Positions 1-64,000 of a DNA stretch of 64,000 nt are shown in pieces. Each line of letters opens with the position of its first letter. The stretch's first letter is position 1. The stretch is from Ruditapes philippinarum (taxonomy: Eukaryota), in assembly GCF_026571515.1 (NCBI RefSeq), contig NW_026866227.1, positions 62,001-126,000 on the forward strand. Direction: 5' to 3'. The notes under the pieces were generated by a model. That model ran no database searches and was not told the origin of the DNA. It saw only the letters and a list, made by a program, of their open reading frames with translations. The position numbers and the translations under genes are program-made.

Positions 1-1312
1 TGTTATTAAAATCCCTTAAACTTTAAATGGACTGTTCCAGATTAAAAGTAGGACAAAACAATTATACAAATTCAGGAGGTTAAGTGTTAAATTTTACACT
101 ATAATATCATTATCCTTGTACAAATATATACCGTAATTATTATAATTAACAAAAAAACACACAATACCAAACAAGGCCCCTGGTGGTTACAAAATGTGTT
201 TACAACAATTATTTTTAAAAAAAATCCCTGCAATTAAAAGCTAGGTATTTTACATTAAGACAGCTACATGTATAGGTATAATAAAATACCATATTAAATA
301 ATTATAAAATGTTTAAAATTATGTCATTATAAAACTAACCAACATGATAAAATCATCAAAATAAAGCAAATTTTATTCATTTTGATAAATCATTTTCTAG
401 TTGAGTAAAATATTCTGACACTGTTAAAGTCATGTGATCATTTTCCAGACCACTGATGCCCCTTCAAACATTATTTTTAACAAATGAGGAGACCCAAGTA
501 AAAAACAACTTCCCTTCCACCAACAATCAAAAATAGCTTCCTCTAACATCACATATTTCAACAGTCATTGATGGATTTCAGCCCATGGTACAGTGTGTCA
601 TACAATAAAATTTGAATAAATATGTTACCCTGATTATTAAGCACTGTCTTCTATCGGTGACTTTAAACATTACAAATATGTATTATCTCCTCATATCAGT
701 GTCAAAAATACTACAAATTGTAACATCATATTAGCACTAGCTGTATGTCTTGTTGATTTACTTATAATTCAGACTGTTTTAAAACAACAACAAACTTCAT
801 AAATTTACAATCATAACAAAATATCAATATCTTAACAACAATGAATGTTTATTCAAAATGCATAGAAGTTAATCGGTTGATTCCAGCAAAAAATATCTTT
901 GCTATTTGGTTATAAAGTCTTAGTTGACTGGTTAATATTAGTTTACATTGGGTGCCGAGTTCTCACAGGAAGGATAAAATGCGCTAAAATGGTTAATATA
1001 CTTGTTTTAAAGCAAAATTACAAGACACTGCTTGATTGGTTAGAAGAATCTTGAGGAACATGATTCGTTGGTTGTTGACCAGCTAGTCTGACACTCTGAG
1101 CATCTTTAAAATGTGAAAAATATCACACTTTTATCTGAAATATAAATAGATAAACATTAATAAATAGATAAACATTCATAACTATCAAAACAAACTTACA
1201 TAATCTTATACAATAAAGACACAACTTCTTATAAACAAATTTTCAGCTTTCTTATATAAAATTTTGGCAAGTAATTCAGAGGTGACACCAGACTAGAGGA
1301 GTACACACAGTA

Positions 1313-2099
1313 CAGTAAAACTTCTTCAGAGCAACTCCTGGAACTGGCAAAGATTTAGTTGTTATGGAGAGGAGTTGCCCTAGGAGGTAAATTCCGTGTT
1401 AAATATTAAAGGGACTCCACTGAGTGAAATCATAAAACTTAAAAACATAAAAATTAAATGTCTCACAAAGCTGAGTGGAGAATATCAAAACATAATGATA
1501 TGCAAAAAATAATTAAGAAATTTACTCAGAAATAAATTGAAAATCATATTTGTGGTATTATAAGTCTGAATTTATTGAAAAAACGCTTTTCAATTTTTGG
1601 TAATTTTTACAGTTATAATAATTTTTCTGGAAAAAAGGGAGAGTGTGAATGGGGAACCTGAAATTTTGAACACAAGCTATTGGTCTAGACACCTACTTCA
1701 AATGGAACATAAAAGTCGAAAATTTATTTTAAGTCTTCACTCTTGTTATGTCAAAAACCCTCAGTGGAGTCCCTGATTTCAACTGATTAGGAGTGTCATG
1801 TGACCGATTATCAGCTTGCGGCCCGGGGCTATAACTGATAATCATAATCGGCCCGCTGAAGACAAGTACATGCACATACTGAAACAATGATGTCACATTT
1901 CACGTCATCAAAACAGCAAGCTTTAATAGCGAAAGTAGGATTGAAGTACAAATTGCTTGATTTTATAGTTAAAACATAAGTGTAATTTCTACAAACACTG
2001 CTTTATTTAAATTTAAAGAAAAAAAAAATAGTTACAATTTCATTCCGTGAAAATAAATTGTGCTGCACATACAGGGAAGCAACTCTGTAGAAGTTACTG
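1313..2099. mobile_element. Probable Tc1/mariner-pogo-type MITE hosting a nested MITE
   Basis: TA|CAGTAAAACTTCTTCAGAG at the left end and CTCTGTAGAAGTTACTG|TA at the right end: imperfect TIRs with TA flanks. Confidence 0.4.
1410..1774. mobile_element. Non-autonomous TIR element (Kolobok-like MITE)
   Basis: Perfect TIR AGGGACTCCACTGAG...CTCAGTGGAGTCCCT, preceded by TTAA on the left. A related copy lies in the opposite orientation at 9299-9653. Confidence 0.65.
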
Positions 2100-2186
2100 T
2101 ATAGTACAGTTGAAATCTACAGAGATAGAAATTTCAACGAAAGAAATATCAATGTAAATTTTAGATCTATCAAGTGTATTAAAGAC

Positions 2187-2335
2187 ATTAATACACGCCA
2201 TAGATGGACCAGAAGGTGATAATCAGCCCTGAAATTAATAATGTCCTCCGGCTAAAGCCCTCAGGGCCATTATTCATTTTTGGGGCCAATTATTACCTTC
2301 CTGCCCTGCTCTGCCCTACTCTGCTGTGTATTAAT
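2187..2335. repeat. Short imperfect fold-back (MITE-like) downstream of ALT
   Basis: ATTAATACAC...GTGTATTAAT termini and an internal inverted pair GAAGGTGATAAT / ATTATTACCTTC. Confidence 0.4.
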
Positions 2336-2430
2336 CTCTTACTACATATGTACAAAGTTAACAGTATTCTAGTTTCAAGTAAGAAGTAAGCTGGAATCAA
2401 TAAAACAAACTAACCTTTAAGATAAGCACA

Positions 2431-5400
2431 CTATTGGTATTTCTTCAAGAAATTGAGATGAAACTCCTTGAATTTTTCCAGCACAGCTTGCATTTCTTCA
2501 AGTTTAGGAAGAATAGTGATCCTAAAGTGGTAGGTGCCTGGCTTCTCTCCAAATCCCGAACCTGGAACCGTACAAATCCCTGTTGTTTCAAGAAGGTCCA
2601 TACAGTAGAAGAAATCTGGAGACTGTTTTTGAGCCTCTGCAGCTTTTACAGCCTTAGGTGGTAAAAATATACGTGGAAATGCATACATTGCCCCCATCAC
2701 CTCATTGCATTTTATACCTTCAATTGAGTTGAATAACTGTGTGACTATTTCAGCTTTTCTCTTCAAAAGGGACAGAACTTCTGACTTCTCTTTTTCAAAA
2801 AGTTCATGAGACGGTTCCCCAGGTTGTGGCGGGTTTACAATAGTGTCCATAACAACTTGTCCCAAGATGGGAGGACAAAGCTTGGCCGAGATTGATTTAA
2901 GAAGAATCGCTTTCACGTCAGGAAGTAGATTTACGACCTCTGCATATCCCCCTCGGAACCCGCACTCCCCCATATAACCTTTAGAACATGACATAAAGGA
3001 GGCTAGCTCTGTCTTGCTGTATTTACCATTCTCCATCTCTGTCATAACCTTCTTGAAGGAGAAGAAAGCCGAGCCCTTCGCCCAGATGTTATGTTGATAA
3101 ACCTCATCCGCTAATATCATCAACTTGTGTTCATTGGCAAACCTAATTATGTCCTCTATATTCTTTCTAGTGAGAACCTGCCCTGTCGGATTTCCGGGAT
3201 TTATCACACATATAGCCCTCGGTACACATTTACCTTTGGCATCTTTAAAGGCTCTCTCTAACTCACTTACATCCAGACTCCACATGTTTTCTTCATTGAG
3301 ATAGTACGGGATTGGATGGGCATTGTATTCAGTGAGGGTTGCCGTATACAGTGGATACTGGGGTACTGGTATCATTATTCCGGCCTTCTCACATCCGTCC
3401 TTACCTGTCATCACGAGATTGAGGATTGTTTTTATACCATCACTAGCACCAGTGCACAGTATTATATCATCAGAACTAGCTTTCTGTCCATCTCTCTTTG
3501 TGATGTAGTTAGCAATATCTTGTCGAATAACTTCAACACCAGGTGAAGCACTGAAGTGTAAATATACCAACAAATTTAGCAAGGAAAAAAAATGTCCAAT
3601 GTTCCTTTGTTAGATTTTATATAGATATTTGTCATTAACTAAAACTATCACTGAATTACATGTATATAAAAACAAGAGCCATCACAAACAGGGGCCACAG
3701 TTTACTTTCTCTTAATAACAAAAGCTACAACATTGATGTCCGGGTCATTTTTGAGTAAAGGTCAAATACCTTACAATATGCCTATGTAGACTTTATTTTT
3801 ATTACATGTATTACATAAAAATTATGTAAAATTTCATTAAAAATTGGTTGAGTGGTTTTGTAGATGCACATACAGACGGCAAGCTTCAATCTTGGCTGGT
3901 TGTTGTGTGGGAATGTGGAAAGTATTATAATTGCGCTTATTGTAACAACAAGAGCTGTCAGTAGGACAGCACGCTTGACTATTCTTAGAGCTTGATAGTA
4001 AAAGAGCTTTGATAATGTAAAATTTTCTAAGTTCACAATAACCTAAAAGGCAATTTATTTTCAAATCCATGTTAGAGTTATAGGCCTTGGAAAGAGTCCT
4101 ACTATGCTCTCGAAGAAGTGTATAAAATTTCAACTTGTTTCAAAGTAAGATGTCAAAAAAATATGAAAATGCAAACTTTAACATAAATTCTAAGTCGAAA
4201 AAGGGGCTTGATTCTGTCAAAATTCCTTCTCCTGTCTACAGGTTGGAGTCATGGTGGTGAACAAGAGTGTGAACTTTCAAAGCCATATGTAAATGGACTT
4301 TGAGAATCTTTGAGGTGGTACGCACACTTAAATGTAAATTGTCAGTCGAAAAAAGGGGCTTAATTCTGTCAAAATGCTTGATAGAGTTACCTCCTCCTGT
4401 CTACAGGTTGGGTGCATGATGAAAAACAAGTATGCAACCTTTCAAAGCCCTATGTCAATAGACTTTTAGAATATTTGAGGTGTTACAAAAACTTAAACAT
4501 AATTGGTTACGCTGACGACTAGGATAGCTCTACTTATTCTTATTGAATAGTCGAGCTAAAAATGGCATAGCCTAAACAATGATAAATCAATTTTATTTGA
4601 CAATGTTATGAAATATATGGTAAAATCAGTGGACTAATAAACACTTAAGTATCTCACGCAAAGCACATTGAATTATAATAACCAATTCTTCATTACATTC
4701 TTTTCAAAACAATTTTTAATAAATTTCTGGCTGTAATAAAATTAAATATTTCTGTTTAAATAATCATTGTGAGAATTGAATCTGCAATCCTGAACCATCC
4801 GGGAGGGCAGATCGCTAATGCTGTAAGAACTTGGGCCCAACCATTTTGCTATTTGTTATAAAGAATTTGATTCTCTGTATATTTACATGTATATATTAGC
4901 AATAAAATAATGATTAGACTAACCATTTCTTGCAAGTTTGACCATTAATGTAAGTATATTGTATGATATAGTATGTGAAACATCATCATATACAACATAA
5001 ATACACACCTATATGAGCCAACACTCTTCCCTTTACATCCCTGTAGTATTCTGCGTGCTTTATTTTTTACATCATCGGGAAAGTTACACGAGTCCATCAT
5101 ATCTGGACATACACATGCTGCGACAACTTGACGTATAAATGTGATCGGGTTTTGACCAGTAGCATGACAGTCACCAATATTGGCTTGTAGCTGAAATAGT
5201 AAGAGATCTTCAATCTTTATACTGACATGGGGAATAAATTCTTACTACTTATTGCTTGTAGACTTTCATCTGTATAAATGTATATCTAATAAGAATGAAA
5301 TTAAGTAATCAAAAGCAGCATAAACTTTTCCTAAAAAGATTCTTGAAATAATATGATGTAGAAAAAAGACTTATCTTTTTATACAGTTAAAGATTTAAGG

Positions 5401-5800
5401 AGTAACTTTTCACTGTACTCTAAAACTTCAATCAATATTTAGCAGCTATTTAAACAATCTTATCCAATTTTAAGTAACAAAATTTGTCTTGGGTACAAAG
5501 TTGAATTTGAATGAAATTAAACAAGTGTAGAAGATATCATGTAATTACTCAAAACAAACAAAATTAATATTCTCTTAACATAATATTTTTCTTTTTCAGC
5601 TCAATTGAGACAATATAAAAGAAATATTTCAACATTACCACTTTCGAAAATGGTTTCTGAGCACCAGCTTCAAGTTCTTTCATAAGACTGACTGAGCGAG
5701 TCACGATGGGTCCTCTTACAGCATATTCCATCTCTACTGCTCGTGGATTTATGGTTTTCATGGTGAGCACACGGCTCTGCTCGTCACAAATATCTCCCAT
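2431..5800 (-). CDS. GPT: Alanine aminotransferase (GPT/ALT-like, PLP-dependent class I/II aminotransferase), 3 coding exons, 487 aa
   Basis: Exons 5800-5639 (MGDIC...[10 protein letters not shown]...KPFSKV), 5190-5009 ([22 protein letters not shown]...GSY) and 3550-2431. All introns are GT-AG with compatible phases (0, 2); 1464 nt total. ALT motifs: [37 protein letters not shown] (PLP lysine), [23 protein letters not shown] further acceptor at 5828-5827 implies an upstream UTR exon. Confidence 0.95.
3945..4562 (+). mobile_element. HINE/Helentron-like non-autonomous element in ALT intron 2
   Basis: Starts ACAAGAGCTGTC. Subterminal inverted motif GCTTGACTATTC / GAATAGTCGAGC, followed by an A-run. 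Two internal ~180-bp related subrepeats (AAAAGGGGCTT...CTCCTGTCTACAGGTTGG...TTTCAAAGCC). Confidence 0.6.
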
Positions 5801-6699
5801 ACTTGATGTATATGTTACTGTATTAACTGATAAATAGAAAAATATTTTAACTTGTATGATACAAATGCATAGTCACTTCATTTTGATGTTAAAATTTCAT
5901 GTTTAAAAACAATTTATAATGATTTGCTAGCAAATTTATTGTCCAAACAAAATCAATCTATGTTAAATACTATGACATAGATCATAAGAATCTTACACAG
6001 GCTGCTGGTACAAACTGGAATATCTAGCTTGAGGGTAACGGTTAAATGACGTCATTCTAAGAACGCATTTCATTCATAAAAGGCGCGCCAAGGGTCAAGG
6101 GGGATATTTTAATCTACAGGCTGAAAATACAACTGATTTTAACAGCATTTCAACCAATGATATGTATCACCAATCTGTTACTAATGATAACCCTGACTAA
6201 TTGTTATAGGTCCAGCTAATGTATAAGTATTTAAACTATCTATCTTCACCTTTGTAACACAAAATTAGTCATTTTTTACAAAAAGTACATTTGCAAGATG
6301 ATGATTCAACACAATCATTTTTATAGACTATTGTAACTTTGTTTTTCAGAAATGAGTAAAATGTTGTTCTATCACACTTAACAATTAACACCTACCATGA
6401 GCTGATGAGCAGTGATTAAAACTGATTTGCCTGAAAATTTGTTTCTTTGGTGATTTATGTTAAATGACTAAAGACGTAAAGTTGGTTTATTTTTACCATT
6501 ATATGTAAACATCTGCCACATGGAATTGTATGTTATTACTGTATGAAATTAGTGATCAGCTGACTTATATACAGTGATGTTAACAGATTTATAAAGAATG
6601 TCAATCTGAGAAATGTATTACTAGTTCAACTATTTTATTTTAATGTACACATGACTGTGTTAAATTACCACGAAATAATTTTTGTGTAGCATAATAATA

Positions 6700-7903
6700 A
6701 AATTTACAACTATATTCAAATCTTTTATCAGGTCCAATTTCAATTACTGTCCCATAGTGTGGCACTTCTGTAGTAAAGCCAACACAGACAAACTTGAAAA
6801 ACTCCAGTACAGGGCCTTACGCATTGTTTTCAATGATTTTACATCATCATATGAAAGTCTCCTTAATAAGGTTAAATTACCCACACTCCATTTAAGCAGG
6901 TTAAAAACAATTGCAATCGAGACTTTCAAGTGCTTACACAATATATCACCTAAATATATTCAAAACTTAAGCCAAAATTTAAGACCTTGTTTTACAATTG
7001 CAGGTATGGATCATACTCTAGAAGTGCCTACAGTTCGAACCACCAGGTAATGGACAGAACTCCTTTCGTCTTGAGGCTGCCCGGGTGTGGAACCAGCCTC
7101 CCCAGTGACATCAGAAGAGTAGAAAACTTTTCAAAGAATTTGGGAGGCTGGTTGGCACCTGGACAGGCCCAAAAATTTAAGTGCTCAATGTGTCGCTTGT
7201 AGCCTTTTGTTAAACACATGTGTGTCTAACATGTGTTTGTATGTGATTAACATGTTTTATATGTGCTTTTATGTATAGTCTTAATATGTTGCAAATATTT
7301 TTATACGATAAATGTTTAATGTTACTTTTTATTGTGCATTATGTGATAGTCCTTGTAATTTCCTTGTATTTTTTTTTTTTTTTGTTTTTTTTATGTATGT
7401 CTTTTTTTTTTTATATATATCTATTATATTTCTTTTACAGGTAGGTACAAAGGTGTATATGTATATTCTTATTTTTGTATTCTTTTTCTTGTAACTTTTG
7501 TAGTTTTTAACTTATTTCAAATTTTTATTTTCTTAATTTCATATTCTTAGATGTGCTTATGCTTATTTTTTTTTATACATGTCTGTCTTTAACTAATATA
7601 TAACTCTTTTACAGGAATGTACATTATTTATATATATCTGTTATTTGTTTTATCTTGTTTGTAATTATTGTAATTTTTAAGCATGCATGGTGCTATAATA
7701 ACTTTAGATGTGCTTATGCTTATAATTTTTAGTTGCTTTAATCAGAATATCTTACTTCCATGTACTTATGCTTATATTTTCTTTTATAGCTGCTTTACTT
7801 TTGTTTAGTTCATATACTATTGTTTGTCGGAAAATAGCTCATGAGCTAATGTTTTCTGTTTATATGTATCCGACGTAAAATAAATTTTCTTGTATCTTGT
7901 ATA
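6700..7903 (+). mobile_element. 5'-truncated non-LTR retrotransposon (L2/CR1-group LINE), RT C-terminus plus 3' UTR
   Basis: ORF 6682-7050 reads FIRSNFNYCPIVWHFCS...KLEKLQYRALRIVF...SYESLL...LPTLHLSR, typical of the post-RT thumb region. It is frameshifted downstream. A T-rich UTR ends in AATAAA plus a (TCTTGTA)2 tail. Confidence 0.8.
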
Positions 7904-8492
7904 ACTATTATCTAACTTCTGTCAAAAGGTCAATTGAGGTCAAGAATTTCACTAATTTTAGCCTAAAATGAAGGTGACGGTCGCTCATGACAGCAGATTG
8001 TCACGTACACATAATTTATTAACATAAATGTAGTTAGGCCAGTATGACTTCTTGAAACCACCAATAAAAATAATGAACCAATATGCTTACTAACAATTAC
8101 CACTCTTCAGTTAAACTTTTTTTCCACCGGCGAGATGTCAATGATGCACTAATTGAATGGTTCCACACTGTCCCTGAACAGTGCAGTATCTCTTAATATA
8201 GAGCCAGGAACTAATCAAACGGTGCTGCTGTTTTTTATGCTTATCTGTCAAAATTGCTTTTTAAAAGAGATAAAGTTTGGATTATCCGCTACTCGGACTC
8301 TTTTTGTTGATCAAACTGAGTTTCCTTGGTATGTACTTTGTATGACATATTGTGGTACATTTACTTTGTTAAATCTATAATAACAGTATTTGTGAGGCGT
8401 GTACATTTGAAGAAGAGGGCGTATCATCCATCTTTAGATTGAAGACCACTAATTGCTTTCCATATACTCAACATCACTAATTCCGCGTCATC

Positions 8493-8552
8493 ACTTATTT
8501 CACGGTAATGGGACCAGTATTTACTTATTTCACGGTAATGGGACCAGTATTT
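8493..8552. repeat. Perfect 30-bp tandem duplication
   Basis: ACTTATTTCACGGTAATGGGACCAGTATTT x2. Confidence 0.95.
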
Positions 8553-9298
8553 AAATTGGTCAAAATTGACATATTTTATTCATACACTTAAACAACAAAG
8601 TTTTAGTACAAAATATTTTAAATATCTTAATTTTTACGTAAAACAGAACAACATTTTACAAATTTCTGCAAAAAGCAACAATAGTCCATTAAATGTGTGC
8701 GTATTTCGGAAACGAACATCATTTTCTAAATGTTCTTGTTTGTTGAAAAAAAAATTGATACACAAAGTAAAGATAGTATTAATATTTAAAATTAAGCAAA
8801 ATATCATGTAAACTTTTTAACTGAAACATGAAAAAACTTAAGTGAAACAACATTTACCGTGATTTAAATGATGACAAACTGTTTTCAAAATACTTTTTTA
8901 ATAGCCGACATATGGTCTACGTCTGGCCCATTAAAATTGATTTTGAGTGAATATATTGTTGTTTCCTTGTGTTATACAGCAGAAAATACCTATTTGTTAC
9001 AGCTTTTGACAATTTTTGTACCATAAGTTTCATTTGTTGTTTTCTCTCTTGTTTCAAAGCGTTAAGTACCGTGAACTGAGAGGAGCGCAGTATAATTTAG
9101 GGTTTTTTTAATAAATTATTTAATTAAATTAATTACCTTTTCTTGATGGTGTAGTAATTTCTAATCAAGTCCCAAAATAACACATTCCAATTGATCACAA
9201 TGTTTTTTCACGTTTACGGCAATAAAGTACAATGCCCAATTTATTAGTTATTTGCAAATATTTCAGGATATATATTATACAAGGTGGAATAGTGATAC

Positions 9299-9653
9299 AG
9301 GGACTCCACTGAGGTTTTTTTGACATGACAGGACTGGAAATAATGTTCCGAGATTAACGTTGTATTTGATGTAGGTATAAACCAATAACTTGTATGCGAA
9401 ACATCTGACTATTCGCCCCCTTTGTTCTATTTGAAAAACCCTAAATGACCCAATAATGGCAATATTGAAAAGTGTTACAACGCTTTTTCTCAAATCAGGC
9501 TATAAAGCATGCGATTTTCAATCTTTTTTTTTTTAATTTTTCTGAATAACTTTTGCATATCTGTCTGTTTTAACTGCCCCAGCTAACCTATGTGAAAAAA
9601 TCTACTGCAGTATGTTGAAATTAGGCCATTAATTTAACCCAAGTGGAGTTCCT
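9299..9653. mobile_element. Second, diverged copy of the Kolobok-like MITE family
   Basis: AGGGACTCCACTGAGGTTTTTTTGACAT matches the reverse complement of the right end of 1410-1774. The right end reads AGTGGAGTTCCT. Confidence 0.55.
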
Positions 9654-11256
9654 TTTATGCTGGCACGGCAGATCTGACATCATTTATGTTTATATGTAAC
9701 CGTTAATTATTTGACGGTTATTATTAAACAGCAACCCAAGTTGGGTACACGTAGCGATTAGCAGCATCATTTCTTACTAAAATATACATACAATAAGTCT
9801 TTTATTTGCCCATTTTCTTATCCTTGAACAATTTATCAACAATATTGCAACCAAAATGTGTTTGAACAAGATATTTCGTGTATGGAAACTTTATTTGAAA
9901 GTTATCTTCAGTACTTCGTATATTCAAGTTAACAAAACAATACTGACAGTTATGGTCTTCCCTTGGAAGACTAAGAGAATGGCCAGTTTCAATAAAAAAC
10001 TTGTTACTTGAACAAGAATATTTAGCAAATGCTTTTCTTACGTAAAAACGGTAAATTAGTAGACAAATAGCTCTCAGGGTTTATCATATATATATGTAGT
10101 TTTGAATTGTTTATATGTTTCACATCACGTGGAATCGTTAATCCGTTTAGACCAGTTTTATGTTTTACTACATACAAGTCTTTGTTTAAGATAATACAAA
10201 TACATTGATATCACCGATAGTTTGGTTTAACCAATCAAATCCAAAACCGTATCTGTATAACACATTTCTAAGGGATGATGCTCAATTACTCCGAACTAAT
10301 TAAGATATCTTGCTGTTCCAGTATTATATAATTTCTTGGATATCTATTTGCAGACGTACATAAAAGTTTGCACCAGTACTTAATACAGTTAGTAAGATGA
10401 TCAATACATAGTGGTTTACCACATTCTCCCAAAGCTACTTTAGCTTATCCTTAGGGAAATCTTTACAATACATGTATTGAAAATGAACTTATTCTAAAAT
10501 ATCCGAGTATTCTATACCGTACATTTCAGACCCATGCGTAAGAATTGGTTTCACTATAGAATCAAATATGTAGTTTTAAATATTTTATTATGATAAAAAT
10601 AACCAAATATTCTATGAAAAGATTTTTATCACTATAATAGATTTCCAATAAGAATGAAAAACCACCGAATACTGTACTTAACAGAAACAAATTTATTGAA
10701 ACACTCGACTACTATTTTTTTACTTCAAATTACGCTTGTGTTTGTATTGTTTTATATATTTAGTTAGAGTGGAATTGAAGAAAAGACATCAAACTGTGTA
10801 AGAGAAAAAATAATATAAAGAATCGAAAAAGTGTTTCAAATTGCCCCGTCTCCCCTGCAACCCCACGTACCCCTGCAAAATACGGATGTGCGTTATAGGT
10901 TTTCACGATGCTAGATTTTTGCAACCATTTCGCTCACTTGAACCAATTGCGTGCTTCGTCAACTTAATCCATATACATGTACATGTCAGTCAAACAGAAA
11001 AATGTTGCAAATTACATGGCAAATTTAAGGGGCAGATTGATTTGCCAATATAATTTTATATAAAAATGTTTCAAGTCTCATCAAGACAATATATTAAAGT
11101 TTATTGCTTATTGTCTTTCCAGCTATCACGTAAATGTAGGAAGCTAATAAAAAAAATAATACAGTACTGATTCTTTTTTTAATGCAGTTGCTATACAATA
11201 TACATGTATATGCCAGTTATATAAAAAAATACAAATGTACTGTCATTTTTTTCAAG

Positions 11257-13434
11257 ATGGCTGAAGGTGGACCGGCGTTAGGCTGGCAAGATGATAAGAC
11301 ACTGTCGGAGGCGTGCCGGTACATGCTGACCAGTCGTTTTGCAGCAGATGTTGAGTTCAGTGTCGGCAACCAACAAGAAATTGTCAAGGCTCACAAGTTT
11401 ATTTTAGTATGTAGGAGTTCTGTATTTCAGGTAAGTTCGGCAGGTCATTAATATTGTAATTAGGATTGACTTGTTTATGATGTCTAAAACGATGTACATA
11501 ATATAAATTAGAATAAATGTCCTTAACCTTATTTAGTACTTTGGTTTTAAGTCAATAAAGTTCTTCATGGGCAATAGTTTCAATGTTAAACAGAACAAGT
11601 TTAATGTTTATTGTTTATTACTCATAAGCAGAAAGAAAGAACGAATGTCGTGTGAATTGAACGTTTGAAACCACAACGTAATATATCGTACTGATCGTCG
11701 AGTTTTAAATAAAGTACTGTCTCAGACACGATCGCTATAATAATGTCTTGTTATGATGAGTGGCTACTGAAGGTTTTGTCTGAGGTGTAATCTATGTGAG
11801 ATCGACGGAAATGTTCTACAAATAATGATATCGGAAAGAATTAATCCTTGCTGCCACTTTTCCTGTTTTAGCGTATAACGTAAAATATAGATGTACATGT
11901 TTGCATAACTAAATGCTCAATCATAATAATCTAGACATTTATTTTACATTTTCAGGCAATGTTTACAAATGACTTTGCCGATAACAGAGAAACAATTAAA
12001 ATACCTGATATAGAACTTGAAATATTTGAAAAACTTCTCACGTAAGTGTGTGCTAAGATTTTCTTTTACATACAATTAAATTTTCTTTTCTTGACCCCAA
12101 AAAAAAAACACCGTAAAATGTCAAATCTTTTATATGTTTTGGGACTTTATTTATTTTTCAGCTCTAATTTCTGTGTTTTCATCTTAACGTACCAAGTAAC
12201 TTCATAGAAGAACAAGACAAAACTCTCTTAAAATTATTAAGATATTTTGTGTGTCATTCTTCAATTCTTTATACATTTAGCTTCAAAGCTTATACTGATT
12301 CAGAAACATGTTAATTATTATTTTTTGCTCATTTTCAGATTCCTGTATACAGATGAAACGGAAATTACGGGAGATAATGTACTGCCATTATTGTACGCTG
12401 CTAAAAAGTACAGTGTTAATAAATTAGTCCGTAAATGTCTTGAATTTCTGGACAAGGGTCGCTCACCTGAAAATATATGTGATATTCTAGAACAAGCTCA
12501 TTTCTACAACGAAAACGACTTTCGGGAGAAGTCAGTCCGGTATATTTTAGACAATGCCAAATCTGTTCTTGGGGATTCCACTTTTCTGGAACTTTGCCAG
12601 GACTGTGTAAAGATGATAATAACGTACGATGAATTACAAGCAGACGAACGTACAGTGTTAGAGGCTGTCACGTCGTGGGGTGAACATCAATGTCAAAAAC
12701 AAAATTTAGAGAAAAATCATGTAAACTTGAGAAGTGTTCTAGGCGATATTCTTTATCTTGTACGCTTTCCATTGTTAGGAGAGACATATTTTACTAACGT
12801 TGTGTCAGAGACAGCATTGCTAAATGATGCTGAAAAAGTTGAACTATTTAAATATTTCTACAAACCAGGCTACAAAACTGAAACATTTATTAGTAGAAAT
12901 AGATACGCTACAAATGATACGCCAAAATATACCGCCACGCCAACAAAAAAGACGGAGTACCGCAATATTCAAACATGTCTGCGGTTTAACCGCGTTTGTG
13001 AAGACGGTTCCTGGTATTGTGGCGGGGAACCAGATGCTATTACGTTTACGACCAATCAGAATCTCTGGATTCATGGCGTGTTGGTTTATGGCACGTACAT
13101 TGGCGAAGGCAATTATGACGTCACTTGCTCTATAAATGATTCTTCAGAGACTGAAATGATTCAAGTACGAAAACAAATCAAGACTGTAGAGCACCAGTTA
13201 ACATACGAAGTTTTATTTGAGGAGGAAATACAAATACAACGAGATAAAAGATATTCTGTGCTAGTGAAACTAACAAACCCTTACGGGATTGACACATATC
13301 AAGGTTTAGACGGTAGTGCGTCTGTTACAGTTGGTAATGTTAAATTCAATTTTTCAAAATCCAAGAATAGTCGTAACGGAACTGATGTTAAAATTGGTCA
13401 AATTCCTGGACTGTTGTTTTCTACTTTAGAATAA
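11257..13434 (+). CDS. BTB-BACK-PHR domain protein (BTBD1/2/3/6 family), 3 coding exons, 451 aa
   Basis: Exons 11257-11430, 11956-12041 and 12339-13434; GT-AG introns, phases 0 and 2. BTB: ADVEFSVG...AHKFIL...SSVFQAMF...IPDIE...FLYTD...LYAAKKY. BACK: W...C...LR..LGDILYLVRFP. PHR: RF...W...DAITF...GVLVYG...F.F......NGTDV..GQIPGLLF. Confidence 0.92.
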
Positions 13435-13519
13435 AGCATAACGATCAATAATAAAAATGTCACCTATACCCTATATTCTACGTGTAGCAGCCAACACCGC
13501 GACACTGAAAAGTAATGTG

Positions 13520-13712
13520 TGCTCTCCAACTTACTTGTCAACGGAGGTTGATGGTTCTGCTATGGTGCCCGTCCATGCCAGAAATAATGCTCGATGGAGC
13601 ACCTGAGGTTTTTTCCAACAGTTAAGATAGAAAGTTACCATATGACCCCTATATGACCTCTATATGTCCTTGCGATATAAACTCTAGCAAAACACACAAA
13701 CAAACAAATAAA
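13520..13712 (+). mobile_element. SINE 3' part with (CAAA)n tail, downstream of the BTB gene stop codon
   Basis: GGTTCTGCTATGGTGCCCG...GAAATAATGC...CCATATGACC followed by an ACAAACAAACAAA tail. Same family as 16841-16995 (opposite strand). Confidence 0.6.
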
Positions 13713-15327
13713 ATCCTTCTGAGTTCTGTCTGGTATTTAATCACCCGATCTAGTCCAGTGTTTGTTACAATTTATTTTCATTTGTACATATAATATATAA
13801 AAGCTGGGACTATAATATTCCATGTCCAAAATGGGTTGTGCAATCACTCACTGATACCTCATTACCTGATGTAATAGTATGTAAGTAAAGTTCGTGACTC
13901 TATGTCTTAGCATTTTTACTAGTATTACAATGATATTAGAAATAACGAATATTGTGCCAAATTTAAAATACCGAATACACAGTGAAACTTTACAACACTA
14001 AAGCAATATGTGTTTTACATGTACATTGGTACGTTCAAAATCTTTAATAATTTACATAAATTACAGATGTGGGTTTCTCTTTCACTCCTGACCTAGCTGT
14101 GAATTATTCGTTGTTTTGTAACTGGAAGAATTCGGGGGAAAACAAACATTGGTCTAATAGTATAGATGTATATGTTACTGTATACAGCAAGTTTCGTACA
14201 CTGCTGACAGTTCCTTTTTGCTGAAGTAACACGTTATATTGAAACGTACCTGTATTTATACTTTACTAGCCTGGGTTCCAGTCTTTGTTTCTGCTCGGAA
14301 AATCGACGTTACTCGTATATCAATCAGAAATCGTGACGTGCTCGTACGAAATAGCGCGTATGTAATGAATAAGCAAAATATCAACGCCAAAATTTCAGGC
14401 CAAGATTTTAAATATAAATATGCTTTTCATCGTAATGTCTCTTTTAAATTGTAATAAGCATTTGCGATGGAACATTGTTGTTGTTGTTGTTTTATATGTA
14501 TAAGTAAAACTTTAGAACAATTCTCCTGATAAGGTGAACATTATTGCTGCGTAAGCCGTTCTCTTTCTGAAAATGGGATAAAAAGAATATTATATTCGTG
14601 TAGATTCAATACTAAATTTATTGAACTCGTTGAAAAAAACAATATTATGCTCGCCGGAGGCTCCCATATGATTTTATTCAACTCGATAGTATTTAACCTA
14701 CATCCATTCAATATCCTCTATGTATTACATTCCATTTTTTTGCTGCATGCATATACTTAAATGCAATAAATGTTTGAAATAAATTTAATATCAACTTTCA
14801 CTTGTTGTACTAAGTACTTCAAACTCAGGTTTCACAGTAGCTTCAATAGGATAAGCACCACCTAAATGACCTATGCCAATTCGTTGCAGCAATTTAATTT
14901 ATTTAACATGTTATTTCAACAAAAATATCTTAACACTTTTGATCATTTAAACAGAATAAATTCATACGAGTAGACATTACAAATTGAAATTTACCTTTCT
15001 ATGTATTGTTCCAGCTCCGCAATATTTTTCCTAAAATAAAGCCCTTTCCAATATCTATGTTGTTTTCACAAACAAAAGACACTATGTATTGACACAATTT
15101 TCTTTTCAAAGTGTTTGCATCTATTTATTTATATAGACGGAGTAAATGTAAACACATTCAAACCATTTATCAATTTTGTTAATGTTTACAGCAAGGTTAA
15201 TTTCTACGTGCGTAACTTCTAATGATGCTAAATGTATCTTAATTCATCTTGTTTACAAATTTACATGTTTTGTTAGACTTCGTTGTCAGTCTCTATTTTC
15301 GAGGGAGCGTAGCCCCCCCCCCCCTCT

Positions 15328-15560
15328 CATCGCATTGTCGCACTATCGTCATCGCACTGTCGCACTCTCGTCATCGCACTGTCCCATTCTCGTCATCGCA
15401 TTGTCGCACTCTCGTCATCGAACTGTCGCACTCTCGTCATCGCACTGTCGCACTCTCGTCATCGCACTGTCGCACTCTCGACTATCGCCTTCTGGTGGAC
15501 GGTTCTAAACTGCTGGTAAGCTGACGGTTTAGAATATGGGATAATTTTACTTTTGTCAAT
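15328..15560 (+). repeat. 22-bp minisatellite (TCGTCATCGCACTGTCGCACTC)n plus 80-bp unique arm; inverted homolog of 18186-18400
   Basis: About 7 repeat units. The arm CGCCTTCTGGTGGACGGT...ATATGGGATAATTTTACTTTTGTCAAT is the reverse complement of 18186-18265. Confidence 0.85.
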
Positions 15561-15949
15561 TTAATTTCTATTTGGCCCATAGTGTTCAAACTTAATAGGA
15601 TGATTGTCCATATTGAGTAGAAGACCCCTATTGATTTTGGGGTCACAAGGTCAAAGTTCAAGGTTGCTATTACCTCAAAACTGAAAACAGTTTCCAGAGT
15701 ATAACTCTTAAGTTCCATTTGGCCCACACTATTCAAACTTTATAGGAGGATTGCTGTATGAAGGAGGTAATACTTTATTTAATTTATGTAATGTCTTACA
15801 AATGCTTCATCCTTACTAAAAAAGCAATTTCGGGCATATAATGGTCCGCCTAGCGGTGCTCTTGTTATATACTGTCTAAATACACGCATGACTGTTAATA
15901 TTTTTCACAAGTCGACCGGTCAGCGAGTGGATCTGCATCAATTAGTCTG

Positions 15950-16181
15950 GCTTCGACTTATAATTAGGCTGGCTTCGAATAATAGGTGTGAAATTCTTTC
16001 ATAATTGTATAATCGGGACCAAAATTTTACTTCGAAAAATAGGAGGTATTCGGATAATGCATTTCGAATAATACGCTCGTATTATATTGATTTATATAGA
16101 GATAAAAACGGGACCGCCGATCTACTTCGGATAATGCCGGGTATTCGAATAAAGGGTTGTCGAATAACCGGGGTCGGACTG
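15950..16181. mobile_element. Truncated pogo/Tigger-type MITE end
   Basis: Repeated TTCGRATAA motifs and the terminus CGAATAACCGGGGTCGGACTG|TA. Confidence 0.45.
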
Positions 16182-16619
16182 TATGTTTTACCTTTTACCT
16201 CATATAGACGTGTTTTCACGCCTTTTCACCCTCCCTTTTGATGCCTCAAATAGTGAAAACCATGCCCTATTTATCAGATACATCGGGGTGCAAGAGAGGG
16301 GGTACCCTCTTCTGTACAGGGGTTTGAAGGTTGACTGCCGCCCCACTCAACTCCAAGAAAAAATGGACTTGTGAGAGGCTCTAAATGGCATCAGGTCGAT
16401 CTTAAGGTAACGTGTAACCAACGCTGGAAGCCCTTCACTCTATCCCGACCCATCGGGAATTTGCAGCTTTGGTGGAAAAATTAACACAACATAGTGATTT
16501 TGAAATGTCCCCTAGTTGTCATGGTCACAGGAAATTAAGATACAATTGCTATGGCTTAGTAAACATTTGTGCCAAGTTTGATCAGTATTAAATTTTAGAT
16601 AAGGGTTAGGGTTAGGGTT

Positions 16620-16806
16620 TAAATTATTCTAAATTTTACCAGTTCATGTTTAATGTTGAATTCTGCTTAAGCCGGTGCTAGGGGGCGTGGACGGTAACTT
16701 GCATTTTCCAGTACCGTCCATGAACAGGCTCAATCAAACCGAGCCTGCAACATTTTCAATTTTGCCGTGTTGGGCTTTCTTTAGGGATTCTGTATTTATC
16801 TATTTT
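16620..16806 (+). mobile_element. Structured non-coding repeat, family A copy (putative RNA sense on + strand here)
   Basis: Near-exact reverse complement of 20982-21165; ends at the family's fixed terminus TATTTATCTATTTT. Confidence 0.85.
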
Positions 16807-16839
16807 AAAGCATTTTTTTCTAGTTTCATAGTTGATTTA

Positions 16840-16840
<1 letters not shown>

Positions 16841-16876
<36 letters not shown>

Positions 16877-16995
16877 GTCTTACGTCGCACCGACACAGTA
16901 TAGGTCATATGGCGACGTTCCAGCTTTACTGATGGATGAAGACCTTCCGTGCATTATTTTAGGCACAAACGGGTACCCGAGTAGAACCACCGACA
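16841..16995 (-). mobile_element. SINE 3' part with (AATC)n microsatellite tail
   Basis: (GATT)n at 16841-16875, then TACGTCGCACCGACACAGTATAGGTCATATGGCGAC...GCATTATTT...GTAGAACCACCGAC; homologous to 13520-13712. Confidence 0.7.
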
Positions 16996-18185
16996 ATATA
17001 GTTTCATAGCAAAACAGGGGGGTTTTCAATGAAAACAGTCATTTTTCACAAAATGCTTATGCGGGAATGGGTTAACTGGTCAGCAGATTCTAGTATACAT
17101 GTGTACCGTACCTAAAGCACCGTATGTTAAGTCTGCTGACCATATAGTATAAGAAGAAAATATGGCATAAACCATTAACCAATTTTTACTAACATTGCAA
17201 AATAAATTAAAACTTCACTGTAAATATCATTTTCCTCTGTTCATAAGCAGTTTCTCAAGGTTGAGCTAAAATCACTTTGGCTATATATAAAACAAGTGGG
17301 CACAGAAATCTAGTACATTTGTATATCTTTTATATTTCTTTTTTTTTATTTAATCATATTTATTTACTATCTCTAAGAAATATAAAAGCGCTATGTTCAC
17401 CAAGCACCAAAAATGGATATTGATAAAAATCTAAAGAAGCGTCAATTTGATAGGTAGTAGGTAGTTGGATATTCGAATAACCTACTAGCTGGTAAATGGT
17501 TATTCTTAATCCTCCACTACCTACCGGCAGGTACATGTAGTTGGTAATTCGAATTTTGCATGTTTCCCTTAAAAAAAAAAACAACAAAAATAAACAGTAA
17601 GAACTTTTCCGGATTAAATATAATGGATAGATGTGTTTTTCAATATTGAAACACATTGACTCACTATGTCCACCAGCGGAGTCAGTTGGCTATAGTACAA
17701 TATGCTGACCAATTTAACTTATACATTGTAGTAGGATCTGCTGTTAAGTTAATCTTAAAGTGAAAATTGTTGACCTTAAATAATAAAGAAAAAGATATGT
17801 GTTGACGTAAATTTCTAATTACATGTATCTTTATTTACAATGTTAGTAATATAATAAATTATACATCTTACAAAACAATAAAACCACTGATGACGATCTA
17901 TGAATATATTTCGTTTGTCTTTTTTATACAAGTAATAAAAAATGATTTTATACTTTTTTCATCTTTTAAATGTCAACATAAGATCATTTTCATCTGAAAT
18001 ATTTCTATTACATTGTAAATTAAAGTTTCACAAAAAATTTCCGTCTATGTATAACTCTTTCAGTATTTATATACAAAATGATTCTTATTATTAATTTACG
18101 ATTTCATTTATACATTATTAGTATACAGAAAAAAAACACAACTAAATAATAAAAAGAAAAAGAAAAACCAGAAGAAAAAAAAATA

Positions 18186-18648
18186 TTGACAAAAGTAAAA
18201 TTATCCCATATTCTATACCGTCAGCTTATTCGCCAGCAGTTTATAACCGTCAACCAGAAGGCGAGAGTCGACAATGCGATAACGCGATGACGACAGTGCG
18301 ACAGTGCGATGGCGAGAGTGCGACAATGCGATGAAGACAGTACGACAATGCGACAGTGCGATGGCGACAATGCGACAGTGCGATGGCGACAGTGCGATAA
18401 CACTATCGCCCTGTCGTCATCGTACTATCGCGTTATCGCATTGTCGCCATCGTACTGTCGCATTGTCGTCATCGCACTATCGCACTCTCGCCATCGCATT
18501 ATCGCATTCGCCATCGCACTGTCGCCATTGCACTCTCGCATTGTCGTCATCGCACTGTCGTATTGTCCTCATCGCATTGTCGCACTCTCGCATTATCGCA
18601 CTTTGTATTTTAACGTAAATCCACGATGGCCCTAACAGTATTCTGTAG
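18186..18648. repeat. Non-autonomous element with 22-bp minisatellite that flips orientation at ~18400
   Basis: (GCGACAGTGCGATG..)n at 18270-18398, then (CATCGCACTGTCGC..)n at 18402-18600. Ends GGCCCTAACAGTATTCTGTAG. Confidence 0.8.
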
Positions 18649-18649
18649 T

Positions 18650-18900
18650 TCCCTGATACCACAAATTGAAACCCCACAAAAAAGTAACCAATAAACGAGC
18701 ATCTGAATATGATATTTCCATCGCTATCCCTTTCTCTGTCGTCACAATATGTAAACCCCGGACAAAATGAACCAATCAATAGGCATGCTCTGTAGTGCGG
18801 GTAACTAATACATGTACCTTGCACTCCAGTTAACGCACTGTGCATGTATATGTATACGATTAAACTCTGTCACATTTTCAACAGAAAGGTCCCCAAACTA
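18650..18900 (+). repeat. Dispersed repeat; relatives at ~33062-33230 and ~54628-55200 (two units)
   Basis: Shared AAGTAACCAAT..GAGCATCTGAATATGATATTTC..GCTATCCCTTTCTCTGTCGTCACAAT..TAAACCC and CACATTTTCAACAGAAAGGTCCCCAAAC. Confidence 0.7.
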
Positions 18901-19423
18901 TAATACAATTTAAGTTTATAATACCTATACCTCTGCTGAGGCTAACTTCAAACACATAATTCACATTATACTGCGTGTTATGTTTTCCCTGTTTTTCAGA
19001 CTCTGTCAAGGTGATATCTAGATAATCGCTCTTGTATTTTGATATCTGATTAACCATAAAATCTATCTGCCGTAGGAACATTGAATTTTGACCCTGTTGA
19101 AAAATTTACCCCATGGGTAATTTTTGAGTAATTTTTAATAGTTTGTGATTAATTTTCAACAATAGACCAACATATTCATGTTAAACATGTCCATATATGG
19201 TCATACACTTGAAACAGTAATATTTCTGTATTCCTTACAGATTTTTAAGTGATAAATATTTATTCATTTTAATCAAGTGGCTCATGAGCTAATAACAATT
19301 TGCCATTCCAACAGCAATAACTGATAATGGACAGCTATATGGTACTTAGGAAGTGAGCTTGTAGTGAACTATAATATAACATTGCTACAGAATAATGTAT
19401 ACTTATATTAGGGAGTCGCTTTC

Positions 19424-19605
19424 TTACGGAGCCCCTAAGGTAACATTTTCCACACTTTTTTCCCGAGATTTAATTCGTTTTTTACGAAATATTAATCCGT
19501 TTTTACGAAATGATAATTCGTTTTTACGAAATATTAATTTTTTTAACGAAATATCAATACGTTATTACGAAATATTTTTATAATATTTCGTAATAACGAA
19601 ATCCA
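19424..19605. repeat. Small element with 21-bp tandem units (TTTTTACGAAATATTAATCCG-like) that invert near 19580
   Basis: Starts TTACGGAGCCCCTAAGG; about 5 direct units, then the inverted ATATTTCGTAATAACG. Confidence 0.6.
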
Positions 19606-20437
19606 ACAGAAACTAAATGCTGAAGCCGCTGTAAAATAAATATGAAGTTATAAATGAAGAAGTGTATATGCTTAATAAATTCAAACTTCACTTTGTTAAT
19701 TTTTTTGGTGCTATTTTTTATGATAATTAATAAGCAGTCAATGTTGAGATGGTTCAGTAATGTACATGCTTTAAGACTGCTAAATCTTGTCATATTGAAC
19801 TACATACAATATTATTATATGTCAGTGTTTACACTAGTCATTATTGTCCAATTATTTAGTATGCTTTATAGCACTGTACAAGAGATGTTTAAGTGAAATA
19901 AACTCAATAATCTCCGTGTTAGCAGTAAGGGACAAAATAGATAACCCAGATAAGTATAATGATTTCTTAAGTGTAAAATTCCTTGTATTTAATTCTTTGT
20001 CACATTTGTTAAATAATATTCTTTAATAAGACTTGATGCTGTGCAATAAAATAAAAAAGTAGTGTCTATTTTCTATCATTTTAAGATAAATCATAAGTGA
20101 TCTGATATCTTTGCCTGATTGGATTGTAATTTATGTGTATGTATATATATATACATGTAGGTATAGCTGAAATGGTTTACTATATTGTATGCCATACTTG
20201 CTATGTTATAATTACTGTTTTACAAACTACATGTACATGTATTGACTATATAATTCGTTTCATTTAAAATATGTCAGCTGTGGTTTTTAGAAATAAAAGT
20301 ACATAGACTATTTCTTATGACAAAGTTATATTTGGTCCCTTTTTGCAATAAAGTACATGTAAATGTTTGTTTGTGTGTTTTAGAATTGTCAGATCTTAAT
20401 AATCATGATACAAATTGGACATTCTGACTTATTGTAA

Positions 20438-20928
20438 TGTCACAGAATTATGTTTATGTGCTACAGGGTGAGAAAAAAAATGTGTAGCTTCACCGGACAT
20501 GAACCCGGGATCCCTGTTATACCATTTCACGGCTCTACCGACTGAGCTATACAGCCGCTTACATATCCTATCCCAAAATAGTGAACCGTTTTCTGTGTGT
20601 GTATTGAGTTTATTTATACTCGCCACCTATTGCCTATATGGGCGAGTCCTCATGAAGAGTATAAGTCATTTTAGGCAAGTGTTTAAGCACTCATACACGG
20701 GACACGATATCGAGTCTCATCAGTTATATAAGTTGGCCAGCCCGGTTATCGAACCCACAATGTCGAGATTACAAGTCTCGCGCTCTTACCGATTGTGCTT
20801 TGCGGGCAATTTTGAACTTTGACAATGTTTTATAGTCAGCCCGACTAGACTAGAAGATCAACAGATACATCATCAGGTTTGAGACCAAGAGGCCGCTGGT
20901 TCGAGCGAGGCAAATTTACTCCGTGACA
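20438..20928. mobile_element. TG...CA-bounded repeat containing tRNA-derived segments
   Basis: Termini TGTCACAGAAT / ACTCCGTGACA. Two tRNA-like segments on the - strand (~20558-20483 and 20807-20734) and a B-box GGTTCGAGC on + near 20898. Confidence 0.45.
20734..20807 (-). pseudogene. tRNA-Thr(UGU)-like pseudogene or SINE head
   Basis: Anticodon arm CGAGA-CTTGTAA-TCTCG is perfect and A/B-box-like motifs are present, but the acceptor and T stems pair poorly. Confidence 0.5.
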
Positions 20929-20981
20929 ATAGATCCTGGACATGTAGTCTAATGACCATTTGTATTGTTCTGCTGGTTCAG

Positions 20982-21845
20982 AAAATAGATAAATACAGAA
21001 TCCCTAAAGAAAGCCCAACACGGCAAAATTGAAAATGTTGCAGGCTCGGTTTGATTGAGCCTGTTCATGGACGGTACTGGAAAGTGCAAGTTACCGTCCA
21101 CGCCCCCTAGCACCGGCTTAAGCAGAATTCAACATTTAAACATGAAATAGTAAAATTTTGAATTTAGAAACATCCGCAGATGTGTTCATACGGCGGTTAT
21201 CATTGAACCTTCAATGTGACACAGTAGTGCCATTCCATGAAAAGCGGCGTATGGTCCCCAAGTAATAAAAAGCGTGTGCCCTAAACGAGAAAACAATGGG
21301 CGGAACTAAATAAAATGGAATTTTGAAAGGGGATCAGAGGTTATGAAGCCTGCGTATCACAGATTAGACGTCAAAAGACAAATTTAAAAAGCAGGCAACA
21401 TATCCTAAGGGTGATTCAACATTATTCAAGTAGGAATATTGGAACCACCCAACTAGAAAATGCCGAAAAGTTGAAACTAAAAATACCACAAGCACAACAA
21501 TAATGTCGTGCTGAACGATCTTCAAGGATCGAAAATATAACATCATTGATTAAATGTACGGGGAGACTTTTTACAGCCGCCACACGGCACAAATAACACG
21601 GATGTGATCATAAAATAGATAAATACAGAATCCCTAAAGAAAGCCCAACACGGCAAAATTGAAAATGTTGCAGGCTCGGTTTGATTGAGCCTGTTCATGG
21701 ACGGTACTGGAAAGTGCAAGTTACCGTCCACGCCCCCTAGCACCGGCTTAAGCAGAATTCAACATTTAAACATGAAATAGTAAAATTTTGAATTTAGAAA
21801 CATCCGCAGATGTGTTCATACGGCGGTTATCATTGAACCTTCAAT
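20982..21845 (-). mobile_element. Structured non-coding element, family A: 630-nt unit with 234-bp terminal redundancy (retrozyme-like candidate)
   Basis: 20982-21215 and 21612-21845 look identical (period 630). No ORF, no TG...CA ends, no clear TSD. Several conserved stems (see findings). Confidence 0.85.
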
Positions 21846-22003
21846 CAAATCACATTTGAGTTATAGTCGGTCACCTGCGGAGAAATTGGTAATTATACTG
21901 CTTCGTTATCCAGCAAAGCTTGTTAGGGAGAACGACCGCCAAGATATTACCAAAATATTGTTGAAACAGGCTTATAAACCAGATCAACAGCACAGCAGTT
22001 TAG

Positions 22004-22260
22004 AGTCAGTGAGCTCAATAGGTAGAGCGTCGGACTGTGAATCGGGCGACCCTGGTTCGATTCCTGTACGGTGTAGATCACTTTCTTTGTAATTTATCAT
22101 GAAGATTTGCACTATACCTTTGCTCTGGCATGTAGAGAAGTTATCAGTTCCTTGCGAAAGTGAAGGCAATCAGTACTGGTGAACTGCTTGACAGCCTGTT
22201 CAGGAACGATGCGGTGGCTGGTAAATTCAATGTTGCTTACTGCCGTGATCAGAAGTGAAA
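22004..22260 (+). mobile_element. tRNA-derived SINE (Meta-domain-like body)
   Basis: Head GAGCTCAATAGGTAGAGCGTCGGACTGTGAATC...GGTTCGATTCC with A/B boxes. Body AGTTATCAGTTCCTTGCG...AGTACTGGT...AGCCTGTTCAGGAAC. A related 3' fragment lies at ~21850-21990. Confidence 0.65.
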
Positions 22261-24049
22261 ATTATCAACTCAACCACAAGCAATTTGGAACGTCGACGGT
22301 TATACCAAGGGACTTGCTTGTGACCCGTTCAGATTGGAATTGTGTGTAATTGGCTCTTTGCAGGACTAACTTTGAATTTCATGAAACTAATAATATGTAT
22401 AGTTGTTTTGTGTACAACTATATTTTAGAGACATGTTAACTATACAGAAAATGATAATTATTCAAAGCATATTTCCAGCAAACTTGGAAATCACGTCGAG
22501 ACGGCATTTTTAAACGCACATTATGCCTAAGAAACAAATGAATTTTTACTTCTTTACAATGGGCAAACATGAATTTTATAATGTTTAGATAATGGTTTTA
22601 GAGAATATAAGATGCTTTTACCTGAATAAAGTAGCGATAAATGTGAAACAATTTGTCATGAAGGTAGCAAAATGTTAACAAAGTGCATGTTGTATTTTCA
22701 CTAATTACTAATTCACTATAACTGTATTTATTGCCAAAAAGGGAACATTAAAAAGCTTTGAGAAATAAGAATAAAAGTATTACGGAACCCACAATACCTG
22801 TATATGACAGGCCTCTTGTGACGGGCTTTAACAGAGTCGTTTAATTCAACGTGACCGGCTTAGTAGTAAGTATGAAAAATAAAAACATTTCAAAAAATAT
22901 TTTTATTAAAAGTTGGTGATATGTTAACGCAGGAAAAAAATCTAGTAAGCAAAACATAACAAATTAGTCAATATGTTATTTAGATATATAAACAATTTAA
23001 TTACGTCTAATGACATATACATAGATTTCTGTCAAATTCGAAGGACTTCATGAACGCCGAAATATATAAATATAAATTCTTAATTCAGTATTAACGTAAT
23101 GCTCTATAAGGATTTGGGATCCATTATCTTTTATTGTGACAAAAAAAGCAAAATTAAAATGTCAACAAAAATGTGATTTTTAATTAACAAAAAGGCACAG
23201 CTATATACAAAATTACAAATTGCTAATACAAAACTGGTCAATTTTAAGCAGCGGGTTTAAATTTTTTTGTTTACAATTAATAAAAAATAATTATAAAAAA
23301 AATCTGTATTACACACCACTGTAGTATTTCGGAATCTTACTAGAGCGGCGCACTTGTCCAGTAGTATCGTTATGCTCAATTTTCCATTGTCAAGTTGAGA
23401 TGAATTTACTAAATATTTCAAAAGATTGACTGTTGACTGTGATTGACCTATATTTAATATTGGAGAATGTTGAGTATAAAATATACTGCCCCATTGTTTT
23501 TATAAATTGAAGGCAATAGTTATACATTGTTTATTATTTCCGACGATTGTTATAGAAATGTTGTTGGGTCATTAAGTTATTTATCGAAAATAAACTTGAA
23601 AGGAAAGAAAATATGGGAAAATGATTTTTTTTATTTTGACATTCACCTGTTCACTAACTAGCTGTTTAATTTTGGATGGGCATAATGTCACTGTAAATAA
23701 TTTATAATTGTTTTATATTATATTGAGAAATATAAAGTTGGATTGCTATTGAAAAGAATGCATGTATATGTCACAGTCTTTTAGGTGAAATTTTAAAAAC
23801 CGAGTTCTCGATTGTTTTTTCCTATGATGGGCCTAGAACAAAAGATTATAAACACGCGTCAGGAGCCGACCGAGGTGATAAGATGAATGTCTGCAGCAGC
23901 TACAAATATAGTAGATTATTCAGTTTGTTTTATATAAAAAATTAACAGATATAAAAATATAGTGATATAGTTGTTCAATATTACATAAATATAATACAGT
24001 ATCCCGTCCGTGAAAATTGGTGTACATTTCTTCTTTACAGTTTCTTTTC

Positions 24050-26374
24050 TCAGCTTAATTGTTGAAACTCTATGTCTACGACTGACAGTGCACTGCTGGT
24101 CCCATGCAGGCTCCATTCGCCAACAAAGGTATTTTGAGCTCTTAGATTTACCTTTTGTACTTGCGGTTCACCAAGTTTTTCACGTATTTTGTTCATAATT
24201 TTACGGTCATGATTCCTGAAATTAACACAAGGTCCGACACGGAGAAACGCTTTCACTTGAGCATGATTAATGTTACTGGCGGAAACATAATCAAAATTAA
24301 CAAGGACGATCTTTTTACATCTGTTATTTCTAAAATTATTCCATGCGTATTTCCATTCGCAGACAGTTGTTGGGCGTTCATCGTCATCCGTATGGAAGTA
24401 ATTGTTTGTCAGTATAACCAAAACAGCACGTGAGCGTTCAATTGCGTGTATAGCTTGATCCTCACGTACACCTCCAAAACAAATATCTCTATAGGGAATA
24501 AAAACTTTATATCCCAGCTCGGTGAGATAGTTGTCAAGATATTTATTGACCCAAGATAAACTATCATTATTGTTCTCATCTAGCGTAATATACACGTCAT
24601 ACAAAAATTCAGGGTGTGTCATATAATTATCCTTTCTCTTCCTTCTAATTTGGAGGTAAACAATAAGAACCTCGTATCTTAATTTATATATAACAACAGC
24701 AGACGCTATACAGAGGGCAATTATTCCTCCTATAATGCTACTGATCATTGTAACCAGAATATTCGGCTCCGAGCAATCTAAATCATCTACGTTAAATGAA
24801 CTGGCTGGGATAATTCCTTTTCCTGGTACATAACAATAAAACTGACCGCTTTTACAAGCTTTCGATTTCAGCCATTCGGCAATCCATTGAGAGTCACAGT
24901 CACAATCTATGGTGATGTCATCAATGATGATTAAGCAAGCGTTCCGGTATTGAAAAGTTTGCGGTAGTCTAAGAAGACGATCATTGAATCTTAAATCTAT
25001 AACTGCCGCCTCAAGCTGCCTTGCTATATTGTCATTTATTTCACGGATATCGTTATTACTTAAATCTAAGTTTGACAATTTTGACAAATACGGCTCATCA
25101 GGTATGTATTTTATTGCATTACCAGACAAATTCAGAGATACCTGTGATGAATATGTGGAATTTGGAATGGTAGGGAAATGTCGAAGAGCTGGGATTGCAT
25201 TTGAACAGTCTATGATTAGAGTATCTTTGTTCGGTTCATCAACGCATGTACATTGTGGTGATTGACATCCTGAATCTGCACCGAGTGGACAAACTAAATC
25301 TGACAGATTCAAATTTGGAATAGAGACATCCATAAGCAGTTCTGGGGCTGTACATACTACCTCAAAATAATCCTGCCAAATAGCTTCAATTACATCTTTT
25401 GCCAACGACAAAAACGGCTGTAAAGCACAGTCGCATACTATTGGTATCCCCCTTAAGTCAAATCCGAAATCCCAGACTTTACCTAATATGCTGATGTCGT
25501 CTATATTCAGAAGCGATTCCAAATCAGGAAATTTTTGAAGGGAATTATCTTGAAAGTTTAAAAATCCGGGTCCATAAATTTTACTAGTATCCAATTTAAA
25601 CTCGGCATGGTTAACAAATTCATTTATTTCATTTGATGCGGCGTTAATTTCACAAAACGGAAATGGTGGCATAATGTTAGACACATCAATAGTTTTTAAC
25701 TGATTTTTACTTATGTCTGCATACAGTATGTGTTGATTTGTAGAGGAGAAAGTATTTGGTTCCAGCACTGTCAATTTATTACCGTCTAATCTTAGAGTTC
25801 GCAAATGTGAAAGGTTTACAAAAGACGTATTTGACAAGTATGAAATACTGTTGTACCGTAAATTTAACTCATCGAGCTTATACAAACAACTGATGTCCGC
25901 TAGTACTTCTATGTCGTTGTATTCAAGGTTGATAAGCACTATTCTATCTCTGTAGACAGAAATATTTGAAAATGAAGTAAACAAAGCTCCTAAGTTTGTA
26001 TAGTTAACGTCTTTGCATAAATTAACTGGGAACTCTTTCATTTCTGAATGACTTCTGTATATCTTGTAAACGTTGGATTCCGAGGATTGATTGTTTGATA
26101 GCACAATGTTTTTTCCAGTGATTGACAACTCTTCTATATATAAATCAATTTCTTCTCCCATCCACGAGGTACACGAGTTGCACGAGCAACAGTTCTCTTC
26201 CGCGCTTTCGTCAAAACATTTGTTATCACAATAAAGATCGTCTCTGTTGTTAGACCAAGATGGCGTCCATGGCTTTGCGTTACCATCATTACAACCAAAG
26301 GCATTTGTTGCCAATGGTGACGTAATAATGATTAGAAGTAAGAAAATAAATCTTACTATTTTAAGAGCACACGT
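24050..26374 (-). CDS. Toll-like receptor, multi-cysteine-cluster (protostome) type, copy 1; expected start codon reads ACG
   Basis: Uninterrupted ORF: signal peptide, Cys-rich cap, LRRs (LxxLxLxxNxI), LRRCT (PIVCDC), LRRNT (CQSPQCTC..IDCS), further LRRs, LRRCT (CDCDSQW), TM (ILVTMISSIIGGIIALCIASAVVI) and TIR (YDVYI, KVFIPYRD, AIERSRAVLVILT, CEW). Acceptor TTTTCAG at 26386-26385. Confidence 0.9.
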   Translation of the reverse strand, partial: TCALKIVRFIFLLLIIITSPLATNAFGCNDGNAKPWTPSWSNNRDDLYCDNKCFDESAEENCCSCNSCTSWMGEEIDLYIEELSITGKNIVLSNNQSSESNVYKIYRSHSEMKEFPVNLCKDVNYTNLGALFTSFSNISVYRDRIVLINLEYNDIEVLADISCLYKLDELNLRYNSISYLSNTSFVNLSHLRTLRLDGNKLTVLEPNTFSSTNQHILYADISKNQLKTIDVSNIMPPFPFCEINAASNEINEFVNHAEFKLDTSKIYGPGFLNFQDNSLQKFPDLESLLNIDDISILGKVWDFGFDLRGIPIVCDCALQPFLSLAKDVIEAIWQDYFEVVCTAPELLMDVSIPNLNLSDLVCPLGADSGCQSPQCTCVDEPNKDTLIIDCSNAIPALRHFPTIPNSTYSSQVSLNLSGNAIKYIPDEPYLSKLSNLDLSNNDIREINDNIARQLEAAVIDLRFNDRLLRLPQTFQYRNACLIIIDDITIDCDCDSQWIAEWLKSKACKSGQFYCYVPGKGIIPASSFNVDDLDCSEPNILVTMISSIIGGIIALCIASAVVIYKLRYEVLIVYLQIRRKRKDNYMTHPEFLYDVYITLDENNNDSLSWVNKYLDNYLTELGYKVFIPYRDICFGGVREDQAIHAIERSRAVLVILTNNYFHTDDDERPTTVCEWKYAWNNFRNNRCKKIVLVNFDYVSASNINHAQVKAFLRVGPCVNFRNHDRKIMNKIREKLGEPQVQKVNLRAQNTFVGEWSLHGTSSALSVVDIEFQQLS

Positions 26375-26524
26375 TCTTGTAAATCTGAAAATATAGAAAA
26401 ACAATGTCTGAAATGTTTTAAAAATAAGTCAGTCATTGCTAACTGTACGGAAGAGGGAGAACATAGTCAGATATTATGACATACTAAAATATCATATGTA
26501 AAAGAACATTCCAATATAAAGTCA

Positions 26525-26850
26525 GAGAAAGATCGTATTCGACAGTGTCGTTTTTGTTGTGTCGCATTGAACAAAAAGTGACATTTAGGGATTCCGTTTG
26601 TCGGCGGCGTCGTTGTCGGCGTCGGAGACGACGGCGTCCCCTTAGGCTTGTCTGGAGCATAACTCAAGGTCACTTTTAGTCGGATTGACTCCAAACTTGG
26701 TATGCATGCTTCTTTTAACAACCTGAAGTGCAATGCACAAGAATTTTTACTCTGCACTTCTTAATTTTAGAGTTATTGCCTTTTGTTAATTTTCTTACTT
26801 AATAGGCTTGTCAGAGCGTAACTTGGTCACTATAAGTTTGATTGACTCCA
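26525..26850. mobile_element. HINE-like element upstream of TLR copy 1 (counterpart at ~48335-48700)
   Basis: GC-rich (CGGCGT)-like microsatellite after TTTTTGTTGTGTCGC, followed by repeated ATAACT..GGTCACT..GATTGACTCCAAA units. Confidence 0.5.
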
Positions 26851-27799
26851 AATCTGGTATTTGGTTACTTGTTAAAGACTTTATGTAAACTAATTATTCT
26901 AGAACATTGATATGGTATTAATCTACTTATAACATAAATACATATATATGACGTTTGAATCTGATACTGTGTTGACTTATTGAAGAGAACAGAACAGAAC
27001 AAACTCTTTATATAACATTCTCATAAGTACAGTATGAGGAAAATAAAAAACAAAACAGATTAAATTTTGACATACTATTGAGTAATGGGGTGTTTCAGTA
27101 CAAGGGGCGATTTTTGCCGTGGCTGACCATAAATGAAATGAGCATGGTTTTATTCTAAAGTTTTTCATTTATTTACGCTATTTTGATCGACCTTTATGTA
27201 CATAGATAGATGTATAAAACATCAATCCCTGGGGGGGGGGGGGCAACACTACAATAATAATTACTGCTAACATGAGATCAGGATGACAACCTGTGAATGA
27301 ATCGCACAATAAATTAGACTCATCGTCGAACTTAAGCTAGACCACTGGATTGAGAGATAGACACTTAAACCAATAGGCCATCTTTATCCTTTATTTTAAA
27401 TTGAAACAGGTACTGATAATAGAATTTATCTTTCTTGCTTCACTTTCTTACTGAACAGTATTATCAGATTTATTCTCATTGATATAATACACGGCCATTT
27501 GTTGCTACTCCCTCTCACTGGCGAGGAATAGCAGGTACATTAAATTTTAGAGTATCAAAACCTTGGTTCAAATCCTGGCTCCACCCAGTGCTGACACTCA
27601 TATGGTAAAATCCTCTATAATTGACCATGCACAACAACTTGGCATTGCGTGAAAACTTGTGTTATTTCCCCTGTTCTCGCCGTACAATAGGTTTACAGGT
27701 GACAGGAGCATGACTTTATACTTGTGTTTTCCTAACTTGTTCATGAAATTTGAATTTTTAAATATATCAGCTAAATATACTAAATTGCTTCATTTGTAT

Positions 27800-27955
27800 T
27801 GTTCATAGACAAGACAGCAATTATTTCATTACAAATGTACCGTCTTAACACTTAACGTTAATAATTTGCAATACTTTTGTTCATAGACAAGACAGCAATT
27901 ATTTCATAACAAATGTACCGTCTTAACACTTAACGTTATTAATTTGCAATACTTT
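27800..27955. repeat. 78-bp tandem duplication specific to segment copy 1
   Basis: TTGTTCATAGACAAGACAGCAATT...TTTGCAATACTTT x2; single in copy 2 (~51030-51110). Confidence 0.85.
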
Positions 27956-28950
27956 GACATACTGGCCGGGCTCTTTATACTGGTGGCAAAGGCCAACCAT
28001 TACAGTTTCCAGTAGCTAAAGGTTAATGTTAATTTCCTTAAAATGGTTTATTTCAACTTTGTAACTATAAGCGATTTATTCCAATTTTCATGCATGTTAC
28101 ATATGTATCAAAAATGAAAATAAAAATCATCTTATCAAAATCTGTTTACTTCTTTCTGTATTTAGCATTGTGAATATATATAAATTAAACAACATCATTA
28201 TATAAATATATATAGATAAAACAACATCATTATATCAATATATAAACAAAACTGTATTACGTACCTCATTTCTTTTCACTTAAAAATTACCAGTTTGAAA
28301 TATTATGTACAAGTAAGGTTTTTTTCTTTAAGTCTGCGTTAAAAAGGGAATTCACCAGGTTTTTACTTTCTCTCGTTACAGTGGCTTAATTATGCATAAT
28401 TATAAGAAAACCAAGATCCTTATCGGTAATTAGAAACATGGCTTTACAATTGTAATGAGATCACATGAAAGCGTGATAATTATCAATGATTATCTATGGT
28501 GTACAGTCATTGATAATTGTACACTATATTATATCTATATAATGAACTAAATCCCCGTAACTTTCTTTATTTTAAATCGATCTACCATACTTAAACCCAG
28601 TTTTCAGCAATCGCGTACTCGAGTACGACTTTCCTTATGCAACCACTTCATCTGAAACTTAACGACTACAAAAATAAATTCAACTTAAGATTGGCATAAA
28701 CTTTCAAACAAACTAATATGATATGCATGTAAATAAAAGCAACAAGTATCAGCATTTCCAAAAATATTTCGAATCGTCGTTCAGGGCTGACCGTTACAGT
28801 TTATGCACACGTTGTATACAAACTTTCTAAATCAATTTATGCCTCGTCCGGTTCTTTATTTTACAGATACTAGTATTCAAAATACTTCAAAAAATCAACG
28901 AACTTATTCATCATATTAAAATACTTTTTATCATAAAATAAAAAAGGTGA

Positions 28951-29103
28951 TGTAGTATCTTTACCATACTGTTATCTTAGAACAGACTATAGCTAATCTA
29001 TACATGTAACCTGGCTGGAATAATCCGTCAGTCGTTGACCAGCTACACTTGTAGTAAGATCGCTTGATCATATCATTATATTACTAGTCTTGTAAATAAA
29101 CTG

Positions 29104-29134
<31 letters not shown>

Positions 29135-29186
29135 ATATCGGACTTTGTTATTATACTTGACTTTATTATATAGTTAAAACGATACA
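28951..29186 (+). mobile_element. LTR-like unit (236 bp) with flanking PPT-like and PBS-like motifs
   Basis: TGTA...TACA ends, internal AATAAA and (TA)n. Purine-rich tract AAAAAAGGTGA immediately 5' and TGGTGG 2 nt 3'. Region is absent from segment copy 2. Confidence 0.45.
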
Positions 29187-29471
29187 ACTGGTGGTAAACT
29201 AGATGTTCCCTATAACCTCTAGATCTCAGCAAGCAATATCAACACAATATCACAGGTGAGCAATACAGGTGATCTCTTTTTGTTATAATGTTAAATAATT
29301 TAGATTTACTCAAGAATGTCCGAATGTACACAATAGGCAAACGCAGCAACTTCCTGTGCTCGCAAGAAATAATACAGGTGGAATCATTAATTCTACAGTG
29401 ATCGGCCATATATCGTACAGTTTGTCTATAACTGATATCAATCTAGCCATGGTTATACAGCTAATTATATA

Positions 29472-31055
29472 CTACTCAACTGTTACTAAGCACCATATGT
29501 TTGAGTGTGATTTTTTTTTGGATTTGTACGAAAGTTATTAAATGTTGATTTACTGTTTTATCAATTTAGCTGAAGACCAAAGTAACCATATAAATGAGTT
29601 TTACGCTGCTTTTGTGCTGGAGAAGAGGATGACCCCTGCGCCCCCCTCTTTGAATATTTCAGAACATGCAGCGTGTTTTTCAAATTTGTTAAATTGGATT
29701 TTTTGTTTACAGTTTTAGACTAAATACCGTGTGTGTGACCCTTGACTATCAATGAGAGCTTGGCAGCGCCTTTTCAAAACTCCCTCTTATAGGTTTTTGA
29801 TCGTTCTAACGGATATGGCTCACCATTGTTGGACCAACATGGGTCAAGCTCCTGGATGGTTCTGGGTTGCAGCTGACGAGCTGAAATTCTAATCTGCAGC
29901 TCATTACACGTGTGTTCTATTGTATTTAAGTCAGGTGAGCAAGTTGGCGAGTTCATGCGCTCAATAGACTCCTCTAGGCAGTCCAGGACCACCCTGGCCG
30001 AATGGGGCGAGCATTATCGGCCATTAGAATGAATTGATCGCCGACTACTCAAGCATACAACCTATTTGGTTGTCTAAGATGTCGGACCTGTCAATGTGCC
30101 TCTATTAAGAACAACCAGCTCGATTCGTCCATCCCAGCTGATGCCTCCCCACACCATAACTGGCCAACATCTGTAGCGGTCATGCTAAGCAATATTTGCA
30201 GCCTGAAACCGTTCACCTCGTCTTCTCCAGACTCTAGAACGTTTAATCGTGAAGTCTCGGCAGAACGTGGGCTCATCAGTGAACAGAACGTGACTCCAAT
30301 GTTGCATGGTCAACCATGTATGCTCCATGATCCATTCCAAACGGGCCTAACGATGACGACACGTCAAGGGGAAAAGTTTGCAGGTCTTCCCGACCGCAAA
30401 TTACCTTCATGCAGCCTTCTACATTCCGTATGCGTGGAAACACGGACCGCCACAGCATTAGTAAGGTCATTTCGAAGAGCAGTTGCTGTCGAAAACCTTG
30501 TACGACGAGTCTGAATGACCAAAAACTGATCCTGAGCTTGTGTTAGCATTCGCCATATTGAAATGACAGATGTAAGAAATGTAAGCCACTGAATTAAAAT
30601 AAGCCGGTAATGTCGCCGTATAACAAAAGACATGAAATTGTATACCCCATCATAAACATGAAAATATTGGGGTGCATGCTTTCCATGCTACCTGGACGAA
30701 TTGTAAAGGATTAGTCAACGCGAATTCATGTCAAAATAGAAAAAAAAGAATCCCTAAAAAATTCCAACACGGAAGAATTGATAATGTTGCAGGCTCGGTT
30801 TGATTGAGCCTGTTCATGGACGGTACTGGTAAGTGCAAGTTACCGTCCACGCCCTCTAGCACCGGCTTAAGCAGAATTAAACATTTAAACGCGAAAATGG
30901 TGAAATTTTCAATTTAAAAACACCCGCAGATGTGTTCATACGGCGGTTATCATGGCACGTTGCTAAATCAGAATTATCGAAAATTGGGAAGAAATCTGTT
31001 TTATACTTGTGATAATATAAAAATTAACTTATGGTGCTTAGCTTAAGTTAAGTAG
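29472..31055 (-). mobile_element. Decayed Tc1 (DD34E-type) transposon, copy 1
   Basis: TIRs TA|CTACTCAACTGTTACTAAGCACCAT and ATGGTGCTTAGCTTAAGTTAAGTAG|TA. Frameshifted transposase fragments QDQFL..RRTRFSTATAL..RRLHE, VRWGGIS-like region, DNARP and SPDLNTIEH. Confidence 0.88.
30733..30953 (-). mobile_element. Structured repeat family A copy inserted in Tc1 copy 1
   Basis: Homologous to 20982-21203, starting at the same AAAATAGA end; TCATG occurs at both junctions. Confidence 0.85.
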
Positions 31056-32010
31056 TATATCTCTTTATACAAAACATAAAACTACGTATAATATCTCATT
31101 GATTTGTACAGCTCATTCACTATAGAAAACTTGAAACTACATTTCACTAATTGTGATATTCAAAGTTGAAAATGCCCGGTTATTCCCCAATATTATATTT
31201 CACCCAATCGAAAGATTTTCTATTATGTGTTATGATTTTATAACCTTAAGATATTATAAAGCTACTTAAATATTCATAATTGTCCATAATTGATTTATAA
31301 TAGATTTTTTGTATTATTATCAGGTATTTGTATTTAAAAATCTCTTAACATAGTGTTTAGTCTCTTCATTATAGGAATAGAGGGCGCCCTCTATCGGGTA
31401 AATATTTTTTTCCATTGTCTTTTTATATTTAGAACGTCGTAGTAAATTAAAGGGATTTTGATATAGTCTAATGAAGGTGTAAATAAATTACTTTTGCTCA
31501 ATTTGTGTTTTTTTATATTTTAATTTTGTGCAAAATAAAAATCGTTTAAACGCTGTAATCACAGATCGGTCTAACAGTGGCGCTAAACATCATTTTTTTC
31601 AATTTAATCCTAAAAATTCTACTTCTTTTTTGTCTTTTTCATATATTTTTCCGTTTTAAGTGCTCTAGTTTAATCGATATATTTTTTTTTAATTTTATCT
31701 TTTAGGGCTTTTGGACTTCAACGGAGCTCCTTTAAGTTTTTGCAATTTGAAGGCGAAGTTTTAGATATAGCTTTAAAAACCTATAGACTACACATTCAAA
31801 TTACACAAAATTACATGACACATGAAATGGTAGGGCGTGTCTGGTAACTTGATACATTACTGTATCTGCTTTGTACGCTGTCTACACTGTCTTTTCAGAA
31901 TATAGAGCTACTGGAATACTACTGTAAACTTTATTTGAAGGATTGAATTATCATGTCTTGCCGCCTGAATTAAGCAGTGTTGTTTATAATCGTATTTTGA
32001 TAGATTGAAC

Positions 32011-35000
32011 ATGTCTTGCCGTCTGAATTTAACAGTGTTGCTCATAATCGTACTTTGTGGAGATGCATGTTGCAGCACATGTTTCTTTGGAGTTTGTTCA
32101 TGGGCGGAATGGAAAACAGTTTCAACTAATTGCGGATCGTCATACTGCAGTCAACAAAGAGCGAGACAAATATGTTGTTTAGATATTGGATGGACTCATG
32201 AGACGTGTAGTCGGTATTGTCCGGGATCACCAGATAGTTCTCAGTCAGGGACCGGAGATTCCAGTACATTGACATGTAATCACTGCAGTAATGGCGGGTC
32301 TCTTCAATATTACGGACGGGCATGTGACTGTGTGCCAGGATACTACGGAACTTGTTGCCAATATGGTACGTTATTTAACGTGTTAATATACATGACACTT
32401 CAATCTCTGGTTCTATCTAGAACTACGGGGTGACCGCTGGTATAAAGCAAGCTTCTAAATCTTTCTATTCACTATACATAGCATTTAGTGCGGTATTAAG
32501 AATGTATTTTTTAGAAACAAAGTTGTTTATGGGAGTCTGATACGGCTGGTATTTGTTGAAAGGTAAGAAACTTCATATTAGTGAAGTCACAAACGCAATG
32601 GTTATTGATATTTTTTGTGATACTTATTATTTTAAACAACAAGAATATGTGTTTAAAATTACTTTTGTCCGATAGGATTGTAGTATTTCAATTGAATCTG
32701 AACACATTGACTCTGGTAAATCTGTCCTGTTTTACAATAATTTCAAACACTAATTTGACATGTAATTGATTTTTATTTTTTAATGAACACTTACTTATTT
32801 AAATAAAGTCTGAAATTGGTATAAAAGAAATGCCTTGGTCCATCAATGTTCAGCTTATGTTGATTCAGCTCTATCTTAATTAATATAGATTTAACATTGT
32901 ATTTAGTTATTTGCATTAAATCTGAAAGTTGCTAGCTTGTTTTAAATTCTATCTAAGAGGGTTTAATGTTGATTTCTTTATCATCTTTTACAATATATCA
33001 GGTTTTATATTTATATCAGGATTTAATATATTTATAGTCCAATCTTTATGTTATAAAAAAAACCCTGTTGTCACAATACAATATGAAACTTCAATAAAAG
33101 GTAACCAATGAGCGAACATCTGAATATGATATTTCTATCGCGCTATCCCTTTCTCTGTCGCCACAATAAGTAAACCCTACAAAAACACTTTTCAACACAT
33201 TTTCAACATAAAGTTTCCCAAACAATAATACAATACCTTTAATGGATAATGCATTCTTTGTTTAATATGTCAGTCATTTATTACAATAGAGATATACGAG
33301 TGCAGCAGTTCACCGTGTAAGAATGGAGGCACATGTATAGATAAAGTCAATGGATTCTTGTGCGAGTGTCCACCTAGACTCTATGGAACATATTGTGAAA
33401 CTGGTACGTGGTGACGAGTTTTAGAATCAGTTGGTAATATAAAAAATAGTTTAATTTAAGACTACATACAAACCATTTTGAAGATACTTGTATGTATGTT
33501 CTATTTTCAAAAAGTATACTTCCTGTTTTTATACATTTATATTCAAACCGATTTATGGTCATTTAAAAAAAAACTTTTAAAAATCACACATGGTTAAAGT
33601 AGTCACTTGTTAAACATTTCTTCCCCAAAGTGATCATACCTTTTGAAATTTAGATTCCAGTATTTTCAACATAATTAATTCATTTGTATATCATATTGTT
33701 CTTGTAACGTCAGTTTTTTCCACAATAAACAATATAATTACTTTTTTAAATACCTAAAGTAAATGTACAACATAAACTTTTTTAACTTAATCTTAATTAG
33801 TCTGATTCGTGATCACTTTAAAGCAATAGATAGTACAGGACTGCAAATCCATATAAGTTTATGCATATATTTTCAGATATATGCCAACCTTCTGTAGCTG
33901 ATATAGTGTTTGTCCTCGACTCTTCTATAAGTCAGACTGAGGATCAGTTTAAACAACAGCTACAATTCGTTGAAAAGTTTATAGATCATATTATTATTGG
34001 AGAGAATAATCTACAGGTAGGTCTGGTAACTTATTCCACTGAGGCTCATATAGACATTAAACTGAATCAGTACCAAGATAATGCCGAGTTAAAAGAAGCC
34101 GTAAGAAAGGTACAATACAAACCAGGTGCAACTTTCACTGACAAAGGATTGCGAGCTGCATTGGAGGTGTTTTGGATGGTGTCTCATATCAGGCCGTATG
34201 ACAAGGTGGCTAAACGTTTCGTTTTTCTGCTGACGGATGGCTTATCGACGAACAAAGCAGAGACAGAGAAAGCCGCTGTAGCTGTCAAGGCAGCGGTTGA
34301 TAGAGTATTGGCCATTGGTATGTGTATATATATATATAATCAAAAACTCAACATACACAATGGCAATTGTCTAAAATACCAAAATATATACCGTCCTCAA
34401 CTTATCTAATTTACGAAAAGCATGTGACCAATACATTGATAAGATACGTTGCAACGACCTAAATATAATAAACTAAAAGACAGTTTTTCCTCTGTCATGA
34501 AAAGTGTAAAGAAAGTATAGTCTACCATTACTACATTGGTTACATAATAGTGAAAGCAATTTCGCTTCATACGATGGTAAAACATTTCATATTTATTTTT
34601 AAAACATGACATATTTATTTTTAAAACATGACATTTCTATTGTTTAACACTAAAGGTATAGGCCAAGAAGTCAGTCACAGTGAATTACTGAAAATCGCTT
34701 CCACTGACAACACGAACAATGCAGGGAAATTCGTCCACTCTGTTCAAAATTTCAACGCACTATACACAATAGTACAACAGCTCGTGCAGCTCACGTGCGA
34801 CGGTATTTACAGTTATATCTCATTAGTTTGTTGTACTTTATAAATCAAGCCTATCCTTAAACATTTGTTGTGAAAGCACAATAACCAACAAAACAAGACG
34901 TTTCTTTTAATAAGGTTGTAAATTTTTCCTAAGAAATATCAGAACATAATGAAAAAAAAACAACATTTTTTTATCTTGTTTTAAATTGATGACAATCACA

Positions 35001-35747
35001 GATCACATAGTAAAACAGCATATAGTCGACTGATTGTACAATGATAGGATCATAAAATGAGCATGCCTTATTTAAGTTTTGTTTGTTTGTGTTTTTTCCT
35101 TTGTAGAATGTTCGTGGAAGACCTCTTCTAATATTGTATTTCTCCTTGATACATCCTACTCTATGACAAACGAAGATTTTCAGCTTGGGTTGGATTCTAT
35201 AAAATACATCACAGAACAAATTACTGTAACTGAGTCAGAGAACAATACCGTGGACGTGTCACTTGTACTTTACGGTAACAAACTAGAAGTAAAGAGAGCA
35301 TTAAACGACCAAAGTCCAAAGACAGACTTTCTGTACCAACTTCAAACCCTTGAGTTAGCTGAGGGATCTTGTAACATTGGAGGTGATGGGTGTCCAGATG
35401 CAGATCTTAGCCTGGCTTTGAACTATACCGTACAAAACGTGTTTGATCCCGATACAGTTTCAACTAATGACAGACGTGACTTTATCATTGTTCTCACCAA
35501 TGGTAGACAGAATATAAGTGAGACAATAAACAATGAAGTTGACTTTGTCAAGGGAACAGATAAGACCATTCTTGTTGTGTCGCTAGGCACTGCTGAACAT
35601 ATTAGGGACTTGCAAGTGCTAACTGACAACGTAGGTCTTGTGTTTACAGTCTTGGACAAAGAAATGTTGTCTGTGTTAGATGTTCTAGTTTCAGAAATAT
35701 TTTACAATACATGTGAGCTCACAAACGATTTCCTCAATAACGATTAA
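32011..35747 (+). CDS. Secreted Cys-rich/EGF/2x von Willebrand A protein (matrilin/collagen-VI-like vWA), copy 1, 5 exons, 565 aa
   Basis: Exons 32011-32365, 33290-33403 (EGF: [34 protein letters not shown]), 33877-34317, 34656-34802 and 35107-35747. All introns GT-AG, phase 1; 1698 nt. vWA1 [12 protein letters not shown]...GATFT...LTDG; vWA2 [11 protein letters not shown]...LTNG. Hydrophobic N-terminal signal peptide. Confidence 0.88.
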
Positions 35748-36539
35748 AATGATTATGTATATTGGTATTTTATTCCTGTAAGCTTTTAATATCTTCCATT
35801 CGCTTTATTCGATTGTGGTTCCCTTTTTTAAAATGAATTTTGCAGATAACTCTGAGAAGAAATCATTGATATAATGTTATTGATAGATCCTTACTCTGAC
35901 TTTGTATTCGAATATAAATAAAAGTAACCACACAAATTGACATGTATTCTTTTGTTAACAAACTGTTTTGTGGTAAAATACTTATTGTAATGTACGAATC
36001 TAATAATTTAAATAAGACTGGTTATGGTCATATAGGGATTCATTCATTGTAAAATGCATTGATTATATGGAATGGACCTTATCACATTGAATTATTCTGT
36101 TTTAGCGTAACTACCATATTTGTAGTCCCATTTGTTTAGCATTTTGCCACAGTTTTAGTTGTGTACTATCTTTTATTATGTTAATATAGACCCAAAGCAC
36201 TGAAAGTAATGGACATTAGCGAATGCCATAATAATCAACTCGTCAGTGCGCACCTGTAAACAATTCAATTGCAACTTTTCTGCGGTATTTAGCACGTGAA
36301 TAAATGCCGACATGTTCCGATATCAGTCAAATGTTAAAATATTTATACTGGGATGCATTGTATTCTCAAGATAATTGAACAAATGTCAATTACAGGCACA
36401 ATTTATTGATAAATTTGAATTCCGTCCGAATTATTTCAATATCAATACACATAAGAGTAGTCTGTTTAAAACGGTAATGTAAGGGGTTCCGTTAGGACCA
36501 GCGCGTTTTCTCTTTGAAGTTTCACTTTTCCATAATAAG

Positions 36540-37431
36540 AGTTTATAGGTACACACATTAGTGTCAGGACTGTAACTTTGTCATGCATTGAAGGATTTTA
36601 GAATAACTTGGCATAAATACCAGCCACATTGGAGACGATATGTCGAGTTCAAAAACCCTGTCCCTTCCTTCAAGGTCAATGTCACATTTCTATTGAAGGT
36701 ACTCATTCTCTCGAGAAGAGTTTGAAGATACACATTCATGTCCGAACTGTAACTTTGTCATGCATGGAAGTAATATAAAAATTTGTACCACATCAAGACA
36801 ATGCGTCGTAGCTAAGGCTCAAGTCCGTCTGTCCGTCCGTGTGTCCTCACTTACACAACCATCATGTCCAGACTGTTACTTTGTCCTGCATTGAGGGATT
36901 TTGAAATAACTTGGCAGAAATATCTATCACATGACAACATTGTGTAGCGTCAAAGAACCACGTCCCTTTTTAAAGGTCGAGGTCACACTTATCTTTTGAA
37001 GGTTCACGCTATCACTATGAGAGATTATAGGTACACACATTCGTGTCAGGAATATAACTTTTCCATGCATCGAAGGATTTTAAAATAACTTGGCACGTGT
37101 TGTAAGACCTACCTCCAAGGTCAAGATCACTCTAATAGTTTGAAGGAACTTATGCTCATAAGAGGAGTTTGAAGGTACGCATTAGTTTCCAAACTGTAAC
37201 ATTGTCATGCATTGAAGGATTTAAAAAACTTGGCATAAATGTCTAGCATATCAAGATGATGTATTGCATCCAGGAGACCCTATTCCCAAAGTGTTAAGTG
37301 TGCTATAAACAGCACTTCATTTCACAGCAACAATATTAACCAATTAGTTACTTTCATTCTCTTTTCTTTTCATAAATGTGCACGCTTAAGAATTTTGTCG
37401 GGGGGCATTTGTCACTTGCAAGCTCTTGTTT
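36540..37431 (-). mobile_element. HINE-like element with ~5 diverged internal tandem units
   Basis: Recurring ACTGTAACTTTGTCATGCATTGAAGGATTT..AACTTGGCA..AAGGTCAAGGTCAC units, a (GTCC)n microsatellite at 36822, and the terminus GGGGGCATTTGTCAC..GCTCTTGTTT. Confidence 0.65.
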
Positions 37432-38077
37432 TTTCTGTGAATCGCATATGTTGTTCTCAGTCGGACAGTGAACGCTCAGTATCAGTTGCAGAGCATTTCG
37501 AGTCTAATAAAGAACATAAAGATATATAAGGGTGTGATTTCTCCAGTAGGAAGATTAAAGGCTCATGTTAGCAAATGGCGATCTATCAATGGCGATTCTT
37601 TCATTGTAGACGTTAAAGAAAATGGTTACAAATTGCATTTTAGAAACTTTCCTAGAAAAGTTATGCTTAAAAATAATAAGTCCGCTAGAGACAATTCGTG
37701 TTATGTTTCGGCGATGTTTCTGCAGTAGATCACGTGCCGAAAGTCGTAACTCCGTTGACTGCTTATAATAAAGCCGGAAAAGCAAGGTTGGTTTTAGATT
37801 GTAGGCATGTAAATCAGCTTTTGCATCTTTTCAAAATCAAATTTGAAGATATTTGTATTGCTCAGTCTCTTTTTTGTGCTGGGTTTTTTGCTTTGACTTT
37901 TGATTTGAAAGAAGCTTATCATCACATTAATATTTTTAAACCTCATAGGAAATATTTAGGTTTTTCATGGAATTATAATGGTCAACAAACTTATTTTGTT
38001 TTTAATTCACTTCCTTTTGAGATTGCTAGCTAGCGCAGGGCATATTTTTCCTGTCCGGGCATTAGTTTTGTGCATAC

Positions 38078-41050
38078 GGTCTCAACCCGGTACGGAATTA
38101 GACTCAGCCCGTTGTAGTCTAGAAAGTAGTTCTTTTAAATTTTGAAATGGCCTATTTCAAGTCATCTTAATTGATACTGGTTATATTTTAAGTATATCTT
38201 TAGTAATTGTGTACATAAAGTTTCATTTCTGAGTACTTTAAAGGTTGTTTTTGATGTATTTTTGCAGGATTTCATTTCTGGGTGGAAGGTTTCAGGAGGC
38301 ACTATGCACAAGAATACACACCAGTTACTATTTGGAATAATCTATAGTGATTACAGAAATTAAAAGCTGCAGAAAAACTCCAAGGGCTAATGTATTATTT
38401 TTTGGTGCTAAATTTACTTGGACTGCATTGGTGTTTAAAGAAATGGTCATGAAGTTTCGGTACCGGATTTGCTTTGTCAAGAATTTAGCCTTAAATGTGA
38501 TGGATTTACTATAGGATATATGGGTCGAAAATTCAGTGGGCCGTCTCCTAAATATAAAAAATGAAAAAATGGGAACTGGTTGATGGATATGGATGAAACT
38601 TTGCATCAGTGTTGTGTTTTTGAATAGAAGTCAGGAAAATAAAGGATAACTGACAGGTTTGAAAATTTTAAATTTTATTTTAAATTTTGACATTTTAAAT
38701 TGGGTCATATGTTTGTTATTGTTATCTCCCCTTCAAATGTAGATGTCTGCTACTGTGTCAGTAAGCAGGGAGCAGGGTACAGAGCTTTTGCATGAAAGAT
38801 TTACCACATTTTATTGAATTAAAACTGTAAAAAATGAATTTAAAATTAAAAAATGAAATTTAAATTTTTTAAAAAGCAGTTTACAAATTGATAAATGTTA
38901 TTTTTGCACCCTGTGTTTAGCAATATACAATAAATCTAGCTTATTTTTAGAAGATTCATATAGAAAATGATAATATTTAGAGAAATGCATCTTAAATTAT
39001 GGATAAACTATGCATTGCAAGGAATTGGGGAGTGTGTGGTTTCAGATTGGTTACATTGGTAAAAAAGTGATTGCCAAGCTCATTCCAGAGATCTTAGGGG
39101 CCCAAGAAGCACCGGCCATGGGATTCGAACAAGCACCATAGTAGCATATTGCTCATATGGACCACACATTATATGTTTTGAGTAATCAGTATGTAAATAT
39201 TCACTATTGTCTTGTATTTCAATGAAGCAGAACTGACAATTGAACAGGACAAATGTGATTTATATTTTGGAAATATAGGCATTTTCAGTGTACATGTAGT
39301 GAAACTTGGTGTTTTGCTGTGTTGCAGAATGTATTTGCTATTAATATATACACATTTTCTAGTCATTAAACAGTGTACTTTATGGATAATTGGCTCATTT
39401 AGAATAACACAGTTGATATGATTGTTGTTGTTGTTGTAGCTGCTACAGCAGTTAAATTAGGTTAGGTTTACAATGTCTAAACTGCTATTTTCATGCAGGC
39501 ATGCATTTTTCAGCACACAATATTTATATATGCTCTCCAGTGTGAATTAGCAAATCTAGCCATTGATTAATTAAGACATTATTTTCTTTTTTTTTCAGAT
39601 ATCAGAATTACAGCATAAATGCCTCTTATAATTTTCTTAGGCATGTACTAGTGTTGCATATTTTTCAGACTGTGCAGTTACCAAAGCCTAGGTTTGAGTA
39701 CAGGACCTTACCTTATCCTGGTAAAGATCTATGAAAGGACTCCTTCAGCTCAGTTTGGCAGCAGCTTTGTCAGGACACATTGAGAAGGTAATAACTTATG
39801 TCTAGTTTGAAATTTCAGCTATTGACGGTAGCGACTCCCAATGCTCGGGCAATATTTGGTAGTTATTTTGATGTATATCAGGAGAAAATTTCTCTAATTC
39901 TGACTATATTAAGACTTTTCAATGATTTAAAGTGGGAGACGGTATGTGTCATCTTTTTTAAGCCTTATTTGTGTGAGAGTTGGCTAATCTTACTTTGTCA
40001 GAAGACATAGCCCATGGTGATATGGTAACCTCTTTGCTAACCTTAAGATTACCTCTGTTTGTCTTTATTGATATCTTAAGCAAACAATGTAGGGTGTGTA
40101 TGTTGGTTCTTTACTTTATTTACCATGGTATATATGTGAAAGTCATAATCAGTAAGTTTTATAACAATGTTGAGAGAAATAAATATCAAAAAAGCACATT
40201 TAATTGTGATAACTTGTATTTTAACCCAAAATTTCAAGTTCTCTTTAACAGAAATGGAGTTTCTTATACAATTTTAAAGCAATAAGGTCTTATTATCTCA
40301 TGCAATAACAACATAACATTAGCCGGTAGCATACACTTTATTTAAAGAAAATCCAATGGCAGCATCAAAAGATATAACAGAATTTGTAATATAAATTTTT
40401 GCGTAAAATTCTATTAGCCGAGCCTGATTTTTCGCATGAAGGTTCATATTTAAGAAATGGTACTGAATTAAGGTAATTGGTTAGAGACATGTCAAACCTA
40501 TATGATTGTACTTGTATAACATTAAATTACTAGGAAATGAGTATAAAGTTTGGCTTAACTTAAATTTTGGATTCATTTAGGTCTCAACCCGGTACGGAAT
40601 TAGACTCAGCCCGTTGTAGTCTAGAAAGTAGTTCTTTTAAATTTTGAAATGGCCTATTTCAAGTCATCTTAATTGATACTGGTTATATTTTAAGTATATC
40701 TTTAGTAATTGTGTACATAAAGTTTCATTTCTGAGTACTTTAAAGGTTGTTTTTGATGTATTTTTGCAGGATTTCATTTCTGGGTGGAAGGTTTCAGGAG
40801 GCACTATGCACAAGAATACACACCAGTTACTATTTGGAATAATCTATAGTGATTACAGAAATTAAAAGCTGCAGAAAAACTCCAAGGGCTAATGTATTAT
40901 TTTTTGGTGCTAAATTTACTTGGACTGCATTGGTGTTTAAAGAAATGGTCATGAAGTTTCGGTACCGGATTTGCTTTGTCAAGAATTTAGCCTTAAATGT
41001 GATGGATTTACTATAGGATATATGGGTCGAAAATTCAGTGGGCCGTCTCC
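38078..41050. mobile_element. Non-autonomous DNA element with 471-bp long terminal direct repeats (KolobokP-like)
   Basis: 38078-38548 and 40580-41050 appear identical. GG...CC termini, 4-bp TSD ATAC (38074-38077 / 41051-41054). Splits the Ngaro RT frame. No long internal ORF. Confidence 0.8.
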
Positions 41051-43280
41051 ATACGGTCATTAGGTCATAAGCTGATAATGGCATCGGTGGTCATATTCCT
41101 GAAAGCATTAGAAGGTAGTATATTTGTTTAAAGTATATTGATTGAATTTGGTTTTTTGTTGGCGGAAAAAAGTGTCATTGGTTTCCATGTCAAACAGTAA
41201 CGTGGTTAGGTTTTATATTAAATGTTTTTCAAAATAAGATATTTGTCACAGAAGAACGAATATCTGTCGCAGAAAAATCAATTGAATCTGTACAAAATCA
41301 GATATGTTGTGACAAGTTTAGTGTTATATCGGTCCGTGTGTTAGCGTCTTTGGTTGTACGTTTCATTTCTCTTCAATTTGTGTTTGGTAACATAGTGAGA
41401 TTGAGAACGAGAGAGATGTATAAATGATTCATCTAAAGGGCTAGTTGGGACTCGCCAGTTTTAGTGAGCGAGTCAGCCATGCATGAAATTTTGTAATAGA
41501 GAGAATATTTAAGAAAATTGAATGGATTAGGTAAATCCATGTCTGATATGAAAGTGTACGATATTAACGTTTTTAGTGATGCCAGTGGATCTGGTAATGG
41601 TGGTTATCTATATTTTTACGAGCAAAGACGCTAATTTACACGCTAGTAATAATACCAGTGGATCATTGCTATCCCCGGAAGTGGATTGCATATCGAATGT
41701 TATGTTGAAAACACTGATTCCTCGTATGTGTCCCCGAAAGTGAAAACATATATACTAGATATAACAAAGAATGATACAATTTTTAAATACGAATACGAAA
41801 ATCACCGGATAATGGCTTCTTGAAGAACAGACTAAAAGTTCTTCTTGGCGTGAGGTTTAGGCAATAAATAGGGTTGTTAGAAGTAAGGTACAATTTCTCA
41901 AAAACAAAAATGTGAAGGTGTTTTCAGATAATCAAAATGTAAAATCGATTCTTTTGAACGGTAGTGTTAACACAGAGCATAAAAACATTGCTGTTAGATG
42001 GAGTGCCGATATAGATATATTTTATGAGATATATAATGTATCCTATTTGACAATAATTTATGCAGTTTATAATATTTATCATTCTGATAATAGGTGTTGA
42101 CTTAAAACCTACAATCTGGAGCATGATGGACAACTCTAAAACATGCAACAGTAATTGATCATATGACATGTTATAAAGTACAATCCCGGGCAGTTTCTAC
42201 AGACAGAAATATATGAACAATTTTAAACATTTCGAAGAATATTGTGTTATTTTAAAATGGTTTATTTCCAAGCCCGCTTCATCCATGGTTCTGTCAATGT
42301 ATTTAACGAACATGCTAGATCATAAAAAATCGTACGGTGTTATTTCTTCTACATTGTATTCTATTAAATGGATGCATTCTTTACATGATTACACGGATCC
42401 AACTACGAGGTCTAAGGTTAAACATTTATTACAAACAAGTATGACGGAATGTAATGAACCTGTTAGAAAGAAAGATACAGTAGATTCGGAAATGTTACAA
42501 ACATTATGTTACATGTTTTCAGATACCAGCGACGTAGTAACCTTAGGAGATATGTCAATTATTCTTTTAAGTTTCGCTGGATATTTACGTTTCAACGAAC
42601 TGAATTCTTTAATTTGTTCAAATCTAAAATTTAATGATGATCACTTAGTGTCAAACATTCTTAAGAGCAAAACTGATGTGTAAGGATAATATTATTATGT
42701 CCCGATTTGTAAGAGTACTACTAATGCATGTCCCTTTTATAAGCTTAAAAGGTATATGAAGGCCGCTTGTCTTGATATAACCTGTAATGAATTCTTATTT
42801 AGGCCGCGTAATAGGTCAAAAGGGGTATCGGTGCTTATAAAAAGTAATACAAAATTGTCTTACACACGAGTTAGAGAATGCATTTTGTAAAAATTAAATT
42901 TAGTAGCACCACATTTAAATTAAGGTAAACATTCTTAAAGAGCTGATGGAGTTTCGGTGGTCGCTAGCTCAGGTGTGTCTGAATGATGTTTAAAGAGACG
43001 TCGTGGCCGTTGAAAAACTGATATAGCTAAGGACGGTTATATTGTTGTTTCATTAAACAGTCGATTGTCAATTTTTGCATACTTTTGTATGCACATGAGA
43101 ATAATTAATTGAATTTTAATCTTTTCGTCTCAAGATTTGTATTTTCTAATCTTGTGTCGCCTTGCAGTTGTTGTTGTTTTTGCTAGTGCCTGTTGAAGCA
43201 TTTAGTTCTCCACATTACATCGTATAGACGGAGAATTGTTGTCTCAACAAGTGAGTTTACAAAACTGGCTATAACCAGTT

Positions 43281-43593
43281 AAAACAATCTGGAAACAAAG
43301 TGATCACTCGGAAGCATTAATCACAACAAAATTACAAGAGAATTGCAGACCCGGTTTGATTGAATCTGTACATGAGGGATAATGAAAATGTGCAACATCC
43401 CTCACGCCCCCTAGCATCGGCTTGAGCGGTACTCAACTCTCAACACTTAATAGTGCTGGCATCAATGATCCCGAAGGACCAGAAAAATATAACAACACTG
43501 AAGTGAAGTACGGGGCAACTTTTTACAGCTGCCCCACAGCACTTGACACCTGCTGTTGTGAAGTATAAAAATCTGAAAACAAAGTGATCCCTC
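43281..43593 (-). mobile_element. Structured non-coding element, diverged family B: 284-nt unit with ~25-bp terminal redundancy
   Basis: AATCTGGAAACAAAGTGATCACTC repeats 284 nt later. Shares CGGTTTGATTGA, CACGCCCCCTAGCA.CGGCTT.AGC and GTACGGGG..ACTTTTTACAGC with family A. Confidence 0.75.
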
Positions 43594-45877
43594 ACGTAAG
43601 TCACGTAATAAGAGTTATTGACCGTGCGTCCGTATGTTTAGTTATCAGTTCTACAGAGACTCTCTATTAGTACACGTCTGTAACTACATAAAAATCAATT
43701 TGTGTGTTATGATGTTTATAATTTTTATTTTATTTGTTATATGTAAGAAGCATGTCTGAACTGTTTCAGTTGTTCGGTATATCTAGGGAAAATAGGAGCA
43801 TTTCAATGTTAACATATCGAGAAGACTACGGGAACACGTTTCGTCTTGTTTTTTGTTTTTGGTTTTTTTGCTCTTTTTTTTTTTTAATGAAAATAATAGA
43901 TAGGGAGTTTATCGTGAGAGGCCCGTATTCTGACGAAGAAATATACGGTTACAATTTCGATTTTCGTCAAGGTTAGATACATTCTTGCTTTAATTTAGAG
44001 GTTTGATTAGATTATTAACATTAAGAAAATCGCATTTTCGATTTGTAGCATGCTTATATCTAAAAGAAAACACAATGTTGATGATGATAGCTTAATTTTT
44101 TTTATTAAAGCTATAGAATTATATTGTAATAGCAAAGTATGACTGCAATAACGAATATCTACTTCCCAGTTGTGTTCCAATAAATACGTGTCAATAAATA
44201 AGCCTTGCAGTTGTTGTTGATTTGGTTAGTGCCTGTTAAGCCTTGTCCATATGTGTGCATTTTGGCTCTTTGCAGGACAGATTTTGAATTTCCCGAAACA
44301 TATTATAGGTATAGTTGTTGTGTGTACAACTGTATTTGAGAGACATGTTAAATAATACATAAAATGAAAAGTATTCAAAGCATATTTCAAGCAATTTTGG
44401 AAATTACGTCCAGACGGCATTTTTAAAGGCATATTATGCCTTAGAAACAAATGAATTTTTACTTCTTTAGAAAGGGCAAACATGAACTTTATAATGTTTT
44501 AATAATGGATTTAGTGAATGTAAGATGCTTGTTATCTGAAGAAAGTAGCGATAAATGTGAAATAATTTGTCATAAAAGTAGCAAAATGTAAACAAATAGT
44601 ATTTCGACTTTCATACAAAATACTAATCTACTATAACTGTATTTATTGCCAAAATTCAACATTAAAAAAGCTTTTGAGAAAAAAGAATAAAAGTAATACT
44701 GAGGCATAATGGTCCTTCAAGATATTCCACAATACTTGAATATGATAGGCCTCTTGAGACAAGCATTACATTAAGACGTTTAATTTTATTTGACCGGCTA
44801 AGTAGGTGGTATGAAAAAAGAGAAGACAACATTTCAAACAAATATGTTTATTAAACGTTGGTGATATGTTAACGCAGAAAAAAATCAAATAAGCACAGCA
44901 CAGTACATTTCCGTGTCTGTTATATATTGTATACAAATGTAAACAGCTTTAAATTTAGTATCAATTTAAGTCTAAATACATAGATTTCTGTGAATTTCAA
45001 AAAGGCACAGCTATTTACAAAATTACAAAATTACAAAATGTTAAAAACAAACTAGTCATATTTAAGCAACATGTTTAAATGCTGGTTTTTTTACAATTAA
45101 TTAAAAAGATCGTATTACACACCACTGTGGTATTAAGGAATCTTATAAGAGGAGCGAGGTGGTGCAGTAGTGACGTTATGTACAATTGTTCATTGTCAAG
45201 TTGAGCTGAATTGACAAAATATTTCAAAAGACTGTGACTGTTGTAATGGTGAGTAATTGATAAAATATAGAATTGCCTTAATATAAAAAGACTGCCCTAA
45301 TCTTTTTATAAAGAAGGTAAAAGGTAATTTCCGATGGATATCTATAGAAATTTCCTGGAGACATGTTAGTTTTTTATCGTTTATAAAATTAAAAGGAAAT
45401 ATGACAAAATGAAACAAAATTTGATTTTCACCTTGGATGTGCATAATGTCACTTTAATTCAAATTGGCTGATATTATCTTGAGAAATATTAAGTTGGATT
45501 GCCTGCTACTCTTTTGAAAGGTATACAGTCTCCCTGTTGAGATTTTAAAAGCAAAGGTCCGAGTAATATGAAACTGCGTTTTTCTTTGCTATCATGGGCT
45601 TTTGTAACTGTTTCATCATCCACTTCACCTACATAAACACACGTCAGGGGCGGACCGAGTTGACAAGATGAATGCCTGTAGCAGCTATAGATAAAGTAGA
45701 TTGAGTTTTTTTTCATACAAAATACAAATACTGTTTATAAAATGGTGATATAGTTGTACAATGTAACATGCATAATTGATCTATAGTTTATACAGTATCC
45801 CGTCTAAAATTAAACATTTGTGAGAAATAGTGTATAATGTTTCTCTGCACTATCTTTTCTCCTCAGTTAAATTGTTG

Positions 45878-48187
45878 TTACTCTATTTCTACGACTGACA
45901 AGTCACTGCTGGTCTCTTTCCGTTTTAGCCTCATCTTTCCGCCAGCACAAGTATTTTGAGCTTTTAATTTTACTTGTGGTCCACCAAGTTTTTCATGGAT
46001 TTGGTTCATAATATTACGATCATGATTCCTGAAATTAACACAAGATCCAACATGGAGAAACGCTTTAACTTGAGCATGGCTAACGTTACTGGCGGAAACA
46101 TAATCAAAATTAACAAGGACGATCTTTTTACATCTGTTATTTCTAAAGTTATTCCATGCGTATTTCCATTCGCAGACAGTTGGTGAGCGTTCATCGTCAT
46201 CCTTATGGAAAAAATTATTTGTCAGTAAAATCAAAACAGCACGTGAGCGTTCAATTGCGTGTAAAGCTTGATCCGCACGTACATCTCCAAAACTAATATC
46301 TCTATAGGGAATAAAAACTTTATATCCCAGATTGGTGAGATAGTTATCAAGATGTTTATTGACCCAAGATAAACTATCATTATTGTTCTCATCAAGCGTA
46401 ATATACACGTCATACAAAAATTCAGGGAGTGTCATAGAATTCTCCTTTCTTTTCCTTCTCATTTGGAGGTAAACAATTAGAACCTCGTATTTAAATTTAT
46501 ATATAACAACAGCAGAAGCTACACAGAGAACAGTTATTCCTCCTATAATGCTACTGATCATTGTAACCAGAATATTCGGCTCCGAGCAATCTAAATCATC
46601 TACGTTAAATAAACTGGCTGGGATAATTCCTTTTCCTGGTACATTGCAATAAAACTGACCGGTTTTGCAATCTTTCGATTTCAGCCATTCGGCAATCCAT
46701 TGAGAGTCGCAGTCACAATCTATGGTGATGTCATCAATGATGATTAAGCAAGCGTTCCGGTATTGAAAAGTCTGCGGTAGTCTAAGGAGACGATCATTGT
46801 TCCTTAAATCTATAACTGCAGCATCAAGCTGCCTTGCTATAGTGTCATTTATTTCACGGATATCGTTGTTACTTAAATCTAAGTTAGACAATTTTGACAA
46901 GTACGGCCCATCAGGTATATACCTTATTGCATTACCAGACAAATTCAGAGACACCTGTGATGAATATGTGGAATTTGGAATGGTAGGGAAATGTTGGAGA
47001 GAAGGGATTGCATTTGAACAGTCTATGATTAGAGTATCTTTGTTCGGTTCATCAACGCATGTACATTGTGGTGATTGGCATCCTGAATCTGCACCGAGTG
47101 GACAAACTAAATCTGAAAGATTTAAATTTGGAATAGAGACACCCATAAGCAGTTCTGGAGCTGTACACTCTACCACAAAATAATCCCGCCAAAGAGCTTC
47201 AATTATATCTTTTGCCAACGACAAATACGGCTGTAAAGCACAGTCGCATACTATTGGTATCCCCCGTAAGTCAAATCCGAAATTCCAGACTTTACCTAAT
47301 ATGCTGATGTCGTCTATATTCAGAAGCGTTTTCAAATCAGGAAATTTTTGAAGGGAATTATCTTGTAAGTTTAAAAATCCGGGTCCATAATTTTCACTAG
47401 TATCTAATGTAAACTCGGCATGGTTAACAAATTCAGTTATGCCATTTGATGCGACGTTAATTTCACAGAAAGGAAATGGTGGCAAAATGTTAGACACATC
47501 TAGAGTTTTTAACTGATTGTTACTTATGTCTACATACAGTATGTGTTGATTTGTAGAGGAGAAAGTATTTGGTTCAAGCACTGTCAATTTATTACCCTCT
47601 AATCTTAGTGTTCGCAAATATGAAAGGTTTACAAAAGACGTATTTGACAAGTATGAAATACTGTTGTACCGTAAGTTTAACTCATCGAGTTTATACAAAC
47701 AACTGATGTCCGCTAGTACTTTTATGTCGTTGTATTCAAAGTTGATAAGCACTATTCTAGCTCTGTACAAAGAAATATTTGAAAATGCAGTAAACAAAGC
47801 TCCTAAGTGTGTATCGTTTACGTCTTTGCATAAATTAATTGGGAACTCTTTCATTTCTGAATGACTTCTGTATATCTTGTAAACGTTGGACTCCGAGGAT
47901 TGATTGTTTGATAGTACAATGTTTTTTCCAGTGAATGACAACTCTTCTATATATAAATCAATTTCTTCTCCCATCCACGAGGTACACGAGTTGCACGAGC
48001 AACAGTTCTTTTCCGCGTTTTCGTCAAAACATTTGTTATCACAATAAAGATCGTCTCTGTTGTCAGACCAAGATGGCGTCCATGGCTTTGCGTTACCATC
48101 ATTACAACCAAGGGCATCTGTTGCCAATGGTGACGTAATAATGATTTGAAGTAAGAAAATAGATCTTACTATTTTAAGAGCACACAT
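45878..48187 (-). CDS. Toll-like receptor, multi-cysteine-cluster type, copy 2, 769 aa
   Basis: ATG at 48187 (MCALKIVRSIFLLQIIITSPLATDA signal peptide) just after a TTTTCAG acceptor. Same LRR-LRRCT-LRRNT-LRR-LRRCT-TM-TIR layout as copy 1; single coding exon. Confidence 0.93.
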   Translation of the reverse strand: MCALKIVRSIFLLQIIITSPLATDALGCNDGNAKPWTPSWSDNRDDLYCDNKCFDENAEKNCCSCNSCTSWMGEEIDLYIEELSFTGKNIVLSNNQSSESNVYKIYRSHSEMKEFPINLCKDVNDTHLGALFTAFSNISLYRARIVLINFEYNDIKVLADISCLYKLDELNLRYNSISYLSNTSFVNLSYLRTLRLEGNKLTVLEPNTFSSTNQHILYVDISNNQLKTLDVSNILPPFPFCEINVASNGITEFVNHAEFTLDTSENYGPGFLNLQDNSLQKFPDLKTLLNIDDISILGKVWNFGFDLRGIPIVCDCALQPYLSLAKDIIEALWRDYFVVECTAPELLMGVSIPNLNLSDLVCPLGADSGCQSPQCTCVDEPNKDTLIIDCSNAIPSLQHFPTIPNSTYSSQVSLNLSGNAIRYIPDGPYLSKLSNLDLSNNDIREINDTIARQLDAAVIDLRNNDRLLRLPQTFQYRNACLIIIDDITIDCDCDSQWIAEWLKSKDCKTGQFYCNVPGKGIIPASLFNVDDLDCSEPNILVTMISSIIGGITVLCVASAVVIYKFKYEVLIVYLQMRRKRKENSMTLPEFLYDVYITLDENNNDSLSWVNKHLDNYLTNLGYKVFIPYRDISFGDVRADQALHAIERSRAVLILLTNNFFHKDDDERSPTVCEWKYAWNNFRNNRCKKIVLVNFDYVSASNVSHAQVKAFLHVGSCVNFRNHDRNIMNQIHEKLGGPQVKLKAQNTCAGGKMRLKRKETSSDLSVVEIE

Positions 48188-49170
48188 TCTTGTAAATCTG
48201 AAAATATAGAAAAACAATATCTGAAATGTTTTAAAAATAAGTCATTGCTACCTGTCTTGAGCGGGAGTACATAGTCCGATATTATGACATAATTAAATAT
48301 CATATGTAAAAGAACATTCCAATTAAAGTTAGAGAAAGATCGTATTCGACGGTGTCGTTTATGTTGTGTCGCCTTGAAAAAAGATGACATATAGGGATTC
48401 CTTTTGTCAGCGGTGTCGTTGTCGGCTTTGGGGGCGACGGTGTCCCAATAGACTTGTCTGGAGAATAACTCGGTCACTTTAAGTCGGATTGACTCCAAAC
48501 TTTGTATGCATGCTTCTTTTAATAACCTGAAGAGCAGTGCACAAGAAACGTTAATCTGCACTTCTTTATTTTTGAGTTATTGCCCTTTGATAATTGTCTT
48601 ACTTAATAGGCTTGTGAAGAGCGTAACTTGGTCACTATAAGTTCGATTGACTCCAAATTTGGTATGTAAGCTTTTTTCATTGACCTTAAGTGCAGTGTTT
48701 AAAACTCCACCACATAGTTTTCCATTTGATTGGTCAGTGTAAAAACTTTTCCGTGGTATTTTTATTTTTGATAATACAACAGTTTTACTAATCCCGATGT
48801 AATATTGTTACAATAAGTTCAAATGCCACTAAAGTTCAAGGTACATGCGCATTGTAAGAGCGGTGTTAATAAATAACATATATTTAAGAAGAAAAAGCCT
48901 AAGTGACAGCTATACTGTTCAAAAGGCGACACATCCGACTAGTTCAAGTTTTAATAATACGCACCCACTGTTGTTTATAATGTTAAATACGCAGTTGACA
49001 TTATTTAATAATACTTTGGTTACTTGTTAAATACTTTATGTAAACTAATACAAGGGGCAATTTTGTGCCGTGGAGGTTGACTATACATTAAATGAGCATG
49101 GTTTTGTTCTCTAAAGTTTTTCATTTATTTACGCTAATTTGATCGACTTTTATGTACTTAAATAGATGTA

Positions 49171-50458
49171 CAGTAAACTTCACTTATAGCGAACACGGAT
49201 ATAGCGAACTTCCGGTTATAAGGAACAATTTATTTTGGCCCGAATTTTGCCCTTCTTTATTTAATATAAAAATATACGGTTATTGCGAACACGGTTATAA
49301 GGAATTATCGCTTATAAGGAACTCATTTCTTAGTCCCAATTTGGTTAAAAGTACAGAAAATTACACTTTTATAACGAACTCCAAAATACAGGCTATCCGT
49401 AAATAGAACCCGCATGTTTCGTTTTCATTGGCGGCCGAATTTACCGTTTATTGTTGAATGAACTTCAATACATCTATGAAAATGAATTAGTAAAAAAGTA
49501 CGTAATAGTTTTCTATTTAGGATATTTTAGCATGAGTTCTTTTCACCAAAATAAAACGGTTATTCCTTTAATTCTTCTATTTATTTTTTCTTAAATATTT
49601 TTGCTCGAGTAGAATAATTATGATAATTTATAATCCGTTTTTTTAACATAATCAGCATGCTTGCAAGCATACTCCATTGAAAACTTTAAAGAAGGCTCGA
49701 TTGAAATGGAAAGAAATCTACATATTTTATCAGTTAAAGCACGGATTTATATTATAAATCCGTGGTTAAAGTCACCCTTAAAATATAAAAGAAGATATTC
49801 AATATGAAAGGAATGAAAAATCGAAAATCTTGTTTATTCTTAATCATGGAAGGAAAACGAAAAGCCCAGGACCCGTGTTTACAAATATTAAAGGATTAGG
49901 ATCAAATTTAAAAGCTCTATTTTTCTTCATTTTTTATCCTTATAGATTAAATATCTAATATTAATTTGATAAAACTGGACTTGTACTAGCAAATTAATGA
50001 AATTTTAGAATAAATTTATTGTTATTTGTACATGATACGGCTATTTTTCAGTTGAACCAAATATTGATCCTGATCCTAAAATTGATCCTTATTTTGATCC
50101 GAATATTTTTGTACATGTATTTGATTTGTTATTTGTAAATAGTTTGGTTTCTCTGCAAATCAGCAATTTTTAATATTTTGAATATTTACCATTTAAGTCT
50201 AGCAAAACACGTTAAATTCTAGAAACATAAAACAATGAAAATAAAATCAGGATCACTTGATCCTGCATGAGCATGATCTTTTCTTTGTGAATCAAATGCT
50301 CTTCACAAAGGCGCACGATGGTAAACAATCAGTTCGTTATGTTATGTTAATCTGTTCGCTATACAAGGAACTAATTCGCTTTATGCTTAGAAGGAACTTC
50401 GGATATAATGAAAATATTATGAATGTCCCAATGAGTTCGCTATAAGCGAAGTTTACTG
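49171..50458. mobile_element. pogo/Tigger-type MITE specific to segment copy 2, with a nested element at ~49868-50115
   Basis: TIR TA|CAGTAAACTTCACTTATAGCGAAC ... GTTCGCTATAAGCGAAGTTTACTG|TA. The empty site ATAGATGTATAAAA in copy 1 (~27206) confirms TA duplication. Confidence 0.9.
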
Positions 50459-51655
50459 TATAAAAAACATGAATCCCTGGAGGTTGGGGGAACACTACAA
50501 TAAAAATCACTGCTAACATAAGATCAGGATGACAACCTGTAAATAAACCCCACAATAGATTTGACTCATCGTCGAACTCAAGCTAGACCACTGTATTGAG
50601 AGATAGACACTTAAACCACTATGCCATCTTGATCCTTTATTCTAAATTGAAACATATATTGATAATAGAAATTATCTTTCTTGCTTTACTTTCTAACTGA
50701 ACAGTTTTATCAGATTTATTCTCATTGATATCATACACGGCCATTTGCTGCTACTCCCTTTCACTGGCGAGGACTAGCAGGGACATTAAATTTTAGAGTA
50801 TCAAAACCTTGGTTCAAATCATGGCTCCACTCAGTGCTGACACTCATATGGTAAAATCCTCTTTAATTGACCATGCACAATAACTTGGCATAGCGTGAAA
50901 ACTTGTGTTTTCTTTCCCTGTTCTCGCCGTAAATATGTTTACAGGTGACAGGAGCATTACTTTATACTTGTGTTTTTCCTTACTTGTTCATGAAATCCAT
51001 CAGCTAAATTACTAAGTTGCTACATCTGTATTTTTCATAGATCAGACGACAGTTATTTCATTACAAATGTATATCGTCTTTACACTTAACGTTATTAATT
51101 TGCAATACTTTGACAGACTGGCCGGCCTCTGTACTGGTGGCAAAGGCTAACCATTACCGTTTCCAGTAGCTAAAAACTTAATGTTAATTTCCTTATTTCA
51201 ACTTTGTTACTATAAGTAATAATATGTAAATAAAACATCATTATATAAGTATATATAAACAACACAGTATTACATACCTCATTTCTTTCACCTTTATCCA
51301 GTTTGAAATATTATGTACAAGGAAGGTGTTTTCTTTAAGTCTGCGTTAAAAGGGAATTCACCAGGTTTTTACTTTCTCCCGTTTCAGTCTCTTATTTATG
51401 CATAATTATAAGAAAATCAAGATCCTTATCGTGAATTAGAAACATGGCTTTACAATTACAATAAGATCACATGAAAGCGTGATAATTATAAATGATTATC
51501 TATTGTGTACAGGCATTGATAATTGTACACTATATTATATCTATGATGGATAATATCCCTGTAACTTTCTTTACTTTAAATCGATCAACAAATATAACGT
51601 ACAGTAAGTCTATAACTGATGTCAATCTAGTCATGGTTACACGGCTAATTTTATA

Positions 51656-53187
51656 CTACTCAACTGTTACTAAGCACCATATGTTTGAGTGTGAATTTTT
51701 TTTTTTGGATTTGTTCGAAAGGTTTTAAATGTCGATTTACTGTTTTATCAATTTAGCTGAATGACGAAGGTAACCCTATTAATGATTTTATTATTGATTT
51801 TGTGCTAGAGATGAGGATGAACCCGCCCCCTTTTTGAAGATTTCAGAACATATAGCGTGCTTTTCAAATTTGTTAAATTGGATGTTTTGTTTACAGTTTT
51901 AGACTAAATACCGTGTGTGTGAATCGTGTCTATCAGATGAATAAGCAGGCGAGTTCATGCGCTAAATAGAATCCTCTAGGATTGATCGCCAACTACTCCA
52001 GCATGCAACCTATTTGGTTGTCTTAGATGTCTGACCTGTCAATGTGCCTCTATTTAGAACAACAAGGTTGATTTGTCCATCTCAGCTGATGCCTCCCCAC
52101 ACCATAACTGAACAACATCTGTAGCGGTCATGCTCAGGAATATTTGCAGCCTGAAACTGTTCACCTCGTCTTCTCCAGACTCTAGCACGCTTATCCGTGA
52201 AGTCTAGGCAGAATGTAGACTCATCAGTGAACAGAAGGTGTCTCCACTGTTGCATGGTCCACTGTGTATGCTCCATAATCCATTCCAAACGGGCCTAACG
52301 ATGTCGACGCGTAAAGGGGATAGGTATGCAGGTCTTCACGACCGCAAATTACCTTCATGCAACCTTCTACATACCGTATGCGTGGAAACACGGACCGCCG
52401 CAGCATTGGTAAGGTCATTCCGAAAAAAAGTTGCTGTCTAAAACCTTCTACGACAAGTCTGAACGACCAAAACTGATCCTGAGCTTGTATTGTGACCCTT
52501 TGTTGACCTGCAACATGTTTCCTGGCTGGTGTATCATACAGCCGATATCTCTCTCAGGCTCTGGTGATAACGATGTGGTACACATCAAGCGCCGCACCAA
52601 CATGGCGGAAGTTGCCCCCCTGCTGCACCATCCCTACAGTCCTCTATAACTTCTCTTAAATGCTGCCTAATATTAGCATTCGTCATATTGAAGTGACAGA
52701 TGTAAGAAATGTAAGCCACTGAATGACAATAAAAGCCGGTAATGTCGCCGTATAACAAAAGACATGTGATTGTATACCCCATCATAAACATGAAAATATT
52801 GGGGTGCATGCTTTCCATGCTACCTGGACGAGTTGTTACGGATTAGTCAACGCGGATTCATGTCAAAATAGAGAAAGACAGAATCCCTAAAGAAATTCCA
52901 ACACGGAAGAATTTATTATGTTGTAGGCCCGGTTTGATCGAGCCTGTTCATGGACGGTATTGGTAAGTGCAAGTTATCGTCAACGCCCACTAGCACCGGC
53001 TTAACCTGAATTTAACATTTAAACGCGAAAAAGGTGAAATTTTGAATTAAGAAACATCTGCAGATGTGTTCATATGGCGGTTATCATGGCACATTGCAGA
53101 ATCAGAATTTTCGAAAATTGGAAAGAAATCTGTTTTATACTTGATAATATAAAAATTAACTTATGGTGCTTAGCTTAAGTTAAGTAG
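51656..53187 (-). mobile_element. Decayed Tc1 transposon, copy 2
   Basis: Same TIRs and position as copy 1. Fragment WRHLLFTDESTFCL..RVWRRRGE..VMVWGGIS (52082-52288). Different internal deletions. Confidence 0.88.
52865..53088 (-). mobile_element. Structured repeat family A copy inserted in Tc1 copy 2
   Basis: Orthologous to 30733-30953, so the insertion predates the segmental duplication. Confidence 0.85.
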
Positions 53188-53568
53188 TATATCTCTTTAT
53201 ACAAAACATAAAACTACGTATAATATCTCATTGATTTGTACAGCTCATTCTCTATACAAAACATGAAACAACAATTCATTTATTGTGATATTCACGTGTT
53301 GAAAATGCCCGGTTATTCCCCAATGTTATATTTCACCCAATCGAAAGATTTTTCTAAATTACACAAAATTACATGACACGTGAAATGGTAGGGCGTGTCT
53401 GGTAACTTGATACATTACTGTATCTGCTTTGTACGATGTCTACACTGTCCTTTCAGAATATAGAGCTACTGGAATACTACTGTAAAATTTATTTGAAGGA
53501 TTGAATTATCATGTCTTTCCGCCTGAATTAAACAGTGTTGCTTATAATCATATTTTGATAGATTGAAC

Positions 53569-54397
53569 ATGTCTTGCCGTCTGAATGTTATGGTGTTGGT
53601 CATAATCGTACTTTATGGAGATGCATGTTGCAGCACATGTTTCTTTGGAATTTGTTCATGGACGGAATGGAAAACAGTGTCAACTAATTGCGGACCTTCA
53701 TACTGTTGTCAACAAAGAGCGAGACAAATATGTTGTTTAGATATTGGATGGAGTCATGAGACGTGTAGTCGGTATTGTCCGGGATCACCAGATGGTTCTC
53801 AGTCAGGGACTGGAGATTCCAGTAAATTGACATGTAATCACTGCAGTAATGGCGAGTCTCTTCAATATTACGGACGGGCATGTGACTGCCTGCCAGGATA
53901 CTACGGAACATGTTGCCAATATGGTACGTTATTTAACATTTGTTAACATACATGATACTTTGATCTCTGGTTCTATCCAGAACTACGGGCTGGCCACTGG
54001 TGTAAAGCAAGCTTCTTATTCTAATAACTATCAATAGTATTTAGTGCGGTATTGAGAATGTATATTTTAGAAAAAATGTTGTTTATGGGAGACTGGTACG
54101 GCTGGTATTTGTTGAAAGGTAGGAACCTTCATATTAGTGAAGTCACAAAACGCAATGGTTGTTGATGTTTTTGGTGATATTTTATTCTTTTAAAGAACAA
54201 GAATTAGTGTTTAAAATTACCTTTGTCCGATAGGATTGTAGGATTTCAATTGCATCTGAACCCATTCACTTTGGTAAATCTGTCCTCTTTTACAATAATT
54301 TCAAACACTAAATTTGCCATGTAATTTGATGTTAATTTATTTTAATAAACACTTACTTATCCTAAGTAAAGTCTGAAATTGGTATTAAAGAAATGCA

Positions 54398-54429
<32 letters not shown>

Positions 54430-57400
54430 TAATTAATAAAAATTCAACATTGTATTTAGTTATCTGCATTAAATTTGAAAGTTGCTAGATTGTTATAGAT
54501 TATATCTAAGAGGGTTAAATGTTGATTTTTTAATCATCCCTTACAATAAATCAGGGTTTAATCTATTTTCATATTCATATCAGGATTTAATCTATTTATA
54601 GTCCAATCTTATGTTACAAAAATAAAAACCCTGTTGTCACAATACAATATGAAACTTCAATAAGAAGTAACCAATGAGCGAACATCTGAATATGATATTT
54701 CTATCGCGCTATCCCTTTCTCTGTTGTCACAATAAGTAAACCCTACCATGCTCTGCTATGAAGTGTGGGTAACTAATACCTGTAATCCAGTTAACGCACT
54801 GTGCATGTATATTTCTGACACATTTTCAACAGAAAGGTCCAAAACTAGGATACAATTATGCAACAGAAAGACCATCGAAACACAAGGCTATCTGATTTGT
54901 ACGAGGGAGGTAGTCCCCGAGTATAAATCAGTTTTCCGAGTGTTTAGACGTTCTTTCTCCATTGATGCCAATGTGTTCCCTGTTGTCACAATATGAAACT
55001 CCAGAAAAAAGTAACCAATGTACGGGCATCTGAATATAACATTTCTATTGTTATCCCTTTCTTTATCGTTACATTAAGTAAACTAATATCAATGAGCATG
55101 CTCTTAAATGCAGCACTCAAGGTTACGCACTTTGTGTATATGTATACGATTTAACTTTGACACATTTTCAACAGAAAGGTCCCCAAACAATGATACAATA
55201 TCTTTTATTGATAATGTATTCTTTGTTTGATATGTCAGTCATTTATTGCAATAGAGACATACGAGTGCAGCAGCTCACTGTGTCTGAATGGAGGCACATG
55301 TATAGATAAAGTCAATGGATTCTTGTGCGAGTGTCCACCTAGACACTATGGAACATATTGTGAAACTGGTAAGTGGTGACGAGTTTTAGAATCAGTTGGT
55401 TATATAAAAAATGTTTAATTTCAGACTACATACAAGCCATTATGAAGATACTTGTATGTATGATCTATTTTCAAAAAGTATACTTCCTCTGTTTTTATAT
55501 ATTTAAATTCCATCCGATTTATGTTCATTTAAAAAAACACTTAAAAAATCACACATGGATAATGTAATCACTAGTAAAACTTTTCTTCCCCAAAGTAATT
55601 ATTCCTTTTGAAATTTAGATTCCAGTTTTTTTTCAACATTATCATCTACAAATTAATTATTTTGTACATCAAATTAATTAATTTGTCTATTATTGTTCCT
55701 GTAAAGTCAGTTTTTTCCACAATAGACAATATTATTACTTTTTTTCAATACCTAAAGTAAATGAACAACCTAAACTTGTTTAACGAGAACTTAATCTTAA
55801 TTAGTCTGGCCATTCGTGGTCACTTTAAAACAAAAGATAGTATATGAATGCAAATCAATACAAGCATATTTTTTCAGATATATGTCAAACTTTTCTAAAG
55901 TACTGTTATAGTTTTTTTTTTGATCCTCGATCATATTAAATACAGGTCGACTGAGGATCAATGTTTAAAAAATGAGCTACTAATTTTGGGGTTTTTTTTT
56001 GAGGAAATTATTATATAGGTTTTCCATAAATTACTTATTGGAAAATAATTACAGGGTAGGTTGGTATCTATTAAAATACATACAGACATTACAACTGAAT
56101 CAGTACTTTAAGTATTTTTTGGCCCGAGTTAAAGAAGCCGTAAGAAAGGTACAATACAAACCTTCAAACTTCAGTTAGCTGAGAGGATGCTAATTGCATT
56201 GGAGGTGTTGGGTGCGTGGTCTCATATCTGGCCCTTTGAAAAAGTAGGCTAAACGGTTTTCCCTTTTCTAATGCAGACGGATTGCTTATTTCCGGACGAA
56301 TAAAAGCAAAGACAAGAAAGCCGCTTTTAAGCTGGAAAGGCAAACCCTTTTGATTGGCGAGGTTGTTTGGCCATGTAGGTCTCGTATTTATTTTGACAAA
56401 GAACATCTTAGAATTCTATTCAAAATATTTACAATATGTCCTTAGAAGATTTCCCTAAATAATATTAAAAAGCTTGTCTTAAATTTTCTGTAATTGAAAG
56501 TAAAGCCATGATTCGACCCCAAAAAGTAAAGAAATGAATTTTGCACTTGACCTAAGTAATAAACATAGATGTACGTTTTTCCCATCATAAAAACGGTAAA
56601 AGATCCAAGTATAGCCAACAGCCAAAATTGAAAAATGTGAGGGCGGTTTAATTGAGCCGTTCATGGACGGTACTGTAATGAAACTTCTAAAACCACTTGC
56701 ACTGCTCAAGCAGATTTAAATTCACGAACTGGTACTTTTGAATTTTATCTCTGCAAGAAATTTATTCCGTGCAAAGCTTACGGAAATGTGAATATCTACT
56801 TCATTGCCAGCCTTCGTGAGCTGTTTAGAATAATGAGGATGTGGTGCACTGAAGGTTTACTGTTAACTAGTAAAGGGAAAAACAGTCCGGAATTGTTTTA
56901 TACTGTTGCTTCATGTTGACTCAAAACTCAATATCTAACACAACACTATATATACTTGAATAGGAAGAGCTAATTATTGCTTATACGAAGAAAACATTCC
57001 CTAAAATTTATTTCATAAAATACATGATCATATTTCGGATTTTAAAATCATGGACATGTCTATTGCTTAACTTGGCACGTTGAAAGGTAGAATAGTTGCC
57101 AAGAAGGTTAGTTTACATGTGATTTACCCGAAAATGTTAACTGACAAACGAACAATGCAGCGAAATTTTGTCCAACCATGTTCAAAATATTCAACGCACT
57201 GTACACAATAGTACAACAGCTCGTGCAGCTCACGTGTGACGGTATGTATTAGTTATATCATTAATTTGTTTTTAGTTTATAAAGCTACCCTATACTTAAA
57301 CATTTGTTGTGAAAGCACAAGAACCAACAATACAAGACGTTTCTTTTAATAAGGTTGTAAATTTGTCCTATGAAATATCAGAACATAATTTTAAAAAGTA

Positions 57401-58170
57401 CATGTTTATGACCTTGTTTTAATTTGATAACAATTACAGATCATATAGTAAAACAGCATATTGTCGACTGATTGTACAATGATTGGATCATAAAAATGAG
57501 CATGTCTTATTTCAGTTTTGTTTGTTTTGGTTTTTTCTTTGTAGAATGTTCGTGGAAGACCTCTTCTAATATTGTGTTTCTCCTTGATACATCCCACTCT
57601 ATGACAAACGAAAATTTTCAGCTTGGTTTGGATTCTATAAAATACATCACAGAACAAATTACTGCAACTGAGTCAGAGAACAGCACCGTGGACGTTTCAC
57701 TAGTACTTTATGGTTACAAACTAGAAGTAAAGAGAGCATTAAACGACCAAAGTCCAAAGACAGACTTTCTGTACCAACTTCAAGCCCTTGAGTTAGCTGA
57801 GGGATCTTGTAACATTGGAGGTGATGGGTGTCCAGATGCAGATCTAAGTCTAGCTTTAAACTATACCGTACAAAACGTGTTTGATCCCCATACAGTTTCA
57901 ACTAATGACAAGACGTGACTTTATCATTGTTCTAACCAATGGTAGACAGAATATAAGTGAGACAATAAACAATGAAGCTGACTTTGTTAAGGGAACAGGC
58001 AAGACCATTCTTGTTGTGTCGCTAGGTACTGCTAAACATATTACGGACCAACGATGTAGGTCTCGTATTTGCAGTTTTGGACAAAGCATCATTGTCAGTC
58101 TTAGATATTCTAGTTTCAGAAATATTTTACAATATATGTGACCTCACGAACGATTTCCCTAATAACGATT
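53569..58170 (+). pseudogene. Cys-rich/EGF/2xvWA gene copy 2; exons 1-2 intact, exons 3-5 disrupted as assembled
   Basis: Exon 1 53569-53923 and EGF exon 55255-55368 are clean with GT-AG sites. vWA1 exons (~55879-56380, ~57085-57241) are riddled with indels. The last exon (57545-58170) frameshifts near 57910 and 58045. May be an assembly artefact. Confidence 0.6.
54397..54429. repeat. (CT)n microsatellite
   Basis: Directly visible; absent at the homologous site in copy 1. Confidence 0.9.
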
Positions 58171-58329
58171 AAAATGACTATGTATGTATATAGGTATTTT
58201 TTCTGTAAGCTTTGAATGTCAAGCTTTCGCTGTATTCGACTGTGCTCTTTTTCAAAAAGTAAAAGAAATGAATTTTGCAGTTGACACTGAGAATAAATCA
58301 TAGATGTACGTTATTGTAGATCCCATCTA

Positions 58330-58525
58330 AAATACGGTAAATAAGAATCCCTAAATAAAGCCCAACATGGCAAAATTGAAAATGTTGCAGGCTCGGTTTA
58401 ATTGAGCCTGTTCATGGACGGTACTGTCAAGTGAAAACTACCGTCTATACCCCTAGCACCGGCTCAAGCAGAATTTAACATTCAACATGAACTGGTACAA
58501 TTTTGAATTTTATACCTCTGCAAAG
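58330..58525 (-). mobile_element. Structured repeat family A copy at the right boundary of segment copy 2
   Basis: AAAATACGGTAAATAAGAATCCCTAAA..GCAGGCTCGGTTTAATTGAGCCTG..GGACGGTA..TACCGTCT. Its CATGAACTGGTA continuation is shared with the 16620 copy. Confidence 0.85.
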
Positions 58526-58869
58526 AATATTTTATTCGCGTGAAAGTCAAATGTTGACATATTCAACATAATGCATTGCCTAATGGGCCTCTTGATGTCT
58601 GTCTTTAGGTCAAATGGGATCGTGTTGATGCATTTAATATGATAGGTTTTTGTTTACTGTTAATAGCTATCAAAATGGTGAAACACAAGATCCAAAAGGA
58701 ATTGTTTTATACCTGATAATAGCTCTACATGTAAATGCAAACTCAATAACAAAGTCAATATCTATATCATGCATGTTACACTATATGAGTAGGCTTGAAG
58801 TAGGTAGAGCTTAACTGTATTGCTTATAATGAAAGACACCACGACAGTTACCATCCCGACAATATAATG

Positions 58870-59100
58870 TCCATTCCCGGGGCTGGCCAATAAAATTAAT
58901 GATCAGTATTTCGGACGAGACTTAAAAATCTAGGTTCTGTGTATGAGTGCTTAACTTCTTGGCACGTTAAGGAACCAGGAGAAGCTTTTGGAATTGTGGC
59001 AATTTTCTGAATCTGTATCTATCCTCCAAAATACTCTTCTGGAGGACTCGCACATATGGTCACACGGTGGTGAGTATTAATAAACTCAACACACACACAG
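58870..59100 (+). mobile_element. SINE remnant (V-domain-like) with (CA)n tail
   Basis: TTCGGACGAGACTTAAAAATCTAGGTTCTGTGT...GGCACGTTAAGGAACC core and AATAAACTCAACACACACAC tail. Confidence 0.55.
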
Positions 59101-61007
59101 TTACCAACTTCGAAAGTCTTCTCAGTAGCTACATTAGATACTAAGCCTTTTGGGCAACAATTAGAATTAAATTAATCATGGACATTTGCCTTGAATAAAA
59201 TGTTCCGGCCTTAATGTGGCTAAATGACCTAATTGTGCACGAACGAACTTTGACATTTCAACAATGTATCAGGTTAGTAACCCTTTTGACTGACATCATT
59301 GTATCATTGTTTGCAGATTCATTTTTCGTTGAAATAACATTATTTCGACGTTGACGAATTAAAACACAACTATACCCATTATAATGCCTCCTATACACGT
59401 AAAAACGTGTGAACAATAATCGTTGACAGATTATAATTTATATCCAGAAGATATTGGATAGTTCACGCCGAAACCTAGAACTGAATTTTAAAGAAGAAGA
59501 AAAAAATAACTGACACCGAACGTTGCGGCAAATGTTCCACTCGGATAAAAATTCACTTGTCTTTAATATTTGTGTGTGTTTTAGTGTTTGCGTGTTTTGT
59601 CTTTAGCATTTCTTTTTTTTTTTAAATAAGTTTGTTTGAATTTTTTTCTTTATTAGTTTGTTTTTTGGCTTTTTTGTTTGTTTGCTTATGAGTATGTGAT
59701 ATTTTCTTCTTAATTGAAGTTTGTTAATGTGGTTAATGAATATGGATTTAAGTGAAGCAGATATATTTTTTTTATATTTAGTCATAAATGTTGTATATAA
59801 ATGTGAATGATTTAATTAGCATGTTTTTGAAATATGAAATAAATGGGAAGAAAACGAAAAAGAACCAAATATATCAAGATGTAGGAGAAACATTTTTAAA
59901 AGCCATCACAGTATCGGAAATATGTGCCGCAATCTGTTCCGAAAATTTATCTTAATATATCAATGCGTCAAAACCGGTATATATTGAAAGGAATTTTAAG
60001 TAAACTACAAATAAATGTGTACTGATATCTAAGTTACTAGATATTGATGTGCATTAAAGATAATAGTTTAAATCAAGGGACCGTACTGAAGTCTTTTGAG
60101 ATAACAGAACTGGAAAATTTCGTTTTTAAGATTTAAATATTTGTGCAAACCTTTAGATCATTTGCTCATTCCCTTTGATCCAAAATAATCATTCGTATTG
60201 TGCAAAATAAAATAATCTTTTTTATTTGACAAAATGACCTAAAATGAAAAGCATTTCAACTCTTTCAAACCAACAGTAGCGAAGCTTCGTCGAAATACAA
60301 TTGAACATTGGTTTGTATTGGATACCCTGGCAGTTTATCTATATAGCCTTGGTCTTTATAAAATACCATGTTTATACTGTAATGTTATAATCACGGGGGA
60401 GAAAGTGTTACACGAGGGATGGAGTTCTTATGATAACTTGTCAAGGAGTTCTTGTGATAACTTTCACGGAGTTCGTCGAAAAACTAATGTATACACTGCA
60501 AAAACATTTGTCAAAAATGGTAATTTTCATCTTTAGAAACTGAGTTTTAGGTGCTAAAATAAATTTTGATGATAAAGCTTACCTTACGTATTGTATTATG
60601 TGTCAAAAATTAATTCATAGTCCATTTTTCATCGCCTCTTGCTTAAAATCTGGTAGTTTTGAGTAAAATTTCCAAATTATTTGCCAATTCGCAAATATTG
60701 ACCTGTTTTTTTTTCAAGTCTTCATCCTTGCCATACATAATTACCTAATTATAATACAAAAGTGCAAACATAAAGCCCCGGCTCAAAAATTTATACCCGA
60801 TTTTTTCAAATGTCCCGGAGTTATTGTGATAACTCAAAATATGTCCTGGAGTTCTTATGAAAACTTTTGTTACGGTCAATGTGTTTCTTGTGCCAAATCA
60901 CAATTTGAATCTTCTATATATAGCTTTTTCGAAAACACACCCTTTTCTACATTTTGTTTGAAAAATCCAACTGCATTGGCCTTCTTTTATGGTATAAACT
61001 TTTTCAG

Positions 61008-62045
61008 GTGTTTAATTTCGACGAAACTGGCTGGTCAGGAAAAGAATGTGCAAGAGAAAAGGTAATTGGTCCAAAGTCTTGTCACATATATCAACAACAC
61101 TTTATGAGCAACGACCATGTGACTGCGCATCTATGCGTATCTGCTGACGGGACTTTCATCTCAACTATGATTATATATAAGGGATGTATGCAGCACCTCA
61201 ATTACAAAGAAGGTTTGCCAGGTAAAAAATGTCAATTTCATATTCTATAACCATGGTCAATCAATAAATGTTAATTCTCAGATTGTTATATACAAAAGTT
61301 ATCTGCGTGTTTATCGACTATGTTCTTTTGCCTCGCCAAATTTTATCCAATGTCGTGTAATGTATACTAGTGTCTTCTATTTAAATATCCGTGTAAACAA
61401 TGTAAAAGTGACTTTTCTTAAGAAAAATAAATTAGATTTTTCAATGTACACAGTACTTTTATGATATAATTTATACCCTTTATTTCAGGTTATTGGCTTT
61501 TCAGCGCTTCTGACAGTGGACATATGGACACCAGCATATTTCTTCAATGGTTCATTAAAGCCTTCTTACCCAATTGTGGGAAATACAGGCCAGTAGTCCT
61601 ACTTATGGACAATCATGAATCACATATATACTTGCCTCTAGTAGAAATTGCCAGGAAGGAAAATGTGATACTTGTTGGGCTACCATCCCATACAACGCAT
61701 TACTTACAGCCCTTGGATGTAAAAATAATAGGGCCATTAAATGATAAGGTGACCAGACTTGCCTTGAGTGTTGGTCTTGTGCGACCTGGCTGTAATATAG
61801 GCAAGTCTCGGTTACCTATATTGCTGAGCTATGCAATTGACCAGACTGCGCCGAGCTCTGTCAAGGAGGCATTCAGATTGGCTCGTATAATGCCAGTCAA
61901 TCCTGAAGTAATCGACGCCAGACAGCTTTTTCCACCAACCTTCCATATAGAGGAACGTGGAACAAACGAGGCCATTGCAGATATCATATTTTATCTATTC
62001 TACAATCTTTCAAATTTACGAGTAAAATATCAAATGAAACGATAA
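61008..62045 (+). mobile_element. pogo/Tigger (DDE_1) transposase catalytic domain split by a spliceosomal intron
   Basis: Exon 61008-61221 (VFNFDETGW..HVTAHLCVSADG..MIIYKG) splices GT-AG, phase 1, to 61489 (YWLFSASDSGHMD..FLQWF..LLMDNHESH..LPSHTTHYLQPLDV..FRLARIMP). N-terminal DNA-binding part not found intact. Confidence 0.8.
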
Positions 62046-62047
62046 TA

Positions 62048-62961
62048 CAGTTGACTCTCGGTAACTCGAAATCCAAGGGACTAGGTATTTTACTTCGAGA
62101 GAAACGGAATTCGAGTAACGTTGAACTACCGCCATTACGTTGACTTCGTACATGTATATACATGTACCTGATTGAATGTGCAAAGAAGTAGCTTTCTTAT
62201 TGTTGTTAGCGGCAATGCTGCAATATTTAACCATTGAAATGACGGTAAATCACTTTCAACTACAAATTATAAATGAACAAAAATATATCATTCAAAATTT
62301 AATACATGTATATTAATAGTGAATCATAAACACACAATTATATTTGATTTAATTGATCATCGGACGAAAACGAAATTAGCAACTATCGTGAACCGGAAGT
62401 ACAAATTAATGTATGCAATATGACGGAACATTAATTATACAAATATCATTTACGTTGATAATACACATCAATACCTAGGCTGTTATTTGACAAGGCTGTT
62501 ATTTGACTAACACCCGTCAGACTGGCACGAGTCAACTTTTTTAAAGAAATGAATTAAATCTTAATTAAGTTATCAACTGTTAAAACCAATTAAGTCGTGA
62601 AACGGATTAAAGACACTTTTACGACGTGTAAATAATACATGATGACCGGCAATTAAAAATTACATTGAAACGTGTAAATCACGAGTGACAAATCACGAGT
62701 GACAACATCTCACCTTGATGTCGCCGACTTTTGATCAGTCGGCTGTTTTCACACTTCGACTAATTGAGATGAAAATATGTGGACTTTAATTGACGGGACC
62801 AAATTTTCTTTTCGACTAAACAGGAGTCTCGGTAAGTCAAAATTTGACCTAAGCGGAGTTAAAATACAAAGATAAAGAAGGAAATTTGACGGGACTTTAG
62901 AAATTATTCGACTAAGGCGGAATTTTGAGTAAAACGATTTTGACTTATTGAGAGTCAACTG
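62048..62961. mobile_element. pogo/Tigger-type MITE
   Basis: TIR TA|CAGTTGACTCTC ... GAGAGTCAACTG|TA. Confidence 0.85.
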
Positions 62962-63627
62962 TAGTTTGTTTAAAATGTATTACAAGAGGCTCATAAGACA
63001 ACAAAGTCCTTTACAGATTTAAAATCCCGCAAAATCGACGATTTGAAATATGTGACGGAAACTGCTTCTGTCGTGATTCAATAACGGCTTATTTATACTT
63101 ATTGGAGCCCCATTTGAGACACGCATGCGTACTAATGGATTTTGTTTTTATTTACAAACACAAGGCATGACCTCCACTACTTCGTAACAAAATTTTATAT
63201 CAATCGGAGAAGATTTGTGTAATATTTTTAAAAAAAAAACTCATTTTTTAACGGATACTGCTTCGATACCAGTAGACAATTTTGCAAGACCTATTTAAAA
63301 AAAGAATAGGTCTAAAAACAATTGCAAAAGTAGGGATCGAACCACAGACCTCTCATATTTAAGGTAATCACTCAACCGGCTGTGCTATTGCGAATATGAC
63401 CAGAACGTAAACATTAAGATAGTGTGACTTTTCAAAACATAATTCATATACTCCATATTAATTCTCGTAATTCGTTGGACAGAACCGACGTGGAATCGAA
63501 TATTTAAATGAGTGCTATAATGTAATCTTGTATCATTGTTTGGGGACCTTTCTGTTGAAAATCTGTCAGAGTTAAATCGAAAACATATAAATGCACAGTG
63601 CGTTAACTGGAGTGTAGGTTTTTTATT

Positions 63628-63987
63628 GTGGCTGATTTGGTACGATTTTGTGCGTCTACTTGGCGCTAGCGACAACACGACAAAGCGCCAAACGGCGCGA
63701 TGTAGGACTTTCGTCTTTTCGTCCTGTCTCTAGCGCGGCATGCAAACGGCGTGTTGTCGTGCGGGGCGTTGTCGCGATCTCGCCCTGTCGCTTGGCTTAT
63801 AAACCAATCCTTCAATTTAAACCAAACAACAATGCGCCATCGCGACAACACTCCGCACGACAACGCGTCTTTTGGCGTGCCGCGCTAGAGACAGGACGAC
63901 AGCGTGACAATGCCCCGTTTGGCGCTTTGACGTGTTGTCGCTAGCGCCAACGCGACGCACAAAAGCGTAGCGTACCAATTCAGCCAC
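63628..63987. mobile_element. GC-rich fold-back MITE
   Basis: Long imperfect inverted arms: GTGGCTGATTTGGTACG..TTGGCGCTAGCGACAACACGACAAAGCGCCAAACGG versus CCGTTTGGCGCTTTGACGTGTTGTCGCTAGCGCCAA..CGTACCAATTCAGCCAC. Confidence 0.85.
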
Positions 63988-64000
63988 CATATGTATTAGT

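Follow-up and report, generated by a model that had tools for sequence, protein, structure and literature searches.

A probable Penelope-type, concatemer-forming non-autonomous retroelement with a large conserved RNA fold and no hammerhead in Ruditapes philippinarum

What kind of mobile element leaves behind one full copy and a fraction of another, head to tail, of a unit that encodes nothing and lacks the terminal features of an LTR retrotransposon? This question is raised by an 864-nt insertion at positions 20982-21845 of the window, by which we mean the whole 64,000-nt stretch of the Ruditapes philippinarum assembly that was analysed. A first-pass annotation made from the letters of the window had described a partial tandem of a 630-nt unit with neither an ORF nor LTR-type ends, had likened its more-than-unit length to the footprint of Penelope-like elements (PLEs) and retrozymes, and had proposed a non-autonomous element spread through a structured RNA. 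We address the question here with the ends and junctions of related copies, comparative RNA folding, ribozyme searches and a search for a mobilizing partner.

Layout of the insertion and copies in the window

The stretch 20982-21215 recurs at 21612-21845 with 100% identity over 234 nt at a spacing of 630 nt (a direct repeat whose starts can also be given as 20978 and 21608), and the 864-nt block amounts to 1.37 units of what we call the 'long' family. Read in the RNA sense, which we place on the minus strand (see below), unit mapping resolves the insertion into a complete unit at 20982-21611, whose RNA 3' end, ...UAUCUAUUUU at 20982, coincides with the fixed end given by the family-wide start positions, and, upstream of it, a 5'-truncated partial unit at 21612-21845, which retains the last 234 nt and resembles a pseudo-LTR. 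The two meet at GATCAT|AAAATAG, the invariant junction of the long family. The complete unit is 99.0% identical to the long-family consensus, which indicates that the insertion is young. The partial tandem, the missing ORF and the missing LTR-type ends were all as the first-pass annotation had them: the largest ORF overlapping 20982-21845 has 66 aa, leaving the block no coding capacity, and TG..CA ends, PBS, PPT and a target-site duplication (TSD) are all absent from the 630-nt element. No empty-site paralogue of its flanks was found among the sequences retrieved in this analysis.

Seven copies or fragments of the element make up 3.2% of the bases in the window. Besides the insertion itself, comparison with the family consensus sequences identified a copy of the 'mini' family described below, 1.1 units long and 93% identical to the mini consensus, at 43281-43593 (minus strand); a 5'-truncated long copy at 16626-16806 (plus strand; unit positions 1-182, 97%), which the core model R1 also recovered; and older 5'-truncated copies at 30733-30961 (minus strand; unit positions 1-230, 90%) and 58329-58510 (minus strand; unit positions 1-184, 88%). 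The copy at 52865-53095 (minus strand, 87%) duplicates the one at 30733 as part of a segmental duplication, and unit mapping and R1 added a decayed fragment at 56615-56678 (minus strand; unit positions 34-101). The segmental duplication itself is about 4 kb long (30033-33967 and 51981-55985, 80-92% identity), with one old element copy in each half.

Two other kinds of repeat lie in the neighbourhood of the insertion. Sequences resembling tRNAs occur at 20752-20807 (minus strand), 22004-22075 (plus strand) and 20485-20556 (minus strand), scoring at or just below the Rfam tRNA threshold; as ARAGORN calls none of them, they are probably the tRNA-derived heads of SINEs. A short tandem array with a 21-nt period and five copies (80% matches) is located at 19470-19576.

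End pattern across the family

In the 1.4-Gb assembly, a search with the 630-nt unit gave at least 799 candidate places at 94-100% identity, and we mapped this unit onto 30 retrieved loci. At least 1237 candidate places carry the 283-nt mini family, which has the fixed start AAAATTCTGGAAAC, behaves in the same way as the long family and corresponds to the long unit minus about RNA-sense nt 120-455, making it an internal-deletion derivative. Using R1, a covariance model of the 110-nt core, a rough first look at the genome returned ~522,000 candidates, the best 150 of which all reached the maximum score, and from this count we roughly estimate a core copy number on the order of 10^5.

Across ~140 long and mini insertions, the plus-strand end AAAATAGA... 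is fixed and the opposite end can lie at any unit position, following 0 to at least 5 whole units, so that the more-than-unit length noted in the first-pass annotation turns out to be a rule of the family. The plus strand starts at unit positions 1-3 (AAAATAGATAAATAC in the long family) in 51 of 70 insertions of the long family and 38 of 49 of the mini family, with two to four terminal A/T retained at the fixed end among copies. The overlap that gives the appearance of a terminal repeat measures anything between 26 and 587 nt, depending on the insertion. Independent arrays all show the same sequence where one unit meets the next (GATCAT|AAAATAG in the long family, GAAGTAC|AAAATTC in the mini family), with 0 untemplated bases.

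These properties bear directly on the simplest alternative, in which the insertion would be a TRIM-like LTR retrotransposon of miniature size, its LTRs 234 bp long, or would have arisen by local tandem duplication. Taken alone, the copy at 20982-21845 does resemble an LTR-internal-LTR arrangement; however, an overlap that differs in every copy excludes LTRs, arrays reach at least five units, the same junction occurs in independent loci, and TG..CA ends, PBS, PPT and TSD are lacking, which leaves this alternative with next to no probability. A DIRS-like element, which predicts whole units only, was rejected on the same family-wide end pattern, as were Helitrons, Pol III SINEs, LTR/TRIM elements and local duplication as candidate classes.

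The variable ends are not scattered evenly. Ten of the 70 long-family insertions end 26-39 nt into the next unit, against ~1.3 expected, at a position that coincides with the closing stem of the RNA fold described below (helix 7), and a second pile-up at unit positions 60-76 coincides with helix 6, a 7-bp hairpin. Long-family insertions show no excess of ends exactly at the unit end, and mini-family end points show only a roughly two-fold excess near the unit boundary. End points that lie past the boundary, read as stops on a folded template, imply a template longer than one unit, which could be a multimeric transcript or a circle. End-to-end jumping between unit-length linear RNAs is disfavoured, given that there are no extra bases at the junctions and no long-family excess at the unit end.

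Within arrays, units are identical in the young examples (the copy at 20982-21845, L010, L011, L014 and L034) and differ mostly by private changes in older ones. One array (L005:870-2160) departs from this, in that 15 of the 25 differences between its two units are variants common to other arrays; it therefore joins two subfamilies, either through template switching between different RNAs or because a later insertion landed precisely at the end of an earlier one.

Two nested insertions for which the pre-insertion sequence is known (L037 and L020) have a 0-bp TSD and no deletion. The flank upstream of the plus-strand start reads T-A-T at positions -3 to -1 in 41, 51 and 46 of 89 copies, respectively, against a 32% background, and the flank at the opposite end has a weaker alternating A/T signal. 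In several oppositely oriented pairs of elements (L020:1011-1325, L022:115-850, L051:318-1193 and L037:845-1277), the fixed (RNA 3') ends face one another across 0-14 bp, which suggests repeated insertion beside the T-rich end of an existing element; head-to-head pairs (L037:1-491) are rarer.

A strand-specific conserved RNA fold

Judging from the DNA, we take the minus strand to be the RNA sense of the element and assign its transcription and RNA ends accordingly; read this way, members of the family would share one fixed 3' end and differ in their 5' ends, as target-primed reverse transcription would leave them. For the mini unit, the folding z-score is -3.9 on the minus strand, compared with -0.75 on the plus strand. 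We then applied RNAalifold to 21 long copies aligned with 15 mini copies, the alignment being permuted to span the unit junction, and obtained a predicted fold of 69 pairs, 21 of them compensatory (both sides changed) and none lost in either family consensus. In this fold, 98.2% of cells are paired, compared with 37-45% in a control with partners slid by 1-3 columns. The mirror structure on the plus strand pairs only 83%, because ~13% of cells are G-U.

Four parts make up the minus-strand fold: a hairpin domain at the 5' side, a closing stem of 18 pairs, a core built as a four-way junction and a single-stranded 3' tail of 17 nt. The 5' hairpin domain (21540-21605; helices 9 and 10) includes the conserved GUAAAAAGU loop region, shows covariation and is kept in the mini family. 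The closing stem, helix 7, brings together a 5' strand at 21519-21530 and a 3' strand at 20999-21010 (RNA nt 82-93 paired with 602-613); six of its 18 pairs are compensatory, and a third set of changes is found in the metagenome lineage described below. In the 110-nt core at 21030-21139, supported by covariation and by an R1 score of 134.9 bits, a closing helix is joined by three hairpins: a small one, one of 11 bp with a stem that has been rewritten between families, and one of 7 bp that carries the invariant loop AAUCAAACC. Candidate pseudoknots include a pairing of the CGGU loop with ACCG in the helix-6 loop. The partial unit contains the core a second time, at 21660-21769 and again with 134.9 bits. 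The tail at 20982-20998, unpaired in the predicted fold, is the proposed start point of reverse transcription. All of these features are on the minus strand. Three stems that the first-pass annotation had drawn belong to the covarying core: 21033-21040/21130-21137 is its helix 2, 21041-21047/21057-21063 its helix 6 and 21068-21076/21092-21100 its helix 4.

An exact 21-mer of the core was found in five metagenome contigs, which represent a third lineage, 74-80% identical to long and mini. This lineage has the same fold with new compensatory changes, including further versions of both the closing stem and the stem of the long hairpin, and its copies share a common 3' end with differing 5' truncation points. 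Its retention of the fold indicates that the element is not confined to the R. philippinarum assembly and that the structure is under selection. The conserved segment that the first-pass annotation had placed after the junction, CGCCCCCTAGCACCGGCTTAAGC, is nearly invariant in the three lineages, ~25 consecutive unpaired bases are invariant across them, and the element RNA contains the invariant stretch AAGCCGGUGCUAGGGGG; conservation of the RNA is lowest around the unit boundary. One metagenome arrangement (L079:1210-1280, the same as L082) has a full unit followed on its 3' side by an internally deleted unit fragment that ends inside the long hairpin, and this runs against the fixed-3'-end rule unless another insertion interrupts it.

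The strand on which the fold exists helps to evaluate a DNA-level mechanism, namely rolling-circle transposition from circular DNA (Helitron/HUH, one-ended), with the plus-strand 5' end at the nick and random termination. A fixed end combined with a variable one, copies longer than the unit and the lack of a TSD are all as one-ended transposition would have them. Nonetheless, the element has no 5' TC and no 3' CTRR and is not inserted between A and T (a flanking T precedes its AAAA start), the covarying fold uses G-U pairs on the minus strand, opposite to the strand that would be transferred, and stops at RNA helices suit a polymerase moving from the fixed end on a folded minus-strand template. 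We thus regard this mechanism as very improbable.

A further alternative is a SINE-like element moved by a non-PLE LINE (e.g., stringent-type RTE, CR1 or L2) that reads the 3' structure, its concatemers arising by read-through of arrays. The fixed 3' end, the 5' truncation and the conserved stem-loop region at the 3' end are hallmarks of LINE-dependent SINEs as well. Against this, a tRNA, 5S or 7SL head is absent, Rfam scans having found no match to these small RNAs inside the unit, and internal T4 runs in the RNA-sense unit speak against Pol III transcription. Moreover, head-to-tail insertions of several units, a short extra tail, the lack of a TSD and a TA-rich target are traits of PLEs rather than LINEs (PMC8557442), and we consider a LINE-driven SINE distinctly improbable.

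Search for a ribozyme

The first-pass annotation had found no intact CUGANGA..GAAA core, and in our pattern test the hammerhead core CUGANGA is absent from both strands of long, mini and metagenome copies. Of ten canonical PLE loci in the same genome, seven were positive in this test with a GAAA required after CUGANGA, each having a well-formed hammerhead downstream of the ORF. These seven loci (L061:1230-1310 on the minus strand, L068 of the same family, L062, L065, L066, L067 and L070) contain plain minimal cores, for example CUGAAGA-AGAC..GUC-GAAA, ~35-75 nt from the 3' end. Rfam models for hammerhead, twister, twister-sister, pistol, hatchet, HDV-like, hairpin and VS ribozymes gave no match at E <= 10 on either strand, in segments of 321, 576 and 3001 nt around long and mini junctions as well as in the metagenome relatives. 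At this threshold Rfam also misses the plain hammerhead of L061, which served as a control; negative scans of this kind therefore carry little weight, as odd or permuted variants could be missed, and we prefer the pattern test with its positive control.

One segment of the long unit, at 21519-21545 on the minus strand (RNA nt 87-110), resembles the first half of a hammerhead (UUGAAGA-UCG..CGA), with one mismatch in CUGANGA and a 3-bp helix II. Since no GAAA accompanies it and the mini family has not kept it, it may be a vestige or a chance match. An HDV-like fold starting from the unit boundary was also tried and rejected; the first helix lies 3-8 nt downstream of the boundary, at an offset that differs between long and mini.

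The principal rival to a protein-driven account is a strict retrozyme, whose minus-strand multimer would self-cleave by an uncharacterised or permuted twister-like ribozyme, in the core or at the boundary, to give ligated circles and, by rolling-circle reverse transcription, concatemers. By eye, AAGCCGG..UGCUAGGGGGCG in the core resembles the 3' half of a twister. Mapping twister P1, P3 and P5 onto the core by hand aligned AAGC and the G-run and left the helix topology unmatched, and the assignment was rejected; in the core, the strand that would follow the cleavage site is folded into a hairpin of its own, which does not suit the twister fold. A Twister-P5 genome search returned nothing among the 80 of 14,721 candidates that were scored. 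More generally, a retrozyme would explain the template of more than unit length with invariant junctions, the identical units of young arrays and the long invariant unpaired runs inside the four-way junction, the Rfam models are insensitive to odd variants, and the 283-nt unit and non-coding tandem layout match those of animal retrozymes (PMC7229834). On the other side stand the Rfam negatives reported above; in addition, conservation of the RNA is lowest near the unit boundary, where one would look for a cleavage site, and inside the core insertion ends cluster only at helix starts. Hammerhead-less PLE clades make the same concatemers, so that concatemers need no ribozyme (PMC8557442). Taken together, these observations make a strict retrozyme unlikely. 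A variant of this model, in which the core would be a new or strongly permuted self-cleaving ribozyme that replaces the hammerhead in a clam lineage of Penelope-dependent elements, and in which monomeric circular RNA and rolling-circle reverse transcription would have spread the element to ~10^5 copies, seems to us distinctly unlikely.

Search for a mobilizing partner

A Pfam search detected at least 531 GIY-YIG PLE candidates in the genome. All twelve GIY-YIG loci that we retrieved are canonical elements with a C-terminal EN or their decayed fragments; in L062, L063, L064, L065 and L070, a further open frame of 174-250 aa directly follows the GIY-YIG domain. A SECIS search led to a selenocysteine Naiad (Sec-Naiad), whose L074 locus has PLE RT motifs and a TGA within the CxC motif and whose related copies L075 and L076 bear a SECIS. 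The L074 copy (reverse strand; oriented 1479-3593 and 4397-5296) has in-frame TGA codons and a 3' part homologous to L075/L076, and a long-family element is nested in its RT region. In L075 (reverse strand; oriented 3938-5274), the SECIS-bearing Naiad 3' part of ~890 nt forms a partial tandem, and four copies start within ~80 nt of one position, as if a short SECIS-carrying Naiad derivative were also circulating.

Neither the unit (by blastn) nor R1 had a match in the ten canonical PLE loci (L061-L070) or in five Sec-Naiad 3' parts, with the sole exception of a 14-mer, GATTCTGTATTTAT, common to the unit and the 3' UTR of L061/L068. The RNA end of the Sec-Naiad, ...UUAUCUUAUUUU, weakly resembles that of the long family, ...UUUAUCUAUUUU, over the terminal 12 nt; over the last 40 nt, 20 of 500 shuffles score as well.

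Proposed mechanism and implications

The reading that we prefer, with a probability of roughly two in three, is that the insertion at 20982-21845 is a young copy of a very abundant non-coding, non-autonomous retroelement that is copied from a structured RNA by Penelope-style target-primed reverse transcription. The spread through a structured RNA proposed in the first-pass annotation is upheld to the extent that the fold is strand-specific and covarying and that the ends follow a family-wide pattern. We infer that the minus-strand RNA would fold into the 5' hairpin domain, the long closing stem, the four-way-junction core and the tail described above, and that a reverse transcriptase acting in trans would prime at the fixed RNA 3' terminus on a nicked AT-rich target (TAT|). 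Copying would then proceed toward the RNA 5' end and cross unit boundaries seamlessly, because the template would be longer than one unit; this template would be a multimeric transcript or, less likely, a circle. Copying would stop at variable points, often at stable helices, and would leave [partial unit][unit]n, constant at the 3' end and ragged at the 5' end, in a target site that is not duplicated. Most likely, the conserved fold would be the handle that the reverse transcriptase recognises. The mobilizer is most likely a GIY-YIG PLE, perhaps one of the hammerhead-less Naiad clade.

Three observations weigh against this Penelope-type reading. First, neither the ten canonical PLE loci nor the five Sec-Naiad 3' parts searched match the unit or R1, and the Sec-Naiad terminus resembles that of the long family only weakly. 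Second, a circular template would account equally well for junctions that never vary and for young arrays whose units are identical. Lastly, the ~25 invariant unpaired bases exceed what a simple protein handle needs.

The element family appears to fill a few percent of this bivalve genome and would thus be a major force in shaping it. If it is mobilized by PLEs, then Penelope-style concatemer insertion works at a large scale without a hammerhead, which bears on the role of the ribozyme in PLEs and retrozymes and on the origin of pseudo-LTRs. If instead the core is a ribozyme, it would define a hammerhead-free class of animal retrozymes. In either case, the covarying fold, with its invariant loops in at least three lineages, is a concrete RNA candidate for an RT recognition signal or a catalytic motif, and model R1 can serve as a marker for annotating such elements in other molluscs.

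Comparison with known systems

Among known elements, stringent LINE-dependent SINEs are likewise non-autonomous and 5'-truncated; their 3' end is fixed, and the structured region at that end is probably bound by the RT. They differ in that SINEs are single units with TSDs and a Pol III head, whereas the element described here forms concatemers with neither a TSD nor a small-RNA head.

Animal retrozymes are tandem non-coding units with a presumed dependence on PLEs, and a type I hammerhead and circRNA define the class (PMC7229834; 10.64898/2026.07.22.740005). The element shares with them tandem units of a few hundred bases, low GC, a highly paired RNA and dispersed monomers, dimers and multimers; relative to a layout of ~150-450 bp non-coding units arranged head to tail, the mini unit has 283 nt, the long unit 630 nt, and arrays reach at least five units. 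The retrozymes, however, have a type I hammerhead in every unit and abundant circRNA, and the element has no hammerhead on either strand.

The Penelope/Poseidon/Neptune PLEs of the same genome (L061-L070) share the pseudo-LTR style of insertion but encode an RT with a C-terminal GIY-YIG, whereas the element is non-coding, and the 3' ends are unlike except for the 14-mer in L061/L068. To our knowledge, no large covarying RNA fold has been described for the non-autonomous elements of the Naiad and Chlamys clades, and the element matches none of the Sec-Naiad 3' parts searched beyond the weak terminal resemblance. In other respects these clades provide the closest parallels. PLE insertions are partial tandems (pseudo-LTRs) with severe 5' truncation and often carry a tail of 30-40 bp; the N-terminal-EN clades Naiad and Chlamys lack canonical hammerheads; Naiads prefer (TA)n targets and are dominant in bivalve genomes; and non-autonomous Chlamys elements, such as MRC1 of Chlamydomonas, form multicopy head-to-tail insertions (PMC8557442). 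Like the derivatives of these clades, the element is non-coding, occurs as 5'-truncated partial tandems and multicopy arrays with a fixed 3' end and a short tail, inserts at TA-rich targets (the T-A-T flank) and has no hammerhead, and by analogy its end points 26-39 nt into the next unit recall the PLE tail. A high copy number in bivalves is also common to both, although that of the element is far above the tens of thousands of Naiads (PMC8557442). The element is therefore best filed as a hammerhead-less, concatemer-forming, Penelope-type non-autonomous retroelement with a large conserved fold.
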